The position numbers were made by a program, and so were the translations under genes. The notes beneath the pieces are model-generated. The model saw only the letters and a program-made list of their open reading frames with translations. It searched no databases and had not been told where the DNA came from. Positions 1-39,908 of a stretch of 39,908 nucleotides of DNA are shown here, in pieces. Origin of the DNA: a virus. Lineage: Duplodnaviria > Heunggongvirae > Uroviricota > Caudoviricetes. The DNA lies in IMG/VR virus record IMGVR_UViG_2703718871_000021, positions 1 through 39,908 of that record, one strand, 5' to 3'. How positions within the stretch are numbered: the first letter of the stretch is position 1; each line of letters begins with the position of its first letter.

Positions 1-270
<270 letters not shown>

Positions 271-469
271 TTACCGTTAAATCATTTTAAAATCAGTAAG
301 TTGTATCGAGTTTGTATGCTTTACTGTCATTAACTTACTGTATGTTGATCCAGTGTATTTAACCTTGATAAACTCAGTCCAGCAACACAAAACCGCAACA
401 CATTGCATTTTGTCCCGTAGAAAAGACTTGTATGTGTGAGCTTGTTTTCTGCGCCTACGCAGATAAGGA

Positions 470-1873
470 TTGAGAATGCCGCGCACTGTAACACATAATC
501 CGGATAGCCCCAATAATGACGATGTTTTAGCCGCATCTGAAAAATGGGACGCCTGTAAACCCCCCTATACCAGCGCACACATGAAAATCTGTGTTGCTGC
601 CGCTAAAATCATCCTCGCTGCTTCCGGCGTGGCTCGCCGTTCCAAATACGAAAAAGAGAACTATCTCCGTATCGATTTCAGCAAAGCCGGTAAGGTTACA
701 TTTTATGCCGAGTTTCCAAAAAAGATGGGCCTCAAAGGTAAAAAGCTCGGCGAGTGGCCGGAGCTCGCTATCCAGCTGGCGCGCGAAAAAGCGCTAGGTA
801 TGGCTGACGGTGGCCTGCGGGCAGAGTCCGTACATGCAGCGCTGGAAATGTACCGGGATGACCTCAAAGCCAAAGTCGCCCGGCAGAAGCTGAGCCCGGA
901 CAGTTTCACAACCTACGGGGTGCGTATCGACCGGATTAAAGCCACGTTCGGCGAGCGCGAGGTGTTCAGCGACGTAACATACAATCGGCTGGTGGAAGTG
1001 CTGGACGAGTGGATCGCCACTCGCTCGAACAATAACGCCCTGGAGTTGTTTGCCGAGCTCCGTCGGTTCTGGAAGTTCTGCGCACCTACTCTTTGCAATG
1101 GCCGCAATGTTGCCGCCAGTCTGCCAGATGATTATGTTTCCTCCCGCGTACAGAAACCCACCCCCACACGGCTTTTTACCGATATTGAATCAATCGCCCG
1201 ACTCTGGCTCAATGTTGCTGCCTGCACCTCTGTACACCAGAAGAATGCTGTTCGCTTCATGATCATCACTGGTGTTCGTCCGATTAATGTCCATAACCTG
1301 CGCTGGGACTACGTTCACGAGGAGGCTGGTGAAATTGTTTATCCGGAAGGGGTTATCGGCATGCGAGGGGCTATGAAAACACAAAAGGCTTTCCGCCTGC
1401 CGATAACGCCTGAGATCCGGCGGATTATCGACGAGCAGAAAGCCTGGCGTGATTCAGTTCCTGAGTGCAACAGGGATTATGTATTTTTGCAGCCACGTGA
1501 TCCAATGCAGCCATTTTCAAAACGATCACTGGATAAGCTGGTGAAAACATACAGCCCGGACGGGGCTGTAAAAGGAATAAAACATGATGGGACTGTTAAA
1601 GGGAAAGACGGTGCATTTAATACGATGTGCCGTAAATTCCTTAAGAGCAATGTTATTGCCTTGATGAAGGAAAGAGGCTATTCCCGCTCAGACCGAAGGG
1701 AAATCAGCCTCCTTTGCCTTCACCACTCCAGCAAGTCAGATGACCCGATGGCAGAACATTACGACTTTTCTGATGAGATTTTACAGGAAGAGATTGCGTT
1801 GAAGCGCGAAGCTTTCGAGGCTCACGAGCGGAGCATACTTGCGCAGGTGGCATTGCTACGGCGGCGAGGTTAA
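470..1873 (+). CDS. phage tyrosine integrase (site-specific recombinase)
   Basis: 467-aa ORF with AGGA-type RBS before ATG 470; first gene inside the element, convergent with an AlpA-like excisionase gene; size and N-terminal arm-binding-like region fit P4-type integrases; catalytic R-H-R-Y residues not verified by eye, start codon uncertain. Confidence 0.65.
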   Translation: MRMPRTVTHNPDSPNNDDVLAASEKWDACKPPYTSAHMKICVAAAKIILAASGVARRSKYEKENYLRIDFSKAGKVTFYAEFPKKMGLKGKKLGEWPELAIQLAREKALGMADGGLRAESVHAALEMYRDDLKAKVARQKLSPDSFTTYGVRIDRIKATFGEREVFSDVTYNRLVEVLDEWIATRSNNNALELFAELRRFWKFCAPTLCNGRNVAASLPDDYVSSRVQKPTPTRLFTDIESIARLWLNVAACTSVHQKNAVRFMIITGVRPINVHNLRWDYVHEEAGEIVYPEGVIGMRGAMKTQKAFRLPITPEIRRIIDEQKAWRDSVPECNRDYVFLQPRDPMQPFSKRSLDKLVKTYSPDGAVKGIKHDGTVKGKDGAFNTMCRKFLKSNVIALMKERGYSRSDRREISLLCLHHSSKSDDPMAEHYDFSDEILQEEIALKREAFEAHERSILAQVALLRRRG

Positions 1874-2070
1874 TACTGGCTGCGACATTTTTGAATAAAA
1901 GCGTCGACATTTCGGCGCTCATAACGAACTACTTTTGCACTGAAACGAATTGGTGCCAAGATAGCCCGATGACGATGCTTAATATTCCACTCACATAGCG
2001 TTTTCTGTGTAATACCTAACTTTTGGCATACTTCATCCGGGGTGAGTAAATCGTCGGGTTTCTCGCTCAT
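1870..2070 (-). CDS. AlpA/Xis-family excisionase or transcriptional regulator (helix-turn-helix)
   Basis: 66-aa ORF; LLTPDEVCQKLGITQKTLCEWNIK resembles the AlpA-type HTH; sits beside the integrase as excisionases usually do. Confidence 0.65.
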   Translation of the reverse strand: MSEKPDDLLTPDEVCQKLGITQKTLCEWNIKHRHRAILAPIRFSAKVVRYERRNVDAFIQKCRSQY

Positions 2071-3461
2071 GCTATACCTCTCTTTTTCATGGCATCGAGC
2101 AGGATGTCCTGCACTGTTCGTTTTGAGTTGCGCCGCTCCATCACCATTTCGTCCATAGTGTCGGCAGCAATAATGTGGTGAATAAATACCGGACGATTGT
2201 GTCCGGCCTGTATCTGTCTGGTTGGGCCGATACGTTCAATAATTTGCTGATACTGCTCCAGGTCCCACCAATGTGAGAAAAATACCAGTATGTTTCCGCC
2301 GTCCTGCATGTTCAGACCGTGGCCCGCGCTGGCTGGGTGTGCAAAGAGAACAGGAATCTTTCCGGAATTCCAGTCACGTAGTGTCTGTGGATCCTGGTCG
2401 AGGTTACGACCGCGAGGAAATGCTTTAAGCAAGCGTTCAAGATCGTGTTTCCAGTGATAAGCAACCAGCACAGGTGCGCCAGCTGCTTCGGTCAGTATGC
2501 TGTCCAGCGCCTGTAGTTTGGTGTCATGCAGTTCTGACCAACTTCCGGTGTCATCTGTGTATACTGCGCCGCTGGCGATTTGCAGACACTTCAGTGTCTT
2601 TGCCGCGGCGTTCGGTGCTTCGATGCCTTCGCCATTCAGCTCGAGGAACATTTCCTTTTCCATTTCACGATACTGCTGACGGGCCTTCGGCGGCATATCC
2701 ACGCGGATTACGTTATGGATGGGGTCTTTGATATCGAACCAGTCGGTCGCATCCAGCGAGAGGGTCACATCGGCTAACGCTCGCTGTATTTCACCCTGTG
2801 AGTGAGCAAAAGGCTCCAGTTTGGTCCAGCTCTGTCCCGGAAACTGTATCGATTTGAACCAGCGTGAGGTAAACGCGCCGTAAGTGCGCCCGAGACGTTG
2901 CCCCAGGTCCACAAACCACGATTGTCCCCACAAATCTACCAGGCCGTTCGGTGCTGGCGTACCGGTGAGATTTATCCAGCGCCGGACATACTTGTGCGCC
3001 ACTTTGCCCAGCGCCGCCGCGCGCTTACCACCACCTCGCAGCCGGAAGGATTTTAGCCGGGTGCTTTCATCTGGAATGACAGTACCGAACGGCCATCGTT
3101 CTCCCAATTCCTCAACCAGCCAGACAAGGTTATCGTAGTTGATGGTGAACACGCTCGCGTTGTTGTTCGCCAACGCTGCAGAGCGCGCTTTGGCATTACC
3201 AACAATTGGTTGTACCTCGATATTGCGCAAATGCCCCCACTTCAGTGCTTCATCCGGCCATGTGCTGGCAGCCACGCGCAGCGGCGCGAGAACCAGCGCA
3301 GGTTGTGTTTCTGCACCCGCCATGAAGAGGTCTTCCAGCGTAGTGAGTGTCGCTACGGTTTTACCCATTCCCATACCCGCCCAGATGTTGCCGCGCAGAA
3401 TGTTAGTTTGGTGATTGATTATGAGGTTTTGATAAATTCTGGGGTGGAATATGCTATTCAT
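2067..3461 (-). CDS. SNF2/DEAD-like superfamily-2 helicase (phage replication/recombination)
   Basis: 464-aa ORF; Walker A GMGMGKT near N-terminus, DExx-type box VIPDEST, C-terminal helicase-like region; start overlaps the excisionase stop (operon). Confidence 0.8.
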   Translation of the reverse strand: MNSIFHPRIYQNLIINHQTNILRGNIWAGMGMGKTVATLTTLEDLFMAGAETQPALVLAPLRVAASTWPDEALKWGHLRNIEVQPIVGNAKARSAALANNNASVFTINYDNLVWLVEELGERWPFGTVIPDESTRLKSFRLRGGGKRAAALGKVAHKYVRRWINLTGTPAPNGLVDLWGQSWFVDLGQRLGRTYGAFTSRWFKSIQFPGQSWTKLEPFAHSQGEIQRALADVTLSLDATDWFDIKDPIHNVIRVDMPPKARQQYREMEKEMFLELNGEGIEAPNAAAKTLKCLQIASGAVYTDDTGSWSELHDTKLQALDSILTEAAGAPVLVAYHWKHDLERLLKAFPRGRNLDQDPQTLRDWNSGKIPVLFAHPASAGHGLNMQDGGNILVFFSHWWDLEQYQQIIERIGPTRQIQAGHNRPVFIHHIIAADTMDEMVMERRNSKRTVQDILLDAMKKRGIA

Positions 3462-3522
3462 TAATACACCTATGGTAGAATATGGTCACTTCTCTCTCTA
3501 TATATAACTAACGGAGGCGGGT

Positions 3523-4320
3523 ATGCCCCTGGCGAAAATATTTACAAAGCAAGTTTCTTTATTAACTATGTTTTCAGCGTTAGCTTATGCGATGGCATAT
3601 TATTTTCAGAAAGGTGTTGCATCGTATTATGGCTATCCAGACCTTTTTATTAAAATAGACTTAAATACGCTATTGTATTCGGCTGTGTGGCTTTTGTTTT
3701 TTAGTTTTTTATTTCTCGGCGCCTTATATGCGGCGTTGATGTTTGATTTGAAAGGAAAATATTATGTTCCATTTATTGTATTTATAGTTGTTATGCTAAT
3801 GGCTAATATTTGTATAATAGGATTTCATTGGCCTTTTGGTTATTTCTCCGAAACTTCTGTGATGAGTGTTCAGGATATTTTATTATTTGCTATGCTTTTG
3901 TTGAATTATCACAATGTGGTGTCCATGCCAATCCATAGTAAGAGACACGAACATCATATGGAGAGCATTAGAAAATTTGGGAGGCTTGCAGAGTATAAGA
4001 ACGTATTTTATTATATCGATTTAAAAATCCTAAAGTCAGCTTTTCCTTTAGGGGTGATAACGTTGTTGATATTGAGCTATACATTCGGGAAGGTTACTGC
4101 ATTTAAAAATAACGAATATTATATGGTAGATGGTAGTAATACTAAAGTGTTGCTCAATTCATTTGGTAGTGGTTTTGTTGTTGGTGATTGTGAGTCAAAT
4201 AGCGCAAAATTTGAATTTGTTAATGATTTAAAAGGGATGAGATTCACAATCATGTCCTCTAAAAAGGAAATAGCTAAATTAAAAGAGTGTTTCGAAATAC
4301 GTGTTAAAAATACGGATTAA
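3523..4320 (+). CDS. hypothetical multi-pass membrane protein (AT-rich cargo gene)
   Basis: 265-aa ORF on the strand opposite to the surrounding early operon; visibly AT-rich; several long hydrophobic segments (LLYSAVWLLFFSFLFLGALYAAL, FIVFIVVMLMANICIIGF); GAGG-type RBS before ATG. Confidence 0.55.
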   Translation: MPLAKIFTKQVSLLTMFSALAYAMAYYFQKGVASYYGYPDLFIKIDLNTLLYSAVWLLFFSFLFLGALYAALMFDLKGKYYVPFIVFIVVMLMANICIIGFHWPFGYFSETSVMSVQDILLFAMLLLNYHNVVSMPIHSKRHEHHMESIRKFGRLAEYKNVFYYIDLKILKSAFPLGVITLLILSYTFGKVTAFKNNEYYMVDGSNTKVLLNSFGSGFVVGDCESNSAKFEFVNDLKGMRFTIMSSKKEIAKLKECFEIRVKNTD

Positions 4321-4332
4321 AGCATAAGTCTT

Positions 4333-4620
4333 TTATCCTTTATTGCGGCTTAAAATAATGGCCTCCAGATTTTTGCTATCCAGCACCACTACGGTAAAGC
4401 CCAGCGCGCGCAACCGTCCGTGTTCGCGCAACTGGTCAGGCCGTGGTGGCTTGCCGGGGGATTTACATTCAACGAAAATGATACGACCGCCGGGTAGCAG
4501 AACAATGCGATCTGGTACCGAGCGGCGACCGGGGGATACGAACTTAAAGGCAACCCCGCCAGCCTTTTTTACTTCAGCGACGAGGTGCTTTTCGATTAGG
4601 TTTTCACGTTCATAGGCCAT
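4333..4620 (-). CDS. VRR-NUC domain nuclease
   Basis: 95-aa ORF; EVKKAGG...FVECKSPGKPP...QLREH...GF pattern typical of VRR-NUC (PD-(D/E)xK-type) phage proteins; commonly paired with SNF2 helicases. Confidence 0.75.
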   Translation of the reverse strand: MAYERENLIEKHLVAEVKKAGGVAFKFVSPGRRSVPDRIVLLPGGRIIFVECKSPGKPPRPDQLREHGRLRALGFTVVVLDSKNLEAIILSRNKG

Positions 4621-4814
4621 TAGCTTTCGCCTTCCTGCTTTTTGCGTTTCTTCATGCAGATAGCGCAGTTCTCAGGATGGTCATGCCATTCATCAATCCT
4701 GATACCTGTGAACATCCATTTTCCGCATAGTGATATGGCTTCCCCCGAATTAAAGAAATGTGCTTTTTTTGACAGAGCGGGGAACCCCCAACCCTTATTA
4801 TCGATATTAGACAT
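4620..4814 (-). CDS. hypothetical small protein
   Basis: 64-aa ORF with strong RBS AAGGAGGTG before the ATG; stop overlaps VRR-NUC start; Cys/His-containing C-terminal part (HDHPENCAICMKK). Confidence 0.5.
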   Translation of the reverse strand: MSNIDNKGWGFPALSKKAHFFNSGEAISLCGKWMFTGIRIDEWHDHPENCAICMKKRKKQEGES

Positions 4815-4850
4815 CGTCCACCTCCTTACGCTTTTCGCGCATGTTCTGCA

Positions 4851-4985
4851 TCAGACAAAAATCAAACCGACGTTCGCTTTGGCCCAGACCTGCATCGCCC
4901 GGTCGTACCCGCCGGACTGTTCAAGGTGCAAAGCCTCCCGCACAGTCCGGTAATAAAGCGGACTGTCTCGGTATTTAAATGACAT
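4851..4985 (-). CDS. hypothetical small protein (44 aa)
   Basis: Short ORF found by hand (MSFKYRDSPLYYRTVREALHLEQSGGYDRAMQVWAKANVGLIFV), immediately upstream of and co-oriented with the 64-aa gene; below the 60-aa ORF-track cutoff. Confidence 0.3.
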   Translation of the reverse strand: MSFKYRDSPLYYRTVREALHLEQSGGYDRAMQVWAKANVGLIFV

Positions 4986-5000
4986 AGGGTTTTTATTCCC

Positions 5001-5027
5001 AAATAAAAAACCCCGCGATGCAGGGTT
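5001..5027 (-). terminator. putative rho-independent terminator downstream of the TIR-like gene
   Basis: On the minus strand CCCTGC-atc-GCGGGG hairpin followed by TTTTTTATTT. Confidence 0.45.
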
Positions 5028-5048
5028 GTAATCAACAATAAGGGGTAA

Positions 5049-5810
5049 TTACGAGGAAGCGTTAGCTATTTGAGCTTGTGTAAATTCGAAACCAGAATTT
5101 TGTAACCGTTGCACTAGACGAGGAACTGTTTCACGTACATGGTCGTTGAAATTCAGATACAAAATCCCGTTAGCATCAGAAGGCTGTTCTAGGTGCTGTT
5201 TCTGAAGGATTGCTACATTGCTGCGCCCTAAGGACGAAAGAAGCATACCCATCTCGAGTACAACGTTCTGTCTTGCGCGGGGTTGGATTTCTGCTTCACC
5301 GGCGCGCTTTGAGTATCCCATATCATCAGGTGTCAAAAGAACAATCCCGAAACGGGTAGCAGTTTGTCCTTGCCCAATTTCACGTTCAAGCTCTTCAATA
5401 ATGGTGAGTCCAGTCCCTCCCGTATTCTGCAAAATGAAATGGTCTGGTAATCCAAGTTTATGAAGGATTAGCTCAAGTTGCTCCTTTGCAGTATGGTCAT
5501 GGCCGTGAACAATGAATATCTTTTTGGGGAGCTCAGATGGCTGTTCTACGGCTAGTGGTGTTGCCGTGGGCGGCGTTCCTAAATGGGTCATTATTGCAGT
5601 TTCAACATTGGGACGTTCTTGAGGGTTACCTTGAAACTGAATGGTCCGGGTGGTGTAAAGGTTAACAATTACGCCATTCGTTAAACGATAGCAGTCACAA
5701 GTCTCACGCTGTTCGTGGGAAAAATTGGTGAACCCACACTCCCTCAAAAAGTCAGGAAAAGATTCTCTCGGGTATGGATAGGTGATCGGCATTTCAGTTA
5801 GTTCCTGCAT
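5049..5810 (-). CDS. TIR-like-domain protein with unknown N-terminal domain (candidate defence or counter-defence effector)
   Basis: 253-aa ORF; residues ~97-230 (KKIFIVHGHDHTAKEQLELIL...GLTIIEELE...FGIVLLTPDDMGY...NVVLEMGML) fit my recollection of the bacterial TIR-like family (PF10137/COG4271 type); N-terminal ~95 aa unassignable; co-oriented with DNA polymerase gene. Confidence 0.6.
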   Translation of the reverse strand: MQELTEMPITYPYPRESFPDFLRECGFTNFSHEQRETCDCYRLTNGVIVNLYTTRTIQFQGNPQERPNVETAIMTHLGTPPTATPLAVEQPSELPKKIFIVHGHDHTAKEQLELILHKLGLPDHFILQNTGGTGLTIIEELEREIGQGQTATRFGIVLLTPDDMGYSKRAGEAEIQPRARQNVVLEMGMLLSSLGRSNVAILQKQHLEQPSDANGILYLNFNDHVRETVPRLVQRLQNSGFEFTQAQIANASS

Positions 5811-5874
5811 AAGTATTGTTCCTTTAATTTACTCGAATTCAGCATGTCGCCATAGCTCGATAAGGTGAGTTATA

Positions 5875-7938
5875 TCAATCTTTTTTGTAGTGGTACGCCT
5901 CAAAACCGCCAGCGTTCAGTGGGATATCGGGCGCCCATTCGGGGTCAGTGGAGAGAAGCGCGGAAAGCGCTTTATCGTTGAAATCTTCTGTGTCAGGTGC
6001 TTCGGTGATCACCTCGTCGTGTACCGTCAGCACAATGCTGTAACCGGCATCTTCGATAAGCGGCATGTTTCCGGCCAGAATGTCGCGGGCGGCCGCCTGG
6101 GTGATGTTCTCCACCAGCTTTCCGCCGTAGGTTTTGAGTCGTTGCCATTTACTCGAATAAGAGTTAACCCCCATGTAGGTGATATTCCCTTTTTCGATAA
6201 CCGGAGACGGGTGGCATACAGCGCGTCCGGATGGTAGCTGTATGCGCAGCCACGCGCCATCGCGGCGGATTTTAAGATAACCGCAATACAATGTTTTTTG
6301 CGGTGTGGCGATTGCAGTGCGGACGGTGCGCTCCAGTTCGTACCAGAAATCACAGGTCGCGGGATGCGCCCGGCGCCAGAGACGTTTAAGTGAGTCGCAG
6401 GCGATAAATACCCGTTCAGAAAGCCCGTAGGTTGACTTGCGTTTAACCGATTCGTCGTACCAGCTTTTCGCCTCGCGGATAACATCGCGGGGAATGTTTG
6501 GTAGTGCGGCGTTCGCCAGCTCGTCGAGATCGAGACCGTAAACCAGTGCAAAAGTGATGAAGGCCGACACACCACCACCATAACCCAGACCGAGTTCCAT
6601 GACTTTACCGATCTGACGCATGTGTTTATCAACATCATCTGGTGCAATATCGAAAGCTTTTGCATACGCCAGTTTATATAAGTCCGGACCCGTTCCGGCG
6701 TCGTACTCTCTGAATGCATTCAGTTTCCATTCTTCTCCCGCCAGCCATGCCAGCATACGGCCTTCAATGTTCGACAAGTCACTTACCACCAGCTTTTTGC
6801 CTGTTGGCGCGATAATGCAGCCACGTAACGCTGAACTGGTTAGTTCCATGATATTGTCAAACAGCAGGTCTGCACATCCGGCTTTCAGTGCTTCGATGCC
6901 TTCGTCTATTTGTTCCTGTTTTAGTGAAGGGCGGGGAAGGTTCTGGGGCTGGAATAGCCGTCCGGCCCAACGACCGGTACGTGACGCCCCGCAGAACTGT
7001 AGCGTACCGCGTAAGCGCCCGTCGTGGCTTACGCCTTTCATCAGTGCCTTGTATTTACTGGTGCTGGTAGTACTGGCCTGCAGGCGGATAGCCAGCAGTT
7101 CTTTCACGGCAGATGGTAAATCGGGGTCGGCAATACGACGTTCCAGAGTACTGCGTTGCATGTCTGGTAGCTCCACACCGTAGGATTCAACAATGTGCTT
7201 AATCAACGCGTCTCGTTGTGTGGCTGCCTGCACTTTGCCATCAGTCATTTCCTGTGTACGCTTTGCCAGGCGCTTTTGTTCCTGGTCTACCGCGTCGATC
7301 GCAGCGCGTGCGAGTTCCACGTCCATGCAGACGCCCCGGTCATTGATCTGCTGATCACGATGCCAGAGCGCCAGTTCTGTCCCCTGATAATTCCACTTCG
7401 GCAGACGTTTATAGACTTCGCGCATTGCCTCGATATCCAGTCCGGCGTAAGCAACAAAGCGCCGCCATTCTTCCGGGTGGGTTTTGCTGGTGGCCCGGCG
7501 CAGTTTGCTGTTTTTCGGGCGTGGCTTACAGAACAGCTGGATCAGCGCTTTACCTTCTTTGTCCTTCGCTTTGTCTTGCGGGACGCCTAGTACTTCGCAG
7601 AGTTCCCCCAGAGACCCCGGGAGACCGTGCGCCAGCGCCTGCACCATTGTGTCGCGCCAACGTTCGACTGGCGGTGCCAGGCGCGGCATTGCATAACGCA
7701 GAACGGTGCGGTCGAAGTGAGAGTTATGGAAATAAAGCAGGGTTTCAGGGTCTGCGATTGCTTCGTATAAGCCGTGTGGAATACCACCACCGGCAGTGAT
7801 ATCCCATACGTTTACTGGCCCGTCGTTGATAGCCCATGCGAAAAGCATCACTTCAACGCCTTCGGCATACGCATGGGTACCGTTCGTAATAGGGATTTCG
7901 CAATAGGTTTCCAGGTCGCCCCATAGTATATTGGACAT
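5875..7938 (-). CDS. family A DNA polymerase with N-terminal 3'-5' exonuclease-like region
   Basis: 687-aa ORF; PolA motifs visible: motif A-like [16 protein letters not shown], motif B-like [16 protein letters not shown], motif C-like [10 protein letters not shown]. Confidence 0.9.
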
Positions 7939-7984
7939 GTGTTTACCTTGGTTTTTATTCTATTAACTGATTAAAAGATTAATT

Positions 7985-8614
7985 ATGCATATGATCCAAT
8001 ACTTGATTGACCATACAGAGCATCTGGAGAAAATAGCTGGATATATTTTTTCATGTTTGATTGTTATGGGAGTCTGGATAAGAAAGATCATTTTTAATTA
8101 TAAGTATAAAGAGCCTAAATATGTCAAGAAGTTAATTTTATATTTAGTTAAGTATGAACGTTATCTGGATGAGGAGGATAAGAGTGCCATAGAAAAAAGA
8201 ATAAATGATAAAATTATTCGTGATGCGCTGAAATTGCAATCCTCTTATAACCGAAGAGATGTTATTTACATTTGCAATAGATTAGAAAAAAGACAGTATA
8301 TAAATCAGTTGATTAAGCTTCAGAATTATATAGAGAAAGATAACGGAGTGTTTTTTATTAATGTTGATTTTTCAGGTTTTTTATTTATTATTAGTCGTCT
8401 GTTTTCCTTTCTGTGTTTTGTGCTGTTTACCCTTTTTTCTATTATCTGCATTATTTCCATAGGGCAAAATGAAGGCCTTTTAAATTATCTTGTGTATATG
8501 GTTATGATAATAGTTTTAGAGACTGTTGGTTTTTGGATGTATGATACTTTCCCGTCTAAGAAAAAGATCTGTGAACTAAATAAAGAATTGAGAAAGATTA
8601 AGATTCCTGAGTGA
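7985..8614 (+). CDS. hypothetical membrane protein (AT-rich cargo gene)
   Basis: 209-aa ORF on opposite strand to flanking replication genes; strongly AT-rich; Lys/Tyr/Ile-rich with hydrophobic segments (FLFIISRLFSFLCFVLFTLFSIICIISIG, LVYMVMIIVLETVGFW). Confidence 0.55.
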   Translation: MHMIQYLIDHTEHLEKIAGYIFSCLIVMGVWIRKIIFNYKYKEPKYVKKLILYLVKYERYLDEEDKSAIEKRINDKIIRDALKLQSSYNRRDVIYICNRLEKRQYINQLIKLQNYIEKDNGVFFINVDFSGFLFIISRLFSFLCFVLFTLFSIICIISIGQNEGLLNYLVYMVMIIVLETVGFWMYDTFPSKKKICELNKELRKIKIPE

Positions 8615-8666
8615 TTATACGCCTAATCAGTAGCCCGGTGTTTAACCGGGCGTCTATGAAGTAGGG

Positions 8667-9215
8667 TTAAATTAGTGCTTCAGCATCAGCACCTTCGCTG
8701 ATATCGTCGAAATCGTCAGCGCTTGCCACTCCGCCGCCAGCGAATGCATCGCCGTCTCGCAGGAACTGGACTCCGCCGAGTGAGGCATTAATGCGTTTAC
8801 CGAAATTATTGTCTTGTGCCCAGATATCGATAACGGCGTTTACATAGCACCCTGCATAGGGACGTCCGTCAGCCTGAATAAGTGGCGAACGATCGCGATC
8901 AAGAACAGCTGGGCGCGCTTTGTTAGCAGCATTCAGGAAGAAATTACCGGGGAAGCCTTCATACTCTGCTTTTTCATCACCATCATGCAGGCACAGATTG
9001 AGTTTTTTCTCCAGCTGGTTATAAATGGGCTCCCACTTCTCTCCCCATTTTTCCTTCGCTACCTGCTTCATAGCTTTACGGATTTCTTCCAGTTGTGGGT
9101 GTTTGGGTGACATTAAAAATACTGCGGAGAAACGTGGATCGCCTTCGCCGTTTACAGTTTTAGCTTCAAACAGAGACGGGAAGGCCAGACGAACATTGTT
9201 CAGCTTCAGTTTCAT
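8667..9215 (-). CDS. DUF2815-like phage protein (putative ssDNA-binding protein)
   Basis: 182-aa ORF starting MKLKLNNVRLAFPSLFEAK, a pattern I associate with DUF2815; acidic C-terminal tail (DDFDDISEGADAEALI) as in SSB-type proteins; adjacent to DUF2800-like and PolA genes. Confidence 0.65.
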   Translation of the reverse strand: MKLKLNNVRLAFPSLFEAKTVNGEGDPRFSAVFLMSPKHPQLEEIRKAMKQVAKEKWGEKWEPIYNQLEKKLNLCLHDGDEKAEYEGFPGNFFLNAANKARPAVLDRDRSPLIQADGRPYAGCYVNAVIDIWAQDNNFGKRINASLGGVQFLRDGDAFAGGGVASADDFDDISEGADAEALI

Positions 9216-9230
9216 GGGGATTTCCTTAAA

Positions 9231-10532
9231 TCAGATGAGGTCTGCGGTTAGCGTATCGTCGGATACGTCGTCGAAATCATTTATAGGGTTGATATTGAGT
9301 GCGGGGCGTGGGTCTGACTCGGGAACGACGGTTGGTTTACCATCAGCTCGTGTTATCAGTGCCTCGACTTTTGACCAACGGCGCGGACTGGCCTTTTTGA
9401 TAAGTTTTTCGGCTTTTGTGGGACTAATAAGTTTAAAGTCGAATACTTCTTCAGTTTTGTACCTGAACTGGTCCTTCAGAAGTGCGCGAGCTGCCTCTTC
9501 ATCACTCCAGACCCGGTTACCTTGTTTTCCTGTTACCAGTTTAAACCCCGGTACCGGATGTCCGGCATTGAGTTCATTGTGAACCCGGTCCCGTACTGCC
9601 TTTAGCCAGGATTCAATAAAGTCGGCCTGGCTATAGATCTCCGCAAGCTGCTCAATGGTTAACAGAGGTACACGTGCGCTGGCATTGGTGATTATTTCGC
9701 TGACAGGCTTTGTCAGATCTTTAAAATCGCTGGCCGCTGTTTGTAAATGCTGCATTTTCTGGGCAGTGCAAATAGCTTTTGCTTTACAGAAGCGGCACTG
9801 TTTTTCTCCAGGTATGAAGTTTTCCAGCGGTAGTGTCTCAATGCCTTCGCATTCAGCAATATTGAGAACAAGGATCGCACTGGTTGCGGCCTCCTGTGCC
9901 CGTTCACCGAAAGACTGAAGTTCCTGTACGGTTAACGACCATTCTGAAACGTGGTTGAGCCTTGGCTGGTGAATAAATAATCTTACAGTCTCAAAGTCAT
10001 ACAGCATGCTGAATTGTTCGAGCGCACCCAGAGCATACAGTTGTAGTTGCTCATTTTGTTCTGCATCAATGCGGACGCCTTTGCCATATTTCAGGTCGTG
10101 GATTTGTAATTCGTTACCAGCGATGATTATGCCGTCGGCAGTTCCGAAAGATTCTTCCACCCCCGTTATATGTGAGAAATCAACACGTTGTTCAACCAAT
10201 AGTTCATTATTCTGTGCAAGAGTCCAGACCGTATCAACATACCGGCCAACGGCTTCGACCATTTCATCATCCACCTGTGGGCCAGATGTATCATCAGGAT
10301 TTTCGCGAAGGGGGTATGAGCCGAGAAACATAGAAACATTGCATCCGGCGTAGTGTTCCGGGTGGCTTTGCCTGTTTCGTAGAACTTTTTCAGCAAGCGC
10401 GTGCGCTGCAGTGCCCTCGATTGCAAAAGTTGTTTCTTTATCCGGTTGTGTGGCCTCCAGCGCCAGACTTCCTGGGCAGCGCATCCATCGATGCGCTGAT
10501 GATGGAGAAAGTTGTGCATGAACGTCTGGCAT
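9231..10532 (-). CDS. DUF2800-like PD-(D/E)xK nuclease (Cas4/RecB-like)
   Basis: 433-aa ORF; N-terminal [14 protein letters not shown] signature; D/E-x-K-like core (IHDLKYGKG); cysteine cluster [10 protein letters not shown]. Confidence 0.75.
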
Positions 10533-10534
10533 GA

Positions 10535-11437
10535 TTAACCCTCCAGTGCTTTTTCAGCCAGGGTGATTACTTCAGCGAGATTTTCATCCGTTACTTCACC
10601 AAGTTTCCTGGCTCCCTGTTTTTCCAGAATTGCAATAGCTTCTGCCCGGTAACCCCCTTTTGCTAACTGGAGGATCAACCCTTCAGCTTGTTTGCGTAGT
10701 GCCGCGAAATCAATTGTATGGTCATCTTTGGCGTCATTATTCTGGCTGGAATTTGCTGCGTCTCTGCGTGCAAATTCTTCCTGCAGCTGAAGGTACTCAA
10801 CACGATTGATCTCGATATGGCCTTTTTTCAGCATCTCGTTCAACTTGCGTAAGGTGTGGAGTTCACTGGCTGCTGTGCCGGATACATTTTTGACGTAAAA
10901 CGGCCCCGTGCGTTCTCCATCTTTGTTACTGGCCTTTTTCGGCTTAACTTCATCACGCCCATCCGCAGGTGCATCAAGTAGCTGCTCGGCAAAAGCACGT
11001 CGCTCGCCGATGGTTGGCAGGTCGTCCCAGAACTTAAGGATGTTACGGGACAGGTCCAGGAGAGCAGGTTTAAGCAGCGCCCTGGTTCGTTTGACGCCCT
11101 GCAATGCGCTGTCGAGAGCATCAATCTGAACAACTCGTTTATCGCCTTCAGCATCACGGTAGGCAACAGCACGTTGCAGCATGTCTTCTGTGATAGGGGT
11201 GGCTACCGGGTAGAAACCAGCCAGTGCGATAACGTCGCTGAACTCCAGATCATCCAGTGTCATTGCCGCTGACATATTTTCAGTTTCAGTTGCTGTATCC
11301 CGACATTCCTGCACTCGTGAAATCGTGTCAGGATGCATAACAATGCCTGATGCCATTGTGCGGATAAGACGTTCAAGCAGCGCATTATGTTGTGCCAGAA
11401 GTTGATTATTAAGTTCGAGACTGGTTTCTAAACTCAT
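10535..11437 (-). CDS. hypothetical phage early protein
   Basis: 300-aa ORF, stop adjacent to next gene start; acidic, helical-looking; no recognisable motif. Confidence 0.65.
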
Positions 11438-11583
11438 ACTGTGGTCCTCGCTACAAGGAGAATGAAAGTGATGATCAGACCGAGCGCAGTGGCAACGGCC
11501 AGACCGGTCATCAAATCAAAGTTTTTACGGCGATAACGGAGAACATCGCGCCCCGTCAGTCGATAGAGGTGTTCAGGTTTCAT
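11434..11583 (-). CDS. hypothetical small membrane protein (49 aa)
   Basis: Hand-found [52 protein letters not shown] with AGGA RBS; stop TGA overlaps the ATG of the 300-aa gene (ATGA); one predicted TM helix. Confidence 0.4.
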   Translation of the reverse strand: MKPEHLYRLTGRDVLRYRRKNFDLMTGLAVATALGLIITFILLVARTTV

Positions 11584-11641
11584 CGGTTGTATTCCTTTTT
11601 TCATATCGGGGAGCGCGCTGTTGCGAGTGCGCTTTCAGACA

Positions 11642-11668
11642 TAAAAAAGCCCGTCACTTGCGGCGGGC
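11642..11668 (-). terminator. putative rho-independent terminator in the early-left leader
   Basis: Minus strand reads GCCCGCC-gcaagt-GACGGGC followed by TTTTTTAT. Confidence 0.5.
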
Positions 11669-12059
11669 AAAGACTACACACAGCAATTACATGGATGATT
11701 CAGTTGGTATTGTGCGTACGTGGTACCACGAGGTTGAAGCGGACACGCCAGTGCGTTGCAATGGTATGCAGGAAAGCACCACATCCAGGGCAGTGCTCAT
11801 AACATTCGTTGATTTGGTATCGTTTTGGCTTTGGTGTCTGAAGCTGTGTTTGGCAAGCAGGGCATTCACCTTTTGAGCGGTTTATACGTTTTCACGCCGT
11901 TTCCTCATTCAGTTCACTTTGGTGGTTCGGCGGCTTCGACTTGTATCAGTAGACAGTGCTTCGCCGCACCCCAAAGGGAACTTACTGACCCGTATTGCCG
12001 ACATCCTGTCCCGCCACGGTCCCGACGCATGGTTTAGAGTCGCGCCGTTCGACTTGTGG

Positions 12060-12180
12060 CTAAGGATACAATTTAGGTTGTATTGTGTAAACCACAAATG
12101 TGGTATTTTGTGGGGTGTGAATACTACTTTATTGATATTCAAGTGAATTTAATTTGTAAGACTTTACAAATGGGGTAAGG
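12060..12180 (-). promoter_or_regulatory. putative leftward early promoter/operator region (PL/OL-like)
   Basis: Non-coding stretch directly below the repressor gene; contains GGTTGTATT also present in the cI-cro intergenic region, TTGTAT half-sites and inverted repeat ACCACAaaTGTGGT. Confidence 0.35.
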
Positions 12181-12217
12181 GAGACTGTTACGCCTCCCGA
12201 TATTTACGGTGGGAATA

Positions 12218-12841
12218 CTAACGTTTACGGCGGTAAATACGGTGTTCGATCATTACACCTATGATCTGTAAGTTCATATCTGCACTACGAAAAATAGGGT
12301 AATCAGGATTTAGGGGGATTAATTCAAAGTCGTCGATGCCGATTCCTAATGGACGGTATTTTTTAAATGTAGCTTCGTGACCGTCGTTTTTGGCGACAAC
12401 AAACTCCCCTGGTGCAGGACATAGCTCAGGATCGATGATAACAATGTCTCCTTCTTTAAACTCTGGTTGCATGCTGTCGCCATCAATACGTAATGCGAAG
12501 CATGTTTCTGGAATGTCAGAGTCTGCCAAAATATATTCAAATTCCCCTGTCAGATCTGTTATGTCTCTTGCTTCTGTAAGCTCTCCTGCCTGAACGTAAC
12601 TTAATATAGGTATGCGTCTGGTACTTATCTCCGCGAGAGGCATAATATTTTTACCGTTCAGTAGCCAGTCTGGGCTACATTTCAAGGCCTTAGCCAGATC
12701 CAGAAGATTGCGTGGCTTTCTAGTTCGTCCACTTTCGATGGATTCTATGGATTGTTGGCTAACCCCTGCAGAATTCGCTACTTCCACTTGAGTCATTCCT
12801 AATTCCAAACGACGTGCTTTAAAACGGGCTGCGAGAGACAT
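12218..12841 (-). CDS. cI-like repressor (XRE-type HTH plus S24 LexA-like peptidase domain)
   Basis: 207 aa from ATG 12841 (RBS AGAAGGA); N-terminal HTH (LGMTQVEVANSAGVSQQSIESIESG); C-terminal S24 signature with Ser in GDSMQPEF and downstream Lys (FKKY); ORF-track start 12892 is probably an upstream non-ATG artefact. Confidence 0.85.
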   Translation of the reverse strand: MSLAARFKARRLELGMTQVEVANSAGVSQQSIESIESGRTRKPRNLLDLAKALKCSPDWLLNGKNIMPLAEISTRRIPILSYVQAGELTEARDITDLTGEFEYILADSDIPETCFALRIDGDSMQPEFKEGDIVIIDPELCPAPGEFVVAKNDGHEATFKKYRPLGIGIDDFELIPLNPDYPIFRSADMNLQIIGVMIEHRIYRRKR

Positions 12842-12961
12842 GGGATTAGTCCTTCTGGGTTGTATTAATGTGTATACCCACATTAAAAACAATTTTTGTT
12901 GTATTTGACAAACCTTGTTTGTTGTTGCTAAATACCACTAAAATTGTATGAGGTGAAAGCA
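12842..12961. promoter_or_regulatory. divergent promoter/operator region between repressor and cro-like gene
   Basis: 120-bp intergenic; rightward promoter candidate TTGACA (12905-12910) with TG-n-TAAATA extended -10 (~12926-12934); repeated TTGTAT-containing motifs and inverted repeat ATGTG...CACAT. Confidence 0.45.
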
Positions 12962-13174
12962 ATGACCTTAGCGACCCGAGTAAAAGAACGACGTAAAGAA
13001 CTCAAAATGACGCAAGTTACGTTGGCTGAGCTCACAGGAGTGAGCCAGCAGGCAATAAACAGAATTGAAAGTGGTGTTATTGCTCGGCCACGTTATCTTC
13101 TTGAAATGTCTATAGCATTGGATTGCGACCCTAATTGGCTGTTGTATGGCTCACAAAACGATAAAAAGGCTTAA
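12962..13174 (+). CDS. Cro-like HTH regulator
   Basis: 70 aa from ATG 12962 (RBS GAGGTG); XRE-type HTH (VTLAELTGVSQQAINRIESG); divergent from repressor. Confidence 0.8.
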   Translation: MTLATRVKERRKELKMTQVTLAELTGVSQQAINRIESGVIARPRYLLEMSIALDCDPNWLLYGSQNDKKA

Positions 13175-13177
13175 CCC

Positions 13178-15364
13178 ATGTCCGATAGCAAACCATGGGG
13201 AGCTACGCCTGATGAGTGGTTTCATTTCGACCTGGTATTGGGGAGAACTGATCATCTTCTCCCAGTTGTATGTAACCCCGGTGCGACCATATCCCCTGAT
13301 AGTAAACTGAAAGCGCTGGGTAAGACGCCAAGTCGCTATAACCGGGACCATCAGGTCACCGGTATTGCTCAATGGACCGGGCATGTTGTTACTGAGCATG
13401 ATTTTGCCCGCTGGTCGAATGAACCGGATTATGGCATCTGCGTGCGTACAGGCCATGGCTGGCTGGCGCTGGACTGTGATAGCGAAGATGAAGACATTCA
13501 GGCAGATATTCGCAAAACGCTTGTGCAACTTCTGGGGGAGTTGCCGCCGCGACGCTGGCGAGCAAACAGTAATAAGTGTCTGTATCTGCTGGCCGTTGAT
13601 GGTGATTTCCGTAAGCGTATCCATCGCCTGGCGGGGGATATGGGCATTATCGAGTTGCTGGCGAACGGGCAGCAGTTCGTTGCCTGCGGTACGCACAGCA
13701 GCGGCGCGCGTATTGAATGGGACGGTGGTTTGCCGGATGAACCTCCGGCTATTACAGGTGAGCAGCTTGAAACGCTGTGGCAGCGCCTGGCTGAACAACT
13801 CCCTGTGTCGGTAACCACCGAAGCGGGCAACACGAAGATGCGCGACCGTTCAGCATTCACGCCCGGCGCGACGGATGATACAGCTGAATATCTTGATGCC
13901 AATGGCTGGACGCTGCTGGATGGCGCAAACGGTGAACGATATATCCGCTGTCCGTTTGAAGACGGCCACAGTAGCGGAGGCGATCCAACAAGCACTGTTT
14001 ATTTTCCTGCGGGAACCGCAGGCTTTGAGCAGGGGCATTTTAAATGCCTGCATGCCAGTTGCGCGCATCGTGATGACGGAGATTTCCTGAATGCCATCGG
14101 GATCCGCAACGACGATTTCGAAGATCTGACCAGCATCGAAGTGGCGGAACCTTTACCGCTGCCTGCTTTCGAGCGTGATAAATGGGGGCGTATCGAGGCA
14201 ACCATCAGCAACGCAGCCAAAGCAGTAGTACGCTCTGATTTTGTGGACATCGATATTCGCTTTGACCAGTTCCGCGACGAAATCATGTTTGCCCCGGCAG
14301 GATCCGGACAATGGCGGGCATTCACCGATGCGGATTATGCGCGCCTGCGCATCACGATGGAAAAGCGGGGATTTAAACCTGTTGGTCGTGAACTTATTCG
14401 CGATGTGGTGTTACTTGCAGCCGATGAACAACCATTCGATTCAGCGATCACCTGGCTGAACGGGCTGGAGTGGGATGGCGTGCCGCGCATCGAATGTTTC
14501 TACCATACGCACTTCGGTACAGCCGACACGCCTTATACCCGTGCGGTGTCTATGTACATGTGGACCGCGTTGGCGGGGCGAGTACTGGAGCCAGGCATCA
14601 AAGCGGATATGGTGCCGATCCTCGTTGGTCCGCAGGGCTGCGGTAAGTCTTCCGGAGTGGAGGCACTGAGCCCTGATCCTGCGTTTTTTACTGAAATCTC
14701 TTTTGCCGAAAAAGACGATGATCTCGCTCGAAAAATGCGTGGTCGGCTGGTGGCAGAGATTGGTGAACTGCGCGGACTTAATACCAAAGAGCTGGAGTCA
14801 ATCAAAGCGTTTGTGACGCGTACTCACGAAAACTGGATCCCGAAATACCGGGAGTTCGCCACCCAGTTTCCTCGTCGCCTGGTGTTCGTTGGTACCACTA
14901 ATGAGGACGAATTCCTTGCGGACAAGACTGGTAACCGTCGCTGGCTCCCCGTGGAAGTGTCGAAAGTCGACGTGAAAGCGATAAAAAGAGATCTCCTTTT
15001 ACTTTGGGCTGAGGCTCGTGAGGTGTTTCAGCGTCTGGGGGGTATCCAGTTCCGTGAGGCTGAACAACTGGCAGCGAGTGTCCATGAACAGTACACCATC
15101 AAGGATGCTTGGCTTGAAACGGTAGAGAAATGGCTCGACACGCCCGACCTGATGACTAATGAACTTCCGCGAAATTGCGAATTTTTACGCGCAAGTGATG
15201 TTTTGCGTGATGCGATTGGGCTAAATCCTGACCGCATCGGAAAACGCGAAGAAATGCGAATTAGTAATGTTTTGCAAAATTGCGGGTATAAGCGTGCCCA
15301 AAGGCGAATTGGGGGGAAAAAATGCAAGGTTTGGGAACCGCTGGAACCACGCGGAACCACCTAA
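13178..15364 (+). CDS. replication primase / P-loop NTPase (prim-pol-like N-terminus, VirE/D5-type C-terminus)
   Basis: 728-aa ORF; Walker A GPQGCGKSS and Walker B-like LVFVGTTNED in the C-terminal half; Cys/His-rich mid-region (CPFEDGHSSG...HFKCLHASCAH); directly after cro. Confidence 0.8.
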   Translation: MSDSKPWGATPDEWFHFDLVLGRTDHLLPVVCNPGATISPDSKLKALGKTPSRYNRDHQVTGIAQWTGHVVTEHDFARWSNEPDYGICVRTGHGWLALDCDSEDEDIQADIRKTLVQLLGELPPRRWRANSNKCLYLLAVDGDFRKRIHRLAGDMGIIELLANGQQFVACGTHSSGARIEWDGGLPDEPPAITGEQLETLWQRLAEQLPVSVTTEAGNTKMRDRSAFTPGATDDTAEYLDANGWTLLDGANGERYIRCPFEDGHSSGGDPTSTVYFPAGTAGFEQGHFKCLHASCAHRDDGDFLNAIGIRNDDFEDLTSIEVAEPLPLPAFERDKWGRIEATISNAAKAVVRSDFVDIDIRFDQFRDEIMFAPAGSGQWRAFTDADYARLRITMEKRGFKPVGRELIRDVVLLAADEQPFDSAITWLNGLEWDGVPRIECFYHTHFGTADTPYTRAVSMYMWTALAGRVLEPGIKADMVPILVGPQGCGKSSGVEALSPDPAFFTEISFAEKDDDLARKMRGRLVAEIGELRGLNTKELESIKAFVTRTHENWIPKYREFATQFPRRLVFVGTTNEDEFLADKTGNRRWLPVEVSKVDVKAIKRDLLLLWAEAREVFQRLGGIQFREAEQLAASVHEQYTIKDAWLETVEKWLDTPDLMTNELPRNCEFLRASDVLRDAIGLNPDRIGKREEMRISNVLQNCGYKRAQRRIGGKKCKVWEPLEPRGTT

Positions 15365-15520
15365 AAGAGAAGGTGGTTCCACCTTGCAGACCTTGTGGCA
15401 AGCGGGGCGGAACCACTGGAACCACTGGAACCGCCTTTCTACTAGAAACCCCATATATATATAAGTCGATTGAGGGAAAGGTTAGGAAAAGGTGGTTCCA
15501 GGTGGGGGCAGGTGGTTCCA
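15331..15520. repeat. iteron-like repeat array with AT-rich spacer (putative phage replication origin)
   Basis: GGAACC(A/G)C in direct orientation at 15334, 15343, 15353, 15409, 15418, 15427 and inverted (GGTGGTTCC) at ~15375, 15494, 15514; ATATATATATAA at 15453-15464; overlaps the 3' end of the primase gene. Confidence 0.5.
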
Positions 15521-15650
15521 CTCCGAATTAGCAACTTTTTACATGTTGATACATGCAATATGCGGATCGGAACTGCGTTATCCACACCCACGGATAAACA
15601 GACGTAGTTCTCAGAAAATTTTTTCGTAGCAAAACGTAGAGGTCAGAGCT

Positions 15651-16073
15651 ATGCGTAATATTCAACAGGTTTTAGAGCGCTGGGGTGGCTGGGCAGCGAG
15701 TGAAGGTGGTAGCGTCTACTTTCCTCCTGTTGCAGCTGGGTTTAAGAATCTGCTACCCGCGACGCAGTCTGGAAGGCTGAAATGCAGTGACAATGACGGT
15801 CTTATCATCAACTCCGCTATGAGCTGCCTGAAGAAAAAAGATCCGTATCTGTGCACGCTCCTTGAGTGGCATTACGTCCAGGCCATGCCCGTGCGGACGA
15901 TGGGTGAGAAGCTCGGCGTATCTCACACCCACGTTCTGAAGAGGCTTCAGGCGGCAGAGGGATTTATTGACGGTTGCTTAGCCATGCTGGATGTGGTGCT
16001 CGAAATGGATCAGTCGGTTCAGTCAAAGCCTCAGGCTATCAGGACTTTGCGTAGGAGCTGCTCGGCGGCATAA
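15651..16073 (+). CDS. Q-like late-gene antitermination protein
   Basis: 140-aa ORF starting MRNIQQVLERWGGWAA, resembling enterobacterial prophage Q antiterminators as I recall them; sits between replication genes and lysis cassette. Confidence 0.65.
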   Translation: MRNIQQVLERWGGWAASEGGSVYFPPVAAGFKNLLPATQSGRLKCSDNDGLIINSAMSCLKKKDPYLCTLLEWHYVQAMPVRTMGEKLGVSHTHVLKRLQAAEGFIDGCLAMLDVVLEMDQSVQSKPQAIRTLRRSCSAA

Positions 16074-16104
16074 TATCCAGCAATCAATCACGTAAGGGAA
16101 CCAG

Positions 16105-16446
16105 ATGGCTCTGATCAGCGTTCGCAACAGATTTGAAAGCTTCATGGAACAGAGGTACCCAGACCTGTCGTTGCAGGTCAAAGGTAATATTGGCGCATCA
16201 ATGAAGGCTCAACTTGGTATCAGGATTGAACGAGAATTGTACAGTGAAGATGTTACTTACTGTGATTCAGCAGTTCAGTTGATGTGGACACTCTTTCAGG
16301 CAGGTGTTCTGGCCGAACGAAGAGCTACCAGCGTTACGCTTCCTGCGCTGAAGGCAAAGCCGGATAGCTTCTACGATGCGGGTTATAACGAAGGTATTCA
16401 GGACTGTCGTAAACATCTGACGGCATCAGGCATCAAGGTAAGATAA
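16105..16446 (+). CDS. hypothetical protein in the Q-to-lysis cargo position
   Basis: 113-aa ORF with AGGGAA-type RBS; no recognisable motif; followed by a hairpin terminator. Confidence 0.6.
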   Translation: MALISVRNRFESFMEQRYPDLSLQVKGNIGASMKAQLGIRIERELYSEDVTYCDSAVQLMWTLFQAGVLAERRATSVTLPALKAKPDSFYDAGYNEGIQDCRKHLTASGIKVR

Positions 16447-16511
16447 AAAATAGTTGTGGAATTCCAAAAAGCCGATTAGCCTGATATCTGTTGAAAACAG
16501 TTCATCACGAA

Positions 16512-16537
16512 GAGGCTCCCGCAAGGGGGCTTTTTTA
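16512..16537 (+). terminator. putative rho-independent terminator
   Basis: GCTCCC-gcaa-GGGGGC followed by TTTTTT. Confidence 0.45.
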
Positions 16538-16692
16538 ATGCTCTATTCTCAGTAAAAGTTAATAAAACAGGGTTTTCGTCGCGAAAAAACGCTATGCAGT
16601 TTTTGCCCTTTTTTATGCACCTTTTATTCACTCGGATTTCGTCATTCTGGACCACTTAAGTTGATTAAATAGGCCTTTCATCGCAAATCTAT

Positions 16693-16722
16693 TGCGAGTG
16701 GTGATCGTGTGGTTCCTATAAC
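16693..16722 (+). promoter_or_regulatory. candidate late promoter (PR'-like)
   Basis: TTGCGA (16693-16698), 18-bp spacer, TATAAC (16717-16722), about 45 bp upstream of a strong terminator hairpin and about 170 bp upstream of the holin gene. Confidence 0.3.
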
Positions 16723-16765
16723 GCACATTATGTTAAATAACCTCCTTTTTTAACAAATTTAACAA

Positions 16766-16790
16766 GGTTCGCTATGGCGAACTTTTTTTG
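16766..16790 (+). terminator. putative rho-independent terminator (tR'-like) upstream of lysis genes
   Basis: GGTTCGC-tatg-GCGAAC followed by TTTTTTT. Confidence 0.5.
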
Positions 16791-16890
16791 TATTCAGGGC
16801 CCACCGAAGGACGGCTCATAACCCAATCCTACGGGCGTATACGCAGGGCCCGCCTTTCAACAACACCCCGTAATGGCGGAGGTGGGAAGT

Positions 16891-17232
16891 ATGAAAATGC
16901 ACAATGCTCCTCATTCCTGGCCTGACTTACTGGAACTCTTACAAAGTTGGTGGCGTGGAGATACGCCGTTGGGCGCAGTGGTTATGTCAATTGTTATGGC
17001 TGGCTTGCGCATTGCCTATTTTGGCGGTGGCGGCGGCTGGAAACGAAAAACGCTTGAGATTTTGCTCTGTGGTGCTCTGACGCTGACCTTTGCATCCGCT
17101 CTTGAGTATGTTGGATGGCCTAAATCGCTTTCTGTTGCCATTGGTGGTGGTGTTGGGCTGATCGGTGTCGATGCTATTCGTGGGGCTGCAATGCGAGTAA
17201 TCGGTAACAAGTTTGGTGGCTCTAAGGAGTAA
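16891..17232 (+). CDS. holin with dual-start motif
   Basis: Strong RBS GGAGGTG 7 nt before ATG 16891; Met-Lys-Met start as in lambda S holin/antiholin; two to three hydrophobic helices (AVVMSIVMAGLRIAYFGGGG, ILLCGALTLTFASAL, VAIGGGVGLIGV); immediately precedes endolysin. Confidence 0.75.
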   Translation: MKMHNAPHSWPDLLELLQSWWRGDTPLGAVVMSIVMAGLRIAYFGGGGGWKRKTLEILLCGALTLTFASALEYVGWPKSLSVAIGGGVGLIGVDAIRGAAMRVIGNKFGGSKE

Positions 17233-17235
17233 TTC

Positions 17236-17712
17236 ATGCAGACACTAAATTCCCAGCGTAAAGCTTTCCTGGATATGGTGGCATGGTCAGAAGGAACGGA
17301 TAACGGGCGACAACCGACACGTAACCACGGTTATGATGTTATTGTCGGTGGTGAACTGTTCACTGATTACTCCGATCACCCTCGCAGACTTGTCACGCTA
17401 AACCCGAAGCTTAAATCAACAGCCGCAGGCCGGTATCAGCTTCTTTCACGCTGGTGGGATGCCTACCGCAAGCAGCTTGGCCTGAAAGATTTTTCGCCAG
17501 AAAGTCAGGACGCTGTGGCGCTGCAGCAGATTAAAGAGCGTGGCGCTTTACCGATGATTGACCGTGGCGATATTCGTCAGGCAATCGACCGTTGCAGCAA
17601 TATCTGGGCGTCGTTACCTGGTGCAGGTTACGGTCAGTATGAACATAAAATCGGTGACCTGATTTCCAGGTTTAAAGATGCTGGTGGGGTGGTAAATGAA
17701 GCTGACTTATAA
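17236..17712 (+). CDS. R: endolysin, lambda R-like lytic transglycosylase
   Basis: 158-aa ORF very similar over most of its length to lambda R as I recall it (NSQRKAFLDMVAWSEGTDNGRQPTRNHGYDVIVGGELFTDYSDHPR...). Confidence 0.9.
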   Translation: MQTLNSQRKAFLDMVAWSEGTDNGRQPTRNHGYDVIVGGELFTDYSDHPRRLVTLNPKLKSTAAGRYQLLSRWWDAYRKQLGLKDFSPESQDAVALQQIKERGALPMIDRGDIRQAIDRCSNIWASLPGAGYGQYEHKIGDLISRFKDAGGVVNEADL

Positions 17713-18220
17713 GATTGTCATCGCGGCATTTTTCTTCTCTGCCTTTGGGGCGCTCGTCTGGTCTGCAAACCATTACCACAGCAAGTATCAGGCAGAAAAG
17801 TTGCGGGCTGATAAAGCGGAAGGTGAAGCTGAATATCAAGGGAAAGTGATAGCTAATCAGGCATTAAACTTCAATCGTTTTAACCAGATAGCAGAAAACG
17901 CAAGCCGATTAAATTCTCTGGTCGACATCGGTCACGAGAAGACAGTCATCAAATACCGTGAGGTTCTGCTCCGTGAAAAGAACTGTGATTTTCCTGTTCC
18001 TGTTGATATTGCTGTCGGGTTGCTCAACTACGCGAACCGTTTACGCGCCAGCGCATTGCACGCCGATTCCGGGGACATTGACTCAGCCGGTGATCGTGCC
18101 ACTACCACCAGAACGTTGACATATTGCCAGGCTGTTCTGTGGATTAACCCACTGTTGGCAGCCATCGAGAAGGCGAATAACCAGTTGGCTGGTGTCCGAC
18201 AAATAGAACAGTCCCGGTAA
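17696..18220 (+). CDS. Rz: Rz-like inner-membrane spanin
   Basis: 174-aa ORF overlapping endolysin stop; N-terminal TM segment (IVIAAFFFSAFGALVWSA) then charged coiled-coil-like region; lysis cassette position. Confidence 0.75.
   Translation: MKLTYKIVIAAFFFSAFGALVWSANHYHSKYQAEKLRADKAEGEAEYQGKVIANQALNFNRFNQIAENASRLNSLVDIGHEKTVIKYREVLLREKNCDFPVPVDIAVGLLNYANRLRASALHADSGDIDSAGDRATTTRTLTYCQAVLWINPLLAAIEKANNQLAGVRQIEQSR
17973..18119 (+). CDS. Rz1: Rz1-like outer-membrane lipoprotein spanin, embedded in Rz in another frame
   Basis: 48-codon ORF from GTG 17973: VKRTVIFLFLLILLSGCSTTRTVYAPAHCTPIPGTLTQPVIVPLPPER; lipobox L-S-G-C, proline-rich mature part; wholly inside Rz. Confidence 0.6.
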   Translation: MKRTVIFLFLLILLSGCSTTRTVYAPAHCTPIPGTLTQPVIVPLPPER

Positions 18221-18281
18221 TAGCATTACAGAAGCTCTTCCAGGAGGGGCTTCGATAATGACCTGATAACTGGAAAATAAA

Positions 18282-18854
18282 ATGACTAAGAAGCTGAAAG
18301 CAAAACACGAGGTGTTTTGTCGCGAGTTTCTTGTCGATCTGAATGCTACACAAGCAGCTATTCGCGCAGGCTACGTCTCCAGGCGAGCACATGTTACGGG
18401 GGCTGAACTATACGGTAAACCTGAGATACGCGCCCGTATTAACGAGCTAAAGCAGGAGCGTATTGATCAACTGGGCATTGATGCGAATTATGTGCTGATG
18501 CGACTGGTTGAGATCGACAGGCTCGATGTGGCTGACATCCTGGAGGACGATTTAAGTATTAAGCCTCTGTCTGCGTGGCCGGAATCGTGGCGTCGGTACC
18601 TGAGTGGATTTAACCTCGCTGAAATGTTTGAGGGGCGAGGAGATGACAGAGAAATGGTCGGGATCCTTAAAAAGATTAAGTGGCCTGATAAGGTTAAAAA
18701 CCTTGAGTTGCTTGGGCGTCATGTTTCTGTTCAGGCGTTTAAAGACAACGTCAAAAATGAAGTGACTGGCGCTGATGGAGGACCCGTCAGAACAGAAATT
18801 ACCAACTTAACGCCGGAGCAGGCTGCAGAGGCGTATAGAAGAATGATGGGCTAA
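18282..18854 (+). CDS. terminase small subunit
   Basis: 190-aa ORF; N-terminal [28 protein letters not shown] resembles Terminase_2-type small subunits; directly precedes large terminase. Confidence 0.7.
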
Positions 18855-18856
18855 GT

Positions 18857-20479
18857 ATGCCGTTACCATTCCCCTTCGATTTTAAACATCCTGATTACCA
18901 GATGGTTTTTGAATGGCGGATGGAACGCCTACAGCGCATTCGCCAGAATCCTGAAATATTGCCTGCACTAAAACAGTTTTACCGAACTAATCCGGCTCAG
19001 TTCATCATCGACTGGGGCATGACAACGGACCCGCGTAATATTGATTATGGCCTGCCGGTGACCATTCCGTTTTTACTCTTCCCTAAGCAGGAGGAGTGGA
19101 TCCACTGGATTATGGAACGCTGGGGCAATCGGGAGAATGGTATTACCGAAAAATCCCGTGAAATGGGGCTCAGTTGGACCGCGATCGGACTGGCATGTTC
19201 GCTTTGTCTCTTCAACAAAGAAATGGTTATCGGTTTCGGCTCCCGTAAAGAGGAATACGTCGACAGCACCGGTGACCCGAAAGCATTGTTCTGGAAGGCG
19301 CGCAAGTTCGTGGAAACACTGCCTGTAGAGTTTCGCGGTTCGTGGAGCGAGAAGAAGCACGCGCCATATATGCGTGTTGAGTTTCCTGAAACTGGTGCCG
19401 TTATCAAAGGCGAGGCTGGCGATAATATTGGTCGTGGTGACCGTACCACGCTTTATCTGGTTGATGAGGCTGCATTCCTTCAGCGTCCTCTGCTGATTGA
19501 TGCGGCGTTGTCACAAACGACGCGTTGCCGTATCGACCTGAGTTCAGTTAACGGCATGGCGAACCCGTTCGCTCAGAAGCGTCATGGCGGGAAGATACCG
19601 GTATTCACATTCCACTGGCGGGATGATCCTCGCAAGGATGAAGAGTGGTATCGCAGGGAATGCGAGAAAATCGATAATCCGGTGGTGGTGGCACAGGAAC
19701 TTGATCTGAACTACAGCGCATCAGCGGAAGGCGTCCTGATTCCATCCGAATGGGTACAGGCTGCCGTTGATGCGCATATCAAACTGGGTATCCAGCCAAC
19801 AGGCAAACGACTTGGCGCGATGGATGTCGCCGACGAAGGCAGGGACAAAAATGCCTTTTCCACCCGTCATGGCTTCCTCCTGGAAAATGTGCGGGAATGG
19901 TCCGGTGTGGGCAGCGACATTTATCAGTCCGTCGAGAAGGTTTTCGGCTTTTGCGAACAGGATAACCTCGAAGAGTTTCGCTTTGACGAGGACGGGCTGG
20001 GCGCTGGCGTTCGCGGCGATGCACGCGCTATCAACGAACTGCGTAACGCTGCGCGTCGACCGTCAATACTCGCCACACCGTTTCGAGGTAGTGGCGCGGT
20101 ATTTGATCCGGATGATGAAGCTGTTCGCGGGGACAACGGGCAAGCCGCACGTCTGAACAAGGACTTCTTCGCTAACGCCAAAGCCCAAAGCTGGTGGCGG
20201 TTACGTAAACTTTTTCAGAATACCTGGCGCGCCGTGGTTGAAGGTATGGCTTACAACCCGGACGAAATCATCTCAATCAGCAGTAGCATGGCACTCAAAG
20301 ATAAACTCATCATCGAGCTTTCGCAGCCGACCTATTCCATTAATGGTGTGGGAAAAATCGTTATTGATAAACAGCCTGATGGGACCCGGTCGCCAAATCT
20401 TGCCGACTCGGTGATGATCAACTATGCCCCAATGAATTCAGCCCTGAACATCTGGGAGTTGCTAGGGAGACAGGCCTGA
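18857..20479 (+). CDS. terminase large subunit
   Basis: 540-aa ORF between TerS and portal; Walker B-like [11 protein letters not shown]; nuclease-like acidic motif [11 protein letters not shown]; canonical Walker A not obvious by eye. Confidence 0.7.
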
Positions 20480-21945
20480 TGGCACGAAACAAACAAGCCC
20501 TGCGGCGAACTGCGCAGGCCACAGCTGATGGTTATGAGAATTTTATCGCCCGCGTAGGGATGCAGACACCTAACCAGCACTCAGCATCCACCTACCGGGC
20601 TAATTTCACCAGTCGTAACCGCATGCTGGTGGAATGGTCCTATCGTTCTTCCTGGATCATCGGCGAAGCAGTCGATGCTATCCCGGATGATATGACCCGC
20701 AAAGGCATTCGCATCACTTCGGAAATTGATGCAAAAGATCGTGGCATTCTCGAATCACAACTGGATGATTTGCAAATCTGGGATGCGCTGAATGACGTGC
20801 TGAAATGGTCGCGCCTCTACGGCGGCGCGGTGGGTTTCATCATGATTGAGGGGCAGGCACCAATGACCCCGCTGCGACCCGAAACCATCGGTAAGGGCAA
20901 GTTTAAGGGGATTCTCCCGCTCGACCGCTGGATGATTGACCCGGTACTGACCCGCCGCATTAAAGATATGGGGCCGGACCTGGGTAAACCTGAGTTTTAT
21001 GATGTGGTGACCACAGCAACGGGAATTCCTGCCTGGCGCATTCATCACAGTCGCCTGATTCGCTTTGATGGCGTCACGCTGCCATTTCAGCAGAAGATGA
21101 CCGAGAACGAATGGGGAATGTCGGTTGTAGAGCGTATCTGGGATCGTCTTACCGCGTTCGACAGCGCTACTGTCGGTGCGGCGCAGCTGGTCTACAAGGC
21201 GCATTTGCGTACCTACAGCGTGGAGAAGCTACGCGAGCTTATCGCACTTGGTGGTCCTGCGTATGAAGCGTTGCTGAAGAATATTGACCTGATTCGACAG
21301 TTCCAGAGCAATGAAGGCATGACTCTCATGGACTCGCGGGATAAGTTTGAAACCCATCAGTACAGCTTCAGTGGTCTGGATGACATCCTTTCACAGTTTG
21401 CAGAACAGATTAGTGGCGCTGTTGGTATCCCACTGGTGCGGTTGTTCGGACAGTCCCCGAAGGGATTTTCTACCGGCGATGCAGACCTTGCCAACTATTA
21501 CGACCGGGTAAGTTCGTTGCAGGAGAGGCGTTTACGTCTTCCGGTGCGGCGGATACTGGACATCATGCATCGTTCGGAACTTGGCAAGCCGCTCCCGGAT
21601 GATTTCACATTTGAGTTTAACCCGCTCTGGCAAATGTCTGATGTCGATCGTTCAACGGTGGCATTAAATACCACCAACGCAATCAGTACAGCGCTGGGTG
21701 ATGGTCTGATGACACTGAAAGCTGCTATGACTGATTTGCGCGAAAATTCTGACGTAACCGGCATCGGGGCATCCATTACCGACGAGGACATCGAGAATGC
21801 CGAAGACGAAGCGCCGCCCGGCATCGGCGAACCTGATGACGAACCGCAGGAACCGTCAGGCGGAAATCCGCTATCGAACCAGCCTACGCAGGATAGCGCG
21901 GGCGGTCGGGGACATCGTAAATGGTCGCTACGATGGTTCAAATGA
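20479..21945 (+). CDS. portal protein
   Basis: 488-aa ORF following terminase with overlapping start; size and acidic C-terminal tail typical of portals. Confidence 0.65.
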   Translation: MARNKQALRRTAQATADGYENFIARVGMQTPNQHSASTYRANFTSRNRMLVEWSYRSSWIIGEAVDAIPDDMTRKGIRITSEIDAKDRGILESQLDDLQIWDALNDVLKWSRLYGGAVGFIMIEGQAPMTPLRPETIGKGKFKGILPLDRWMIDPVLTRRIKDMGPDLGKPEFYDVVTTATGIPAWRIHHSRLIRFDGVTLPFQQKMTENEWGMSVVERIWDRLTAFDSATVGAAQLVYKAHLRTYSVEKLRELIALGGPAYEALLKNIDLIRQFQSNEGMTLMDSRDKFETHQYSFSGLDDILSQFAEQISGAVGIPLVRLFGQSPKGFSTGDADLANYYDRVSSLQERRLRLPVRRILDIMHRSELGKPLPDDFTFEFNPLWQMSDVDRSTVALNTTNAISTALGDGLMTLKAAMTDLRENSDVTGIGASITDEDIENAEDEAPPGIGEPDDEPQEPSGGNPLSNQPTQDSAGGRGHRKWSLRWFK

Positions 21946-22570
21946 CAGTATCACGGAAATTATTGAGGCGCTGGAACGCTACAGTGAAATCATAACCCCC
22001 TGGGCGACAAAGGTCGCGGAAAACTTTACCGCCGACATTGTGCGCAAGAATGATGAGCAGTGGCGTAAACACAGCAAAACCATCAGCCGTGAGCTACGCA
22101 ATCTGGTAAACAGTGCCCCTCCAGGGCAGGTGATGAAATCCATCGTTGCTGAACAGGTTAAGTACATCAAATCGCTACCCCTCGAGGCGGCTGACAGGGT
22201 GTACGACATCCAGAATCGGGCGATAGAAGCTGTTGTTACCGGTGGGAGAGCGGAACATTTTGCTAAAGAAATAGCCGCATCGGGTGCTATAGCAAAGTCC
22301 AGAGCTGACCTGATTGCCCGTACTGAACTTGGACGTGCAACCGGCGCGCTGGATCAGGCGCGTGCGCTGTCAATTGGTTCGAATGGTTATATCTGGCGTA
22401 CAGCCGAAGATGGTGATGTCAGGCATTCTCATCGGGAAATGGAAGGTAAATTTGTCGAATGGGGCAAACCTCCAACGCTTGACGGCATGACAGGTCACGC
22501 TGGCGAGCTCCCGAATTGTCGCTGTTATAAAGAAATTGTTTTTCCCACCTCCCATTCTTACCCCGCCTGA
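21797..22570 (+). CDS. MuF/SPP1 gp7-like head morphogenesis protein
   Basis: 257-aa ORF; C-terminal RTELGRATGALDQARALSIGSNGYIWRTAEDGDVRHSHREMEGKF...PNCRC resembles the Mu F-like domain; 5' end overlaps portal by ~150 nt out of frame, start uncertain. Confidence 0.65.
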   Translation: MPKTKRRPASANLMTNRRNRQAEIRYRTSLRRIARAVGDIVNGRYDGSNDSITEIIEALERYSEIITPWATKVAENFTADIVRKNDEQWRKHSKTISRELRNLVNSAPPGQVMKSIVAEQVKYIKSLPLEAADRVYDIQNRAIEAVVTGGRAEHFAKEIAASGAIAKSRADLIARTELGRATGALDQARALSIGSNGYIWRTAEDGDVRHSHREMEGKFVEWGKPPTLDGMTGHAGELPNCRCYKEIVFPTSHSYPA

Positions 22571-22584
22571 ATCGCAGGTAACAC

Positions 22585-23805
22585 ATGAAATATTTTTTCA
22601 ATACCCGGCTGGGGGAAACCCGCTATCAGCTGGCTGACGGCTCGTTGCTGTGCAAAGACGTGCCGATAGGACGAACAGGTAAGCAGCTCTATGGTGCTGA
22701 TGACCTGCCAAAACTGAAACCCGATAAGTTCGGTGAAATAGTCGTCACGCGTTCTCCTGAGCAGGTATTCCATCCCGCCACGCTTGCCTCATTCGAAGGA
22801 ATGAGTATCACGGTGTTGCATCCCGAGGATGAAAACGGGGATGTGCGGCTGGTGAATCCAGAGAACTGGAAAGAGCTCGCGGTCGGGCATCTTCAGAATG
22901 TCCGGCGCGGGGCGGGTGTGCAGTCTGATTTGATGCTGGCTGACCTTATCGTCAAAGACGAAAACGCCATTCAGCTGATCGAAGATGGCCTGCGCGAAGT
23001 GTCGTGTGGCTATGACGCGGAATATAAACAGGCTGAGCCGGGTAAGGCTCAGCAGGTCGATATTACCGGAAACCATGTGGCTCTTGTCCCTAAAGGCAGA
23101 GCCGGAAATCGTTGTGCAATTGGAGACAGAGACACAATGGCAAATCAAAAGAAAAGCTGGTGGACCCGCATGCGCACGGCCATCAAAACGGGTGACGCTG
23201 ACACCATGAACGAACTGGTGGAGTCGGCTCCCGCATCGGTTACAGGAGATGAGGGGGATTTGCCGCAGGGCGTTAATCTCAACATCAACCTGTCCCCGCA
23301 GCAACCGCTACCGGACAAAGCACCAGAGATGGGCGGAGGTCCAACCGGCGACAGTGATGATGACCTCAAAACATTACTGAAAGCCCTGCTGGCTAAGCTG
23401 GAAGGAAATGCGACGGGCGATAACGACAATAAGCCTGACGATAATCCGACCGGTGACGGCGAGGACGATGAAGAGGAAACCACGATTACTGGTGACTCAG
23501 CCTGGCGTGCCGAAGTTATCGTTCCGGGTATCGATCTGAGCCGTAAGATGAAACCGACCGCGTTCAAACGTGAGGTTCTGGCTTCTGCTGACAAAACGCT
23601 GGTTCGCCAGATAGTCGGTGATGCGGATATCCGCAAATTACCGAAACAATCGGTCGACATGGCGTTTAATGCCGTGTCTGAGATTGCCAAAGGGCGAAAC
23701 ACCCGCGCCACCACCGGCGATGCACAGCGCCCAAACATGGGCATGACCAGTATCGCTTCCCTGAACAAACAAAACGCTGAATTCTGGGCAAACCGTAAAG
23801 GGTAA
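22585..23805 (+). CDS. putative capsid scaffolding/maturation protein
   Basis: 406-aa ORF between MuF-like and capsid genes; long acidic Gly/Asp-rich low-complexity linker (GDSDDDLKTLL...DNDNKPDDNPTGDGEDDEEE) typical of scaffolds. Confidence 0.5.
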   Translation: MKYFFNTRLGETRYQLADGSLLCKDVPIGRTGKQLYGADDLPKLKPDKFGEIVVTRSPEQVFHPATLASFEGMSITVLHPEDENGDVRLVNPENWKELAVGHLQNVRRGAGVQSDLMLADLIVKDENAIQLIEDGLREVSCGYDAEYKQAEPGKAQQVDITGNHVALVPKGRAGNRCAIGDRDTMANQKKSWWTRMRTAIKTGDADTMNELVESAPASVTGDEGDLPQGVNLNINLSPQQPLPDKAPEMGGGPTGDSDDDLKTLLKALLAKLEGNATGDNDNKPDDNPTGDGEDDEEETTITGDSAWRAEVIVPGIDLSRKMKPTAFKREVLASADKTLVRQIVGDADIRKLPKQSVDMAFNAVSEIAKGRNTRATTGDAQRPNMGMTSIASLNKQNAEFWANRKG

Positions 23806-23808
23806 AAA

Positions 23809-24315
23809 ATGAATAATGTATTTCTGTACCGGATGCCTGTTGGCATTGCCGGGGCCGTCTCTCGCCCGCAGGACTTAACCGTCGAACCGGTGGTCCTTAA
23901 ATCCGATAACGCCTTCGCTGCCTATGGCCTGGCTGGTAAATACGATGATGACGGTTTTTTCGTGCCGCTGGCAGATGGTGATACCGCAGACAAGGTGAAG
24001 GGGATCTACGTGCGCCCTTATCCGACCACTTCGCAGCCGGACATGGTTCGCCAGGTGGGGACTGGCAAGAACTTCCCGGGCGACGCCATGAAGCGTGGCT
24101 ACGTGACCGTTAATCTCGGTTCTGATTTTGATGCCAGCACCATCAAAAAAGGCGACCCGGTATACATTGTCGTCTCCACTGATGAATCCATCAAAGTGCC
24201 GCTGGGTGGATTCATGGCCACGTCAGTCAGTGGCAAAAACGTGGTGCTGACCAACGCTGAATTCACAGGTGCCGGAGATGCTGACGGCAATGCAGAAATT
24301 TCCTGGAAGATTTAA
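23809..24315 (+). CDS. hypothetical head protein (possible decoration/structural protein)
   Basis: 168-aa ORF immediately upstream of the putative major capsid gene. Confidence 0.5.
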   Translation: MNNVFLYRMPVGIAGAVSRPQDLTVEPVVLKSDNAFAAYGLAGKYDDDGFFVPLADGDTADKVKGIYVRPYPTTSQPDMVRQVGTGKNFPGDAMKRGYVTVNLGSDFDASTIKKGDPVYIVVSTDESIKVPLGGFMATSVSGKNVVLTNAEFTGAGDADGNAEISWKI

Positions 24316-24326
24316 GGAACAGACGA

Positions 24327-25268
24327 ATGATTACTTTTGATCAGGCAACCGTTGACAGCTCTGGTGCCTTTCTCATCGGGGAGCTGGAGCGACTCGACCA
24401 GACGCTGAACCTGCCACTGGTGGGGTACACCTGGACCCGCGATATTCAGTTGCGTGAAGATGTCTCCATCGCAGATGACATTTCCAGCTGGACGAATACC
24501 AGCTTCGCCGCTGCGGGTACTGGTGCAAATCCGAATGGCAAAAACTGGGTAGGCAAAGACTCAACCGCTATTGCTGGCGTGAACGTGGATATCGGCAAAT
24601 CCGGTAACCCGCTGAACCTGTGGGGGATGGAACTTGGCTGGACGGTCATAGAATTGCAGGCTGCTCAGCAGATCGGACGCCCGATTGATACGCAGAAGTA
24701 TGACGGGATGCAACTGAAATGGCAGATGGATAACGATGAACAGGTATATGTTGGCGATTCCGCATTAAACCTGAAAGGTCTTGTTACCCTGGACGGCGTG
24801 CCTGTCAACAACGCTGCCAAAACGTGGGCAACCTCAACACCGGACGAAATCCGCGCAAGCATTAACCAGGTGCTGTCTGATGCGTGGGCCGCTTCCGGTT
24901 ACTCTGTGGTTCCGCGTGATTTGCTGATCCCGCCTGAGCAGTTTGCTCTGTTGTCCAGCATCATCGTTTCATCTGCGGGTAACCAGTCCCTGTTGACGTA
25001 CCTTCAGACCAACACCATCAGCTATCACCAGAACGGTGTTCCGCTGAATATCCGCGCGGTTAAATGGCTGAAAGGCCGTGGTGTGGGGAATAAGGATCGC
25101 ATGGTTGCGTACACCAACGATAAAAAATACGTCCGCTACCCGCTGGTTCCGCTTCAGAGCGTGCCGGTGCAGTATCGCGGTCTGTATCAGATCGTCACTT
25201 ACTACGGCAAGCTGGGTGCAGTCGAGCCAGTGTACAAAGAAACCATTTCGTACGTTGATGGCATTTAA
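24327..25268 (+). CDS. putative major capsid protein
   Basis: 313-aa ORF with good RBS (AAGGAA) in the capsid position after scaffold; assignment by synteny and size. Confidence 0.55.
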   Translation: MITFDQATVDSSGAFLIGELERLDQTLNLPLVGYTWTRDIQLREDVSIADDISSWTNTSFAAAGTGANPNGKNWVGKDSTAIAGVNVDIGKSGNPLNLWGMELGWTVIELQAAQQIGRPIDTQKYDGMQLKWQMDNDEQVYVGDSALNLKGLVTLDGVPVNNAAKTWATSTPDEIRASINQVLSDAWAASGYSVVPRDLLIPPEQFALLSSIIVSSAGNQSLLTYLQTNTISYHQNGVPLNIRAVKWLKGRGVGNKDRMVAYTNDKKYVRYPLVPLQSVPVQYRGLYQIVTYYGKLGAVEPVYKETISYVDGI

Positions 25269-25308
25269 CAGCCATATGGCCCCTGGCGGGGCCATTAAGG
25301 ATGACCCG

Positions 25309-25530
25309 ATGGCAAAAAATAATGCAGTAATACACGTACATACCCCGTTTGTGCTCACGCTTCCCGACGGTTCACGGCGCGAGTTTGTTAAAGGCCGTCA
25401 TGCTGTGGAGGAAGACGTTGCCACGCACTGGTTCACTCGTGCGCACGCGGAAGTATCCGTTGGCAAAGCCACAGACGCGCGTAACGAGGTAAAAAATGCC
25501 AAAGAATCAAAGTCTGCCAGCGGTAAGTGA
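25309..25530 (+). CDS. hypothetical small virion-module protein
   Basis: ~73-aa ORF from ATG 25309 (RBS AAGGA); the ORF-track entry 25078-25530 overlaps the capsid gene upstream, so the real start is taken after the capsid stop. Confidence 0.4.
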
Positions 25531-25903
25531 TTTTCGCCGCGACTTCCCGCAGTTTGCTGACCCTGCCAAATATCCCGAAGCGCAAATCCAGTTTCGTCTG
25601 AATCTGGCCGATGAACTGCTGAGCGAAAACGTCACCAGCAAAAAGTTGTTTCCGTACTTTGCCGGATTGTTCGTTGCACACTACATGACGCTCTGGGCGG
25701 CAGACAGCCGGGCGATGCTGGCTGGCGGGCTGGGCGGTTCAACCAATGGTGTTCAGTCCTCAAAGTCCGTGGATAAGGTAAGCGTCAGTTATGACACCAG
25801 CGCGACGCTGAATCCTGATGCAGGTTTCTGGAATAACACCCGATATGGCGCTGAATTTTATCAGTTGATCACGATGTTCGGTGCAGGTGGTCGCCAGCTA
25901 TGA
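25496..25903 (+). CDS. hypothetical head-tail joining region protein
   Basis: 135-aa ORF in compact co-oriented gene string; overlapping stops/starts with neighbours. Confidence 0.5.
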
Positions 25904-26454
25904 GTTTCAAAAGCGGTGTAACAACGAGGGTGGATAACGCTAAGGCCATTCTGGATGCGCTCAGGTCGTTAACCCAAAAAGATGTGCTGGTCGGCATCCC
26001 TTCGGAAGACAGCGGGCGGGATGATGTTCCGTTTGGTAATGCGGGCATCGGTTACCTCAACGAATACGGCTCACCAGAGCAGAATATCCCGCCACGACCT
26101 CACCTGGTCCCCGGCGTTAAATCGGCAGAAGAGCAGACGGTGCCGCAGCTCAAAGCCGCGGCGCAGGCTGCACTTGATGGTAATGCTGCGGGAGCAGAAA
26201 GTGCACTCAACCGTGCCGGAACGCTGGCCGTTAATGGCGTCAGGCGTTACATGACCATTACCGGCTTTACGCCGCTTGCTGACAGTACTGTTGAAGCCCG
26301 GGCTCGTCGGGGGCGCAAGGGGGCAACAATGGAACTTGCCCGGCGTGCTGCTGGCGAATCTCCGGGAACCGATCTGGCGAAACCATTAATTGATACCGGG
26401 CAATATCGCAGAGCGATTACCCATGTTGTGAGGGATAAAGATGCCGACTCTTGA
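25900..26454 (+). CDS. hypothetical head-tail joining region protein
   Basis: 184-aa ORF, start overlaps previous stop (ATGA). Confidence 0.5.
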
Positions 26455-26830
26455 TGTAACAGATGTGCTTTTTGACCCCGATTTTTGCGACTTCAATTTG
26501 TGGGTAACACGCCGTGTGCAAACGGTGGATGAGGACGGGATCGGCAGCGACAGCGAAGTTAAAAAGCAGTTTGCCGGAGTCGTTACTGTTGATCGCTCTC
26601 TGGAAAACCGTCGTATGCAGGCCGGGCAGGTAATCAGTGGTGCAATTCTGATTGTGACGACTGAGCGACTGACGCAGGGACAGACTGGCCGTGATGCCGA
26701 TATCGTGACGTATCAGGGCAGTGATTATCGTGTGACCTTCGTCGACCCGTATACAGCTTATGGTGCCGGATTCGTTCAGGCGCATTGTGAGTTGCTGCCG
26801 TTTGATGGGGGAATTCCGGTTGAGCAATAA
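26441..26830 (+). CDS. hypothetical head-tail joining region protein
   Basis: 129-aa ORF overlapping previous gene end. Confidence 0.5.
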   Translation: MPTLDVTDVLFDPDFCDFNLWVTRRVQTVDEDGIGSDSEVKKQFAGVVTVDRSLENRRMQAGQVISGAILIVTTERLTQGQTGRDADIVTYQGSDYRVTFVDPYTAYGAGFVQAHCELLPFDGGIPVEQ

Positions 26831-27368
26831 CACCAGCACAGAGCGCGGATGGCTGATACCAACCAGTGGCGATCCGGATTATGACGAAGCGCTCGACAGG
26901 CTGTTAAGCCAGTGGATGCGTAACGTTTCCGGTCTGTCTGCCGGGATGGTTCGTCCGCGCTGGCAGAAAGAGCAGCCGCCACTGCTACCGGCTGAAACGA
27001 ACTGGTGTGCGTTTGGGGTTATCGGATGGTCAGGTGATGACAGCCCGGCATTCACCAGACAGACCGATGATGGCTCTCAGCTCTGGCGGCATGAAACGAT
27101 TGAGTGTATGGCTTCGTTTTATGGACCGGCGGGGATGGTGTATGCGTCCCGGTTTCGTGACGGTATATCTGTGCCGCAGAACAATGCAGCACTGAATGCG
27201 CTGGGGCTGTCTCTTGGCGATTACACAGGTCTGACTCCCTTCCCTGAACTTATTAATCAGCAATGGGTCCGCCGCTACGATATGACGGTGCGCCTGCGCC
27301 GGAAGGTTGTGCGCGAGTACGGTATTAAATCGCTGGTGGAAGCACCAGTCATCTTTTTCGGAGATTAA
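26805..27368 (+). CDS. hypothetical tail-module protein
   Basis: ORF open from 26760; first ATG at 26805; precedes the sheath gene; start uncertain. Confidence 0.45.
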   Translation: MGEFRLSNNTSTERGWLIPTSGDPDYDEALDRLLSQWMRNVSGLSAGMVRPRWQKEQPPLLPAETNWCAFGVIGWSGDDSPAFTRQTDDGSQLWRHETIECMASFYGPAGMVYASRFRDGISVPQNNAALNALGLSLGDYTGLTPFPELINQQWVRRYDMTVRLRRKVVREYGIKSLVEAPVIFFGD

Positions 27369-27371
27369 GCT

Positions 27372-28517
27372 ATGGCACAGGGCTTGCCTGTATCAAACGT
27401 TGTTAATGTTGATGTGATCATGTCGCCGCGTGCAGCATCAGGGCGAAATTTTGGTGCATTACTCATTCTCGGCCCGTCCACAATCATTCCGGTAAGTGAG
27501 CGCATTCGTCGTTATTCTGCCGCGGAAGATATTGGAAAAGATTTTGGCGTGGAATCACCAGAATATAAGGCTGCGCAGGTGTTTTTCTCACAATCACCGA
27601 AACCTCAGGAGGTTTTTGTTGGTCGTTGGGTGAAAACGAAGGGAGACAGCGAACAGGCCACGCCTGAGACGCTGGAGCAGGCTGTGAATGCCATGCTCGA
27701 TTATACTTCATGGTATGGGCTGGGGATTGCAGACGATGAAGATATTCCGGATGCAGACTGGCTGAAAGTGGCTGCGGCGATTGAATCCTCTTCTGTAAGC
27801 CGTATTCTGGCGATTACGACAAGCGATGAGAAATGCCTGCAGACTGCATCCAGCGATGATTTGGCATCAAAACTGAAAACCGCCGGATATTCACGCAGTT
27901 TTATTCAATATTCATCGGGTAATAAATACGCTGCGTTATCTGCATTTGGCCTGGCATTCACGGTTAATTTTAATGGCAGTAATACCGCGATTACGCTCAA
28001 GTTTAAGCAGGAGCCGGGTGTCGGGTATGAAACACTGACAGTCAGCCAGGCATCGGCACTTGATGCAAAAAACTGCAATGTATTCGTGTACTACCAGAAT
28101 GATACGGCTATCCTCCAGCAGGGAGTGATGGCTAACGGCGATTTCTTTGATGAACGCCACGGCCTGGACTGGTTACAGAATTATGTGCAGACCAACCTCT
28201 ATAACCTGCTTTATACCAGCACCACGAAAGTTCCCCAGACTGAAGCCGGTATTACCCGACTGTTATCAAATGTAGAAAAATCACTGGATCAGGCCGTTCA
28301 GAATGGACTGATTGCTCCGGGCGTATGGAACGGTGGCGACCTTGGTCAGTTGTCATCAGGTGACACGCTGCCCAAAGGTTATTACGTATACGCCCAGCCG
28401 CTGGATGAACAGGCACAATCAGAACGTGAAGCCCGTAAGGCTCCGGTGAGTCAGGCTGCAATAAAACTTGCAGGCGCGGTTCATTACGCTGACGTACAGA
28501 TTAACGTTGTTCGCTAA
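27372..28517 (+). CDS. putative contractile tail sheath protein
   Basis: 381-aa ORF directly followed by a ~146-aa tube-sized gene, chaperone with frameshift and tape measure, the standard myovirus order. Confidence 0.6.
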
Positions 28518-28527
28518 GGGGAAGTGA

Positions 28528-28968
28528 ATGTCTACCTATTCTTTTATGGATGTCACTGCGACGCTGACCGGGCCGACCGGTTCGATTGACCTCGGGTACG
28601 GTTCGGCAAGTTCTGAAGAGGGGATTGTGGTTGCGATGGGCGGTCCTAAAAACACCATGACCATCGGTGCTGATGGCGAAGTGATGCACAGCCTCCATGC
28701 AGATAAAAGCGGGACGATTACCGTTAACCTTCTGAAGACATCACCGACAAATAAAAAATTGTCGCTGGCGTATAACGCACAGAGCCAGTCTTCTGCCTCA
28801 TGGGGGAATAACGTTATCGTGATCCGCAACAAGGTCAGCGGCGACATCATCACGGCACGCAGTGTTGCGTTCCAGAAACAACCGGATAACGCCAACGCTA
28901 AAACCGGTAATACGATGCCGTGGGTGTTTGACTGCGGCAAGATTGACCAGGTTCTCGGGGAGTTTTAA
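28528..28968 (+). CDS. putative tail tube protein
   Basis: 146-aa ORF between sheath and chaperone genes. Confidence 0.55.
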   Translation: MSTYSFMDVTATLTGPTGSIDLGYGSASSEEGIVVAMGGPKNTMTIGADGEVMHSLHADKSGTITVNLLKTSPTNKKLSLAYNAQSQSSASWGNNVIVIRNKVSGDIITARSVAFQKQPDNANAKTGNTMPWVFDCGKIDQVLGEF

Positions 28969-28971
28969 TAC

Positions 28972-29424
28972 ATGGAATTCGAAATTAAAGGCGTGAAATA
29001 TCGCGCGGCAAAACTCAGCGTTTTTGACCAGCTGAAAGTGACCCGTAAACTTCTGCCGGTACTGGCGGGAATGATGTCAGATTTCGGGAGCATTCGCTCC
29101 CGTTTGCCTGCTGACGGCAAAATCGACACCGTGAAATTCGAGCAGTTAAAACCGGTGTTTGAAACCATGCTCCCGCGTATCGCTGAGGAACTGTCTTCCC
29201 TGACCGAAGATGACACCGATGCGATTATTCATCCCTGTCTTGCGGTGGTATCGCGGCGTCATATGGACGGATGGGTGCCGGTATTTACCCATGGCGAACT
29301 GATGTTTGATGATATTGACTTGCTGGTCATGCTTCATCTGGTGGCGCGGGTGGTCGCCGATTCGCTGGGAAATTTTTTGCCTACACCCCTTACCAGCACG
29401 ACGCAGAGCCTGCAACAGGGCTGA
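28972..29424 (+). CDS. tail assembly chaperone (short form)
   Basis: 150-aa ORF immediately before the tape measure gene; slippery heptamer near its 3' end. Confidence 0.6.
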   Translation: MEFEIKGVKYRAAKLSVFDQLKVTRKLLPVLAGMMSDFGSIRSRLPADGKIDTVKFEQLKPVFETMLPRIAEELSSLTEDDTDAIIHPCLAVVSRRHMDGWVPVFTHGELMFDDIDLLVMLHLVARVVADSLGNFLPTPLTSTTQSLQQG

Positions 29425-29621
29425 CGTTTAACAGCCTGCCGGACGGGCTGTCCTACCTTCTCAATCCGGTTGACGCCGGGTTAATTCCTTATACAGCACT
29501 TAAAGATGGCTCTGTCGATTTGTACGACATTGCTCTCTTGAATGACCATCTGGCGGTAAAAGCGGATAACCAGCGGCGCATTGAGAAATGGAGAGAGGAT
29601 AATGAACGCCGAGACTATTAA
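28972..29621 (+). CDS. tail assembly chaperone, extended form via predicted -1 programmed frameshift at T_TTT_TTG (29373-29379)
   Basis: The -1 frame after the slippery site stays open for ~80 codons (…GLTFNSLPDGLSYLLNPVDAGLIPYTALKDGSVDLYDIALLNDHLAVKADNQRRIEKWREDNERRDY) and ends at 29621, overlapping the tape measure start. Confidence 0.45.
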
Positions 29622-31590
29622 AGATTTCCTCGTCTCGCTTGGCTTCAGTGTGGATGATGCAGGAGCGAAAAAATTCGGTTCTGTCCTCGCCGGTACAACT
29701 GCAAATGTCATCAAAATGGGGCTGGCCGTCGAAGGAGCTGCGCTGTCCGTGGTGGCCTTCACGGCTAAGATCGCCTCCGGTCTGGATAATCTTTACTGGG
29801 CGTCACAGCGCACCGGCGCGACAGTCCAGGGAATTCAGTCTATTGGCTATGCGGTTTCGCAGGTTGGCGGCAGCGTGGACGCTGCGCGATCTTCTCTGGA
29901 AAACCTCTCCCGGTTTATTCGTAATAATCCCGGGGCGGAGGGATTTCTGAATCGCCTGGGCGTACAGACCCGTGATGCCAGCGGTAACATGCGTGACATG
30001 GCCGCTATCTTTACGGGCGTTGGACAGAAACTCAGCAGCATGCCGTATTACCGGGCTAACCAGTATGCGCAGATGCTGGGCATTGACGAAAATACCCTTA
30101 TGGCGATGCGCCGGGGTGTGGGTGGCTTCTCCGGGCAGTACAGCGCAATGGCGAAAGCTATCGGCTTCAATGCTGACGAGGCGGCCAGAAGCTCCAACAA
30201 ATTTATGACCTCCCTGCGTGAGTTTAGCGCGATGGCAGGCATGGCCCGTGACAAAATCGGCTCTAATCTTGCGGGTGGGCTTGCAGGTTCGCTGGACACC
30301 CTGCGCCGCCATATCCTGGACAACTTCCCTCGTATCGAGCAGACCCTGACGAAAGCCATAAAAGGCATTCTGGCGCTCGGGGATATTATCGGGCGGCTGT
30401 TCTTCAGACTGATTGAGGGGACATCAGGCCTTATCACCTGGTGGCAATCGCTGGATAAGCAAACGCGGGAGTTGATCTCGCTGTTTGGCGCACTGACGAT
30501 TGCGCTGCGCATTCTGAACAGTACGTTCTGGATGTCGCCGGTTGGCCTCATTACCGCGCTGGCGGCGGGGATTGCCCTCCTGTGGGAGGACTATCAGACC
30601 TGGAAGGAAGGCGGCGACAGCCTGATTGACTGGGGCAAGTGGAAACCGGAGGTCGATGCCGCGCTGAAGATGGTTCGTGACCTTAAAACGACCGTTAACG
30701 ACCTGGCGAAAGCGCTGGCGAAACTACTCAATATTGACCCCAAATCATGGTCCCTGAAGTGGGATTTCAGCAACTTCATCGACCAGATGGGCGAATTCAG
30801 CAAAATGCTGAACATGATCGCCGACCTGCTCAACGCTATCAAAGATGGCCGCTGGGCTGATGCCGTCAGCATCGGCAAACAGATACTTAATCAGGGCAGC
30901 GAAAATCCGTCAGCGATGCCGATGGTTACAGACAGCGCTAATAGTACTGCCGACTGGATTAAAGAGCACTGGGGATTCGATCCCCGCAGTGTGGGCCGGA
31001 CGGTACGCGGCTGGTTTGGTGATGATGAGCCGGAACAACATGCACAGGCTACGAAACGAGGAGAACGGAATAACAATCCGGGAAACCTTAATTTTGCTGG
31101 TCAGGCGGGGGCTTCTCTTGAACGCCCGGGCGGGCGATTTGCCAGATTCGAAACTGCCTTTGATGGATTACGGGCTCTTGCTCGTCAGTTAATGTTGTAC
31201 GCCGGACGGGGAATAAACAGCGTGGAGAAAATTGTCTCTACCTGGGCGCCTGCGTCTGATAATAACAACACAACTGCGTATATCAGGGCTGTATCGCAAC
31301 GACTGGGAGTGGATCCCCGGGCTGCCCTGAATATGAGCGATCCGCAAACCATGTCAGCATTGATGAGCAGCATTATCCAGCATGAGAATGGAAGAAATAT
31401 CTATTCTCGAGAGCTGATTAATAAGGCTGCCGTGGCGGGAATTAGTGGCAAAGTGACAGAGGTTAACCAGCAAAATACCTACCACATTTACGGTGGCGGA
31501 GATCCGCACGCTGTCGGTAATGAGGTTGCACGTCGGCAACAGTCTGCAAATGCTCAGGTCATGCGAAGTAATCAGGTGAGGGTGGGTTAG
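29602..31590 (+). CDS. tail tape measure protein
   Basis: ~662 aa from ATG 29602 (RBS GGAGAGAGGA); long Ala/Gly/Leu-rich helical protein in the position after chaperone genes; hydrophobic central segment. Confidence 0.75.
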   Translation: MNAETIKDFLVSLGFSVDDAGAKKFGSVLAGTTANVIKMGLAVEGAALSVVAFTAKIASGLDNLYWASQRTGATVQGIQSIGYAVSQVGGSVDAARSSLENLSRFIRNNPGAEGFLNRLGVQTRDASGNMRDMAAIFTGVGQKLSSMPYYRANQYAQMLGIDENTLMAMRRGVGGFSGQYSAMAKAIGFNADEAARSSNKFMTSLREFSAMAGMARDKIGSNLAGGLAGSLDTLRRHILDNFPRIEQTLTKAIKGILALGDIIGRLFFRLIEGTSGLITWWQSLDKQTRELISLFGALTIALRILNSTFWMSPVGLITALAAGIALLWEDYQTWKEGGDSLIDWGKWKPEVDAALKMVRDLKTTVNDLAKALAKLLNIDPKSWSLKWDFSNFIDQMGEFSKMLNMIADLLNAIKDGRWADAVSIGKQILNQGSENPSAMPMVTDSANSTADWIKEHWGFDPRSVGRTVRGWFGDDEPEQHAQATKRGERNNNPGNLNFAGQAGASLERPGGRFARFETAFDGLRALARQLMLYAGRGINSVEKIVSTWAPASDNNNTTAYIRAVSQRLGVDPRAALNMSDPQTMSALMSSIIQHENGRNIYSRELINKAAVAGISGKVTEVNQQNTYHIYGGGDPHAVGNEVARRQQSANAQVMRSNQVRVG

Positions 31591-32177
31591 TGGATATTCT
31601 CTCTACACTTTTTCATCAGCAGAGCAGAAAAATAGGAATGATTGTTCCCAGTGTTGTTATTTCAGAGAAGCATACAGATATGCTTGAAATAACAGAGCAT
31701 CCGGTAGAGGTCGGGGCCGCTGTCGCTGATCATGCCTATAAAAAACCGTCAGAAGTGGTGATGGAGGTTGGTTTCGCCGGTGGCGGCGCATTGCTGGATT
31801 TTGCCAGTAACCTGACGGCTACCAGCCTGCTCGGCCTGAGTCCTCAGCAGACGTATCAGGAGCTACTGGGTCTGCAGGAAAGCCGTATCCCCTTCGATGT
31901 GGTAACCGGTAAACGGCTGTACAGCAACATGTTGATCCGGGCGCTGGAAGTGACGACGGACAAGACAACCGAAAACGTCCTGTCCGCCGTCCTCACCCTG
32001 AGGGAGGTCATTATCTCCCGGACACAGCAGATTACCGTCGCGGATAAAACCAACATGAAGGAAGGGGCCAGCACGTCGGCGGTACAGAACAGCGGCAACA
32101 AAACCACAAAGCCTCCAGATACTTCACTGCTGAAAAGCATCACGGGTAACGTGGCGTCATTACTGGGGGGCGGCTAA
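31590..32177 (+). CDS. hypothetical tail/baseplate protein
   Basis: 195-aa ORF, start overlaps tape measure stop. Confidence 0.5.
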   Translation: MDILSTLFHQQSRKIGMIVPSVVISEKHTDMLEITEHPVEVGAAVADHAYKKPSEVVMEVGFAGGGALLDFASNLTATSLLGLSPQQTYQELLGLQESRIPFDVVTGKRLYSNMLIRALEVTTDKTTENVLSAVLTLREVIISRTQQITVADKTNMKEGASTSAVQNSGNKTTKPPDTSLLKSITGNVASLLGGG

Positions 32178-32479
32178 TGACAATTCAGGAAATTCCGCTG
32201 ACAGCGGACAATCAGCAGTTCAGCATCGTCCTGGGGGGTGTCACCTGGCGGATTAGCATCATATGGCGCGATCTGTACTGGATTATGGACCTGCAGAACG
32301 ACAGAGGGGAGCCGGAAATCTCCGGTATTCCTCTCGTCACTGGTGCTGACCTGCTGGCGCAGTACGCCTGTATGGGGCTTGGTTTTAAGCTGGTGGTGGT
32401 CTGTGATGACAACACACAGGATTACCCCACAAAAACTGACCTGGGCGGTCGCAGCCATTTACTGGTATCAACGGAGTAA
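32177..32479 (+). CDS. hypothetical tail/baseplate protein
   Basis: 100-aa ORF overlapping neighbours. Confidence 0.5.
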   Translation: MTIQEIPLTADNQQFSIVLGGVTWRISIIWRDLYWIMDLQNDRGEPEISGIPLVTGADLLAQYACMGLGFKLVVVCDDNTQDYPTKTDLGGRSHLLVSTE

Positions 32480-32481
32480 GC

Positions 32482-33546
32482 ATGTCACAGAACTGGATGA
32501 GACATTTCGAGCTGCAGCTTGTGGACGGGAACGGTCAGGGAATTGAGCTAAGTGATTTCAAAGTCACCTTTACGATCGACTGGTTCAACATCAGCAGCGC
32601 GTCCCGGGTAGGGACTATCAAAATTTATAACCTCTCGGCAGATACTGTGAACCGAATTACCGGGCAGGAGTTTTCGAAAGTGCGTCTGATTGCGGGTTAC
32701 GACGGTATCGCGCCGGAGGTGTCGGCAAGCGACGTCGGGACAGTGCGGGAAGTTGACGCGGCGGACGTGGGCCAGAGTGATGGTCGCAACTACGGACTGA
32801 TTTTCAGCGGTGAAATTCGCTACTCGGTCACAGGAAAAGACAGTCCGGTTGATTCCTACGTCCTGATTCAGGCAGCCGATACAGATCTGGCTTTTGCCAC
32901 CAGTATAACCTCACAGACGCTGGCTGCCGGTTACACGGTCGCTGATGTAAACCGTGCGCTGATGAAAGACTTTGAAGCCAAAGGCGCGACCGAAGGCCTG
33001 ACGCCTGAAATGCCTGCGACTGTATTCCCCCGGGGGCGGGTGCTCTTTGGCATGACGCGGCATCTTATGGATAACGTAGCCGGGCAATGTGGCGCAACAT
33101 GGCAATTCGTGGATGGTCAACGCCAGATGGTGGCGAATAATGAATATGTTCACGAAGCGATTGTGCTCAACAGCGCTACCGGGCTTATTGGCATGCCGCA
33201 GCAGACCATCGGCAACGGCGTAAACGTCCGCGCGCTTATTAATCCGAACATCCGGGTTAACGGGCTCATTCAGCTGGATCAGGCTTCGGTGTATCGTACC
33301 GCGTTGTCGAACAACGATATCGCGATGGCCGGTGGGCAGATCACCGACCAGAACACAGACGGAAATATCACGCTCAGCGGCACCACATCGCAGCCTGCCA
33401 GCATCGCAACGGATGGCGTTTATATTGTGCGCGGGATTATGTACACTGGTGACACAAGGGGCCAGGCGTGGTACATGGACATGATGTGCGAAGCGCGCGG
33501 CGCGGCGGATCTTGTTTCCTCATCAGCGAGGGGAAGAGGACTTTAA
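32482..33546 (+). CDS. putative baseplate hub/tail protein
   Basis: 354-aa ORF in the position of Mu/P2-type hub proteins between tape measure and spike; assignment by synteny. Confidence 0.5.
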   Translation: MSQNWMRHFELQLVDGNGQGIELSDFKVTFTIDWFNISSASRVGTIKIYNLSADTVNRITGQEFSKVRLIAGYDGIAPEVSASDVGTVREVDAADVGQSDGRNYGLIFSGEIRYSVTGKDSPVDSYVLIQAADTDLAFATSITSQTLAAGYTVADVNRALMKDFEAKGATEGLTPEMPATVFPRGRVLFGMTRHLMDNVAGQCGATWQFVDGQRQMVANNEYVHEAIVLNSATGLIGMPQQTIGNGVNVRALINPNIRVNGLIQLDQASVYRTALSNNDIAMAGGQITDQNTDGNITLSGTTSQPASIATDGVYIVRGIMYTGDTRGQAWYMDMMCEARGAADLVSSSARGRGL

Positions 33547-33878
33547 TGAAACGGTTCTGTTTGGCGTTAGCAATGATGGTTACTGCTCCGGCGATGGCTG
33601 CAATTCAGTGCGGCAATTACACAATGACCGGTGACGGAATGACTGTTATTAACGGTGAAACCGTCACATCTCAGAAAATCAAATTTCTGGGAAAAGATGG
33701 TGACGACTCAAACATGAAAATGGACATGGGCCTGATGCCTTCTCGCGATGGTAACAATTACGGCTTTGAGTTTGTGAAGCGTAACGGAAAAGCTTTCCTG
33801 AACGTCCAGCTGCTGCAGAACAGCATGGACGCGCCGAGAATTATCGGATCTTTCCCGTGTAAGAAAGTCGCTGGGTGA
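33546..33878 (+). CDS. small secreted protein with signal peptide (unknown function)
   Basis: 110 aa from ATG 33546 overlapping previous stop (TAATG); MKRFCLALAMMVTAPAMA then AIQ looks like a Sec signal peptide with AxA cleavage site; two Cys in mature part. Confidence 0.5.
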   Translation: MKRFCLALAMMVTAPAMAAIQCGNYTMTGDGMTVINGETVTSQKIKFLGKDGDDSNMKMDMGLMPSRDGNNYGFEFVKRNGKAFLNVQLLQNSMDAPRIIGSFPCKKVAG

Positions 33879-34027
33879 ATAGAATCTGAACGCTGTCTCA
33901 TCTGAAAAACAACAAAACGTGCTCTAAAAACTGTCGTTTTTTGAGGCTAGCGATTACACTGCTCTAACTTTTTGATGGTGAATTGCCATCGATATGCACC
34001 CCCATAAAAGCCAGGAATAACTAAAAC

Positions 34028-34759
34028 ATGAGCTTAGCGCAGCCAAAATCAGGAGAACTGTTAGATCTTCTGACCCCTTCATTAACTAAGGGTGAAAATC
34101 TTCTGAGTGAATTTGAAGTACATCAAATCATTCGTGAAGCTAAGAAAATCCCGGAACGTTATCAGGGGTTATCGATTGAAGGCTTAGCTAAGCTTGTTCT
34201 TGGTGAAATCGAAGAGGGGTGCTCTCTCTGTGAACAAGGGTTGAGACTCGCTCCTAACGATTCAGTTTCTTTCTGTAACTATACGATAGCGCTGCGTAAC
34301 TTAGGTTTGCACGCTCGCCAGTACGCAATGATTCAGAATTCGGCCAACTCACTTAACCCAACAATACTGGCTGAAGTTGCAACAATTTCTGCATACTGGG
34401 CTGATATCGATTTGCTTGAAAAGGTGATGCCGATGCTGACAGCTATGGAAGTGCCGCGTCCTGAAGAAATGGCAAAGTGGTGTCACACACTTGATTATCT
34501 GCATACCCATCAAGAGCATGCTCAGGATCTCAAAACCATTGGGCAGTTAATGATGAATGTCGCAGACAAGTATCGTGTGCGTCTCGCGGGTGCTCATGCT
34601 TTTTACGTTTTGTCAGAACTTGATACGCTATTTGTGGAAGTCAAAACAGACGATCCAGCGCTCCTCTCGCAGATGAATAACGACCTAGCTGACGAGATTA
34701 TCAATGCTGGTCTTGCCGATTCTGAATGCGTCGGATGCTTTGAAGCGGGGGATTTTTAA
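34028..34759 (+). CDS. hypothetical protein, gene 1 of low-GC two-gene cassette
   Basis: 243-aa ORF after 149-bp intergenic gap; visibly lower GC than flanking tail genes; helical-looking with Cys pairs (CSLCEQG, CVGCFEAG); no recognised motif. Confidence 0.6.
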   Translation: MSLAQPKSGELLDLLTPSLTKGENLLSEFEVHQIIREAKKIPERYQGLSIEGLAKLVLGEIEEGCSLCEQGLRLAPNDSVSFCNYTIALRNLGLHARQYAMIQNSANSLNPTILAEVATISAYWADIDLLEKVMPMLTAMEVPRPEEMAKWCHTLDYLHTHQEHAQDLKTIGQLMMNVADKYRVRLAGAHAFYVLSELDTLFVEVKTDDPALLSQMNNDLADEIINAGLADSECVGCFEAGDF

Positions 34760-35187
34760 TGGCGGTTGAACATACCTGTTTCCTTGAGCTTGCAAAACAT
34801 TCCCTTACTTTAAACGGTGAAATGTGGACAAGAAACGCAATTAGCCGAGCATATTACGGCATGTATCATTCGGCGTTACGAATTACCAATAATTTGGTCC
34901 CAAGTTTTACTGAAGACGGTGAAAAATTAAAAGGTGGTGTTCACATGCGAGTCTATACCGTGTTTTGTAGCGGTGAAGCAGCTGCAGTGAACAATGTCGA
35001 TGTTAACGCAGTAAAAAAAATCGGCGTAAAGCTGAAAATGACGCATGCACAACGAATTAACTCAGATTACAAACTTGAGCGAAAGGTTAATCGAATTACA
35101 GCGATAAGCGCGATTCAGGATGCAGAAGAAGTCGATACAATCGTTAATCAACTTTTGAAGGTTGGCGACGATTCGTTAACCGCATAA
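34759..35187 (+). CDS. hypothetical protein with HEPN-like R-x6-H motif, gene 2 of cassette
   Basis: 142-aa ORF whose ATG overlaps gene-1 stop (TAATG); RAYYGMYH at residues 30-37 fits the R-x(4-6)-H pattern of HEPN RNase motifs (may be coincidental); low GC; terminator follows. Confidence 0.6.
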   Translation: MAVEHTCFLELAKHSLTLNGEMWTRNAISRAYYGMYHSALRITNNLVPSFTEDGEKLKGGVHMRVYTVFCSGEAAAVNNVDVNAVKKIGVKLKMTHAQRINSDYKLERKVNRITAISAIQDAEEVDTIVNQLLKVGDDSLTA

Positions 35188-35207
35188 GCTGCAATTCCTC
35201 ATAAATC

Positions 35208-35232
35208 AAACCCGCCACCCGGCGGGTTTTTT
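35208..35232 (+). terminator. rho-independent terminator closing the two-gene cassette
   Basis: CCCGCC-accc-GGCGGG followed by TTTTTT. Confidence 0.6.
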
Positions 35233-35251
35233 GCTTTCTGGAGCCTACCAA

Positions 35252-36004
35252 ATGGCAGTATCTGACCAGACTCGCAGCGGCGACCTTGCCGAAACATTCA
35301 AATCTGAGCGGGAAACCATTAAAAACCAGATCCGTGTCGCGTTACCTGGCATTATTCAGTCATTCGACCCTGACGCGGTTACGGCGGTTGTGCAGCCTGC
35401 TGTCCGTTCGGTTGAAACTGATAACGACGGGAACCGCATTACCAAAAATTACCCGCTGCTGGTGGATGTGCCGGTGGTATTTCCGCGCGGCGGAGGCTGC
35501 ACGCTAACGTTCCCGGTTAAAACTGGTGATGAATGTCTGGTAATTTTCGCCGATCGCTGCATCGATTTCTGGTGGCAGAGTGGCGGGATACAGGCGCCGG
35601 TCGATGATCGAATGCATGATTTATCGGATGCGTTTTGTATTGTCGGTCCCCAGTCGCAGGCAAGGAAGATTAGCGGTATTAATACCAGTGCCACACAGTT
35701 GCGTAGTGACGACGGCAGCACCTATTTTGAGCTTAATCCTGATACCAGGAAAATTAAAATTGTCGCTCCGGGGGGGCTTGATGTGGTTGCCCCCTTGGCT
35801 GATTTTTCTGAGAAAGTAACCATTCATGGCCTGTTAACCTGGATGGGTGGCATGGTGGGGTCTGTTGTTTCTGGTGTGGCTTCAAAAATCACTGGTGCTG
35901 TTGAGTTCTTGGGGAGCGTGAAGGCTAACGGCAAGCCAATCGATGATACGCACACTCATGGCGGTATTCAGCGCGGTGGAAGCAATACCTATGGGGTAAA
36001 CTGA
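35252..36004 (+). CDS. baseplate spike / baseplate assembly protein V-like
   Basis: ~250 aa from ATG 35252 (RBS GGAG); C-terminal THTHGGIQRGGSNTYG resembles spike-tip motifs of gpV/gp45-type proteins. Confidence 0.65.
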   Translation: MAVSDQTRSGDLAETFKSERETIKNQIRVALPGIIQSFDPDAVTAVVQPAVRSVETDNDGNRITKNYPLLVDVPVVFPRGGGCTLTFPVKTGDECLVIFADRCIDFWWQSGGIQAPVDDRMHDLSDAFCIVGPQSQARKISGINTSATQLRSDDGSTYFELNPDTRKIKIVAPGGLDVVAPLADFSEKVTIHGLLTWMGGMVGSVVSGVASKITGAVEFLGSVKANGKPIDDTHTHGGIQRGGSNTYGVN

Positions 36005-36357
36005 TGCGATACAGACGTGAAGACGCCGATGGCGATTACACCTTTGGCAGCGGTGATGACACCTGGCTGATTAACTCACCGGAGGCCGTGGCGCAGGCGG
36101 TAAAAACGCGATTCGAATTGTGGTATGGGCAATGGTTTCTTGATACCACAGAGGGAACTCCGTGGATCCAGTCCGTGCTGGGCAGGCAAAAACCGGAAAC
36201 TTACAACCTGGCGATCAGAAAACGCATTCTGGAAACGCAGGGCGTTAAATCAATCCTCTCTTTCAATACGACGGTGGATACCACGACCCGACGTGTCATG
36301 TTTTCCGCTGAAATCGACACTCTCTATGGAATAACGACTGTTACATCGGAGGCGTAA
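36004..36357 (+). CDS. putative small baseplate protein (gpW/gp25-like position)
   Basis: 117-aa ORF between spike and J-like gene; start overlaps previous stop. Confidence 0.5.
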   Translation: MRYRREDADGDYTFGSGDDTWLINSPEAVAQAVKTRFELWYGQWFLDTTEGTPWIQSVLGRQKPETYNLAIRKRILETQGVKSILSFNTTVDTTTRRVMFSAEIDTLYGITTVTSEA

Positions 36358-37556
36358 TGGCTCTGAACCTTGATTCTCTCGGTTTATCTGCAAAGGTAAC
36401 CGCGGAGGGGATCAGTGCGCCTGATTATCAGACGATACTCAGCACCCTGATTAGCTATTTTCAGCAGATTTATGGTAGTGATGCCTACCTCGAACCGGAC
36501 AGTAAAGACGGCCAGATGGTGGCTCTGATGGCGCTGGCGATTCATGATGCCAATAATATGGCGATAACTGTCTACAACTGTTTTTCACCAGCAACCGGCT
36601 ATGGGGCCGCACTGACCAGTAACGTGAAAATAAATGGTATTTCACGTAAAGGCGCGACGAATTCTACGGTTGATTTGCTTCTTACAGGAACTGCCGGAAC
36701 AACCATCATTAATGGCAGCGTGAAAGACAGTAATAATGTGATATGGCGTTTGCCTGCTTCAGTAGTGGTCGGCGTGGATGGTACAGTGATGGCGACCGCA
36801 ACATGTTCCGTCAGTGGTGCAGTGGCGGCGCTGGCTGGAACTATCACTGAAATAAATACGCCAACCCGTGGCTGGGTTTCGGTAACCAATCCTGCTGCGG
36901 CTACTGTGGGCACTCCGGCAGAAACTGACGCGGAGTTACGTATCCGTCAGTCGCAAAGTGTTGCGTTGCCATCAATAACCCCATTTGAAGCACTGGATGG
37001 TGCTGTTTCTAATGTTACCGGTGTAACCCGCCACAAACTCTATGAAAACGATACTGGTTCGGAGGACGGTAACGGGTTACCGCCACACTCTGTTGCTGTA
37101 ATTGTGGATGGCGGTGATGTGACGGATATTGCTCAGGCTATCAGAGGGAATAAAGGCCAGGGGACAGCCACTCACGGTACAACATCCGTTACGGTTCCGG
37201 ATAAATACGGCAATCCCCATGTAATCAAATTCTCGCGCTCTAGTGATGTGCCTGTTTATGCCCGGATTAAATTAAAAGTTTTTACGGGTTATACCTCACA
37301 GATAGGGCAGCAGATCCAGCAGGCTATTTCCGGCTATATCAATAGTCTGATGATTGGTGATTCGGTCCTTTTAAGTCGCATTTACTCACCGGCGAATCTT
37401 GGCGTGGTGAGTGGCGGGAATGCACGCTATTACGATATTCAGGAACTGACGATTGGGAAATCCCCGGGGGCTTTGTCGTCATCAAACATTGATATCAGAT
37501 ACAACGAATCTGCGTCCTGTACCCCGGAAAATATCGTTATAACGGTGGAGTCATGA
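36357..37556 (+). CDS. baseplate J-like protein
   Basis: 399-aa ORF in the conserved position after the small baseplate protein; size and order match Mu gp47/P2 gpJ-type. Confidence 0.65.
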   Translation: MALNLDSLGLSAKVTAEGISAPDYQTILSTLISYFQQIYGSDAYLEPDSKDGQMVALMALAIHDANNMAITVYNCFSPATGYGAALTSNVKINGISRKGATNSTVDLLLTGTAGTTIINGSVKDSNNVIWRLPASVVVGVDGTVMATATCSVSGAVAALAGTITEINTPTRGWVSVTNPAAATVGTPAETDAELRIRQSQSVALPSITPFEALDGAVSNVTGVTRHKLYENDTGSEDGNGLPPHSVAVIVDGGDVTDIAQAIRGNKGQGTATHGTTSVTVPDKYGNPHVIKFSRSSDVPVYARIKLKVFTGYTSQIGQQIQQAISGYINSLMIGDSVLLSRIYSPANLGVVSGGNARYYDIQELTIGKSPGALSSSNIDIRYNESASCTPENIVITVES

Positions 37557-38233
37557 GCAAATACACCGAACTAATCACGAACTACCACGCCACCAAACCT
37601 AAATTTCTTGCGCATGTTGATCTGATGACCCGGCCACTTATTGATGTTGCGGCTGCCACCAGAGGGCTGATTACTGCATTTGATATTGACTCTGCGGTTG
37701 GTGTGCAACTTGACATTCTTGGATTGTGGATCGGACGTAGCCGTGTTGTCAGCCAGCCTATCTCAGGTGTCTATTTCAGCTGGGATACCGACGGGCTTGG
37801 ATATGATCAGGGGGTATGGCGGGGACCATACGATCCTGATTCAGGATACATGTATCTCAGCGATGAAACTTATCGTGTCATTCTTAAAGCGAAGATTGCG
37901 ATTAATAACTGGGACGGACGGAATGATTCGCTTCCGGCAATTCTTGACGCGGCAACAGCAGGATCCGGGCTGCGAATGCAGATAGTCGATAACCAGGACA
38001 TGACGATATCGGTCTGGGTCTTTCCTGATACTGATATTTCAGATGTATCGCGTGAGTTAATTGCGGCAATTAAACAGGGGTATCTCACAGTAAAAGCCGC
38101 CGGGGTATGGGCGGGTGGCATTGAAACACCTTCGGTGGAAACCCCATCGGAAGGCTCAAAATTTTTTGGTTTTGATATGGATAACGAATTCATCAGTGGT
38201 TTTGATGTAGGAGCATGGGGAGTATTACTCTGA
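37553..38233 (+). CDS. tail protein (Mu gp48/P2 gpI-like position)
   Basis: 226-aa ORF overlapping J-like stop and preceding the tail fiber gene. Confidence 0.55.
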
Positions 38234-39309
38234 TGGCAAAAAATGACTTTAAAGCATTCGCAACGGGTAAAAATGCCAATGTTATGTCGCAGGAGGAATG
38301 GGAAGCGTTGCCTGCGCTTTTATCCGGATTTACAGCAGGGAAAGCATCCAGTGCGCAAGTCAACAAGGCTATTCGGCAGGCCAGCTTTATTGCATCTGCA
38401 ATAGCACAATATACAGCAAATGAAAGTGGACTGGATGTACAGGATGATGGCGAGCAGGCCGGCTTTATCGCAAAAATGTCGTCTGCATTAGATAAGAACT
38501 ACCAGAGAATTAATGCCATACTTACCGCACTTGCTAATCTTTCAGCATCCGAAAACAAATTACCGTATTTTACCAATCAAGATACCGCTAATTTGGCTGA
38601 CCTGACACAGGTTGGGCGAGATATTTTGGCAAAAAGCTCTGTTGCTGATGTCCTTAAATATCTTGGTCTGGAAGATAATTCGACTTTTCCTGTAGGTGCC
38701 CCGATCCCGTGGCCATCAGATACAGTTCCATCTGGTTATGCTCTGATGCAGGGACAGACTTTTGACAAGTCTGCATACCCGAAACTTGCAGCCGCTTATC
38801 CGTCAGGCGTGATCCCTGATATGCGTGGCTGGACGATTAAGGGCAAGCCCGCCAGTGGTCGTGCCGTATTGTCTCAGGAACAGGACGGCATTAAATCGCA
38901 CACCCACAGCGCCAGCGTATCCAGTACGGATTTGGGTACGAAAACCACATCGTCGTTTGATTACGGGACGAAAACAACCTCACTATTTGACTATGGGACC
39001 AAAACTACCAGTAACGCCGGGAGTCACACGCATTCAATACCAACATCAGATGGTGCAAACCAGGGGGGGAAAATTCCACTGACATCTGGGCGTCTGGCAA
39101 CTCAATATACATCAGCAACAACAGGTTCCTCTGGCTCACATTCTCATACTGTAGGTATTGGTTCTCATCAGCACACTGTCGGTATTGGTGCACACACGCA
39201 CTCCGTTGCGATTGGCTCACATGGACACACCATCACCGTTAACGCTGCTGGTAACGCGGAAAACACCGTTAAAAACATTGCATTTAACTATATTGTGAGG
39301 CTTGCATAA
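38233..39309 (+). CDS. tail fiber protein with internal tandem repeats
   Basis: ~358 aa from ATG 38233; three GTKTTSxFDY repeats and three SH-x-HTVGIG/H-x-H repeats near the C-terminus; followed by tail fiber assembly gene. Confidence 0.7.
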
Positions 39310-39908
39310 TGGCATTCAGAATGAGTGAACAATCACGAACCATCAAAATTTATAATCTGCTGGCCGGAACTAATGAATTTATTGGTGAAGGTGACGCATA
39401 TATTCCACCTCATACAGGTCTACCTGCAAACAGTACCGATATTGTACCGCCAGATATTCCGGCTGGCTTCGTGGCTATTTTCAACAGTGATGAGGCGTCC
39501 TGGCATCTCGTTGAAGATCATCGTGGTAAAACGGTTTATGACGTGGCTTCCGGCGACGCGTTATTTATTTCTGAACTCGGTCCGTTACCGGAAAATGTTA
39601 CCTGGTTGTCGCCGGAAGGGGAATATCAGAAGTGGAACGGCATAGCCTGGGTGAAGGATACGGAAGCAGAAAAACTGTTCCGGATACGGGAGGCGGAAGA
39701 AACAAAAAACAACCTGATGCAGGTAGCCAGTGAGCATATTGCGCCGCTTCAGGATGCTGCAGATCTGGAAATTGCAACGGAGGAAGAAATCTCGTTGCTG
39801 GAAGCATGGAAAAAGTATCGGGTATTGCTGAACCGTGTTGATACATCAAGTGCACCGGATATTGAGTGGCCTGCTTCCCCAGTGGAATCAAGGAGTAAAC
39901 AAGCATAA
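39309..39908 (+). CDS. tail fiber assembly protein (Tfa/gpU-like)
   Basis: 199-aa ORF starting [58 protein letters not shown], typical Tfa N-terminus; stop is the last triplet of the window. Confidence 0.7.

What the first reader, a model, noticed from the sequence alone, without database searches (positions are those of the whole stretch)
3523..4320. AT-rich membrane-protein gene on the opposite strand within the early-left operon
Strong drop in GC relative to neighbours, opposite orientation, and a 265-aa product dominated by hydrophobic segments. Compositionally foreign, divergently oriented membrane proteins in prophage early regions are frequently superinfection-exclusion or abortive-infection factors.
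Basis: partly seen in the sequence, partly recalled or inferred. Interest (0 to 1): 0.55.

Follow-up and report, generated by a model that had tools for sequence, protein, structure and literature searches.

The report
Prophage hotspot gene: TfpB-like membrane protein
An AT-rich, backwards-facing gene in an E. coli prophage encodes an uncharacterised five-helix inner-membrane protein of the TfpB family; it sits in a swap-prone slot that in sister prophages holds known anti-phage genes, so it is probably a phage-exclusion factor, but no function has been tested.

Summary
ORF 3523-4320 (+) is a real 265-aa gene with 32% GC against 50% for the window. It lies antisense inside the leftward early operon, between an SNF2 helicase and a VRR-NUC nuclease.

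- **Protein:** it is predicted to be a five-helix inner-membrane protein. The N-terminus is cytoplasmic, and a small C-terminal beta domain with a covarying cysteine pair faces the periplasm.
- **Family:** it has no local Pfam, PADLOC or NCBIfam hit and no fold relative in PDB or BFVD. It is a remote homologue of Moraxella TfpB (hhalign 94.6%), an ORF of unknown function in the pilin inversion cassette. It is unrelated to the TfpX/Y/Z pilin accessory proteins.
- **Slot:** the ~920-bp slot is a cargo hotspot. In 159 E. coli prophages of this type it holds this gene (17), two other TfpB-like lineages (22 and 6), BstA, PDC-S42, a TIR-like protein, DUF6338 and others.
- **Divergence:** Yersinia and Klebsiella prophages carry 20-27%-identical TfpB-like genes in the same slot.
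- **Retention:** intact copies survive in decayed prophage remnants, and dN/dS is 0.12.

The best reading is a lysogen-expressed envelope defence, most likely superinfection exclusion. This is inferred, not shown.

The parts
3435..4353 (.). Variable cargo cassette (hotspot slot) between the 5' end of the SNF2 helicase gene and the 3' end of the VRR-NUC gene
   Evidence: blastn against five sibling E. coli prophages: homology ends at window 3434-3435 and resumes at 4354-4373. The slot holds other cargo in those prophages.
3473..3481 (+). Extended -10-like promoter element TGGTAGAAT, 50 nt upstream of the ATG (putative; no good -35)
   Evidence: Read from the sequence. A TGnTAnnnT motif lies 40-50 nt upstream of the start in 7 of 10 TfpB-like contexts. 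My rough estimate of the chance of >=4 of 6 independent lineages is 7e-6. It was not found by the two-hexamer consensus scan.
3513..3517 (+). Shine-Dalgarno sequence GGAGG, 5 nt before the start codon
   Evidence: Sequence read; also reported.
3523..4320 (+). CDS of the 265-aa TfpB-like inner-membrane protein (identical in amino acids to WP_001127518.1 of E. coli IAI1)
   Evidence: ORF; IAI1 annotation; aa identity 1.00; dN/dS 0.12; AlphaFold2 pLDDT 89.5, pTM 0.84; hhalign to Moraxella TfpB 94.6%.
3586..3666 (+). Most conserved stretch (residues 22-48: Y..AY.FQ.G.A.YYGYP..FI.IDLN), covering the end of TM1 and the predicted first periplasmic loop; the family signature shared with Moraxella TfpB
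   Evidence: Alignments A1-A3. Y22 is invariant in 52 sequences, and loop 1 has the highest mean column identity, 0.54. The motif aligns with Moraxella TfpB.
3925..4029 (+). Basic, His-rich loop (residues 135-169) between TM4 and TM5, predicted cytoplasmic
   Evidence: Family-wide K+R count is 4.6 in this loop. K/R are dense in the N-terminus, loop 2 and loop 4, and sparse in loops 1 and 3.
4108..4317 (+). C-terminal beta-rich domain plus terminal helix (residues 196-265), predicted periplasmic. Cys223 (4189-4191) and Cys256 (4288-4290) form a probable disulfide.
   Evidence: AlphaFold2 secondary structure. Both cysteines are present in all 36 enterobacterial-type members and both are absent in all 16 distant members.
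2067..3461 (-). Left anchor gene: SNF2-family helicase of the early operon (conserved)
   Evidence: Pfam SNF2-rel_dom 4.9e-12; 72-92% aa identity to Yersinia, Klebsiella and Raoultella prophages.
4333..4620 (-). Right anchor gene: VRR-NUC/PD-(D/E)XK nuclease (conserved), convergent with the cargo gene and separated from it by 12 nt
   Evidence: phrog_93 8e-31 and weak Pfam VRR_NUC; RefSeq annotation.

Best explanation
The gene is horizontally exchanged accessory cargo (a moron) of a temperate E. coli phage. It is not part of the replication machinery.

It encodes a non-enzymatic inner-membrane protein with five transmembrane helices. The N-terminus is cytoplasmic. The conserved first loop and a small disulfide-stabilised C-terminal beta domain face the periplasm.

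I propose that it is transcribed in the lysogen from its own extended -10 promoter, antisense to the repressed early operon. From the inner membrane it would protect the lysogen against other phages. The most likely route is interference with the passage of incoming phage DNA or ejection proteins across the periplasm and inner membrane, that is, superinfection exclusion of the P22 SieA or HK97 gp15 kind.

- **Shown:** gene reality, foreign composition, slot variability, family membership, purifying selection, and retention in decayed prophages.
- **Inferred:** topology, expression in the lysogen, and the anti-phage activity and its step.
For: **1. Accessory, not core.** The gene is in 17 of 5426 complete E. 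coli genomes, while 159 carry the same SNF2 helicase. Cassette borders are sharp at 3434 and 4354-4373.

**2. Defence-type neighbourhood in the strict sense of mutually exclusive alternatives.** The same slot holds BstA (PADLOC 1.4e-115), PDC-S42 (6e-40), a TIR-like protein (1e-6), DUF6338, Rha/Arc or Dcm in sibling prophages.

**3. Allele-like hyper-divergence at one locus.** Three TfpB-like lineages occur in E. coli (17, 22 and 6 genomes). Yersinia (27% identity) and K. aerogenes (20% identity) versions sit in the same slot, while SNF2 stays 72-92% identical. P22 SieA shows the same pattern, with three types <30% identical at one locus (PMC10883804).

**4. Kept by the host.** Intact ORFs survive where SNF2 and PolA have decayed to stubs (L007, L112/L113). 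dN/dS is 0.12.

**5. Architecture fits an envelope blocker.**
- The AlphaFold2 model is confident: pLDDT 89.5.
- The positive-inside pattern holds across 52 relatives, and the cysteine pair covaries.
- The cytoplasmic parts are small, about 35 residues.
- There are no conserved catalytic-type residues; only Y22, G31, I43 and G189 are >=90% conserved.

**6. Single-gene unit.** No partner gene is conserved across eight contexts. The neighbouring TIR gene occurs independently of it: it is absent from L017 and L109-111, and present with other cargo in L019 and L020.

**7. Own expression signals.** There is a strong SD and a positionally conserved extended -10 motif.
Against: - There is no functional evidence of any kind.
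- No PADLOC model matches the protein or any of 52 relatives. No PHROG with a known function matches; only phrog_35408, of unknown function, does. There is no fold relative in PDB or BFVD.
- The only named homologue, Moraxella TfpB, lies in a pilin locus. That points to pilus biology rather than phage exclusion.
- Hotspots also carry non-defence cargo such as Rha/Arc regulators and a methyltransferase.
- No terminator follows the gene, and the consensus promoter scan found nothing upstream of it. Expression in the lysogen is therefore unproven, and AT-rich genes in E. coli are often H-NS-silenced (general knowledge).
- tblastn found the family in none of 50,697 GenBank phage records, so its phage association rests on prophages.
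Confidence: 0.4

Rival explanations
1. Abortive-infection effector. The protein sits idle in the inner membrane and, on infection, oligomerises or opens to collapse the membrane potential, killing the cell before phage release.
For: It has the same hotspot logic as BstA, which is an Abi protein (PMC8585504). It is a multi-pass membrane protein with a basic, His-rich cytoplasmic loop at residues 135-169 that could act as a trigger site. It is a single-gene unit.
Against: The most conserved surfaces face the periplasm, not the cytoplasm where most Abi sensors act. The cytoplasmic part is only about 35 residues and is the least conserved region, with column identity 0.19. There is no match to any membrane effector in PADLOC.
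Confidence: 0.15
2. True TfpB-like function. The protein binds pilin-like proteins (type IV pilins or type II secretion pseudopilins) in the inner membrane and changes piliation. This could be lysogenic conversion or masking of a pilus receptor, as described for prophage FimU-like proteins in Pseudomonas.
For: Homology to Moraxella TfpB runs over 189 columns (hhalign 94.6%, E 6.5e-8). That gene lies between the pilin genes and piv in the inversion cassette. The periplasmic domain and the membrane helices are where pilins reside. A precedent is a prophage-expressed T4P component that provides defence (PMC12952977; title and abstract start seen).
Against: None of the enterobacterial contexts examined has a pilin gene nearby. 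The function of TfpB itself is unknown. The family is unrelated to the experimentally studied accessory proteins TfpX/Y/Z (hhalign 0.2%). By general knowledge, E. coli rarely expresses chromosomal type IV pili and few coliphages use them.
Confidence: 0.12
3. Another envelope function without an anti-phage role, for example immunity to a membrane-acting bacteriocin or effector, or stress tolerance. Alternatively, a selfish cargo gene with no benefit to the host.
For: Small multi-pass membrane proteins in islands are often orphan immunity proteins (general knowledge). Solitary copies lie in chromosomal islets next to proA in Serratia and Enterobacter. The hotspot also carries non-defence genes.
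Against: No toxin gene is adjacent in any context. The link to one slot of one prophage family persists across four genera and fits phage-phage competition better. Purifying selection and survival in decayed prophages argue against neutrality.
Confidence: 0.2
4. A core early gene with a replication or recombination role, or a spurious ORF produced by AT-rich sequence.
For: It is located inside the replication module. AT-rich DNA encodes Phe, Ile and Leu-rich peptides by composition alone.
Against: It is absent from about 90% of related prophages, which replicate without it. It is a membrane protein. An open frame of this length has P of about 4e-10 at this composition. dN/dS is 0.12. There are 69 homologue clusters and a confident fold.
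Confidence: 0.01

Closest known systems
Moraxella TfpB (Pfam PF27470), the ORF between the invertible pilin genes and piv in M. lacunata, M. bovis and M. equi
   Same: Sequence homology. A profile of the enterobacterial group hits the pilin-adjacent Moraxella ORFs at E 1.5e-6 to 6e-5 among 1138 ORFs. hhalign gives 94.6% probability over 189 columns. Shared features are the N-terminal Y..AY..G.A.Y.GYP signature, the multi-helix membrane body and, in M. caprae and M. oblonga, the C-terminal G..A...Y......YILL..G...ILG segment. Precomputed Pfam labels on homologues read PF27470 TfpB.
   Different: Identity is about 15%. The Moraxella gene lies in a pilin inversion cassette, whereas this one lies in a prophage cargo slot with no pilin gene. 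The conserved cysteine pair of the enterobacterial group is missing in Moraxella. Several Moraxella copies are truncated. TfpB has no established function, so the homology names the family but explains nothing.
P22 SieA (superinfection exclusion A)
   Same: Both are small prophage-encoded inner-membrane proteins acting as single genes. SieA exists as three types <30% identical at one locus, as do the TfpB-like lineages here (PMC10883804). This is the proposed working analogy.
   Different: There is no sequence relationship: no PHROG or Pfam link was found. SieA has 162-164 aa, three TM helices and a conserved cytoplasmic motif. This protein has 265 aa, five TM helices and conserved periplasmic parts. 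SieA's activity is demonstrated; this protein's is not.
BstA (prophage abortive-infection protein)
   Same: It occupies exactly the same slot, on the same strand, in sibling E. coli prophages (L021 and L116). It is a single-gene prophage defence.
   Different: BstA is a soluble DNA-binding protein that acts at phage replication sites (PMC8585504). It shows no homology to this membrane protein.
TfpX/TfpY/TfpZ (FimB-like) type IV pilin accessory proteins (NCBIfam NF041437)
   Same: They are membrane proteins of similar size, with N-terminal TM helices and a periplasmic C-terminal domain, encoded next to pilin genes as Moraxella TfpB is (PMC11841053).
   Different: They are not homologous: hhalign gives 0.2% probability and NCBIfam gives no hit. 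They have three TM helices rather than five, and a different conserved motif set.
Phage morons and prophage defence hotspots (HK97 gp15; P2/P4 hotspots)
   Same: A compositionally distinct, independently oriented insertion between conserved genes. It is variable among relatives and alternates with defence genes.
   Different: No terminator was found. The hotspot lies in an APSE/BPP-1-like replication module and, as far as my searches went, has not been described.

Membership tests
TfpB family (Pfam PF27470) | Significant profile similarity to bona fide TfpB | tested here: met
   PF27470 is absent from the local Pfam copy, so I tested against Moraxella ORFs fetched here. HMM of A3: E 1.5e-6 to 6e-5. 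hhalign of A3 against the Moraxella alignment: 94.6%, E 6.5e-8. Precomputed PF27470 hits are on record for homologues P0002-P0007, P0009 and P0123. The cluster representative closest to the window protein (P0001) carries no precomputed label.
TfpB family (Pfam PF27470) | N-terminal aromatic/Gly signature (Y..AY..G.A.Y.GYP) after the first TM helix | tested here: met
   Residues 22-39 of the window protein align with LSWATAYAYGWGQAAYHGYP of Moraxella TfpB.
TfpB family (Pfam PF27470) | Location next to type IV pilin genes, in the piv inversion region (the context of the founding members) | tested here: not met
   No pilin gene is called near any of the enterobacterial loci examined. The Moraxella layout is confirmed in L026.
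TfpX/TfpY/TfpZ pilin accessory proteins (NF041437) | Match to the family profile | tested here: not met
   NCBIfam gives no hit for the window protein, while Acinetobacter controls score E 1e-102 to 1e-105. hhalign gives 0.2%.
Phage moron | Composition unlike the flanks, and presence or absence among otherwise similar phages | tested here: met
   GC is 32% against 53%. The gene is present in 17 of 159 related prophages. Cassette borders were mapped.
Phage moron | Own promoter and terminator (an independent transcription unit) | tested here: inconclusive
   An extended -10 motif is positionally conserved in 7 of 10 contexts. No canonical two-hexamer promoter lies upstream and no terminator lies downstream. 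There are no expression data.
Superinfection-exclusion membrane proteins (P22 SieA type) | Sequence relationship to a known Sie family | tested here: not met
   The only PHROG match is phrog_35408, of unknown function. There is no local Pfam hit and no fold match in BFVD.
Superinfection-exclusion membrane proteins (P22 SieA type) | Inner-membrane location and a block of phage DNA entry without loss of adsorption | not testable with these tools
   Only prediction is available: five TM helices, positive-inside pattern and a covarying Cys pair.
Known or candidate anti-phage systems (PADLOC-DB 2.0) | Match to any defence protein model | tested here: not met
   There are no hits for the protein. 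For 52 family members there are none beyond two chance-level single hits.
Defence-hotspot cargo | Mutually exclusive alternation with recognised defence genes at one conserved locus | tested here: met
   BstA, PDC-S42 and a TIR-like protein occupy the same slot.

The most novel reading that the evidence does not exclude
TfpB-like proteins are a previously unrecognised family of single-gene, inner-membrane phage-exclusion factors. They diversify allele-like, down to about 20% identity, in one hotspot of an APSE/BPP-1-like prophage lineage across Escherichia, Klebsiella, Raoultella and Yersinia. Hosts keep them after prophage decay. By extension, the long-unexplained tfpB inside the Moraxella pilin inversion cassette would be an anti-phage or pilus-gating membrane factor rather than a pilus assembly gene.
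Probability: 0.3. Interest if true: 0.65.

Novelty: new member of a known kind. Interest (0 to 1): 0.45.

Why it matters
If the inference holds, it would have three consequences.

- It would give a first function to Pfam family PF27470 (TfpB), which has had none since tfpB was sequenced.
- It would add a new protein family to the short list of inner-membrane superinfection-exclusion factors.
- It would define a new prophage defence hotspot, SNF2 helicase | cargo | VRR-NUC nuclease, that already contains BstA and several untested candidates (DUF6338, a 305-aa TIR-like protein, PDC-S42 with two small partners, and a 108-aa protein).

The very divergent alleles at a fixed locus would make a convenient natural panel for mapping specificity against phage ejection or tape-measure proteins.

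If the inference fails, the gene is an ordinary uncharacterised moron.

Tried and rejected
- **Direct family scans of the protein.** Local Pfam, NCBIfam and PADLOC gave nothing. PHROGs gave only a weak hit, phrog_35408 at E 0.009.
- **TfpB equals the TfpY/FimB-like pilin accessory family.** This was my first guess from memory and I rejected it. The Acinetobacter ORFs that scored weakly (E 0.003-0.2) are NF041437 TfpX/TfpZ proteins. hhalign shows no relation, at 0.2%.
- **First AlphaFold run with 8 sequences.** It was unusable, with pLDDT 46.8. A 52-sequence alignment gave 89.5.
- **Alignment-seeded homologous-protein searches.** They were saturated by hydrophobic words and returned few new proteins and no informative names.
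- **Genome-contig scan with the family.** No species-representative genome carries a detectable relative by the patterns used. Two alignments were too divergent to scan.
- **tblastn of three family members against 50,697 phage records.** No match.
- **Two-gene system with the neighbouring TIR (PDC-S35) gene.** Rejected, because the two occur independently.
- **Homology between the two AT-rich membrane ORFs of the window.** None.
- **Literature.** No paper mentions WP_001127518 or this hotspot. The older TfpY/Z paper was not held.

Full report
**1.

The window is a temperate phage genome integrated next to yfhL in E. coli. The same prophage is in strain IAI1. Its layout is:
- integrase (470-1873, +) and an excisionase-like HTH (1870-2070, -);
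- a long leftward operon on the minus strand: SNF2 helicase, VRR-NUC nuclease, a TIR protein, family-A DNA polymerase, DUF2815/Enc34 ssDNA-binding protein and DUF2800;
- a CI-like repressor (12218-12892, -) and a Cro-like gene;
- rightward primase, antiterminator Q and structural genes.

The replication module resembles that of the APSE and BPP-1 phages.

Inside the leftward operon, ORF 3523-4320 runs the other way. It starts with ATG 5 nt after GGAGG. It has 32.3% GC (GC3 32%), against 53% in both neighbours. This is z = -3.9, within the lowest 0.5% of windows of its size.

It is not a chance ORF:
- At its composition an open frame of 265 codons has P of about 4e-10. Shuffles of the cassette never exceed 165 codons.
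- dN/dS against the Raoultella orthologue is 0.12.

**2. What the protein looks like**

Hydropathy analysis and a confident AlphaFold2 model (52-sequence alignment, pLDDT 89.5, pTM 0.84) give five membrane-length helices (about residues 11-29, 49-74, 82-101, 117-134, 170-188). TM1 falls below the 1.6 hydropathy cut-off and rests on the model alone. These are followed by a C-terminal unit of four to five beta strands and one helix (residues 196-265).

Across 52 relatives, Lys and Arg are concentrated in the N-terminus, loop 2 and loop 4, and are sparse in loops 1 and 3. This predicts a cytoplasmic N-terminus and a periplasmic C-terminal domain.

Cys223 and Cys256 are both present in all 36 enterobacterial-type members and both absent in all 16 distant ones. 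That is what a periplasmic disulfide would look like.

The best-conserved part is the end of TM1 plus loop 1 (Y22..AY.FQ.G.A.YYGYP..FI.IDLN). Only Y22, G31, I43 and G189 are conserved at 90% or more. No set of polar residues suggests catalysis, so the protein most likely acts by binding or obstruction. These topology statements are predictions.

**3. What family it belongs to**

The protein has no hit in the local Pfam, NCBIfam or PADLOC libraries, and only a weak hit to a PHROG of unknown function. There is no fold relative among solved structures or viral models.

Family size and distribution:
- A profile search of 1.84 billion representatives found only 69 clusters at E <= 1e-3.
- The clusters that carry a taxon name are all Enterobacterales 'hypothetical proteins'. 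Many others have no name or taxon.
- A further group, lacking the cysteine pair, could be traced only to metagenome sources.
- 25 of 52 members match phrog_35408.

Homologues carry a precomputed Pfam label, PF27470 'TfpB', that is not in the local library. To find out what that label means, I fetched 79 type IV pilin loci, using a Moraxella pilin recalled from memory as bait.

- The family profile hit the ORF next to the pilin gene in M. equi, M. lacunata and M. caprae at E 1.5e-6 to 6e-5 among 1138 ORFs.
- hhalign gives 94.6% probability (E 6.5e-8) over 189 columns.
- In M. lacunata that ORF lies between a pilin gene, a partial pilin and a 328-aa ORF in the position of the Piv invertase; I did not scan its sequence. 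From my own recollection of the Moraxella literature, this is the pilin inversion cassette that contains tfpB.

The label is therefore real, but the function of TfpB is not known.

My first guess was that TfpB belongs with the studied pilin accessory proteins TfpX/Y/Z (PMC11841053). This was wrong. Those proteins form NCBIfam NF041437 and show no relation to this family (hhalign 0.2%).

**4. The slot is a cargo hotspot, and TfpB-like genes are its recurrent tenants**

*Occupancy in E. coli.* 159 of 5426 complete E. coli genomes carry this helicase, but only 17 carry this gene. Homology to sibling prophages stops at 3434 and resumes at 4354-4373. The exchanged cassette is therefore about 920 bp and clips the first codons of the helicase and the last codons of the nuclease.

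In siblings the slot holds:
- BstA, a proven abortive-infection protein (PADLOC 1e-115; PMC8585504);
- PDC-S42 plus two small ORFs;
- a 305-aa TIR-like protein;
- DUF6338 plus a 47-aa ORF;
- a 108-aa protein;
- Rha/Arc regulators, or a cytosine methyltransferase.

Most single-gene cargos face the same way as this gene.

*Other TfpB-like lineages.* Three other 'hypothetical' cargos turned out to be TfpB-like, at E 1e-29 to 1e-52 with the family profile. They belong to two further lineages, found in 22 and 6 genomes. At least 45 of the 159 prophages therefore carry a TfpB-like gene here.

| Prophage host | SNF2 helicase aa identity to the window | TfpB-like aa identity to the window |
|---|---|---|
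| Raoultella | 92% | 86% |
| Yersinia | 72% | 27% |
| Klebsiella aerogenes | 92% | 20% |

All three carry the TfpB-like gene in the same slot. Every member has 31-34% GC, whatever the host.

*Other contexts.*
- An Enterobacter lambdoid prophage, between dinI and the replication genes.
- An orphan next to proA in Serratia, with no trace of the prophage genes.
- Two remnants of this very prophage. There the helicase and polymerase have decayed to stubs while the TfpB-like ORF is intact (L007, L112/L113).

No pilin gene and no conserved partner gene accompanies any of them. The nearby TIR (PDC-S35) gene occurs independently of it.

**5. How it most likely works**

The gene is accessory, under purifying selection, exchanged as a cassette and kept by hosts after prophage decay. 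It alternates with defence genes.

It has a strong ribosome-binding site. An extended -10 motif (TGGTAGAAT, 3473-3481) has counterparts 40-50 nt upstream of the start in 7 of 10 contexts. My rough estimate of the chance of this pattern is 7e-6.

Because the gene is antisense to the early operon, it could be transcribed while that operon is repressed, that is, in the lysogen. Read-through transcription during lytic growth would oppose it. This is inference.

The protein's conserved parts face the periplasm and its cytoplasmic parts are short and variable. I therefore favour a block at the envelope: interference with the conduit or inner-membrane components that incoming phages use to deliver DNA.

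P22 SieA is the closest working analogy. It is a single inner-membrane protein with three types <30% identical at one locus, and it blocks injection through the ejection proteins (PMC10883804).

My confidence levels are:
- superinfection exclusion, about 0.4;
- abortive-infection membrane effector, 0.15;
- a genuine pilin or pseudopilin-directed role suggested by the TfpB homology, 0.12;
- another envelope function, or none, 0.2.

A core replication role or a spurious ORF is excluded.

**6. Novelty and verdict**

The family is catalogued in Pfam and PHROGs, and the protein is annotated 'hypothetical' in RefSeq. As a sequence it is known; as a function it is not.

Three things appear undescribed in the papers I could search:
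- the SNF2 | cargo | VRR-NUC hotspot;
- the allele-like diversification of TfpB-like genes in it;
- their survival in decayed prophages.

This makes the gene a good, testable candidate for a new superinfection-exclusion family, but the evidence is contextual only. I rate it as a new member of a known kind (prophage moron or defence-hotspot cargo), with interest 0.45.

Noticed in passing
window 7985-8614 (+): A second AT-rich (29% GC), opposite-strand ORF of 209 aa lies between the DNA polymerase and the DUF2815/Enc34 gene. It has one N-terminal and two C-terminal hydrophobic helices and matches phrog_10579 (3e-108, unknown function), with no Pfam or PADLOC hit. The same position holds different ORFs in Raoultella (164 aa), Yersinia (229 aa) and K. 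aerogenes prophages, so it looks like a second cargo slot. It is not homologous to the 265-aa protein.
   Followed up: partly
window 5049-5810 (-): A 253-aa TIR-domain protein (Pfam CAP12-PCTIR_TIR 3e-31; PADLOC candidate system PDC-S35, 7e-109; phrog_16442) lies inside the early operon on the same strand as the early genes. It is present in some sibling prophages and absent in others.
   Followed up: partly
L019 1758-2675 (-), L020 1735-2498 (+), L022 1766-3439 (+), L023 1728-2054 (+): Other cargos of the same slot in sibling E. coli prophages are untested defence candidates: a 305-aa protein with weak TIR similarity, DUF6338 plus a 47-aa ORF, PDC-S42 plus two small membrane or coiled-coil ORFs, and a 108-aa protein.
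   Followed up: partly
L007 7100-10750; L112/L113 6800-8100: These are decayed remnants of this prophage type in other Enterobacterales. The SNF2 helicase, PolA and Enc34 genes are reduced to fragments while the TfpB-like ORF stays intact. In L007 the 89-aa VRR-NUC gene is also intact.
   Followed up: yes
L024 4635-5228, L026 5011-5598, L031 5236-5775, L028 4735-5010: Moraxella tfpB ORFs differ in completeness between species. M. lacunata and M. equi copies (195-197 aa) stop before the C-terminal beta domain. The M. caprae copy has that domain but a scrambled N-terminus. M. oblonga shows only a 91-aa C-terminal piece. Either tfpB is decaying in some species or the inversion changes its reading frame.
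   Followed up: no
window 4814-4990; L001 7414-7592: The small 'ANR family transcriptional regulator' gene downstream of the 64-aa ORF is annotated as frameshifted in IAI1 and in other carriers of this prophage.
   Followed up: no
L112 1-4955: In one Enterobacter genome the TfpB-like remnant lies beside a NACHT-type ATPase, a resolvase and an HTH gene. This setting looks like a defence island.
   Followed up: no

Follow-up and report, generated by a model that had tools for sequence, protein, structure and literature searches.

The locus and its cargo slot

The window, that is, the whole 39,908-nucleotide stretch analyzed (IMG/VR record IMGVR_UViG_2703718871_000021), comes from an Escherichia coli prophage that carries an accessory TIR gene behind its DNA polymerase gene. 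The open reading frame (positions 5049..5810, minus strand) was checked and found complete, with an ATG start, 253 codons, and a stop codon within these coordinates. It encodes a TBP-like N-terminal domain, a linker, and a PF10137 TIR domain and equals RefSeq WP_001157067.1 ("TIR domain-containing protein"); both RefSeq and GenBank list the product as a TIR domain protein, so no novelty attaches to the TIR assignment. Purifying selection acts on the gene (dN/dS, 0.003 to 0.32, depending on the domain), which shows that it is not a chance open reading frame.

Upstream lies a family A DNA polymerase gene (5875..7938, minus strand), which bounds the cargo slot on the left and is separated from the TIR gene by a 64-nt leader (5811..5874, minus strand) with an AAGGA ribosome-binding site. 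Downstream, an intrinsic-terminator-like hairpin with a T-tail (4999..5027, minus strand; stem-loop 5027..5009, 8-bp stem) precedes an ANR-family regulator gene (4807..4985, minus strand), which is degraded by an internal deletion leading to a frameshift and forms the right boundary of the slot; beyond it are a 64-amino-acid open reading frame and then VRR-NUC. A preliminary description, made from the sequence alone, had already placed the gene between the polymerase gene and the small open reading frames with VRR-NUC, outside the replication core and with a hairpin downstream, and was correct on each point. PADLOC and Pfam searches of two AT-rich membrane open reading frames and of the 64-amino-acid open reading frame gave no matches.

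The TIR gene points in the same direction as the early replication operon, which is under repressor control, and a simple consensus scan of positions 4300 to 6100 on both strands, which weak or noncanonical sites could escape, found no sigma-70-type promoter. Given this orientation and the lack of a detected promoter, expression may be confined to the phage's own lytic cycle. If so, the protein could be triggered by primers of the phage that carries it, and defense of the lysogen would not apply.

Comparison with relatives showed a precisely inserted cassette whose junctions lie exactly at the stop of the polymerase gene and at the start of ANR. One relative (L002) has neither the TIR gene nor the hairpin, and another (L004) has a divergent allele followed by an analogous hairpin; the hairpin with its T-tail occurs only with the cassette, as the cassette's own terminator. 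In related phages, the slot is empty or holds unrelated cargo, and this presence/absence polymorphism at a fixed junction, with alternative cargo, is that of a hot spot. The gene is carried by 47 of 5,426 complete E. coli genomes and by 47 of 159 related prophages (about 70% of the close E. coli relatives are without it), and it is also found in phages recovered as complete genomes. It is optional temperate-phage cargo, carried directly behind the phage DNA polymerase gene in a slot whose content varies.

In all, 38 viral contigs share the gene order pol-TIR-ANR-VRR-NUC-SNF2, with polymerase identities down to 73%, and the position behind the polymerase gene is unchanged in phages whose polymerases are only 73 to 77% identical. 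Retention of the slot at this distance indicates long-resident cargo with allele swapping and qualifies the view of the gene as only a recently inserted moron. The two alleles found in E. coli have N-domain coding parts that cannot be aligned at the DNA level, and alleles have been swapped between phages with 97 to 98% identical polymerases. The constant position could also mean that the function is tied to phage replication.

Domain architecture and conservation

The TIR domain occupies residues 97 to 253 (5052..5522, minus strand). The motifs quoted in the preliminary description were all found: KKIFIVHGHDHTAKEQ at residues 96 to 111, GLTIIEELERE at 134 to 144, FGIVLLTPDDMGY at 154 to 166, and NVVLEMG at 182 to 188, with the glutamate at residue 186. 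The match that it proposed to a TIR-like, PF10137-type family proved real both by Pfam HMM search and by fold comparison. PF10137 (CAP12-PCTIR_TIR) matched residues 97 to 222 over profile positions 1 to 118 of 119 (E = 2.9e-31; 108.4 bits against a gathering cutoff of 24.7), with the catalytic glutamate intact, and matched all 71 aligned homologs. Foldseek, run with an AF2 model that is only moderately confident over the TIR part (pLDDT, 50 to 80), placed it in the TIR/flavodoxin-like fold, with TIR-STING 9lmq as the top PDB match (probability, 1.0; E = 5e-4). Sequence matches in the PDB were to Cap12 (7un8/9lmq) and PycTIR (8jsj), both weak (E of about 3e-4) and over half the domain.

The predicted catalytic glutamate, E186 (codon at 5253..5255, minus strand, checked), lies in the motif R180-x-N182-V-V-L-E186-x-G, and D212 (codon at 5175..5177, minus strand) lies in an invariant P-S-D motif. 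R180, N182, and E186 align to R78, N80, and E84 of SfSTING, and D212 aligns to D110 (with an inferred chain-numbering offset of 8); in SfSTING, the first three are NAD+ site residues, and D110 acts in trans (PMC9402430). By this alignment, D212 is predicted to complete the active site of the partner protomer in trans. Across the 71-sequence alignment, all four residues are invariant or at least 90% conserved, with E186 and D212 invariant. The domain has a dN/dS of 0.003 to 0.05 and retains 99% amino acid identity at a dS of about 1.6. The C-terminal domain is probably NAD destroying, a predicted catalytically competent NAD+ glycohydrolase as judged from its residues.

The N-terminal domain (residues 8 to 78; 5577..5789, minus strand) is a TBP-like lobe that occurs throughout the family and most resembles the N-domain of RNase HIII and the NTD/NRD of RnlA/LsoA. 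It has the beta-alpha-beta4-alpha topology, with RNase HIII and RnlA-type members as its best structural matches. Profile scores were marginal: against the PDB, the top two matches were LsoA (E = 0.041) and RNase HIII (E = 0.066); PF15935 (RnlA NTD-NRD) gave an E value of 0.098 on this protein and matched 12 of 71 members (best, 8.5e-4), all below the gathering score; and PF11858 (RNase HIII N-domain) matched 4 of 71, under curated thresholds. Foldseek of the N-domain against BFVD returned uncharacterized proteins only (E above 0.02), and a word-indexed homolog search with the N-domain profile returned 8 short fragments only.

The two-domain architecture proposed in the preliminary description stood; its view of the first ~95 residues as private and unassignable did not. 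The family profile PDLC05003 spans residues 10 to 253, and the N-domain is kept in ~250-amino-acid homologs from at least 558 species-level genomes and is found fused to a deaminase as well, so that an orphan domain is ruled out. The TIR subfamily is itself joined to at least six unrelated N-domains. A metal-binding cysteine domain was also rejected, since C25, C38, and C40 vary across the family.

Strong conservation in the N-domain is confined to a beta4-turn-beta5 hairpin (residues G46 to G61; 5628..5675, minus strand), delimited from a conservation table and an RNase HIII alignment, with G46, N50, Y52, T54, T56, Q58, Q60, and G61 as the conserved residues. The motif is unchanged across many phyla. 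Y52, T54, T56, and G61 align to Y45, T47, S49, and G54 of Aquifex RNase HIII, and their spacing equals that of Tyr43, Ser45, Ser47, and Gly52 of Ta-RNase H3, which contact the RNA/DNA hybrid (PMC4132731). By this likeness to RNase HIII, the N-domain may bind nucleic acid.

Between the domains lies a hypervariable linker rich in Pro, Ala, Thr, and Ser (residues 79 to 96; 5523..5576, minus strand), with a pLDDT below 50 and a mean column entropy of 3.0 bits, against 0.73 bits in the TIR domain. The N-domain (dN/dS, 0.13 to 0.32) evolves 15 to 90 times faster than the TIR domain; in one comparison (L031), amino acid identity is 46% in the N-domain and 99% in the TIR domain.

Genomic contexts of homologs

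The protein matched PADLOC PDLC05003 (PDC-S35) with an E value of 7.1e-109 (residues 10 to 253 against profile positions 3 to 245 of 245) and phrog_16442 in PHROG with an E value of 1e-108. PDC-S35 stems from the "guilt-by-embedding" preprint of Payne et al. (2024), whose 145 PDCs are candidates by the authors' own statement; its candidacy rests on embedding in BREX, DISARM, or type I restriction-modification (R-M) operons. Since three of its five HMMs match the TIR half only, PDC-S35 lumps several N-terminal architectures.

Our survey of homolog loci reproduced the embedding in type I R-M operons, with HsdS upstream at 15 of 76 loci and HsdR downstream at 12 of 76 (distant homologs, not this prophage copy). 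Other homologs adjoin reverse transcriptase, Mrr, or toxin-antitoxin genes or sit on ICEs, and homologs 45 to 55% identical to the protein occur with no phage genes around them, in type I R-M operons, chromosomal islands, and conjugative elements. No partner gene was conserved across contexts among the 76 loci. At 9 of about 76 loci, which represent three independent events, the next gene downstream encodes an RNase HI (PF00075, DEDD intact): a Chloroflexota clade and a conjugative element of Verrucomicrobium have a 1-nt stop/start overlap, and Nannocystis has a 9-nt gap. For RnlA, an association of the TBP-like NRD with RNase HI has been reported (PMC5308261).

The preliminary description had assigned the protein to the TIR-like family of CBASS/Pycsar-type effectors; membership in PF10137 was confirmed, and the CBASS/Pycsar role was rejected. 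The window holds no CD-NTase or pyrimidine cyclase neighbor, the 76 loci hold no cyclase-like recurrent neighbor cluster, and the protein has no fused STING, SAVED, or cNMP-binding domain, the N-domain being TBP-like instead. NCBIfam Cap12 equivalogs scored 30 to 35 bits, far under the cutoff of 450, on the TIR core only, and the PADLOC effector and PycTIR models covered only residues 132 to 238, approximately. Thoeris (ThsB) was likewise rejected, no partner effector (ThsA or other) being conserved across the contexts of homologs; a 2025 Thoeris survey explicitly left out standalone TIRs. Literature searches for PDC-S35, the accession, and the phage names found no paper, those combining TIR with RNase H or R-loop returned short-pAgo papers only, and a jumbo-phage review contained nothing specific.

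Proposed function and comparison with known systems

As the preliminary description had suggested, the most plausible role is that of a prophage-borne exclusion or abortive-infection effector, given the PDC-S35 candidate family and the homologs in R-M operons and defense or mobile islands. Because its N-domain resembles the hybrid-binding domain of RNase HIII, the protein is a candidate for phage exclusion whose trigger may be of a new kind. Our preferred reading, to which we give an even chance, is a self-contained, single-protein abortive-infection or exclusion NADase triggered by clustering on RNA/DNA hybrids or via RNase HI. At rest, the TIR domains would be monomeric or mispacked and would lack activity, since each active site depends on D212 of a partner protomer. 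When another phage infects the cell or foreign DNA is replicated, the TBP-like lobes would dock side by side on duplex nucleic acid, most likely an RNA/DNA hybrid such as a primer, an R-loop, or a transcription-replication intermediate; alternatively, they may read the state of RNase HI. Once docked, the lobes would bring the TIR domains together as an active dimer or filament, for which the NADases SpbK (PMC12847820) and TIR-STING (PMC9402430), both activated by TIR clustering, offer precedent. Hydrolysis of NAD+ would then leave the infected cell unable to support phage growth, and cellular RNase HI, operon encoded in some lineages, would hold the trigger low in uninfected cells. The small share of loci with an adjacent RNase HI gene is counted against this reading, as is the fast evolution of the N-domain, which is less typical of a generic hybrid binder than of a surface that senses a protein or evades inhibitors. 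Also counted against it are the possible confinement of expression to the lytic cycle, the constant position behind the polymerase gene, and the moderate confidence of the modeled TIR part.

A more specific version of the trigger is put forward as a tentative possibility: the lobe may detect RNA/DNA hybrids as a protein alone, with no guide, or may guard RNase HI, and the hybrids would template TIR assembly. The hybrids would arise from an invader's priming, transcription, or reverse transcription, the assembled TIR domains would form the NADase or act on the hybrid, and cellular or operon-encoded RNase HI would be the safety that erases the signal.

The divergence of the N-domain beside a frozen TIR domain, the two E. 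coli alleles with their unalignable N-domain DNA, and the allele swaps between closely related phages would all suit the same abortive-infection NADase with an N-domain that senses a phage protein, as SpbK senses the SPbeta portal, or is the target of phage inhibitors. SpbK is a precedent for such a sensor, and the RnlA NRD binds proteins, namely, RNase HI and RnlB (PMC5308261). We nevertheless find a protein sensor unlikely: the sole conserved N-domain residues are those of the hairpin with which RNase H3 contacts the hybrid, their constancy over many phyla is hard to square with one phage-specific protein ligand, and the operon linkage to RNase HI and the fusion of the N-domain to a deaminase point to nucleic acids. 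The gene could instead serve the lytic program of its carrier phage, coexpressed with the replication genes, in host takeover, counterdefense, exclusion of coinfectors, or processing of replication intermediates. Its orientation in the early operon, 64 nt after the polymerase gene and with no promoter-like site, its fixed place in the 38 contigs, its presence in complete phage genomes, and a putative hybrid-binding domain beside replication genes all speak for such a role, which we still consider improbable: most close E. coli prophages do without the gene, the slot takes unrelated cargo, the cassette has its own terminator in the manner of a moron, homologs occur in R-M operons, chromosomal islands, and conjugative elements, and phages need the NAD+ that known PF10137 enzymes destroy.

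What the TIR domain acts on bears on the remaining readings. Cleavage of nucleic acids has been reported for plant TIR domains, and here the domain might act on the nucleic acid bound by the lobe, as a nuclease, 2',3'-cNMP synthetase, N-glycosidase, or NAD-dependent ADP-ribosyltransferase, and not by depleting NAD+. The known TBP-like lobes (in RNase HIII, the RnlA HEPN RNase, and the deaminase fusion) all deliver to its substrate an enzyme that acts on nucleic acid, and the catalytic glutamate of TIR-like folds is also found in MilB and other nucleotide N-glycosidases (PMC9402430, extended data). Against this, the equivalents of the SfSTING NAD+ pocket and the trans-acting aspartate are conserved, and the characterized PF10137 members (Cap12 and PycTIR) are all NADases by database descriptions, which makes action on nucleic acid quite improbable. 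The preliminary description had further raised a sponge or decoy, here a catalytically silent protein soaking up host immune nucleotides. The gene is phage borne, and phages do encode nucleotide sponges; we regard this as very improbable, because retention of all the mapped catalytic residues, together with extreme purifying selection on the TIR domain, is the pattern of an enzyme and not of a binder, and homologs are embedded in host R-M operons. The searches run found no likeness to known sponge folds.

Standalone TIR proteins were left out of the most recent systematic survey of TIR immunity in bacteria, and this family is known only as a candidate catalog entry. If the preferred model of a clustering-activated NADase is true, the protein would be a TIR NADase of very small size whose trigger belongs to a defined class that is easy to test (RNA/DNA hybrids or RNase HI state), would tie together the TBP-like lobes of RnlA, its puzzling dependence on RNase HI, and TIR activation by clustering, and, being compact and hybrid responsive, would be a possible biosensor. 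Were the tentative hybrid-sensor version to hold, bacterial immunity would have in RNA/DNA hybrids a general pattern of "non-self replication" that a 253-residue protein reads. For phage biology, a cargo hot spot is documented inside the replication operon of a widespread enterobacterial temperate phage family.

Among known systems, Cap12 (TIR-STING) and PycTIR have the R-x-N-V-V-x-E-x-G and P-[ST]-D motifs in common with this protein, in which an oligomerization-dependent NADase is expected; they differ in using a cyclic-nucleotide sensor and a cyclase, whereas here the TBP-like lobe is the putative sensor. PDC-S35/PHROG 16442 is the same family end to end, and no domain analysis, trigger, or mechanism was found for the PDC-S35 catalog entry. 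In SPARTA (short pAgo/TIR-APAZ), a TIR NADase is set off by an RNA/DNA duplex and then oligomerizes. SPARTA differs in depending on an Argonaute, a guide RNA, and a sequence-specific target DNA and has no homology outside the TIR fold, whereas the 70-residue lobe here would recognize hybrid geometry without sequence specificity. SpbK of the Bacillus subtilis element ICEBs1 belongs to another TIR family and has another N-terminal region, with no sequence relationship detected in the searches run; it is likewise a single mobile-element polypeptide with an N-terminal recognition part and a TIR domain, its NADase is turned on when a multivalent ligand, a phage portal protein, clusters the TIR domains (PMC12847820), and the same logic is proposed here. 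The N-domains of RNase HIII and of RnlA/LsoA (NTD/NRD) are alike in fold and topology, the hybrid-contacting hairpin with its Tyr and Ser/Thr residues is common to RNase H3, and RnlA likewise has an anti-phage context and a link to RNase HI; in RNase HIII and RnlA, the lobe is joined to an RNase H or HEPN nuclease, whereas here it is joined to a TIR domain.

The gene product and its family

The gene under study (5049..5810, minus strand; 253 aa) lies in a prophage integrated adjoining yfhL in an E. coli chromosome of the IAI1 type. All motifs quoted for its product in the preliminary description were found, with the Glu of NVVLEMG verified as residue 186 (codon at 5253-5255, minus strand). The TIR-like family named there was the correct one: PF10137, the TIR domain of CAP12/Pycsar effectors, matched residues 97-222 (E=2.9e-31; 108 bits against a cut-off of 24.7), and the best Foldseek PDB match of the full structure model was TIR-STING (probability 1.0). 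The terminator-like hairpin reported downstream was located at 5027..5009 (-) and has a T-tail behind it. Public annotation already includes the TIR call, as RefSeq names the product "TIR domain-containing protein" (WP_001157067.1) and three temperate-phage genome records (98.8% identity) carry the gene as "TIR-like domain-containing protein."

The N-terminal domain had been taken to be private to this protein. It is instead a feature of the family, because PADLOC model PDLC05003 (phage-defence candidate system PDC-S35) covers residues 10-253, N terminus included (E=7e-109), and the relatives include the N terminus as well. The family is already a named candidate system, in a list of 145 PDC systems that arose from "guilt-by-embedding"; the whole protein also matched PHROG 16442 (function unknown in that database). 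More than 2,700 relatives were found by database search, and the best 120 of these (Vibrio, Halomonas, Serratia, Yersinia, Acidobacteria, and many metagenomes) were mostly about 250 aa long and 50-60% identical across 84-94% of the query. When one genome per species was scanned, at least 558 species, from more than 10 phyla, had a relative.

Predicted active site, N-terminal lobe, and modularity

HMMER alignments to TIR-STING (7un8, 9lmq) and PycTIR (8jsj) covered the core TIR motif. With residue roles taken from the SfSTING filament paper (PMC9402430) and an inferred offset of 8 in PDB chain numbering, R180, N182, E186, and D212 correspond to SfSTING R78, N80, catalytic E84, and D110, and all four are either invariant in the family or conserved to at least 90%; confidence in the TIR half of the structure model was moderate only. 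In SfSTING, D110 completes the active site of the partner protomer (PMC9402430), so that filament formation switches the NADase on.

The TIR domain is under very strong constraint. Across ten comparisons, dN/dS was 0.003-0.05 for the TIR domain and 0.13-0.32 for the N-terminal domain; against a phage allele at a dS of about 1.6 (near saturation), the former was 99% identical (dN/dS, 0.003) and the latter 46% (about 0.29). Disorder is predicted for the linker between them (residues 79-96), which is hypervariable.

The preliminary description could not assign the N-terminal domain and pointed to its Cys and aromatic residues. The cysteines are not conserved across the family, and we assign the fold, with good confidence, to the TBP-like lobe family on the basis of structure models, marginal profile matches, and the alignment and spacing of one hairpin. 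AlphaFold models of the full protein and of residues 1-82 gave a beta-alpha-beta4-alpha topology (pLDDT, about 90). The top two matches in an independent profile search of all PDB sequences, both marginal, were the LsoA NRD (E=0.041) and Aquifex RNase HIII (E=0.066). Among 71 homologues, 12 had subthreshold Pfam matches to RnlA_toxin and 4 to DUF3378 (RNase HIII N-domain). The sole well-conserved stretch is the beta4-turn-beta5 hairpin (G46, N50, [W/L]51, Y52, T54, G55, T56, Q58, Q60, and G61), which aligned with Aquifex RNase HIII Y45-K-T47-G-S49-LLIQ-G54 and has the same spacing, Y-x-[ST]-x-[ST]-x4-G, as Thermovibrio RNase H3. In the crystal of the latter with a hybrid, Tyr43 is stacked on deoxyribose, Ser45 and Ser47 bind a phosphate of the DNA strand, and the amide of Gly52 recognizes a 2'-OH of the RNA; the isolated N-domain bound RNA/DNA hybrid as its sole ligand (PMC4132731). 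Homology to TBP-like lobes is plausible, and the hairpin suggests that the N-terminal domain may bind nucleic acid.

Both halves recur in other company. The TIR half alone was matched by three of the five PDC-S35 HMMs. Other viral contigs in IMG/VR (L063-L097) encode this TIR subfamily, 36-45% identical over residues about 90-250, behind N-terminal domains of 110-150 aa, of which at least six are unrelated; among them are a "MYYHIR..." type and several helical ones. When the N-domain profile was run exhaustively with HMMER, it returned 907 cluster representatives, mostly fragments or TIR fusions. One of them (P0196, 617 aa) matched over its first 75 residues (E=2e-14) and carries a cytidine/MafB19-type deaminase domain at residues 342-520, so the lobe is reused with another nucleic-acid or nucleotide enzyme. 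Swapping of recognition modules on a constant effector, and the reverse, is a pattern typical of conflict systems.

Phage cassette and genomic contexts

DNA alignment with relatives defined a cassette made up of a leader (64 nt, including a ribosome-binding site), the ORF, and the terminator (GC content, about 46% versus about 55% for the polymerase), inserted exactly between the stop codon of the family A DNA polymerase gene and the start codon of the ANR regulator gene, which lie 5 nt apart in a TIR-less relative. A simple consensus scan of 4300-6100 on both strands found no sigma-70-type promoter for the gene, which is co-oriented with the leftward early operon starting at the repressor region; it may therefore be expressed only in the lytic cycle of the phage. 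The same slot holds other cargo in relatives: a TIR allele 72% identical, a GHKL (HATPase_c) ATPase on the opposite strand with a weak DrmA-like PADLOC match (L003, 1882-2910, +), a 169-aa protein with a YfbU-family protein (L178, 1502-2568, -), a 67-aa protein (F11 prophage, L179, 2723-2926, -), and an Ant antirepressor (L180, 2013-2774, -). The gene was present in 47 of 5,426 complete E. coli genomes (37 with this allele, 10 with the divergent one), about 30% of the 159 with this polymerase. The order pol-TIR-ANR-VRR-NUC-SNF2 is kept in 38 IMG/VR contigs, in some with the polymerase down to 73-77% identity. Three IMG/VR contigs combine the 72% TIR allele with a 97-98% identical polymerase, which indicates that alleles have been exchanged between phages.

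Neighboring genes also vary. The ANR-family gene just past the terminator (4807-4985, -) is degraded to a 44-aa ORF, frameshifted by an internal deletion of several tens of nucleotides relative to the TIR-less relative (L002) and one with a divergent TIR allele (L004), and is "frameshifted" in RefSeq. Between it and VRR-NUC, a 64-aa ORF (4620-4814, -) with several Cys and His residues matched no family; in relatives, DUF4406 or a SAM methyltransferase occupies this position, the second variable one. Two very AT-rich ORFs (3523-4320, +, and 7985-8614, +; 28-33% GC versus about 55% in the flanks) are wedged on the opposite strand among replication genes and look like morons. Their hydrophobic products (265 and 209 aa) look, as judged from sequence, like multi-pass membrane proteins and had no Pfam or PADLOC match. 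Relatives have DUF6338 plus a hypothetical protein, or a Dcm methyltransferase, in the slot of the first. The F11 prophage and L002 each have one Dcm-type cytosine methyltransferase, and the former also has an Nmad5-family nucleotide-modification gene.

Elsewhere, 76 nonidentical loci from species-representative genomes were surveyed using our own ORF calling and clustering. Type I R-M subunits were the commonest neighbors, with HsdS (PF01420) upstream in 15 loci and HsdR (HSDR_N, SWI2_SNF2, T1R_D3) downstream in 12, as the next gene in 8 (gap, 0-16 nt). The TIR gene (at about 8001-8700) lies between hsdS and hsdR in L125, L127, L131, L135, L136, L141, L145, L146, and others, which reproduces the embedding behind the PDC list. 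Further homologues were found on ICE-like or conjugative elements, next to an integron-type integrase with Mrr and PemK, and within an island carrying DUF4062, reverse transcriptase, and ParDE. No partner gene was common to these contexts, which makes the protein a single-gene unit.

Some lineages may have arrangements of their own. In the alphaproteobacterial L131, L136, L141, and L145, an unannotated 195-aa protein without a Pfam match lies between hsdS and the TIR gene and could be a partner restricted to this lineage. Homologues are unusually common in Bartonella species (L119, L128, L132, L147-L149, L151, L153, L156, L157, and L171), adjoining a TMP-TENI-like gene and arrays of small Xre-type HTH genes. 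Collinsella (L158-L168) has a shorter 219-aa form flanked by an SPFH/zinc-ribbon protein, an overlapping 493-aa protein without a Pfam match, and a Fic-domain protein, which may be a lineage-specific multigene arrangement.

In three independent lineages, the gene immediately after the TIR gene encodes an RNase HI (PF00075) that retains the DEDD residues and is about 50% identical to E. coli RnhA (L099/L017, 8732-9256; L116-L118, L120, L123, L124, and L129, about 8690-9200; L122, 8661-9131). The TIR stop and RNase HI start overlap by 1 nt (TGATG or TAATG) in seven Chloroflexota genomes of one TIR clade and on a Verrucomicrobium conjugative element, where the two genes are, judging from the overlap, translationally coupled; in Nannocystis the gap is 9 nt, with an IS66 element adjoining. 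For a single-copy housekeeping-type family, chance is a very unlikely origin of this linkage (expectation of about 0.03 among 76 loci, a rough estimate rather than a formal test).

Proposed mode of action and relation to known systems

The reading with most support is that the protein would act as a standalone abortive-infection or exclusion NADase, its active site assembled by clustering as in TIR-STING filaments (PMC9402430). Clustering would be caused by the TBP-like lobes docking on a nucleic-acid duplex (an RNA/DNA hybrid being the likeliest) or alternatively by their reading RNase HI, with RNase HI as the safety. The data themselves show what the domains are, that the catalytic residues are conserved, the pattern of selection, the behavior of the cassette and its hot spot, the defence-type surroundings, and the linkage to RNase HI; substrate, ligand, activation by clustering, and phenotype are what we infer here. 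Membership in the general class of single-gene conflict effectors with an active TIR is probable; a hybrid or RNase HI as the trigger is a tentative choice, somewhat short of an even chance; and for class and trigger together we would put the balance at even.

One main objection is the fast evolution of the N-terminal domain, which would fit a protein ligand or a domain evading inhibitors. Another is the apparent cotranscription with the phage's own replication genes, together with the long residence behind the polymerase, which would fit a role in the lytic cycle. The sponge or decoy raised earlier is the least likely reading. With incomplete search coverage, we found no published account of the TBP-like identity of the N-terminal domain or its hybrid-contact hairpin, the recurrent RNase HI operon, the extreme selection asymmetry between the domains, or the replication-operon hot spot.

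The conflict effector proposed here is of the sensor-TIR single-protein kind within PF10137, a membership common to Cap12 and PycTIR. A Cap12, PycTIR, or ThsB system was rejected, since the defining partners and sensors of these were looked for and were absent. The clustering logic proposed is that of SpbK, in which the TIR is clustered by a phage portal (PMC12847820). The best sequence match of the proposed sensor domain, a marginal one, is the TBP-like NRD of RnlA/LsoA; RnlA reportedly binds RNase HI through its NRD and depends on it (PMC5308261), and its TBP1 domain is required for substrate binding (PMC8266594).

Follow-up and report, generated by a model that had tools for sequence, protein, structure and literature searches.

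The gene at positions 7985–8614 of the window (the 39,908-nucleotide stretch of viral DNA analysed here) encodes a 209-aa predicted inner-membrane protein and is, as its patchy presence at precise junctions and its deviant GC content indicate, a horizontally acquired accessory gene, or 'moron'. We propose that it is an autonomous moron and a candidate anti-phage protector of the lysogen and thereby of its prophage, acting by abortive infection (Abi) or superinfection exclusion (Sie); judged from the sequences compared, the chances for and against this role are about even. It is regarded as a candidate phage-exclusion protein because the slot that it occupies holds known anti-phage genes in sister prophages. 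The gene and its immediate surroundings are as follows:

7985–8614, plus strand: coding sequence of the 209-aa protein, ATG start; predicted inner-membrane protein with three transmembrane (TM) helices, phrog_10579 family
5875–7938, minus strand: family-A DNA polymerase (DNA_pol_A), left flank
8667–9215, minus strand: DUF2815/Enc34-type ssDNA-binding protein (Enc34_ssDNA-bd), right flank
7939–8666, unstranded: exchangeable cassette, from the polymerase start codon to the DUF2815 stop codon

The window represents a temperate E. coli phage with an integrase, a CI/Cro-like switch, VapE, Q, and lysis and structural genes. Over the gene region it is ~99% identical to the induced phages vB_EcoM-606R2, -689R2, and -611R5, and related prophages are found in 159 of 5426 complete E. 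coli genomes (~3%). The early-left replication/recombination operon adjoins the repressor and consists of minus-strand genes running from ~11600 down to 2067; a DUF2800 nuclease gene comes after the DUF2815/Enc34 gene. The placement of the 209-aa gene on the opposite strand between the DNA polymerase and DUF2815-like genes, described in the first-pass annotation, is correct. The ATG of the gene lies 46 bp from the polymerase start; therefore, the early-left operon must read through the cassette antisense to express the polymerase.

This is a real gene under purifying selection. Its product is Lys/Ile/Tyr-rich and its DNA very AT-rich, as had been noticed earlier: the coding sequence has a GC content of 0.29 (GC3 0.32) against 0.50 for the window, the sliding GC profile has a sharp trough at ~7950–8550, and the protein contains 14.8% I, 11.0% L, 10.0% K, and 7.2% Y. 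At the base composition of the cassette, a stop codon is expected about every 11 codons, and the probability that 209 codons remain open is ~4e-9; an open stretch of 215 codons is the longest in the cassette, whereas shuffled sequences (n = 2000) reach at most 136. Thus, the open frame is not a product of chance. The dN/dS ratio is 0.29 between the window allele and the allele of enterotoxigenic strain (ETEC) H10407, and 0.12–0.29 within a subfamily of 199-aa proteins. The exact 209-aa protein is present on 945 contigs, and source annotations call it 'hypothetical' or 'putative transmembrane protein'.

These data bear on the idea that this AT-rich frame is decaying or selfish and currently functionless, or that it encodes a membrane toxin silenced by H-NS; we consider this very improbable. 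The very low GC content and the weak expression signals would fit such a fate, as would the truncated and frameshifted copies that exist (P0002 at 158 aa, and many partial entries). However, the full-length frame is kept in relatives of 25–43% identity at the dN/dS values given above, the exact protein recurs on hundreds of contigs, and the gene survives in a degraded prophage: H10407 has a frameshift in the polymerase gene and an internal stop in the SNF2 gene but an intact 209-aa gene.

The start of the protein is likely Met1 at 7985, since the full-length relatives align from residues 1–4. The phrog_10579 profile begins at residue 28 (Met28) and so hinted at a later start. Met28 was rejected as the true start, as it is not conserved and six relatives align from query residues 1–4, with the N-terminal Y-x-x-(D/E)-H-x-E motif and TM1 conserved.

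The gap between the polymerase and DUF2815 genes is an exchangeable slot. The first-pass annotation had taken the gene for an independent insertion of cargo, and the distribution bears this out: 67 of the 159 complete E. coli genomes that share these flanks carry it, others have different content in exactly the same gap, and the gene is therefore not a conserved phage core gene. In sister prophages, the cassette is wholly different, with flanks 97–99% identical; the variable part is bounded by the start codon of the polymerase on one side and, to within a few bases, by the stop codon of DUF2815 on the other. The cargo genes of the window and phage 606R2 show 0 synonymous differences, against pS = 0.13 for the neighbouring polymerase. 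Comparison of these genomes shows a cassette that moves between diverged backbones and is exchanged by recombination in the conserved flanking genes. The following alleles of the gap were found besides the 209-aa gene:

L002: a diverged 199-aa paralogue
L037 and L038: the 199-aa paralogue and an antirepressor gene of AntA or Bro-N type with C4 antisense RNA
L003: an 89-aa two-TM protein and an Nmad5 gene
L048 and L049: a 229-aa protein and Nmad5
L004: a 166-aa N-terminally anchored protein
L047 (TUM1880): a 493-aa SIR2 protein, PADLOC candidate PDC-S25 (E = 3.9e-157), also matching ThsA-type SIR2 models

No homology of the 209-aa protein to the 166-aa and 89-aa occupants was found. Slot membership alone is no proof of defence, because some slot-mates are not defence genes, namely the Nmad5 DNA-modification gene and the Ant/C4 immunity module.

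The same comparison makes it the least probable of the explanations considered that we are dealing with a phage life-cycle gene belonging to the replication module, for example one involved in membrane anchoring of replication or in lysis timing. Its location between the polymerase and single-stranded DNA-binding protein genes would suit such a role, and the homologue in P2-like prophages is co-oriented with late tail genes; but the gene is replaced by unrelated genes where the flanking replication genes are nearly identical, it lies on the opposite strand, and its homologues reside in a tail operon, an integrative and conjugative element (ICE), and a chromosome. It also stays intact beside the polymerase pseudogene of H10407 and is absent from lytic phages.

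Two further slots of the replication module are variable:

3523–4320, plus strand: second opposite-strand slot (SNF2/VRR-NUC gap), here occupied by an unrelated 265-aa membrane protein
5049–5810, minus strand: third variable slot, TIR-domain protein; PADLOC candidate PDC-S35 (E = 7e-109), CAP12/Pycsar-type TIR

The module had been suggested to be a cargo hotspot, and both the 7985–8614 gap and the 3523–4320 slot indeed vary among sister prophages; the proteins encoded in these two slots of the window are, as stated then, unrelated in sequence (BLASTP E = 3.8 against the 265-aa protein). In ETEC H10407, the 3523–4320 slot contains a BstA homologue (PADLOC E = 2.5e-110) and a cytosine methyltransferase on the same opposite strand; a DUF6338 protein is found there in TUM1880 and various small genes in other strains. 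Abortive infection by prophage-encoded BstA has been validated experimentally (PMC8585504). The TIR gene is missing from H10407, L048, L049, and L023–L026. The 209-aa gene is found without TIR in H10407 and L023–L026, and in TUM1880 and L037 TIR is combined with different contents of the gap. A functional pair of the 209-aa gene and TIR was considered and rejected, as their co-occurrence is not obligate and their presence or absence is independent. Since the presence or absence of all three cargo genes (265-aa, TIR, and 209-aa) is mutually independent, they do not constitute one system.

The family of the 209-aa protein is small and limited to Enterobacterales. The protein matches phrog_10579 of the PHROGs database ('unknown function') with E = 2.9e-108, profile positions 1–182 of 182 aligning with residues 28–209, and 17 of the 18 aligned family members match this profile too. 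An exhaustive scan of 1.84 billion representative proteins revealed only 10 relatives, six of them full-length (~210–218 aa, 25–43% identity); word-indexed searches additionally yielded a branch from Xenorhabdus and the 199-aa subfamily. That the 199-aa protein truly belongs to the family over its full length follows from its score of 48.9 bits with a profile built without it, against at most 7.5 bits for 200 shuffles. Among 50,697 phage records, the family was found only in three temperate relatives and in no virulent phage, and no copies were found in the plasmid collection.

Searches against described families gave little. In Pfam, at E ≤ 10, the protein and its family produced only noise due to TM composition (DUF5325, DUF350, and DUF2207_C). 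None of the model families of PADLOC-DB v2, which include RexAB, Abi, the CBASS/Pycsar TM effectors, and BstA, matched the window protein at E ≤ 1; across other family members, the hits were scattered and none was significant, apart from weak PDC-S47 matches described below. A PDB search with the family profile also returned TM noise only (ArcB and bacteriorhodopsin), and there was no significant fold match. Nothing was found in the literature under the phage names, the RefSeq accession, or the PDC names.

Three hydrophobic segments can be recognised in the protein, at residues 14–37, 127–163, and 163–186. The long C-terminal hydrophobic block of the first-pass annotation resolves into two helices (~128–160 and 166–188), while an N-terminal helix (~17–37) had been overlooked. 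The predicted layout is as follows:

Residues 1–16: N-tail
Residues 17–37: TM1
Residues 38–127: cytoplasmic domain
Residues 128–160: TM2, followed by a short loop
Residues 166–188: TM3
Residues 189–209: conserved cytoplasmic tail

The K+R counts satisfy the positive-inside rule in 16 of 16 aligned members, amounting to 15–22 in segment 38–127, 0–1 in the TM2–TM3 loop, and 3–7 in the C-tail; the N-tail of the aligned members is acidic. This distribution points to an N-out/C-in topology with a ~90-aa cytoplasmic domain between TM1 and TM2. The protein is therefore predicted to have three TM helices with the N-terminus out, a Lys-rich basic cytoplasmic domain, and a TM2–TM3 hairpin, and its predicted periplasmic exposure is minimal (the 16-aa N-tail and a ~5-aa loop). 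Conservation peaks in the cytoplasmic motif 50–82 (YL-KY--YL---DK--I---IN-EI) and in the C-tail 189–209, where P190, I195, N199, L202, and K204 are conserved and N199 and L202 are invariant. The TM helices are less conserved in the family alignment than the cytoplasmic segments; the membrane-embedded Glu179 is kept in most branches of the family. The AlphaFold2 model, built from an 18-sequence alignment, has a mean pLDDT of 81 and consists of a long TM1, four cytoplasmic helices, a beta-hairpin (116–125), two long TM helices, and a short C-terminal helix.

Within the anti-phage class, we favour abortive infection, with a block of DNA entry of the Sie type as a close second. In the favoured mechanism, a cue from the infecting phage would be sensed by the conserved cytoplasmic domain and tail, whereupon the TM helices, including Glu179, would compromise the membrane. 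Superinfection exclusion proper, to which we assign a modest probability, differs from this explanation in mechanism only: the incoming genome would be stopped at the inner membrane and the cell would survive. T4 Imm, P22 SieA, and HK97 gp15 block genome entry without killing the cell, and such exclusion proteins are classic examples of morons that consist of one gene; a small prophage protein, predicted to be polytopic in the inner membrane and lacking a partner gene in any context, corresponds to them well. The entry block is nevertheless ranked second, because almost nothing of the 209-aa protein is periplasmic, although a block could still be exerted from the cytoplasmic face. For the same reason, and because the conserved parts are cytoplasmic, sensing in the cytoplasm fits better than interference with an incoming tail or tape-measure complex.

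Family members are always solitary, with no conserved neighbour, and AT-rich (GC 0.28–0.40 against 0.42–0.57 in the surroundings). Outside the prophages related to the window, they were found in the following contexts:

P2-like prophages of Rahnella and related Enterobacterales: a 38%-identical member in the gpS/gpV (orf30) gap
A lambdoid prophage: a member directly upstream of Q, with a GAPS4-type nuclease, a methylase (MTase)+HNH pair, and an HD protein as neighbours
Another context: a member adjoining DUF1367 and integrase genes
An ICE-like region with TraG: one member
An island of Serratia sp. Ag1: integrase, DUF6338, the family gene, an ORF without assignment, an AAA_15/AAA_21 ATPase, and HsdS
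A core-chromosome site of Xenorhabdus: lepB-rnc-era-recO-pdxJ-acpS-yfhL, the family gene, HhH-GPD-tadA-mltF-purL

The Xenorhabdus site is syntenic in at least 15 species, with 71–81% identity. For the ICE copy, TraS-like entry exclusion was considered and rejected: the Pfam TraS match (E = 0.1) was obtained with one member only, and the gene is outside the traS position.

The fixed position of the Xenorhabdus branch at one core-genome site in many species is the main argument for a role other than defence, to which we give a small probability. The protein would then serve lysogenic conversion or housekeeping, for instance by helping the cell to tolerate envelope stress, by conferring immunity to a membrane-acting bacteriocin or toxin, or by modulating a membrane complex of the host. 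Some immunity proteins against pore-forming colicins belong to a similar 3-TM size class, an analogy that would suit this role, and the failure of known defence models to match is also in line with it. However, a toxin or bacteriocin gene adjoins the family gene in none of the contexts examined, conservation lies in the cytoplasmic segments and not in the TM helices, the part that immunity proteins use, and the slot-mates and neighbours in E. coli and Serratia are mostly of defence type.

As regards the balance for defence as such, the points counted in favour included SIR2/PDC-S25 in the same gap, BstA and TIR in nearby slots, and the defence-type neighbours in Serratia and in the lambdoid prophage. 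Those counted against it included the lack of a PADLOC or fold match, the weak promoter match, and the fixed chromosomal copy in Xenorhabdus, which also fits a housekeeping-type role.

The orientation of the gene suggests how it could be regulated. Since it faces the operon, transcription from its own promoter is expected in the lysogen: the gene would be transcribed while the early-left operon is repressed, and is thus probably expressed in lysogens. Upon induction, head-on transcription and antisense RNA from the operon would silence it, and this silencing would spare the phage its own exclusion protein. The local signals that could take part are the following:

7932–7961, plus strand: weak promoter-like site (TGGACA, 18 nt, TATTCT) with only 9 of 12 consensus matches
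8633–8651, unstranded: 7-bp G+C hairpin GCCCGG[U]...CCGGGC within the 52-nt spacer between the convergent stops

The promoter-like site overlaps the polymerase start codon and is 24 nt upstream of the ATG. All promoter-like sites in 7700–8900 are on the plus strand, although their number (n = 5) is not above that expected by chance (3.7 ± 1.7). The hairpin has a z of ~-3 on both strands and is not followed by a U-tract on either; no canonical terminator was found near the gene. At 29% GC, silencing by H-NS might occur in lysogens.

Head-on placement inside the pL operon is shared with lambda sieB, whose ORF (34482–35036, plus strand) lies between ral and N, with the pL operon on the minus strand. 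SieB, an Abi-type prophage protein of lambda and P22, protects the lysogen against other phages. Both are membrane proteins of similar size (~190 aa in SieB) with a cytoplasmic domain, and each is the product of a single gene that a temperate phage carries opposite its early-left operon. However, SieB has hydrophobic helices near its N-terminus followed by a soluble C-terminal domain, whereas in the 209-aa protein the cytoplasmic domain is sandwiched between TM1 and the TM2–TM3 hairpin. Comparison of the family alignment with lambda SieB by hhalign gave a probability of 0.1%, and there was no match to Pfam SieB (PF14163) at E ≤ 10. Thus, the gene resembles sieB by analogy of position and general type and is not a member of the SieB family.

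With BstA, whose homologue fills the neighbouring opposite-strand slot in ETEC H10407, the gene shares the character of a single-gene prophage defence moron, as far as its proposed role goes. BstA is soluble, DNA-associated, and located at phage replication sites, whereas the 209-aa protein is predicted to be polytopic in the membrane and does not resemble the BstA models. Lambda RexB and membrane Abi effectors are thought to collapse membrane integrity upon phage infection, which is also the mechanism that we propose for the 209-aa protein, and RexB and the 2TM/SLATT effectors of CBASS, Pycsar, and retrons are likewise small polytopic inner-membrane proteins. Unlike the 209-aa gene, which has no conserved neighbour, they require a partner sensor (RexA, a cyclase, or a reverse transcriptase). 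The RT-SLATT model was hit by one subfamily member with a meaningless E of 0.085–0.28.

The only link of the family to a catalogued single-gene defence candidate is a hint from PDC-S47 (PADLOC, PDLC05024). Weak, partial, sub-threshold matches to this model were obtained for 12 of the 17 members of the Xenorhabdus branch (best E = 8.3e-5), with residues 18–94, that is, TM1 and the first cytoplasmic motif, aligning with profile positions 30–109 of 265; the window protein (E ≤ 1) and the other branches gave no match. No papers mentioning PDC-S47 were found.

The P2 S/V (orf30) gap is one of three loci for horizontally acquired genes in P2-like phages (PMC3091744, PMC6823313), the other lysogenic-conversion loci of P2 being old/tin and Z/fun. 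There, as in the window, a family member occupies a gap for acquired genes, but the phage is of a different type, and the gene there is co-oriented with the late tail operon in which the slot lies. The orf30 of P2, a short ORF of 261 bp (PMC6823313), was not among the family relatives in the 50,697 phage records searched.

The gene belongs to a familiar class, that of prophage morons in defence-type hotspots, and the concept would not surprise a specialist. New are the protein family with its unusual layout of TM, cytoplasmic domain, and TM–TM, the occurrence of this family in prophage, ICE, and chromosome alike, and the arrangement of the replication module in three slots. A wider reading can be put forward tentatively, its probability as a whole falling short of an even chance. 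The family as a whole (phrog_10579, the 199-aa paralogue, and the P2, ICE, and Xenorhabdus relatives) may constitute a previously unrecognised single-gene membrane anti-phage system. Its mechanism, proposed with the same reserve, might be that a sensor clamped between TM1 and the TM2–TM3 hairpin triggers membrane failure or an entry block. Equally tentative is the view of the module as a three-slot carrier of defence, with BstA or a membrane protein in one slot, TIR in another, and SIR2 or a membrane protein in the third. That the antisense orientation of the cargo gives lysogeny-only expression and self-immunity upon induction is likewise conceivable, at the same level of doubt.

If this reading is true, a compact membrane protein family with no partner would be added to the catalogue of prophage-borne defences, and a prophage lineage common in E. 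coli would have, in its replication module, a hotspot of three defence slots in which to look for more candidates. Further candidates there are the unrelated 265-aa, 229-aa, 166-aa, and 89-aa membrane proteins and DUF6338. Head-on orientation in an essential phage operon would offer a simple testable model for the dormancy-only expression of a potentially self-harmful exclusion gene. If the protein has no anti-phage activity, the fixed Xenorhabdus copy would point to a membrane function common to chromosomes and mobile elements.

The gap between the family A DNA polymerase and DUF2815 genes, which holds the cargo gene in the window, has other occupants in related prophages.

L047 (E. coli TUM1880) 4442-5923, - (operon strand): SIR2 protein, 493 aa, matching the candidate phage-defence model PDC-S25 (E = 3.9e-157)
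L037 5715-7530 and L038 5715-6860 (sister prophages): antirepressor gene (AntA- or Bro-N-type) with a C4 antisense RNA upstream
L037 6759-6844: sRNA-Xcc1 match, in addition to the C4 RNA

The SIR2 domain of the TUM1880 protein is ThsA-like. The C4 antisense RNAs correspond to Rfam RF01695 (70-76 bits), and together with the antirepressor genes they constitute a module that resembles immI of P1/P7.

The gap between the SNF2 and VRR-NUC genes is a second slot for opposite-strand cargo, and a third variable slot, containing the TIR gene in the window, is flanked by the polymerase and ANR/VRR-NUC genes.

Window 3523-4320, +: multi-transmembrane protein, 265 aa, unrelated to the 209-aa protein; occupant of the SNF2/VRR-NUC gap
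L015 (ETEC H10407) 1944-2873, +: BstA homologue in the same gap (PADLOC, E = 2.5e-110)
Window 5049-5810, -: TIR-domain protein, PADLOC candidate PDC-S35 (E = 7e-109)

In ETEC H10407, the BstA homologue is accompanied by a cytosine methyltransferase; the SNF2/VRR-NUC gap of TUM1880 is occupied by a DUF6338 protein, and in further sister prophages it is filled by other small genes. The TIR protein of the window also matches the CAP12/Pycsar TIR Pfam family, and its gene is absent from several sister prophages.

When comparing the cargo gene of the window (7985-8614) with that of phage 606R2 (L001 6045-6674), no synonymous and four non-synonymous nucleotide differences can be noted, while the level of synonymous divergence (pS) of the adjoining polymerase is 0.13. 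This contrast in the sequences indicates that the cargo cassette was transferred recently. The resulting changes in the protein (V55I, E63K, and S67K) are all located within the cytoplasmic domain. Possibly, this putative sensor domain is under diversifying change, the counts being too small for testing.

The window also contains a hairpin and a match to an Rfam RNA family.

Window 8633-8651, both strands (z of about -3): stable 7 bp G+C hairpin
Window 39652-39850, +: IS009 RNA, full-length match to Rfam RF02111 (219 bits)

The cargo and DUF2815 genes converge, and the hairpin, which has no U-tract, lies between their stop codons; it might serve as an attenuator, as a site of processing, or to influence RNA stability. 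The IS009 RNA match falls inside the 39309-39908 ORF region, close to the right end of the window.

The H10407 prophage carries an internal stop within the SNF2 gene (L015 439-1833) and a frameshift in the DNA polymerase gene (L015 4662-6736). Neither the 209-aa gene nor BstA is damaged despite these lesions, which is consistent with cargo being kept while the prophage decays.

Outside E. coli prophages, members of the family occur in Xenorhabdus and Serratia, among other hosts.

L044-L046 (Xenorhabdus chromosomes) 5001-5648: Xenorhabdus branch of the family
L017 (Serratia sp. Ag1) 4805-5404 and 6001-6630: DUF6338 protein adjoining a family member, in an island

The Xenorhabdus branch is fixed at a single core-genome site in at least 15 species, in the order acpS-yfhL, family gene, HhH-GPD-tadA-mltF-purL. 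These copies are still AT-rich (0.28-0.29 vs. 0.43-0.46), and 12 of the 17 members of the branch match the PDC-S47 model weakly. The Ag1 island also holds an integrase, an AAA_15/21 ATPase, and HsdS. Given that DUF6338 is located beside a family member in Ag1 and in the SNF2/VRR-NUC cargo slot in TUM1880, it could represent a further candidate for a defence gene that is mobile.

What the first reader, a model, noticed from the sequence alone, without database searches (positions are those of the whole stretch)
11642..11900. Early-left leader: small ORF, terminator, and a zinc-ribbon-like frame without a start codon
Below the putative leftward promoter there is a 60-codon GTG-initiated ORF (11687-11869, minus) followed by a strong terminator (11642-11668, minus) before the replication genes. 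This resembles the lambda PL-N-tL1 arrangement and implies antitermination control, though the ORF is not Arg-rich like N. A different minus-strand frame over the same DNA encodes ...ECPACQTQLQTPKPKRYQINECYEHCPGCGAF... (two CxxC pairs about 21 residues apart) but has an in-frame stop just upstream and no ATG/GTG/TTG start, so it may be a pseudogene, a frameshifted gene, or chance.
Basis: partly seen in the sequence, partly recalled or inferred. Interest (0 to 1): 0.35.

Follow-up and report, generated by a model that had tools for sequence, protein, structure and literature searches.

The report
Prophage early leader with RprA-like terminator
This is the leader of a prophage's leftward early operon: an HK022-type antiterminator RNA, a small zinc-ribbon gene broken here by one extra A, and a terminator that copies the processed 3' part of the host small RNA RprA, a copy also found in many other phages.

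Summary
All three described features are present at the stated coordinates. The zinc-ribbon frame is a real 64-codon gene (GTG 11895, stop 11700). It is intact in all 30 relatives examined, has distant homologues, and gives dN/dS about 0.25. In this window one extra A in the run 11871-11874 breaks it. The 60-codon GTG ORF is an out-of-frame by-product.

Antitermination control is supported, but not the lambda N kind. A homologue of the HK022 putL antiterminator RNA lies at 11987-12054, directly after a PL-like promoter, and its structure is backed by covariation. Of 50 relatives, 49 carry either put or an rrn-type boxA upstream, and never both.

The unexpected result concerns the terminator. 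The 20 bases before it plus the hairpin and U tract (11643-11688) are a near copy of the last 47 nt of RprA. That stretch is RprA's RNase E-processed form and contains the site that pairs with csgD mRNA. The 24-nt core is 96-100% conserved in relatives whose neighbouring genes are only 62-71% identical. It recurs in at least 120 viral contigs with 48 hairpin variants, including lytic Erwinia phages. I infer, but have not shown, that the terminator also yields an Hfq-type RprA mimic. My literature searches found no report of this.

The parts
12218..12892 (-). CI/LexA-like repressor gene (HTH + peptidase S24). PGAP calls a 207-aa version in relatives.
   Evidence: Pfam HTH_3 and Peptidase_S24; annotated 'LexA family protein' in relatives.
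12179..12198 (-). Hairpin GGGAGGC-N6-GTCTCCC just after the repressor stop codon. It may be the end of the repressor transcript, but it has a weak T tract.
   Evidence: Fold -13.4 kcal/mol, z = -3.3. Function not tested.
12091..12104 (.). Perfect palindrome ACCACAAATGTGGT overlapping the -35 hexamer; candidate leftward operator.
   Evidence: It is unique in the window and is not repeated at the rightward promoter, so the operator assignment is an inference.
12063..12091 (-). PL-like sigma-70 promoter TTTACA-17-TATCCT. The start site is inferred at about 12055-12056.
   Evidence: Consensus scan. It is colinear with the annotated HK022 PL -35 and -10 hexamers.
11987..12054 (-). putL-like antiterminator RNA with two stem-loops. 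It includes the putL-specific -10-like AACCAT at 12029-12034.
   Evidence: blastn 79% to HK022 putL. Core pattern is unique in the window, 0 expected by chance. Structure 98.2% paired, with 4 of 6 pairs of the outer stem II helix compensatory. Family features taken from PMC9378689.
11901..11906 (-). Shine-Dalgarno GAGGAA, 5 nt before the GTG start of the zinc-ribbon gene.
   Evidence: Sequence; conserved across three immunity types and in Enterobacter.
11700..11895 (-). Zinc-ribbon gene, 64 codons when intact, with two CPxC knuckles. Here it is frameshifted: 9 codons, then TGA at 11866-11868.
   Evidence: Intact in 30 relatives representing 11 DNA variants. Homologues P0001-P0005. dN/dS 0.24-0.38.
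11871..11874 (-). AAAA run carrying the extra A; relatives have AAA.
   Evidence: Alignments A1 and A3. None of 51 complete E. coli genomes matches the window version exactly. None of 30 fetched relatives has it.
11687..11869 (-). The 60-codon GTG ORF of the finding: a non-coding alternative frame.
   Evidence: No SD sequence. dN/dS 1.48 against Enterobacter, compared with 0.24 for the zinc-ribbon frame. It is not the frame matched by the homologues found by profile search.
11669..11688 (-). RprA-like single-stranded segment AAUUGCUGUGUGUAGUCUUU, equivalent to RprA nt 60-79 (the anti-csgD site).
   Evidence: Rfam RprA hit of 48.9 bits. Matches annotated rprA in 5421 of 5426 E. coli genomes. 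23-24 of 24 bases identical in divergent relatives. Forms a 15-bp duplex with the csgD 5'UTR.
11643..11668 (-). Intrinsic terminator: a 7-bp stem with one C.A mismatch, a 6-nt loop and six U. It has the same architecture as the RprA terminator.
   Evidence: All 48 distinct variants elsewhere fold the same way, with compensatory changes.
11434..11604 (-). First gene after the terminator: a small hydrophobic protein (49 aa from ATG 11583 in PGAP; phrog_11981). The 300-aa gene and the replication genes follow it.

Best explanation
The finding lies in the leader of the leftward early operon of a temperate E. coli prophage.

Order of elements on the minus strand:
1. Repressor gene.
2. PL-like promoter.
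3. HK022 putL-type antiterminator RNA.
4. A small zinc-ribbon gene.
5. An intrinsic terminator.
6. A small membrane-type protein, a 300-aa protein, an exonuclease, an SSB, a DNA polymerase and a helicase.

Proposed mechanism. On induction, RNA polymerase starts at PL and transcribes put. The folded put RNA binds the polymerase and makes it resistant to termination, so it reads through the terminator into the replication genes. Polymerases not modified by put stop at the terminator, which insulates the replication genes.

The zinc-ribbon frame is a genuine accessory gene of unknown function. It is knocked out in this copy by a single A inserted in an A run, which could be a real mutation or a sequencing error. 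The 60-codon ORF is not a gene.

The terminator module is homologous to the last 47 nt of the host sRNA RprA, which is its RNase E-processed form. I think it most likely has two roles: it is the regulated terminator of the operon, and it is the 3' end of a short Hfq-binding RNA that mimics processed RprA, for example on csgD mRNA.

Shown here: the anatomy, the homologies, the covariation, the conservation and the frameshift. Inferred: put activity, termination in vivo, release of the sRNA and any effect on host targets.
For: put element:
- blastn to annotated HK022/O276 putL.
- Colinear alignment from the -35 hexamer through stem II.
- Structure count: 98.2% of cells paired, 19 cells with compensatory changes against 5.3 in shuffles, and slid controls collapse to 25-42% paired.
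- The 5' duplex also covaries and corresponds to the A3-G7/C15-U19 duplex seen by cryo-EM.
- The putL-specific AACCAT is present.

Antitermination in general:
- 50 relatives were sampled through the 300-aa protein. 21 have put and 28 have an exact or 1-mismatch rrn-type boxA GCTCTTTAACAA. The two are mutually exclusive, and one locus has neither.
- 48 of the 50 keep the terminator module.

Zinc-ribbon gene:
- Extra A.
- Conserved SD and GTG.
- Synonymous TGC/TGT changes at retained Cys codons, and dN/dS 0.24-0.38.
- Distant homologues with KPLKG-CPxC-(20)-CPxC-IATHW.

RprA homology:
- Rfam E = 1.2e-4.
- Matches annotated rprA.
- RprA60-105, the last 47 nt, is the processed form. It acts on narP, and nt 60-97 carry the anti-csgD site I.
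- The seed is the best-conserved stretch of the region.
- At least 120 viral contigs carry it, with about 40 upstream contexts and 48 hairpin variants.
- It sits after thymidylate synthase in lytic Erwinia phage Ea9-2 and downstream of the CI-like repressor in phage Flotzy.
Against: - There is no expression or termination data of any kind.
- Single-sequence thermodynamics do not set the put fold (z = 0.29) or the terminator hairpin (z = -1.4) apart from shuffled sequence.
- If put works efficiently, most PL transcripts read through. That would leave few terminated RNAs to serve as an sRNA.
- No internal promoter was found between put and the module.
- The Rfam RprA score is below the gathering threshold (48.9 against 70). 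The 5' stem-loop and the rpoS-pairing part of RprA are absent.
- The IMG/VR set was collected using the exact seed, so seed constancy within that set is by construction. Only the protein-sampled set is unbiased, and most of it consists of close relatives.
- Two relatives lack the seed (L174, L179), and one distant relative has a diverged seed (L284). The module is therefore dispensable or retargetable.
- The module sits exactly at a mosaic junction, so part of its conservation could reflect recombination.
Confidence: 0.8

Rival explanations
1. The module is only a terminator. It was captured from the host rprA locus, or passed between phages by recombination at a conserved junction (a 'linker'). 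It has no trans-acting RNA function.
For: It lies exactly at the boundary between the variable immunity/moron region and the conserved early genes. The mosaic breakpoint is 8 nt before the seed in vB_EcoM-606R2. No promoter of its own was found. Two relatives do without the seed.
Against: A terminator needs only the hairpin and the U tract. Here the hairpin varies freely (48 variants) while the preceding unpaired 20 nt stay 96-100% identical, in relatives whose flanking genes are 62-71% identical. The same 25 nt also occur in unrelated lytic N4-like Erwinia phages behind a different gene. Those nucleotides are the experimentally defined anti-csgD site of RprA.
Confidence: 0.35
2. The AAAA allele is a programmed +1 ribosomal frameshift site. 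tRNA-Lys would slip from AAA to the overlapping AAA at the rare AGG codon followed by UGA, so the zinc-ribbon protein would still be made here.
For: The sequence CUC-AAA-AGG-UGA allows perfect re-pairing in the +1 frame. It places a rare AGG codon and then a stop codon in the A site. This resembles the Ty1 CUU-AGG-C and prfB sites, a comparison made from general knowledge.
Against: None of 51 E. coli genomes and none of 30 fetched relatives carries the extra A. All of them encode the protein in a single frame. The allele is therefore private and not an evolved recoding signal. At most it makes the mutation leaky.
Confidence: 0.07
3. The arrangement is lambda-like PL-N-tL1, with the 60-codon ORF or the zinc-ribbon protein acting as the antiterminator protein.
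For: The small gene sits where N (lambda) or nun (HK022) sit.
Against: The window has no boxA or nut-like site. The protein is not arginine-rich. It is absent from 33 of 50 relatives that still keep the terminator. A put RNA, which needs no phage protein, is present. The 60-codon frame is not conserved as a protein.
Confidence: 0.03
4. The RprA-like sequence is a phage attachment core. This would be like prophages that insert into tRNA or sRNA genes and carry a copy of the 3' end of the target gene.
For: Some IMG/VR hits carry the seed directly after tRNA-like T-arm sequences or inside STnc100 (L016, L040, L072). Those could be insertion junctions.
Against: In integrated prophages on E. coli chromosomes the module is internal, lying between the repressor and the replication genes. 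In this window it is about 10 kb from the integrase gene at 470-1873. It cannot be attP for this phage.
Confidence: 0.02

Closest known systems
HK022 putL / putR antiterminator RNAs (polymerase-utilisation sites)
   Same: About 79% sequence identity to putL. Same position directly after a PL-type promoter. Same two stem-loops, with compensatory changes. Same -10-like AACCAT. No N-type protein. A terminator lies downstream before the early genes.
   Different: The window has only one put, the leftward one. No putR-like copy was found. The host phage is not lambdoid in its gene content: it has a VapE primase, PolA, DUF2800 and DUF2815. The inner helix of stem II is one base pair shorter. Activity has not been tested.
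RprA sRNA (Rfam RF00034), in particular its processed form RprA60-105
   Same: 24 consecutive identical bases (AAUUGCUGUGUGUAGUCUUUGCCC). A terminator hairpin of the same size, with one compensatory A-U to G-C change. A U tail. The similarity begins at the 5' end of the processed form. The anti-csgD site I is retained.
   Different: Below Rfam's gathering score. The 5' stem-loop and the rpoS-pairing region (AACGAAUU) are missing. It has no promoter of its own and lies in the 3' UTR of a phage gene. It is carried on phages rather than at the chromosomal rprA locus.
3'UTR-derived and prophage-encoded Hfq sRNAs (CpxQ, DicF, StxS, AgvB/AsxR)
   Same: A short RNA ending at an intrinsic terminator at the 3' end of an mRNA or a phage leader. 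StxS likewise arises by early termination at a phage terminator that is subject to antitermination (general knowledge; CpxQ is mentioned).
   Different: Those RNAs have seeds of their own, or mimic an mRNA target as the anti-sRNAs do. Here the phage copies the seed and the Hfq module of a core-genome sRNA. No experimental evidence exists for this one.
Lambda PL-nutL-N-tL1
   Same: Promoter, then antitermination signal, then a small gene, then a terminator, then the early genes.
   Different: The signal is a self-sufficient RNA (put) rather than nut plus N. The small gene encodes a zinc-ribbon protein and is dispensable in relatives.

Membership tests
HK022 put antiterminator RNA | Sequence similarity to the putL/putR core (GUCGGG..GGCG..AGGAUG..CAAU) | tested here: met
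   blastn 79% over 85 nt to putL. The core pattern matches once in the window, with 0 expected by chance.
HK022 put antiterminator RNA | Two stem-loop structure supported by covariation | tested here: met
   18 pairs with 98.2% of cells paired. 4 of 6 pairs of the outer stem II helix have changes on both sides. Slid controls give 25-42% paired. The 5' duplex covaries.
HK022 put antiterminator RNA | putL lies immediately downstream of the early leftward promoter and contains a -10-like NANNAT at +23 to +28 | tested here: met
   Colinear with HK022 PL -35/-10. AACCAT at 12029-12034.
HK022 put antiterminator RNA | Cis-acting suppression of terminators without a phage protein, dependent on the beta' zinc-binding domain | not testable with these tools
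   Needs reporter fusions and rpoC mutants. The definition is taken from PMC9378689.
RprA sRNA (RF00034) | Reaches the Rfam gathering score over the full model | tested here: not met
   48.9 bits against a gathering score of 70. Only the 3' half aligns with high posterior probability. Results are similar for the relatives L014 and L005.
RprA sRNA (RF00034) | The 3' 47 nt (processed form RprA60-105): seed, terminator and U tail | tested here: met
   24 of 24 identical bases followed by an isosteric hairpin and a U tract. blastn to annotated rprA in 5421 of 5426 genomes.
RprA sRNA (RF00034) | 5' stem-loop and rpoS-activating region | tested here: not met
   The upstream part is the coding sequence of the zinc-ribbon gene. 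AACGAAUU is absent.
RprA sRNA (RF00034) | Hfq binding and regulation of csgD, dgcM and narP | not testable with these tools
   Only the predicted 15-bp duplex with csgD -98..-84 is available, at -28.9 kcal/mol against -14.7 +/- 2.7 for shuffled seeds.
Intrinsic (Rho-independent) terminator | G+C-rich hairpin directly followed by a U tract, with the stem kept by compensatory changes | tested here: met
   Hairpin 11649-11668 and T6 at 11643-11648. All 48 distinct variants fold the same way.
Lambda N / nut antitermination | boxA/boxB nut site plus an arginine-rich N protein | tested here: not met
   The window has no boxA. The only ORF between PL and the terminator is the zinc-ribbon gene.
Zinc-ribbon proteins / Pfam PF26833 Phage_Mu_gp6 | Two conserved CxxC knuckles; score above a Pfam family threshold | tested here: inconclusive
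   CPxC-(20)-CPxC is conserved in five homologues, while Cys31 is not conserved. The best Pfam hits fall below their cut-offs: zf-IS66 24-26 bits against 27.3. PF26833 is on record only for the distant homologue P0005. The AlphaFold model is poor, with pLDDT 64.
Programmed +1 frameshift | The slippery site and two-frame organisation are conserved among relatives | tested here: not met
   All relatives are in one frame with AAA.

The most novel reading that the evidence does not exclude
Phages of Enterobacterales carry a portable copy of the processed form of the core-genome sRNA RprA: its seed, Hfq-type hairpin and U tail. The copy is placed at the 3' end of early leaders or genes. These phages include this prophage family, Flotzy-like temperate phages and lytic N4-like Erwinia phages. 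The RNA released by termination or processing would act with Hfq as an RprA mimic or competitor on host targets such as csgD and dgcM, that is, on curli, biofilm and the envelope-stress network. In this prophage family the same element serves as the terminator through which put- or boxA-modified polymerase reads. The balance between antitermination and termination would then set how much sRNA is made against how much replication-gene mRNA.
Probability: 0.4. Interest if true: 0.75.

Novelty: new variant of a known kind. Interest (0 to 1): 0.55.

Why it matters
Three ordinary points are settled. The odd frame is a real small gene with a one-base frameshift. The 60-codon ORF is spurious. The operon is controlled by RNA-mediated (put) antitermination, which places put RNAs in a non-lambdoid phage family where they alternate with an rrn-type boxA.

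The point worth following up is the terminator. A phage-borne copy of the most conserved part of a host Hfq-dependent sRNA, kept nearly invariant across mosaic contexts and found in unrelated phages, would be a clear case of a virus mimicking a host regulatory RNA itself rather than one of its targets. It gives a directly testable link between phage early transcription and the Rcs/RprA-CsgD biofilm circuit. It would also explain the Rfam-subthreshold 'RprA' hits seen in prophages.

Tried and rejected
- Rfam at gathering thresholds found only IS009 at 39652-39850 and nothing in the finding. There is no put family hit, so put was recognised by blastn to annotated phages instead.
- The terminator scanner missed the hairpin.
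- Single-sequence folding z-scores for put and for the terminator were not significant. The structural claims therefore rest on comparative evidence.
- MAFFT misaligned putR-type sequences, so RNAalifold recovered only the 5' duplex. The structure test was redone on putL-type sequences with a structure written by hand.
- The zinc-ribbon protein has no PHROG family. tblastn of P0001 found no match in 50,697 phage genomes. Pfam hits were below their cut-offs. The AlphaFold2 model from 3 sequences was low-confidence and helical, so no fold search was run.
- tblastn of the distant homologue P0005 found only hypothetical proteins of Pseudomonas phages, not Mu.
- The palindrome at the -35 hexamer is not repeated at the rightward promoter, so the operators remain undefined.
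- Literature searches found no description of a phage copy. The searches were for 'RprA-like', for RprA with phage-encoded/mimic, and for the seed sequence itself. Only RprA itself turned up. The Papenfort 2015 paper was not available.
- attP was considered and rejected because the module is internal in integrated prophages.

Full report
**Observation**

Reading the minus strand and the mechanical ORF list confirms all three items.
- The 60-codon GTG ORF is at 11687-11869.
- The hairpin GCCCGCC-GCAAGT-GACGGGC followed by T6 is at 11643-11668.
- A second frame reads *KRINRSKGECPAC...CPGCGAF...HNTN* and has no start codon after an in-frame TGA.

The terminator scanner did not list the hairpin. 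The likely cause is the C.A mismatch, which leaves a 5-bp stem and a 10-nt loop. On its own the hairpin folds at -9.4 kcal/mol (z = -1.4). It is moderate rather than strong.

**Context**

The window is a prophage.
- An integrase gene lies at 470-1873.
- A leftward operon runs from 11604 down to about 2067. It encodes a 49/56-aa hydrophobic protein, a 300-aa protein, a DUF2800 exonuclease, a Gp2.5-like SSB, a DNA polymerase and a helicase.
- The LexA/CI-like repressor is at 12218-12892 (-). A Cro-like HTH gene is at 12944-13174 (+), followed by a VapE primase.

The same arrangement is found in E. coli chromosomes. 153 of 5426 complete genomes share part of a 901-nt probe, and nothing is annotated between the repressor and the 49-aa gene.

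**The zinc-ribbon frame is a gene with a one-base insertion**

Aligning the window with two E. coli relatives shows CTCAAAGG where the window has CTCAAAAGG. Without the extra A, the GTG at 11895 opens a 64-codon ORF: MKTYKPLKGECPACQ...HNTN. This GTG is preceded by GAGGAA at a 5-nt spacing.
- None of 51 complete E. coli genomes that carry this segment matches the window's 76-nt version exactly. The ten hits listed are each one base shorter than the query.
- In 30 fetched relatives (11 distinct DNA variants) the ORF is intact. It is 64 aa, or 59 aa in Enterobacter bugandensis. Only the window stops after 9 codons.

The frame is protein-coding.
- The SD and GTG are conserved across different immunity regions and in Enterobacter.
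- The Cys codons are kept through TGC/TGT changes.
- Against the Enterobacter copy, dN/dS is 0.24 in this frame and 1.48 in the frame of the 60-codon ORF.
- A profile search of 1.8 billion representatives finds two more distant homologues of 63 and 66 aa. They share KPLKG-CPxC-(20)-CPxC...IATHW.
- Cys31 is not conserved, so the metal ligands are the two CPxC knuckles.

The function is unknown.
- There is no PHROG family, no isolated-phage homologue, and only sub-threshold zinc-ribbon Pfam hits.
- One distant homologue carries a precomputed PF26833 (Phage_Mu_gp6) label.
- The AlphaFold model is unreliable.
- Only 17 of 50 relatives have the gene, so it is an accessory gene.

The extra A creates CUC-AAA-AGG-UGA. 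Some +1 slippage is conceivable there, but the allele is private, so it is a mutation or a sequencing error rather than a recoding signal.

**Antitermination**

blastn against annotated phages matched window 11983-12067 to HK022 putL, which is annotated 'antiterminator RNA' in phage O276. The alignment is colinear from the -35 hexamer (TTTACA in both) through the -10 (CATCAT in HK022, TATCCT here) to the end of stem II.

A degenerate put core pattern hits the window once, with 0 expected by chance. It hits 112 IMG/VR contigs. On 13 distinct putL-type sequences I tested the published two-stem structure:
- 98.2% of cells are paired, against 88.5% in shuffles.
- 4 of the 6 pairs of the outer stem II helix change on both sides.
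- Slid controls drop to 25-42% paired.

The 5' duplex also covaries: GUCG/CGAC here against GACG/CGUC in HK022. It corresponds to the A3-G7/C15-U19 duplex seen by cryo-EM. The putL-specific -10-like AACCAT is present. There is only one put in the window and no putR equivalent.

Independent comparative support comes from 50 relatives sampled through the 300-aa protein (62-100% identity).
- 21 carry put.
- 28 carry the rrn-type boxA GCTCTTTAACAA, just after their own promoter.
- Put and boxA never occur together, and only one locus has neither.

Each immunity module therefore brings its own processive antitermination signal in front of the same terminator. The mechanism, however, is the RNA-only HK022 type and not lambda N.

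**The terminator is an RprA 3' module**

A permissive Rfam scan gave RprA (RF00034) at 11639-11748, with 48.9 bits (gathering score 70) and E = 1.2e-4. Only the 3' half aligned confidently. blastn of 11636-11760 against E. coli genomes hit the annotated rprA gene in 5421 of 5426 genomes, over window 11643-11688.

Compared with E. coli rprA:
- 24 consecutive bases are identical: AAUUGCUGUGUGUAGUCUUUGCCC.
- The hairpin has the same size, with one A-U to G-C exchange and one C.A mismatch.
- A U tail follows.

The similarity begins where the RNase E-processed form of RprA begins. That form is the last 47 nt, RprA60-105. It coexists with full-length RprA and represses narP on its own. RprA nt 60-97 carry the anti-site for csgD mRNA site I, and nt 45-75 pair with ydaM/dgcM. 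Accordingly the window's segment forms a 15-bp duplex with csgD -98..-84. The energy is -28.9 kcal/mol against -14.7 +/- 2.7 for shuffled seeds. This follows from the sequence identity and is not independent evidence.

**Is the module conserved for more than termination?**

In the protein-sampled set, 48 of 50 loci keep the 24-mer with at most one change. The most divergent relatives give the clearest comparison:

| Segment | Identity to the reference |
|---|---|
| First 300 nt of the 300-aa gene | 62-71% |
| Spacer after the terminator | mostly about 70% |
| Rest of the hairpin | 56-88% |
| 24-mer seed | 23-24 of 24 |

The hits show about 40 different upstream contexts and 48 distinct hairpin variants. 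All of them fold into a hairpin plus U tract, with many compensatory stem changes. Seed constancy in that set is by construction. The hairpin variation is informative.

The contexts include:
- Other members of this prophage family whose upstream regions are unrelated. The mosaic breakpoint in vB_EcoM-606R2 is 8 nt before the seed.
- A different temperate group (Flotzy, LLS, Eeyore), where the module again lies downstream of the CI-like repressor.
- Lytic N4-like Erwinia phages, where the same 25 nt plus a different hairpin directly follow the thymidylate synthase stop codon.

Many variants also carry CCCCUGAAUCAUCCA just 5' of the seed, which recalls RprA's AUCCCCUGAGUG.

There are exceptions. 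L174 has the seed deleted and L179 has another terminator. A distant relative, L284, has the zinc-ribbon gene followed by a module with a diverged seed.

The module is internal in integrated prophages, so it is not attP. My literature searches found no description of such a phage element.

**Interpretation**

Well supported:
- The region is the PL leader of a put-controlled early operon.
- The terminator is real and is the object of antitermination.
- The zinc-ribbon gene is real and is frameshifted here.
- The 60-codon ORF is not a gene.
- The terminator module is homologous to RprA60-105.

Inferred, at roughly 40-50% probability: the module is also the 3' end of an Hfq-binding RNA that mimics processed RprA.

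Main caveats:
- There are no expression data.
- No promoter lies between put and the module.
- Efficient put action would reduce termination.
- The module sits at a recombination junction.

**Verdict**

The finding as written is mostly ordinary phage regulatory anatomy, correctly sensed but attributed to the wrong mechanism. It also contains one feature not described in the literature I could search: a phage copy of the RprA 3' module. That feature is widespread and can be tested directly.

Noticed in passing
L005:3734-3745, and 28 of the loci L131-L183: Relatives that lack put carry an exact rrn-type boxA (GCTCTTTAACAA) just downstream of their own leftward promoter. It is followed by a hairpin, GCCCCGATGATGGGGC. 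Put and boxA are mutually exclusive across 50 loci, so two different antitermination signals are exchanged together with the immunity module.
   Followed up: partly
L009:1499-1546 (Erwinia phage Ea9-2; also Tellus, Frozen, Rexella, Gutmeister): Lytic N4-like Erwinia phages carry AAATTGCTGTGTGTAGTCTTTGCCC plus their own hairpin and T tract directly after the thymidylate synthase stop codon. This is the same RprA-like module in an unrelated phage and gene context.
   Followed up: partly
L283:~2650-2700 (Escherichia phage Flotzy; also LLS, Eeyore; about 41 IMG/VR contigs): The largest other group of seed-bearing contigs has the module preceded by the hairpin GGTGGAGGCACCACC. It lies downstream of a CI-like repressor gene. 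Part of it is annotated as a hypothetical CDS, which is probably a mis-call.
   Followed up: partly
L072:8201-8401; L016, L040, L101: In some viral contigs the seed follows tRNA-like T-arm sequences. In L072 it lies inside an Rfam STnc100 hit (48.9 bits, gathering score 47) near an SraC/SdsR locus. These may be integration junctions, or a link between STnc100 and RprA 3' ends.
   Followed up: no
L284:418-475: A distant relative has the zinc-ribbon gene and the 46-aa gene, but its module has a different single-stranded segment before the hairpin (AATTCCTTGCCAAGCCCTTTG). This could be a retargeted seed variant.
   Followed up: no
L174 and L179 (upstream of the 300-aa gene): Two relatives lack the RprA-like seed. 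L174 keeps only the 3' arm and the T tract, so it has a deletion. L179 has an unrelated terminator (AAAAGGCTTCGGCCTTTT).
   Followed up: no
window 39652-39850 (+): A full-length Rfam IS009 match (219 bits, E = 1e-53) at the right end of the window, among late or tail genes.
   Followed up: no
window 12091-12104 and 12179-12198: A perfect palindrome, ACCACAAATGTGGT, overlaps the PL -35 hexamer and is a candidate operator, although it is not repeated at PR. A stable hairpin (-13.4 kcal/mol, z = -3.3) lies right after the repressor stop codon but has a poor T tract.
   Followed up: partly
L005:5363-5881: One relative has an HNH/NUMOD4 homing-endonuclease-like gene inserted between the 300-aa gene and the DUF2800 exonuclease gene. 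The window lacks it.
   Followed up: no
E. coli genome collection: The 125-nt probe found 5609 places in 5421 genomes, about 190 copies beyond chromosomal rprA. 29 of these places are on plasmids, possibly phage-plasmids.
   Followed up: no

Follow-up and report, generated by a model that had tools for sequence, protein, structure and literature searches.

A predicted phage 434-type immunity switch with a putL-type leader RNA in an Escherichia coli prophage

Genes at the locus

The window (the whole 39,908-nucleotide stretch of prophage DNA that was analysed) carries a repressor gene and a cro-like gene, which lie divergently on opposite strands, 120 bp apart.

12218-12841, minus strand: CI-type repressor, 207 aa, whose N-terminal helix-turn-helix resembles the one in 434 cI and whose C-terminal domain is S24 (LexA-like), of the self-cleaving type
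12962-13174, plus strand: Cro-like lytic repressor, 70 aa, with the Pfam domain HTH_3 (1.7e-14)
12179-12198, minus strand: hairpin GGGAG-N10-CTCCC directly behind the stop codon of cI, resembling a weak terminator

The repressor contains the Pfam domains HTH_3 (1.1e-12) and Peptidase_S24 (9e-22), and its best match in a phmmer search of solved structures was the 434 repressor (1per; E 5.9e-16, residues 2-65). The Cro-like protein likewise matched 434 Cro best (1zug; E 1.9e-19, residues 2-69). Gln29-Gln30, Ala85-Gly86, Ser123 and Lys160 of the repressor were invariant in the alignment with 434 cI. Q29 and Q30 form the Gln-Gln start of the recognition helix, and A85-G86, S123 and K160 were invariant throughout the family, 434 included. 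The C-terminal domain thus has both the Ala-Gly site and the Ser/Lys dyad of LexA/S24 proteins, and self-cleavage is predicted. A Shine-Dalgarno sequence precedes cI, as is also the case on the 434 cI mRNA (PMC5977221), and a ribosome-binding site (GAGGTG) lies 6 nt upstream of cro. A GC-rich hairpin was present at the same position after cI in relatives; in L037, a heteroimmune prophage of E. coli, this place is taken by a clear intrinsic terminator.

Operators, promoters and leader RNA

Phage 434 has three 14-bp sites in each of OR and OL, with conserved outer 4+4 bases, a central 4 bp without protein contact and the reference operator ACAATNNNNATTGT (PMC1636474). We read the 434 operators from the genome sequence and not from the annotated features of record OL657227.1, whose "OL1-3" protein_bind features lie inside the cI coding sequence and coincide with no ACAA-N6-TTGT. 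A matrix built from the six real 434 operators only was used to score 39891 window positions. Sites of this type were found on both sides of the repressor gene, together with candidate promoters, which bears out the original prediction of one CI-type repressor between an OR-type and an OL-type operator set.

12889-12902: predicted OR3, ACAATTTTTGTTGT, a perfect ACAA-N6-TTGT dyad, separated from the PR -35 by 2 bp
12912-12925: predicted OR2, ACCTTGTTTGTTGT, a weaker dyad in the PR spacer, starting at TTGACA +7 as in 434
12934-12947: predicted OR1, ACCACTAAAATTGT, adjoining the PR -10 and covering the expected PR start
12905-12934, plus strand: predicted PR promoter for cro, -35 TTGACA at 12905-12910, with a presumed start
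12882-12911, minus strand: candidate PRM promoter for cI, 18-bp spacer
12865-12886: perfect inverted repeat TTAATGTG-N6-CACATTAA, over the predicted PRM -10 and start
12068-12081: predicted OL1, ACAATTTAGGTTGT, a perfect dyad in the PL spacer that touches the PL -10 and contains the first GGTTGTATT
12091-12104: predicted OL2, ACCACAAATGTGGT, a variant but symmetric dyad (ACCA/TGGT) at 23 bp from OL1
12123-12136: candidate OL3, ACTACTTTATTGAT, a weak match (matrix rank 302), ACCACGTTATTGAT in most relatives
12063-12091, minus strand: predicted PL promoter, TTTACA-17-TATCCT, found by promoter scan
11979-12059, minus strand: putL-type antiterminator RNA, the predicted leader of the PL transcript, immediately downstream of PL

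OL1, OR3 and OR1 took ranks 1, 2 and 6 of the 39891 positions, with OR2 at rank 31 and OL2 at rank 32. The window as a whole has just two perfect ACAA-N6-TTGT dyads (starting at 12068 and 12889; ~0.95 expected by chance), one in each of the non-coding regions that flank the repressor gene, and this count is a more meaningful statistic than the copy number of GGTTGTATT, the shared 9-mer on which the original prediction was built.

On the right, three 14-bp operators follow the order OR3, PR -35, OR2, OR1, with site starts 23 and 22 bp apart and with 8/8 (OR3), 6/8 (OR2) and 7/8 (OR1) outer bases matching ACAA/TTGT. OR3 has the position relative to TTGACA that it has in 434 and sits in the spacer of the predicted PRM, and OR1 starts at TTGACA +29, again as in 434. 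The proposed rightward TTGACA promoter for the cro-like gene was recovered, with TG-C-TAAATA at 12926-12934. Its -10 may be CTAAAT (12928-12933; 17-bp spacer), in the position equivalent to 434, or TAAATA (12929-12934; 18-bp spacer), with a TG in front. T.GACAAAC was invariant and the -10 position conserved throughout the family including 434, and in the alignment (A1) the invariant columns coincided exactly with the ACA/TGT ends, with GACAAAC and with the -10. The candidate PRM has a -35 TTGTCA (reverse complement of 12906-12911), which shares base pairs with the PR -35, and a -10 TTTAAT (reverse complement of 12882-12887), and its geometry matches that of phage 434. ATTAA(A/T) immediately left of OR3 was the sole conserved element in the otherwise unrelated cI-proximal segments of the relatives. 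The PRM hexamers are weak and were assigned purely by position and conservation. A PRM start near 12875 would place OR3, OR2 and OR1 at about -20, -43 and -65.

On the left, OL1 matches the 434 consensus in 8/8 outer bases and aligns with 434 OL1. The OL3 candidate lies 32 bp from OL2 (31 bp for the 434 equivalent) and was conserved among relatives, in contrast to the 10 variable bp lying between it and OL2. The PL -35 TTTACA is the reverse complement of 12086-12091 and the -10 TATCCT that of 12063-12068, a TTTACA-17 arrangement common to phage 434 and HK022. Inspection by eye of 12100-12170 for alternative leftward promoters revealed only poor hexamers.

The putL-type RNA was recognized by blastn, with 82-84% identity to putL of HK022, HK75 and O276 (annotated as such in the records of the latter two) and to the putL-like element of HK639. 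putL is situated just downstream of PL (PMC9378689), and in the window 9 nt separate the PL -10 from the first put stem, as in HK022. Stem II showed five pairs with compensatory changes, whereas stem I, predicted by RNAalifold, was invariant and is thus uninformative. Our covariance model (R1) scored 106.7 bits at 11979-12059; it also found HK022 putR (18.6 bits), which served as a positive control, and a putR-like element in another sequence (L038), and it detected no second put copy (putR) in the window at E <=1. The PL leader folded alone gave z = -1.42, which is not significant, so the put identity comes from homology and covariation and not from leader folding. With its homology to putL, its place after PL and its two stems, the element is of the HK022 put type and would be expected to act as such.

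A scan of the window at Rfam gathering thresholds returned only IS009 (39652-39850). An E-value scan of 11550-13000 added a sub-threshold RprA match outside the immunity region. Matches to mir-223 (12874-12957; 22.5 bits against a threshold of 57) and, over the RprA-like stretch, to anti-hemB (11641-11733; 20.9 against 49.5) were treated as chance.

Conservation was counted in 43 distinct loci with a recognition helix identical to that of the window. OR3 was kept in all 43, OR1, OR2 and OL1 (as ACAATTT-NNN-TTGT) in 41 each and OL2 in 40; what was kept in OR2 was the pattern of AC.. and TTGT ends around a variable centre. The operators also changed together with the helix. Relatives with a SQQSIES-type helix, and 434, have ACAA...TTGT operators, and those with an xQQSW(A/G)S helix have ACAG...CTGT at all three OR sites, with both halves changed; the operator-helix pairs in the family are ACAA/SQQSIES, ACCA/TQQGIVS and ACAG/xQQSWAS. 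The prophage L037 shares its flanks with the window up to about 12059 and then carries a different cassette, in which its repressor is flanked on either side by a motif unlike that of the window. The originally delimited interval begins on the left at 12060, which by this comparison is the real left boundary of the exchangeable immunity cassette. Of 5426 complete E. coli genomes, at least 65 carried a prophage of this family, with O55:H7 and several backgrounds of Shiga-toxin-producing E. coli (STEC) among them. In a near-identity search of a phage database only 11400-11696 of the window matched, so no sequenced phage in that collection carries the immunity cassette.

The proposed switch and other readings of the repeats

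What is directly established is the homology of the proteins and of the put element, the sequence and register of the operators, their conservation and their co-variation with the helix; together these point to 12060-13174 as an exchangeable immunity cassette homologous to the phage 434 immunity region, a reading to which we give a probability of roughly 0.88. The switch is of the ordinary prophage lysis/lysogeny type, of the well-studied phage 434 kind; it is a further member and nothing new in principle. From sequence, we infer protein binding and transcription starts for the prophage, and likewise affinity order, cooperativity, PRM activation, SOS induction and put activity.

Repressor and Cro are predicted to share six 14-bp ACAA-N6-TTGT operators. 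Repressor dimers would bind these dyads (18 bp with A/T flanks) at OR3, OR2 and OR1 over the divergent PR and PRM and, on the left, at two clear sites and a weaker candidate (OL1, OL2, OL3) over PL. Occupancy of OR1 and OR2 would shut PR, and with it cro followed by the VapE primase and later genes, and occupancy of OL1 and OL2 would shut PL. In lambdoid phages PRM is activated by OR2-bound repressor and repressed via OR3 (PMC5977221); by analogy with 434 and lambda, PRM would here be stimulated by repressor at OR2 and held in check by occupancy of OR3. In lytic growth the repressor's operators would be bound by Cro, whose recognition helix has the same Gln-Gln start. After DNA damage, the repressor would lose its activity through RecA-stimulated self-cleavage at Ala85-Gly86. 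The PL transcript would open with the putL-type RNA, allowing RNA polymerase to read through terminators without an N protein, past the RprA-like terminator at about 11640-11665 and into the replication genes.

The roles of the individual sites might be arranged differently in this branch of the 434 family, which we regard as unlikely. The best consensus sites, and the only perfect dyads, are OR3 and OL1; a second half-site class, ACCA, appears in OR1, OL2 and OL3, and the repressor has Ser in place of 434 Gln33. Were OR3 the strongest CI site, or did CI and Cro prefer opposite half-site classes, the sites would fill in a different order and cI autoregulation would follow a different logic from that of the textbook scheme. 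With rearranged roles, the family would offer a natural series for helix-turn-helix specificity and immunity divergence.

Improbable, too, is that the repeat at 12865-12886 is an extra regulatory site through which another protein (abundant Cro, a factor of the host or a further phage regulator) tunes cI on top of the 434-type switch. The original prediction had noticed its inner part, ATGTG...CACAT, which is indeed present but belongs to a perfect 8-6-8 repeat. Lying on the predicted PRM core, this palindrome with 8-bp arms is unique: we found no further copy of TTAATGTG-N6-CACATTAA in the window with up to three mismatches allowed, although at that tolerance one match arose by chance in 17 of 100 shuffles. 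The repeat, like the second GGTTGTATT (12858), was restricted to the window's own lineage (7 of the 43 relatives). It was retained in all seven distinct sequences with only the loop varying, but these are near-identical overall, so the retention carries little weight. The absence of a second copy in the window speaks against an extra site, as does the lack of a candidate binding protein.

The original prediction went further in taking GGTTGTATT and short inverted repeats (12868-12883 and ACCACAaaTGTGGT) as the operator unit, in which case the repressor would also bind 12858-12886. We consider this very unlikely; the unit is the 14-bp dyad ACAA-N6-TTGT. GGTTGTATT does occur on both sides of cI, at 12076-12084 and 12858-12866, although each position had been given one base off, and a small ORF contains a third copy (11585-11593). 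Three copies in 39.9 kb exceed the 0.38 expected (three were reached in 1 of 100 shuffles), and the two flanking regions have a longer gapped similarity in common (GGTTGTATT..GTGTA.ACC.ACA), to which the perfect and unique 22-bp repeat at 12865-12886 may be added. However, the first copy simply consists of OL1's right half and two bases of its variable spacer. The GG of this copy lies in the middle of OL1, a part that differs between relatives; the central 4 bp of 434 operators are left uncontacted by the protein (PMC1636474). The exact 9-mer was absent from OL1 in all 43 relatives. The second copy and the repeat fall within 12842-12886 beside cI, where most same-helix relatives have unrelated sequence, and neither was conserved with the same repressor. 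A fourth operator at 12848-12865, with the second GGTTGTATT as its right half, was rejected: its left half is AGTCCT, it ranked 868 with the 434 matrix and it was not conserved. Other elements of that prediction fared better, the ACCACAaaTGTGGT palindrome being OL2 itself and the TTGTAT half-sites being conserved among loci with the same repressor. Copies of TTGTAT begin at 12078, 12860, 12899 and 12944.

That the left region (12060-12217) holds just the cI 3' end and a terminator, with chance palindromes and neither OL nor PL, is scarcely credible: the leftward promoter is a 9/12 consensus match of a kind not enriched over shuffles and OL3 is weak, but no 434-type site in 39.9 kb scores higher than OL1, OL1-TGTAAA-OL2 aligns with 434 OL and was conserved in 40-41 of the 43 relatives while neighbouring bases vary, a putL homologue beginning 9 nt after the PL -10, exactly as in HK022, needs a promoter there, and the boundary of the heteroimmune cassette (about 12059) falls at the edge of the region.

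The main value of the 434-type assignment lies in annotation, as it provides base-level operators, promoters and an antiterminator for an E. coli prophage family whose switch genes RefSeq names just "LexA family protein" and "helix-turn-helix domain-containing protein", with 630 bp lacking any annotation. The 434-type switch and the HK022-type put RNA appear as portable modules, of predicted function, in a prophage of the PolA/VapE-replication type, and the relatives are a clean natural example of operator half-sites changing along with the recognition helix. Current understanding of such switches is unchanged by these findings.

Comparison with phages 434, lambda and HK022

The closest known system is phage 434, with which the window shares a homologous repressor DNA-binding domain and Cro, the S24 self-cleavage domain and the 14-bp ACAA-N6-TTGT form of the operators. 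The 434 genome reads TC[ACAAGAAAAACTGT]ATTTGACAA[ACAAGATACATTGT]ATGAAAAT[ACAAGAAAGTTTGT] across OR3, the -35, OR2 and OR1; the offsets of OR3, OR2 and OR1 from TTGACA (-16, +7 and +29) are identical in the window and the block TTGACAAAC is common to both. The three OL sites of 434 are spaced by 23 and 31 bp; in the window OL1 and OL2 lie 23 bp apart and the OL3 candidate a further 32 bp on, with the same TGTAAA between OL1 and OL2 and, in both, a TTTACA PL -35 between these sites. The repressor, however, has just ~38-40% overall identity to 434 cI, and its recognition helix reads SQQSIESIESG against TQQSIEQLENG in 434. ACAA is replaced in the left halves of three sites (ACCT in OR2; ACCA in OR1 and OL2), and OR3 is a perfect dyad whereas that of 434 is deviant and weak, so the sites may rank differently in affinity and PRM may be controlled by another logic than in 434. 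The base-contacting residues and half-sites are not identical with those of 434, whereas homoimmunity would demand that they be. In place of 434 Gln33, a base-contacting residue in the 434 complexes, the window repressor has Ser, so the two proteins may differ in specificity. The window also differs in having no rex-like gene after cI, no N gene but a put RNA after PL, and no cII, cro being followed directly by the VapE primase.

Lambda has the same divergent PRM/PR, three operators, second set at PL and LexA-like repressor, and the positions of its OR3, OR2 and OR1 relative to PRM resemble those predicted here (about -20, -43 and -65). In contrast, the window operators are 14-bp 434-type dyads and not 17-bp lambda sites, and the PR and PRM -35 hexamers share base pairs. 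The genes of a classical lambdoid early region (N with nutL/nutR, cII/cIII and O/P) are absent from the window, which has no N or cII ORF; the leftward genes encode DUF2800, an Enc34-type single-strand-binding protein and PolA. The window encodes a Q antiterminator, and a lambda-family holin is annotated at the corresponding place in the near-identical CB9615 prophage.

The genomic setting differs from that of HK022, the window representing a PolA/DUF2800/VapE-type prophage and not a classical lambdoid one, and a putR-like copy was detected by our model in HK022 but not in the window. The putL elements are nevertheless alike, with 82% identity over 72 nt, the same 9-nt distance from the PL -10 and a conserved single-stranded UAAACCAUGCGUCGG that includes the -10-like AACCAT (alignment A4). 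Compared with lambda, it is this put RNA that takes the place of nutL in the window.

Repressor and Cro of the immunity region

The window comes from an E. coli prophage. Its 1.35-kb immunity region was found again, 99% identical, in genomes including O55:H7 CB9615, with at least 65 of 5426 E. coli complete genomes giving a match, 44 of them full-length. RefSeq labels in the region are only "LexA family protein", "helix-turn-helix domain-containing protein" and "VapE domain-containing protein". Two divergent genes 120 bp apart make up the switch, with ~160 bp of non-coding DNA downstream of the repressor gene.

Genes of the switch
12218-12841, leftward: repressor gene (cI-type), 207 aa
12962-13174, rightward: cro-like gene, 70 aa

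The 207-aa protein contains HTH_3 and Peptidase_S24 domains and the 70-aa protein HTH_3 alone. Among all solved structures, the top matches were the DNA-binding domain of the phage 434 repressor (E 5.9e-16) and 434 Cro (E 1.9e-19), respectively. Overall the repressor has ~38-40% identity to 434 cI. Related loci were drawn from one-genome-per-species contigs, IMG/VR and E. coli, resulting in 43 distinct loci with an identical recognition helix (SQQSIESIESG) and an overall repressor identity of 66-100%, mostly 84-100%. An alignment of the repressor with relatives and 434 cI showed no variation in the Gln-Gln that opens the recognition helix, at the Ala-Gly cleavage site or in the S24 active-site Ser and Lys.

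Predicted operators on both sides of the repressor gene

The original prediction was of a lambdoid switch with GGTTGTATT as an operator-like motif on both sides of cI. Its architecture, one repressor with an operator set on each side, was right, with 434-type sites in both flanks of cI, but its motif assignment was partly wrong. The TTGTAT strings it named (starting at 12078, 12860, 12899 and 12944) include the right halves of real dyads; the unit is ACAA-N6-TTGT, not GGTTGTATT. Repeat finding placed these right halves in 18-bp dyads, the 14-bp cores of which are of the form ACAA-N6-TTGT.

18-bp dyads, by start
12066: ATACAA-TTTAGG-TTGTAT
12887: AAACAA-TTTTTG-TTGTAT
12932: ATACCA-CTAAAA-TTGTAT

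Phage 434 OR and OL each have three 14-bp sites in which the outer 4+4 bases are conserved, with ACAATNNNNATTGT as the reference operator (PMC1636474). Judged by sequence, ACAA-N6-TTGT is the 434 operator form. We took the 434 operators directly from the genome sequence (OL657227.1). The OL1-3 features annotated in this record, at locus positions 1641-1722 inside the cI coding sequence, match no ACAA-N6-TTGT and appear misplaced; the real OL dyads of the 434 locus start at 2652, 2629 and 2598 on its minus strand.

Read with cI to the left and cro to the right, 434 OR is TC, ACAAGAAAAACTGT (site), ATTTGACAA, ACAAGATACATTGT (site), ATGAAAAT, ACAAGAAAGTTTGT (site), and the window OR is AA, ACAATTTTTGTTGT (site), ATTTGACAA, ACCTTGTTTGTTGT (site), TGCTAAAT, ACCACTAAAATTGT (site). 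In both, the site starts are spaced by 23 and 22 bp, the TGTATTTGACAAAC block is identical and the -10 lies at the same place; the three window sites are therefore OR3, OR2 and OR1. On the other side, 434 OL is ACAAGGAAGATTGT (site), ATGTTGTAA, ACAATAAATATTGT (site), ..., ACAAACTCCATTGT (site), with spacings of 23 and 31 bp, compared to ACAATTTAGGTTGT (site), ATTGTGTAA, ACCACAAATGTGGT (site), ..., ACTACTTTATTGAT (site) in the window, with spacings of 23 and 32 bp. Both have TGTAAA between OL1 and OL2, which on the opposite strand reads as a TTTACA -35 hexamer.

ACAA-N6-TTGT occurs twice in the 39.9 kb (12068 and 12889), with about one copy expected anywhere in the window, and both copies sit in the short non-coding stretches flanking cI. 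To rank 39891 positions, we used a weight matrix derived solely from the six 434 operators and hence independent of the window.

Predicted operator sites, with matrix rank and retention in the 43 relatives
OL1, 12068-12081: rank 1/39891, kept 41/43
OL2, 12091-12104: rank 32/39891, kept 40/43
OL3 candidate, 12123-12136: rank 302/39891
OR3, 12889-12902: rank 2/39891, core kept 43/43
OR2, 12912-12925: rank 31/39891, pattern kept 41/43
OR1, 12934-12947: rank 6/39891, core kept 41/43

Per-position conservation showed 12882-12949 to be nearly invariant save for the OR2 centre and OL1-TGTAAA-OL2 to be invariant, while the 10 bp separating OL2 from OL3 vary. In an alignment that spans genera and includes 434, precisely these columns do not vary: the ACA and TGT ends, GACAAAC and the -10. 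The three sites are in register, at fixed offsets from TTGACA, in every family member. ACAA...TTGT pairs with the helices SQQSIES, SQQSIET, SQQAIES, TQQGIVS and 434 TQQSIEQ, and ACAG...CTGT with K/RQQSW(A/G)S helices, all three sites and both halves being changed symmetrically. Genuine dyad operators, bound by a dimer, would be expected to change symmetrically with the helix in this way.

Both flanks contain GGTTGTATT itself, at 12076-12084 and at 12858-12866, positions that differ by one base from those predicted, and the string is over-represented in the window (3 copies against 0.38 expected). Its conservation, which the original prediction set as a test, did not hold. The second copy and the perfect inverted repeat beside cI (TTAATGTG-N6-CACATTAA, 12865-12886, 22 bp) are kept in 7 of the 43 relatives, the window's own lineage only, and in the other 36 the cI-proximal segment 12842-12881 is replaced by sequence of little or no resemblance. 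No relative (0/43) has the exact string at OL; its GG falls in the variable OL1 centre (AGG, GAG, GAA or AAA). A third exact copy (11585-11593), inside a 56-aa ORF (11434-11604, minus strand), lacks a dyad partner and probably arose by chance. The other predicted strings were found, ACCACAAATGTGGT at 12091-12104, TTGACA at 12905 and TG-C-TAAATA at 12926-12934.

A further non-coding block (12139-12172), between the OL3 candidate and the post-cI hairpin, is conserved in ~40 relatives and contains an inverted repeat, TTTGTAA-N4-TTACAAA, of polarity opposite to the operators.

Other E. coli prophages have flanks in common with the window and a different repressor and Cro pair, with homology that breaks off at ~12059 to the left and, to the right, where cro ends (~13174). 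In E. coli 2014C-3061 (locus L037, 1650-2673) an XRE repressor and a Cro/CI protein occupy the same locus between identical flanks. The cassette carries a motif of its own, GTTTAG-N4-CTTAAC, with two copies in the repressor-cro interval and a third downstream of the repressor; two-sided operators are therefore a property of the module and not of one sequence.

Promoters and the leftward leader RNA

Predicted leftward elements
12091 to 12063, minus: PL, TTTACA-17-TATCCT (independent promoter scan)
12911 to 12882, minus: PRM candidate, TTGTCA-18-TTTAAT
11979-12059, minus: putL-type antiterminator RNA, leader of the leftward early transcript (covariance model, 106.7 bits)

The -35 of the PRM candidate overlaps the PR -35 base pairs, and its -10 corresponds to the only conserved element (ATTAA) within the otherwise unrelated cI-proximal segments. 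Beyond the observed homology, register, conservation and co-variation, we infer the regulatory steps by analogy with 434 and lambda (PMC5977221). Repressor on OR1 and OR2 would block PR and on OL1 and OL2 would block PL, OR2-bound repressor would help PRM and OR3 would limit it, Cro would act through the same sites, and RecA-stimulated repressor cleavage would lead to prophage induction.

Conservation of the 80 nt just beyond the left cassette boundary extends across heteroimmune prophages and even to a different prophage type (E. coli LWY24, L038). This stretch is a homologue of HK022 putL and matches the annotated putL of HK75 and O276 as well as the HK639 putL-like element; UAAACCAUGCGUCGG is retained in the alignment with HK022, and stem II has compensatory changes at 5 pairs. 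The PL -10 is 9 nt from the first put stem in both HK022 and the window. putL lies just downstream of PL and acts without a protein factor, via the RNA polymerase beta-prime zinc-binding domain (PMC9378689). This known position supports the PL assignment, and such factor-independent action would explain why the window has no N gene. The covariance model recovered HK022 putR as a control and found no second (putR-like) copy in the window. The LWY24 prophage (HNH endonuclease, XRE repressor, CII) has putL-like (2497-2579, minus) and putR-like (3831-3907, plus) elements that flank its immunity region, as in HK022.

The first gene after putL, unannotated, encodes a 58-aa zinc-ribbon protein (CPAC...CP(G/R)C; GTG start; ~11700-11894, minus). 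It is intact in 12 of 12 relatives checked, CB9615 included, and frameshifted in the window at 11869-11877 by an extra A (CTCAAAAGG in place of CTCAAAGG), either a mutation or a sequencing error. Directly after it, 11639-11748 (minus) gave a sub-threshold Rfam match to the core small RNA RprA (48.9 bits, threshold 70; E 2.6e-5). Its 3' part, AAUUGCUGUGUGUAGUCUUUGCCCG, differs very little from the RprA consensus, and a terminator stem and U-run of its own come after it. This stretch may be a prophage 3'-UTR element mimicking the RprA 3' region; among the matches listed, titles and abstracts of the RprA and prophage literature held no obvious description of one. At the far window end, a full-length Rfam IS009 match (39652-39850, plus; 219 bits, threshold 117) lies inside an ORF (39309-39908) that runs off the end.

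Comparison with phage 434

On its sequence, the switch belongs to the 434-type immunity family, as an ordinary member that had not been characterised before. In three window sites ACCA or ACCT replaces the ACAA of 434. The perfect dyads of the window are OR3 and OL1, whereas 434 OR3 departs from ACAA, and repressor binding to it is ~12-fold weaker in the intact OR (PMC5977221). The window repressor has Ser in place of 434 Gln33. Given these differences, immunity specificity and the order of site filling may not be those of 434. Compared to 434, the window also lacks a rex-like gene, N and cII, and has a VapE/PolA module for replication.

Follow-up and report, generated by a model that had tools for sequence, protein, structure and literature searches.

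The locus analyzed here raises the question of what function is served by a dense array of short repeats that runs across the end of a primase/NTPase gene and continues past its stop codon. Throughout, the window denotes the whole stretch of DNA that was analyzed (39,908 nt), in which the motif GGAACCRC was scored on both strands. It has 13 matches in the window against a mean of 2.81 in 100 dinucleotide-preserving shuffles, of which the largest gave 9 and none reached 13. Nine of these 13 matches are found within 15334-15519, and the remaining four are dispersed singletons that do not exceed chance level. The same region stands out when all 8-mers are scanned without bias toward any motif: GGAACCAC forms the strongest cluster of the window with seven copies in 200 bp, compared to two to three copies for the best cluster in 30 Markov simulations.

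The direct copies start at 15334, 15343 and 15353 (spacing of 9 and 10 bp) and at 15409, 15418 and 15427 (spacing of 9 and 9 bp), in agreement with an earlier note on this DNA that had described six direct copies in two triplets, about 9-10 bp apart. The three inverted copies that it had listed as well are present on the minus strand at 15373-15380, 15492-15499 and 15512-15519, with a degenerate fourth copy, GTGGGGGC, at 15502-15509 that matches the motif at five of eight bases as read from the sequence. The open reading frame (13178-15364) stops with TAA at 15362-15364, and the first direct triplet thus lies inside its last codons, as the note had also held; its 3' end reads tgg gaa ccg ctg gaa cca cgc gga acc acc taa, encoding W E P L E P R G T T followed by the stop. 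Only the place of the (AT)n stretch has to be amended: an (AT)6 run is indeed located between repeats, yet it separates the second direct triplet from the last inverted copies and not the two direct triplets from each other.

From left to right the array thus comprises three direct copies, one inverted copy, three direct copies, a core with (AT)6, and two good inverted copies plus the degenerate one. Box A (15334-15360, plus strand; GGAACCGC, GGAACCAC, GGAACCAC) overlaps the last nine codons, and its position is occupied by other 9-mers in relatives. The single inverted iteron identified by the motif scan (15373-15380) is found in all iteron classes and is followed by a spacer (15381-15408) that is GC-rich in this class, whereas it is AT-rich in most others. 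Box B (15409-15434, plus strand; GGAACCAC, GGAACCAC, GGAACCGC) begins 45 bp past the stop codon and has an exact 9-bp spacing (TRF period 9, 2.7 copies), with three copies kept across iteron classes. The core that comes next (15435-15489) is nearly invariant across these classes and is proposed to be the DNA unwinding element. It carries the (AT)6 run at 15453-15465, flanked by CTACTAGAAACCCC and AAGTCG..GGGAAAGGTTAG, and holds the least stable 25-bp duplex of the 13000-16500 region (-25.2 vs. a mean of -34.6 kcal/mol), which ranks within the top 0.3% least stable of the whole window and has its minimum at the AT run. Box C (15492-15519, minus strand; TRF period 10, 3.1 copies) is made up of the last two inverted iterons and the degenerate copy between them, and three inverted copies are present here in most iteron classes.

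[quoted passage not shown] The Prim-Pol domain (PF09250) was detected at residues 50-188 (E 1.5e-10; 42.2 bits vs. a cutoff of 22.8) and the Pfam VapE-like_dom at residues 427-639 (E 2.3e-60), while residues 5-316 match the DNA primase family phrog_1156. Primase and SF3 helicase are fused in a single protein, in keeping with SaPI/PICI-type elements, in which the primase gene is located just upstream of rep or is fused to it. The best PDB match is the staphylococcal SaPI PriRep initiator-helicase 7pds, both by sequence (E 7.7e-34) and by fold (Foldseek E 2.7e-12 over about 456 columns with ~21-22% identity); the N-terminal part of the model also matches the pRN1 prim-pol 1rni (2.6e-5, fold search), and NrS-1 is a fold match as well. 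The C-terminal domain was modeled by AF2 at residues 641-721 with low confidence (pLDDT 61-80). When its 129 C-terminal residues were used alone as a homology query, only gene fragments were returned, and these served as the alignment for a model of the isolated domain (pLDDT 61). The top Foldseek matches of this model are winged-helix proteins, but with a best E of only 0.24 they are not significant, so the winged-helix assignment is based on topology and on the full-length protein being homologous to 7pds. In this domain the helix REEMRISNVLQNCGY is almost invariant among relatives, and the putative wing, AQRRIGGKKCKVWEP (codons 704-721, 15287-15340, plus strand), is predicted as two strands, 704-711 and 714-721, with a pLDDT of about 66-80. 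The nine residues that follow W719 are best explained as merely what the iterons encode.

A strict automated test recovered the same architecture in 88 of 97 homologous loci, including Yersinia phage YeP4, Enterobacterales, Gilliamella and Burkholderiales, and inspection by eye revealed the array at the same place in APSE-1 as well. YeP4 has been induced, and it is described as a Y. enterocolitica prophage (PMC6548840). The array extends to relatives with a protein identity of 36-57% (Gilliamella, a Burkholderiales genome and Symbiopectobacterium), and in one relative of 41% identity (L096) the gene is followed only by a hairpin. Among these loci at least 13 different 9-mers are in use, the direct and inverted copies changing together while the core remains constant. 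The iteron of the window is TGGAACCAC (9 bp).

Based on these comparisons, we propose that the array is very probably the vegetative replication origin, of SaPI/PICI type, of a temperate phage that is complete and resides in E. coli as a prophage, and that the protein encoded next to it is what binds it. The architecture of a phage or plasmid origin, which the earlier note had recognized, is supported by comparative and structural inference, drawing on the initiator homology, the 88 of 97 loci, the AT core and a natural swap of ~270 bp. In the mechanism that we envisage, the 728-aa protein would unite initiator, primase and SF3 helicase functions in a single chain, with its C-terminal helix and beta-hairpin domain recognizing the 9-bp iteron TGGAACCAC. 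The three head-to-tail sites of box B to the left of the ~55-bp core and the two to three opposite sites of box C to its right would position two initiator oligomers in opposite orientation, one to each side of (AT)6. This run would then melt and the helicase rings would load themselves without a separate loader, after which the Prim-Pol domain could prime and the phage's own family-A polymerase could extend. Box A and the inverted copy paired with it around the stop codon presumably serve as an accessory binding element. Cumulative GC skew shows a monotonic rise and has no switch at the array, and our literature search for this phage family retrieved neither replication assays nor footprints nor mapped start sites.

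The origin of SaPI PriRep elements has been established by experiment as an iteron/AT-rich/inverted-iteron array directly 3' of the gene (PMC9371898, PMC6092414). Such origins have 6-12 iterons around an AT-rich center with at least two oppositely pointing iterons per side, and their Rep binds the iterons via a C-terminal winged helix and is self-loading (PMC9371898). The iterons of SaPIs are 5-6 bp long and allele-specific to Rep, and in SaPI5 the primase is fused to Rep (PMC9371898, PMC6092414), while in E. coli a PICI pri-rep-ori segment drives plasmid replication (PMC6092414). The locus under study resembles SaPI1, SaPIbov1, the SaPI5 PriRep and E. coli EcCICFT073 in its homologous VapE-like SF3 initiator and in an origin directly 3' of rep with opposite iteron sets around an AT-rich center. 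It differs from them in the length of its iterons, which are 9 bp at a 9-bp spacing compared to 5-6 bp in SaPIs, and in the extra iteron module over the stop codon. Moreover, the host element is a complete phage with its own DNA polymerase and not a satellite. Its genes are ordered as repressor, Cro-like, initiator, ori and Q, and it also encodes Pol A, DUF2815, DUF2800, SNF2 and VRR-NUC (Pfam scan and RefSeq annotation). According to RefSeq, a 99%-identical E. coli O55:H7 prophage carries holin, endolysin, terminase, portal, head, tail, baseplate and DNA polymerase genes. This full virion, lysis and polymerase gene set rules out that the element itself is a PICI, i.e., a small helper-dependent satellite without virion and lysis genes.

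The relatives most similar to the window indicate how the iteron classes may be exchanged. In a MAFFT alignment with the sister prophages L013, L014 and L015, a sliding identity analysis delineated a stretch of ~270 bp (15300-15569) that is the only one to differ (38-72% identity), whereas both flanks are 96-100% identical. It contains the last ~15 codons of the initiator gene, including the last wing strand, together with the iterons, and no other gene is altered within 8 kb around this natural swap. In P0001 the same switch occurs at ...RRIGGK, followed by MTRIFEAVSQPVPTSK. L014 and P0001 naturally have MTRIF... where the window has KCKVW.... The protein columns that are most informative on the iteron class (716, 715, 707, 708, 719, 712 and 717) cluster in the wing, a co-variation that is confounded by the physical adjacency of wing and iterons. 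A cognate match between iteron and Rep allele, as in SaPIs and PICIs, thus seems to exist here in the form of the co-variation of at least 13 classes with the wing and of the natural swap. At iteron position 7, C is paired with Trp and A with Phe or Tyr in all 22 iteron/wing combinations. Taken as a strict code this rule is broken by APSE-1, which has GKVCRVW with GTAACAAC iterons, and because of this exception we regard it as a tendency and not as a code.

With somewhat less than even confidence, we suggest that the array and the last ~15 codons with the second wing strand may constitute a self-contained origin-specificity cassette of ~270 bp that is horizontally exchangeable and exists in at least 13 alleles among near-identical phages. 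The wing, and not the invariant recognition helix, would then read the variable bases of the 9-mer, and a swap would reprogram the replicon. In such a case, selection would likely favor the avoidance of cross-talk or hijacking among prophages and satellites that share a host and use the same replicon type. If this proposal holds, the phages would offer a natural set of orthogonal initiator-origin pairs.

Several other known systems share part of this organization. The alpha protein of P4 similarly unites a primase, an SF3 helicase and a DNA-binding domain at its C-terminus in one polypeptide, and one of its iteron clusters (crr) is located directly 3' of the alpha gene. The P4 iterons are 8 bp long (GGTGAACAG) with a 9-11 bp spacing, arranged as three direct copies, one inverted copy, an AT-rich stretch and two more. 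Nevertheless, there is no significant pairwise similarity between both proteins (BLASTP E 0.69), and P4 alpha consists of a zinc ribbon and Toprim primase, D5_N and Pox_D5 instead of Prim-Pol and VapE, having in common only a weak DUF5906 P-loop match. P4 also depends on two cis elements that lie apart, ori and crr, with the same iteron, whereas the window has a single cluster: neither the motif count nor the all-8-mer scan yielded a second, crr-like one. Sequence, domain content and the single cluster consequently rule out membership of the P4 alpha/ori-crr type.

In phage lambda, the origin forms part of the early rightward operon, adjoining the immunity region, and the iterons touch the coding sequence of the initiator; among its relatives, the specificities of initiator and iterons have diverged in matched pairs. 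Host DnaB is recruited through P, and the iterons are about 19 bp long. The position in an early operon beside the immunity region, the iterons touching the initiator coding sequence and the apparent diversification as matched pairs all recur in the locus under study, in which however the initiator is itself helicase and primase and the iterons are 9 bp long. No O or P homologues emerged from the Pfam scan and the RefSeq annotation of the early region, and an O/P origin of lambda type is thus ruled out. ORF904 of pRN1 has the same domain combination of Prim-Pol, SF3 helicase and putative C-terminal winged helix, together with an essential cis region downstream of the gene (PMC2777425, PMC4234260) in which its authors were unable to identify iterons (PMC2777425). 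The likeness includes a cis region 3' of the gene, pRN1 being by contrast an archaeal plasmid. A perfect DnaA box, TTATCCACA, is found at 15578-15586, but only about 20 of the 97 related loci have it, and it accompanies the downstream Q module and not ori. It is left out of the proposed origin for that reason, and a DnaA-dependent plasmid iteron origin is ruled out.

Among explanations that assign the array a role other than replication, the one that survives best is that it mainly exerts transcriptional control between the early operon and Q, with either the box A palindrome acting as terminator or attenuator or protein-bound repeats forming a roadblock that times Q. The array indeed separates the initiator gene from Q (15651-16073), the activator of the late genes, and the inverted iteron at 15373-15380 and the last box A copy make up a 10-bp palindrome (GGAACCACCT/AGGTGGTTCC, 8 nt apart) that folds as RNA with -21.4 kcal/mol and is followed by TTTTAA in several other iteron classes. 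Yet the hairpin of the window has no T-run, and consensus scans for sigma-70 promoters and terminators gave nothing above chance, the sole match in the array being the box A palindrome on the minus strand and none being a plus-strand terminator. Rfam returned no RNA family for 15000-16000 at E <= 1. A terminator would moreover leave six further copies, symmetric about the AT core, unexplained, and the array keeps to the initiator gene even though the downstream gene is not Q in 60 of the 97 relatives. We therefore consider this explanation unlikely; transcriptional control could be a secondary role of the array, not its main one.

Less probable still, and in our view very unlikely, is that the repeats are sites for another DNA-binding protein, be it a repressor or Cro-like, partition or packaging protein, and form an operator, centromere or pac site. 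Centromeres and operators do consist of short repeated sites in both orientations as well, but neither the intergenic region of repressor and Cro (12892-12944) nor the surroundings of the terminase genes contain the motif, its four matches outside the array are at chance level, the prophage annotation contains no partition genes, and the natural swap alters only the iterons and the initiator end within 8 kb. A functionless repeat arisen by chance or slippage, which is conceivable only as a generic possibility, is hardly credible given a clustering unmatched by any shuffle or simulation and comparative data that already contradict it, with the architecture kept down to 36% protein identity and all copies replaced in concert.

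Read as a replication origin, the array would place the origin of widespread temperate phages that comprise prophages of E. coli, Salmonella, Enterobacter, Klebsiella and Yersinia and the aphid-symbiont phage APSE, a phage group for which we found no paper describing the origin. The SaPI/PICI-type design is known already, and it is encountered here in a complete phage with many interchangeable site variants. The iteron/AT-rich/inverted-iteron design 3' of rep has been described as common to PICIs and 'no other known bacterial replicon' (PMC6092414); on our reading it would not be confined to satellites, complete phages using it too. The allelic series of 9-mers, matched to few wing residues in an otherwise constant protein, represents a ready-made data set for origin reading by a self-loading SF3 helicase and for building orthogonal replicons. 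In APSE-1, the region of the array is annotated as a hypothetical gene.

The repeat array at the 3' end of ORF 13178-15364 (+), which encodes a 728-aa protein called the initiator here, is a genuine, non-random feature whose design is conserved. GGAACCRC matches the two strands of the 39.9-kb window 13 times, nine of them inside 15334-15519, while 100 dinucleotide-preserving shuffles gave a mean of 2.8 and never reached 13. In a scan of all 8-mers the array is the top-ranked cluster of the window (7 copies per 200 bp, against a maximum of 3 in 30 Markov simulations), and Tandem Repeats Finder detects repeats of period 9 (15409-15432) and of period 10 (15490-15520). As the earlier note had described, the copies form two direct triplets on the plus strand (15334, 15343 and 15353, spacings 9 and 10; 15409, 15418 and 15427, spacings 9 and 9) and three inverted copies on the minus strand (15373-80, 15492-99 and 15512-19), joined by a degenerate inverted copy, GTGGGGGC, at 15502-09 (-). 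The final residues of the ORF are ...W E P L E P R G T T *, so the first triplet falls within its last codons, and the overlap of the array with the end of the primase/NTPase gene is thereby confirmed. One detail of that otherwise accurate description needs correction: the (AT)n stretch exists as an (AT)6 run at 15453-15465, yet it separates the second direct triplet from the last inverted copies and not the two direct triplets. GGAACCRC is absent from the repressor/Cro intergenic region and near the terminase genes, and the window holds no second cis cluster of iterons.

The initiator is made up of three regions: an N-terminal Prim-Pol primase (PF09250, residues 50-188, E 1.5e-10), a VapE-like domain (residues 427-639, E 2.3e-60) and a C-terminal region. 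It also matches PHROG primase and helicase families. The staphylococcal SaPI PriRep structure 7pds is both its sole solved relative by sequence (E 7.7e-34) and its top fold match (E 2.7e-12), and its N-terminus has fold matches to the pRN1 and NrS-1 prim-pol structures. In the model of the C-terminal region, three helices (about 641-653, 668-680 and 689-701) precede a beta hairpin (704-711 and 714-721), the wing. The local gene order is a LexA/S24-type repressor (12218-12892, -), a Cro-like HTH protein (12944-13174), the initiator, the array and, 3' of it, antiterminator Q (15651-16073). A copy that is 99% identical adjoins yfhL in E. coli O55:H7 DEC5B as part of a complete prophage, with genes for integrase, SNF2 helicase, VRR-NUC nuclease, family-A DNA polymerase and DUF2815 and DUF2800 proteins, and with lysis, terminase, head, contractile-tail and baseplate genes; the ORF positions of the window are consistent with its annotation. 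This full gene set indicates that the element is a complete phage and not a satellite. The prophage's own replication toolkit lies on the opposite strand within 470-12892 (SNF2 helicase, 2067-3461; family-A DNA polymerase, 5875-7938; DUF2815 protein, 8667-9215; DUF2800 protein, 9231-10532), and the same early module has been reported in APSE, YeP4, BPP-1, BcepC6B and Xfas53 (PMC8579659).

In relatives the repeats recur at the level of layout, with the 9-mer varying. The protein of Yersinia phage YeP4 is 73% identical to the initiator, and at the same place YeP4 builds the same layout from another 9-mer, TAGACAACC, with copies at its stop codon followed by one inverted, three direct at 9 bp, TATATATA and three inverted. 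From 80 IMG/VR loci and 24 genome loci, 97 were usable, and 88 of these pass an automated test of the architecture (at least three same-orientation copies left of a (TA)n run and at least two opposite-orientation copies right of it). The misses are mostly algorithmic; among the 97, iterons are clearly lacking only in a Casimicrobium relative (L096, 41% identity). The layout is kept in Gilliamella (57-58% protein identity; CTTTCTACA or TGTAACCTT), in a Burkholderiales genome (50%; TGTCACCAC), in Symbiopectobacterium (36%) and in phage APSE-1, whose array is overlain by a CDS annotated as hypothetical. This 'P4' (L107, NC_000935, record 3445-3666), annotated over the iterons and AT-rich DNA that follow the P3 helicase gene, is probably not a gene; the window ORFs 15322-15531 (+) and 15261-15521 (-) are similar overlap artefacts.

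Iteron classes, brought into a common register, include TGGAACCAC, TGTACCAAC, TGTCCCAAC, TGTAACCAC, TGTATCCAC and TGTTACCAC, as well as CTAGACAAC, CTAGACCAC, TGTCCCCAC, TGAAGCCAC and CGTAACAAC. Among 12 aligned representatives the direct and inverted iterons vary in concert, as would be expected if a protein and its binding site co-evolve, and the core of about 55 bp is almost invariant (...CTACTA.AAACCCCAT(AT)nAAGTCG..GGGAAAGGTTAG.AAA). The flanks of the (AT)n run within 15435-15489 (CTACTAGAAACCCC and AAGTCG..GGGAAAGGTTAG) stay nearly unchanged across iteron classes; this exceeds the need of an unwinding element alone and could reflect a site for priming or for a host factor. The least stable 25-bp duplex in 13000-16500 spans the (AT)6 run (-25.2 vs a mean of -34.6 kcal/mol), which places it in the lowest-stability 0.3% of the whole window.

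Taken with the layout in 88 of 97 loci and the unstable (AT)6 duplex, similarity to known replicons favors the phage or plasmid origin architecture proposed earlier. According to the publication of 7pds (PMC9371898), the SaPI ori lies directly downstream of rep and has six to twelve iterons and an AT-rich centre flanked on either side by two or more iterons that point in opposite directions; in SaPIs the iterons are read by a C-terminal winged helix, and the helicase self-loads. Gram-negative phage-inducible chromosomal islands share this organisation, and a pri-rep-ori segment of EcCICFT073 sustains a plasmid (PMC6092414). The array has the structural features of these replicons, but the element differs in being a complete phage. 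Membership of the P4 family was rejected: the repeats of P4, 8 bp long with 9-11 bp spacing, resemble the array, as does the position of crr immediately 3' of alpha, whereas alpha has no significant similarity to the initiator, its primase is Toprim rather than Prim-Pol, and P4 has crr and ori clusters where the window lacks a second cis cluster. P4 is an analogue from outside the family. We therefore regard it as highly probable, from sequence comparison and modelling, that the array is a phage replication origin that the adjacent Prim-Pol/SF3-helicase initiator would bind; our confidence in the mechanistic details is lower. The origin type is already known, here in a complete phage; no description of this origin was found in the literature searched, and an origin goes unmentioned in publications on APSE and YeP4.

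Beyond the origin assignment, the more interesting point is a putative specificity cassette with many alleles. Three loci (L013, L014 and L015) match the window at 96-100% identity over 8 kb except at about 15300-15569, where identity drops to 38-72%. Their iterons are TGTACCAAC, and their protein switches after ...RRIGGK from KCKVWEPLEPRGTT in the window to MTRIFEAVSQPVPTSK. Across 70 distinct proteins, the columns most informative on iteron class (716, 715, 707, 708, 719, 712 and 717) all lie within the predicted hairpin, while helix REEMRISNVLQNCGY is nearly invariant. Residue 719 is Trp with C and Phe/Tyr with A at iteron position 7 in 22/22 combinations, among them minimal pairs such as CTAGACAAC with Phe and CTAGACCAC with Trp; only APSE-1 was seen to depart from this pairing. 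The wing codons adjoin the iterons, so linkage alone could yield part of the co-variation signal. From these patterns we infer that the wing would set iteron specificity and that the region forms an exchangeable cassette of about 270 bp. The tail 720-728 scores high too, but is encoded by the iterons themselves. PLEPRGTT, after W719 and E720 (codons 721-728, 15338-15361), varies in length and sequence by iteron class, and several classes have the stop codon of the gene ahead of the first iteron; such a tail looks more like a side effect of the gene/iteron overlap than a functional segment.

The sole perfect DnaA box of the window, TTATCCACA at 15578-15586 (+), lies 59 bp past the last iteron within a small palindrome (TTATCC..GGATAA). 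As it occurs in only about 20 of 97 relatives, always with the same Q-upstream module, it was rejected as a conserved origin part. GC skew gave no origin information, and Rfam returned no family match around the array; the palindrome that the inverted copy at 15373-80 makes with the last copy of the first direct triplet would reach -21.4 kcal/mol when folded as RNA, without a T-run. The spacer 15381-15408, between the lone inverted iteron and the second triplet, is GC-rich in the window's class, where it includes one short hairpin (CTTGC..GCAAG), and AT-rich (TTTTAACTAATTGAATTTAAAGG) in most others. The second-ranked 8-mer cluster packs three copies of CGGACTGT / ACAGTCCG, mixed in orientation, into 60 bp (4913-4970), directly ahead of AT-rich DNA and a sequence resembling a stem-loop at a gene's end.

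Follow-up and report, generated by a model that had tools for sequence, protein, structure and literature searches.

A frequently lost phage gene of the phiTE_015 family between the Q antiterminator gene and a putative late promoter in an Escherichia coli prophage

The window, i.e. the whole 39 908-nucleotide stretch of DNA analysed here (IMG/VR record IMGVR_UViG_2703718871_000021), is an Escherichia coli prophage in which a 113-codon gene (hereafter ORF113; positions 16105–16446, plus strand, ATG start) directly follows the gene for the Q antiterminator and encodes a member of the phage protein family PF26207 (Phage_phiTE_015)/PHROG 343. Taken as a whole, we lean towards the reading that this is a non-essential accessory protein, made together with Q, which would bind a partner and thereby give an advantage in lytic growth. 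We are more confident of the anatomy of the locus and of the family to which the protein is assigned, and have little confidence in the mode of action.

ORF113 is a true gene, as the initial annotation of this DNA had it, and no chance reading frame. Against the orthologue in locus L026 (86% protein identity) the dN/dS ratio is ~0.06 (dN 0.08; dS 1.37), the same comparison giving purifying selection about as strong as on Q, and homologues were found in ~40 clusters. The ATG lies 5 nt beyond a ribosome-binding site read from the sequence (TAAGGGA, 16093–16099, plus strand), and the gap between Q and ORF113 measures 31 nt. A scan with position weight matrices (PWM) pointed to a weak sigma-70-like site within the 3′ end of the Q coding sequence (TTGCGT-16 nt-CATAAT, 16047–16074; 8 of 12 consensus positions), kept in L026 as TTGCAC...CATAAT and absent from loci L004, L007, L029 and L034. 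A late promoter upstream of ORF113 at this site was considered and dropped for its weakness and lack of conservation in those four loci, and none of the compared loci revealed a conserved promoter of ORF113's own between Q and the gene.

The regulatory arrangement is compact. An S24/LexA-type repressor gene diverges from a cro-like gene, beyond which come a gene for a VapE-type primase, a field of iterons, Q and ORF113, and after these the genes for lysis and morphogenesis. Q itself (140 aa; 15651–16073, plus strand) matches PF06530 (E 6.6e-42) and phrog_79, with weak similarity of its N-terminus to the Q21 chains 6p18/6jnx. On the other side, the lysis cassette opens with a lambda-family holin (16892–17232, plus strand; PF05106, E 1.2e-27), 3′ of which lie the endolysin and Rz genes and then the small and large terminase subunits; the location originally given for ORF113, with Q on one side and the late promoter and lysis genes on the other, is thus borne out. 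The holin start at 16892 is the RefSeq start mapped from locus L003 (the mechanical list of open reading frames has 16873) and reads ATG-AAA-ATG (16892–16900; Met-Lys-Met), a dual-start holin/antiholin motif familiar from lambda S. Many complete E. coli genomes, among them those of ETEC H10407, O55:H7 CB9615 and O103:H2 12009, contain chromosomal prophages that match the 1.3-kb segment from Q to the holin gene at 98–99% identity.

The protein belongs to a widespread and already catalogued phage family, no member of which has a known function. ORF113 matched phrog_343 (function not known) with an E-value of 2.8e-18 over residues 5–112, and two further small PHROGs families partially. The PF26207 assignment comes precomputed on identical and 99%-identical proteins, and the recent RefSeq name for the identical locus is 'phiTE_015 family protein'. 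The local Pfam copy that we searched did not include the PF26207 model; neither this copy nor NCBIfam, PADLOC or PDB sequence searches returned a match to the ORF113 protein, and among the PADLOC-DB defence-protein HMMs no family was hit at E ≤ 1. While a single-sequence search of 1.84 billion representatives yielded only 13 relatives, profile searches gathered ~40 close clusters, all from Enterobacterales; outside this close subfamily, Salmonella, E. coli, Citrobacter and Pseudomonas contribute >200 PF26207 clusters, all labelled hypothetical. We found no paper on phiTE_015, PF26207 or WP_001174014. The function had been called unrecognisable at the outset, and these searches agree, the matched families being uncharacterised and no homology or structure search having returned a protein of known function. 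Both the protein and its family were thus already catalogued as uncharacterised, and no new kind of system is established here.

A 33-sequence alignment of the close subfamily showed nine invariant residues (Q58, W61, G67, L79, P80, P86, D91, G93 and N95), and a conserved stretch reads LPxLKxKPDxFYDAGYNEGIxDCRK. In PF26207 as a whole the core runs from a strand, (I/V)xLP, through a P-containing loop and the helix N(E/A)(G/A)IxxCxxxIxAxG to a second strand, (I/V)KV(K/R); this C-terminal core is present in ORF113, as seen by alignment with the S9-5 and Orisa03 members, and a feature peculiar to the Q-adjacent subfamily is its N-terminal helix (F10, E11; consensus YPxLxL). ORF113 is a soluble protein of 12.7 kDa (pI 8.6; GRAVY −0.25) without any hydrophobic segment, and no signal peptide or membrane segment was detected. 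An AlphaFold2 model built on the 33 sequences (pLDDT 76; pTM 0.59) has helices at residues 6–17, 55–74 and 89–107 and a short one at 41–44; residues 30–46 are variable and of low confidence, and bridge or strand residues are few, those at 76–77 and 111–112 forming runs too short to be called strands. No solved structure with a matching fold was found for the model, and Foldseek against the BFVD viral models matched uncharacterised phage proteins only. Two more specific labels were dropped, namely a kinship with Ead/Ea22 (one annotation and one weak BFVD match, with no Pfam support) and the 'head closure' label of PHROG 15831, a small family matched only partially (residues 60–112) and contradicted by the gene context.

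The DNA flanking the homologue was compared across 15 distinct loci. Six of them share one branch of PF06530 Q, namely the window, L026, L004 from Rahnella, L007 from Erwinia, L029 and L034. In these six the gap between Q and the homologue is ~10–50 nt (31 in the window, 15 in L004 and 11 in L007), and a 16-nt block, TTGTGGAATTCCAAAA, stands 3–8 nt past the homologue's stop codon. In the window (16454–16469, plus strand) it begins 8 nt past the stop codon of ORF113, with 7 nt between; elsewhere it lies at 6333–6348 (L004), 5328–5343 (L007), from 4273 (L029) and from 4330 (L034), all four being divergent relatives, and it is also present in L026, a close relative from E. coli. Only in L007 does the last base differ, the first 15 being kept. 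The block lies in non-coding DNA, has a palindromic core (TGGAATTCCA) and starts with TTGTGG, which in all six phages is separated by exactly 17 nt from a TAnnCT motif (TAGCCT, TAATCT, TATTCT, TAACCT or TACTCT). In the window these would be the −35 (TTGTGG, 16454–16459) and −10 (TAGCCT, 16477–16482) elements of a promoter on the plus strand at 16454–16482, which is also a PWM match.

A partly conserved leader comes after TAnnCT and leads, in five of the six loci, to a hairpin that ends in a T-run; in L007 the T-run stands there alone, with a hairpin ~50 nt further on. In the window this hairpin, which we call T1 (16509–16536, plus strand), has a 12-bp stem, a GCAA loop and a U6 run (−19.4 kcal/mol; z −2.8), and it has counterparts at the equivalent place in L004, L026, L029 and L034; the initial annotation had rightly placed a terminator after ORF113. 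A second terminator, T2 (16764–16792, plus strand; 9-bp stem and T7), stands between the promoter and the holin gene. It is the type of Q that the conserved block follows: L004 shares the block although its replication module is a different one. We therefore read the unit as the late promoter PR′, with a Q-binding element between −35 and −10 and T1 as tR′. The 16-mer TTGTGGAATTCCAAAA is the candidate Q-binding element, suggested by its conservation in the six phages, and GGAATTCC would belong to it. T1 would in addition stop read-through from the early operon. In L037, whose PF06530 Q has a different C-terminus, a homologous promoter–leader–terminator unit comes directly after Q, and the homologue after the unit. 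An earlier idea, that the 16-mer is a binding site tied to the ORF113-type gene itself, was dropped because the block follows the Q type and lies upstream of the gene in L037. A limited literature search returned no description of the 16-mer or PR′ unit of this PF06530 branch.

Several further features were observed in this part of the window. Approximately ten iterons (GGAACCAC/GTGGTTCC) in both orientations occupy 15334–15525, between the VapE-type primase gene and Q, and surround the AT-rich TATATATATA (15454–15463); phage replication probably starts in this field. Taking two bases out of the PR′ block GTGGAATTCCA gives something similar to the iteron, probably by coincidence. Inverted repeats containing GGGCCC lie at 16797–16872, in the leader just 5′ of the holin start, are identical in phage 611R5, and may form an RNA structure acting on holin translation. 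Between T1 and T2 runs a 59-aa GTG-started reading frame on the minus strand (16476–16655), towards which a minus-strand promoter-like site points (TTGTTA-18 nt-CATAAT, 16756–16727), and a 38-aa minus-strand coding sequence is annotated in the same interval of phage 611R5; the coding status of this frame is doubtful. A 53-aa reading frame with a lipobox (LLSGC) in the +1 frame of Rz (17958–18119 within 17696–18220, plus strand) encodes an outer-membrane spanin of the Rz1 type, embedded in the Rz gene. An Rfam search of 15300–17300 gave nothing relevant, and a pattern scan of genome contigs matched 42 patterns with no locus confirmed.

Lying between Q and the putative PR′, ORF113 would be the last gene of the early-right operon, after the cro-like gene, the primase gene, the origin iterons and Q, and not in the position of Stx genes. 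Given the short gap to Q, the good ribosome-binding site and the weakness of any promoter of its own, co-transcription with Q is the simplest reading, so that expression would be lytic. After induction, the repressor-controlled early promoter would serve ORF113 and Q in common, and the protein would appear at the early-to-late transition but be absent from the repressed lysogen; the short PR′ transcript, starting past ORF113, would stop at T1. This timing is deduced from the arrangement of the locus. The site at 16047–16074 could give expression in lysogens of the E. coli lineage, and next to other families of Q the homologues are found downstream of PR′, so early timing is not a constant of the family. 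ORF113 carries no catalytic, DNA-binding, membrane or secretion signature, and we suggest that it acts as a small soluble cytoplasmic protein that might bind a host or phage partner through the loop–helix surface LPxLKxKPDxFYDAGYNEG. Such binding could bring a conditional benefit in lytic growth, for example in host takeover or counter-defence, as with lambdoid nin genes; we hold this part with low confidence, the fold matching only uncharacterised phage proteins.

The gene is readily lost in nature. Four deposited E. coli phages (vB_EcoM-611R5, 606R2, 689R2 and 683R1), ~92% identical to the window over the region, share a frameshifting deletion of 286 bp (16108–16393, plus strand), the ATG and the 3′-terminal 53 nt of ORF113 being retained. 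Among the 94 complete E. coli genomes that match the region, 62 hold the full-length segment, ~31 match only from ~16390 on and one has another deletion. A 1-nt deletion at nucleotide 118 of the reading frame, found in three IMG/VR contigs, shortens the product to 58 aa, and the protein cluster of this product occurs on 85 contigs; two more truncated products (P0015 and P0021) were also detected. Approximately a third of the E. coli prophages with this region thus have ORF113 deleted or frameshifted. Deletions in deposited phages together with decayed prophage alleles indicate that ORF113 is dispensable for phage growth, the viability of the four phages being judged from their deposition as phage genomes. 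Purifying selection where the gene is intact, combined with easy loss, points to a conditionally useful accessory gene.

Homologues beyond the six loci and L037 are associated with other antiterminators. In loci with a lambda-type Q (PF03589; L002, L005/L006, L008, L032, L033 and L035) a lambda-PR′-like unit, TTGCGTTTTGCATAAA..TGGCGTAnnTT followed by AAATAGTGGG, lies upstream of the homologue; authentic lambda PR′, to which the unit is very similar, reads TTGACT-17 nt-TAAATT followed by AACGATGGG. A strong promoter and a terminator likewise precede the homologue in the DUF1133-type loci (L039–L045), and in the Q82-type locus L009 it is found ~1.5 kb downstream of the Q-side promoter, behind ORF6N and HicAB. 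Altogether the homologue adjoins PR′/tR′, on either side, in 14 of the 15 distinct loci, spanning three antiterminator families (PF06530, PF03589 and DUF1133), with the window on the early side. The Q-to-lysis interval of these relatives holds classic cargo such as HicAB, Fic/Phd, Mom and a methyltransferase. A reverse-oriented TTGTGGAAT, in line with the dropped idea of a site tied to the gene itself, occurs 3′ of the homologue in L008, a Serratia locus. The Q-to-lysis interval of this locus has a tRNA-like 3′ end (GGTTCGATCCC...CCA; 5590–5660) between an ogr/delta-like gene and mom, reminiscent of the tRNA genes that Stx phages carry downstream of PR′. The Q region of Erwinia L007 (2529–4989), with two Q genes (123 aa and 133 aa) and two reverse-strand genes between them, looks like an insertion with duplication.

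The initial annotation had placed ORF113 in a cargo slot by analogy with Shiga toxin genes and had put it forward as a candidate lysogenic-conversion or defence factor. Presence/absence polymorphism among near-identical prophages does agree with a cargo slot, and a moron expressed in the lysogen from its own promoter, with a conversion or an anti-phage defence or exclusion phenotype, would also fit the cargo in the corresponding interval of the relatives and the GC content of the gene, slightly below that of Q (47.5% versus 53.8%). In L008 (4901–5365) and L032 (~3860–4340) the TTG-started homologue lies between the lambda-like PR′ and the first terminator, i.e. in the position of lambda's 6S RNA, where constitutive transcription is expected, so that it could be transcribed in lysogens too. 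In the window, however, ORF113 is neither downstream of the putative PR′/tR′ nor equipped as a unit with its own promoter and terminator; it sits upstream of the putative PR′, tightly coupled to Q, an arrangement to which the Stx analogy is ill suited. The one promoter-like site that a moron could use, although kept in L026, lies inside Q, matches 8 of 12 positions and is absent from the other four loci. The proposed conversion or defence role found no support in the PADLOC, signal peptide and membrane segment searches or in the family, which is of the nin type, its wider membership being early genes of the nin region that also occur in phages carrying Stx elsewhere. A gene of strong benefit to the lysogen would also hardly decay so often in prophages, and we regard the moron explanation as unlikely.

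The repeated adjacency of homologue and PR′/tR′ across three antiterminator families, together with the N-terminal helix peculiar to the Q-adjacent subfamily, would be expected if proteins of this YDAGYNEG subfamily bound Q, sigma-70, NusA or RNA polymerase and tuned Q loading or late-promoter output. The junction between Q and PR′ is, however, a recognised hot spot for accessory insertions, and the adjacency may reflect no more than that. In L009 the homologue stands ~1.5 kb from PR′ behind ORF6N and HicAB, deposited phages without ORF113 exist, independence of the Q family speaks against Q as a specific partner, and members of the wider family are nin-region genes, far away from Q; modulation of the switch therefore appears improbable. 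A helper of replication or recombination, working with the phage replication module, would account for the members in P22-like, Stx and Pseudomonas phages that come directly after the helicase or P gene and before ninB, and for the place of ORF113 in the window after the primase gene, the origin iterons and Q; we give such a DNA-metabolism role a slim chance. Slimmer still is that of a general tuner of the early-to-late switch, by which the YDAGYNEG subfamily would act, at the promoter-proximal pause, on the transcription apparatus of the host (RNA polymerase, sigma-70 or NusA) and not on one particular Q, even if independence from Q would explain why PR′ adjacency extends over three antiterminator families.

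If the preferred reading of a lytic accessory gene made with Q is correct, ORF113 would be an ordinary accessory gene and no virulence or defence determinant, and would have low priority as cargo. The comparison yields two modest by-products. One is a candidate unit of late promoter, Q-binding element and terminator for this PF06530 branch; the other is the consistent PR′ adjacency of an uncharacterised family, which adjoins PR′ with three antiterminator families and lies ~1.5 kb downstream with a fourth. The natural knock-out alleles can be used for a direct functional test.

With PF26207/PHROG 343, pre-assigned on identical proteins, ORF113 shares the core, from which it departs as part of a divergent, Enterobacterales-restricted subfamily with its own N-terminal helix and PDxFYDAGYNEG stretch. 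Position differs too: in P22-like Salmonella prophages, phage Gally, an Stx2a phage and a Pseudomonas phage, members of the wider PF26207 family take the opening position of the nin region, flanked by the gene for the replicative helicase or P on one side and by ninB on the other, whereas the ORF113 subfamily is found next to Q and PR′. Unlike the lysis accessory proteins (holin, antiholin and spanin), ORF113 lacks a hydrophobic segment, and the putative PR′ and two terminators stand between it and the holin gene. Cargo of the stx type lies downstream of PR′/tR′ and is Q-dependent; ORF113 shares with it the gross Q-to-holin interval and variable presence, but lies upstream of the putative PR′/tR′, would not depend on Q and has no similarity to toxins or enzymes. 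It is the homologues of the lambda-type-Q relatives that do sit in the Stx-like place, as the first gene after PR′-tR′. The nin region consists of tightly packed, non-essential early-right genes (PMC8022706), and ORF113, which shows no homology to any named nin protein, resembles lambda ren and ninA–ninI and P22 ninA–ninZ in being small, tightly packed between the replication genes and the putative PR′, apparently non-essential and mosaic. Lambdoid phages normally end their early-right operon with the late activator Q (PMC8022706), whereas in the window and five related phages an ORF113-type gene follows it.
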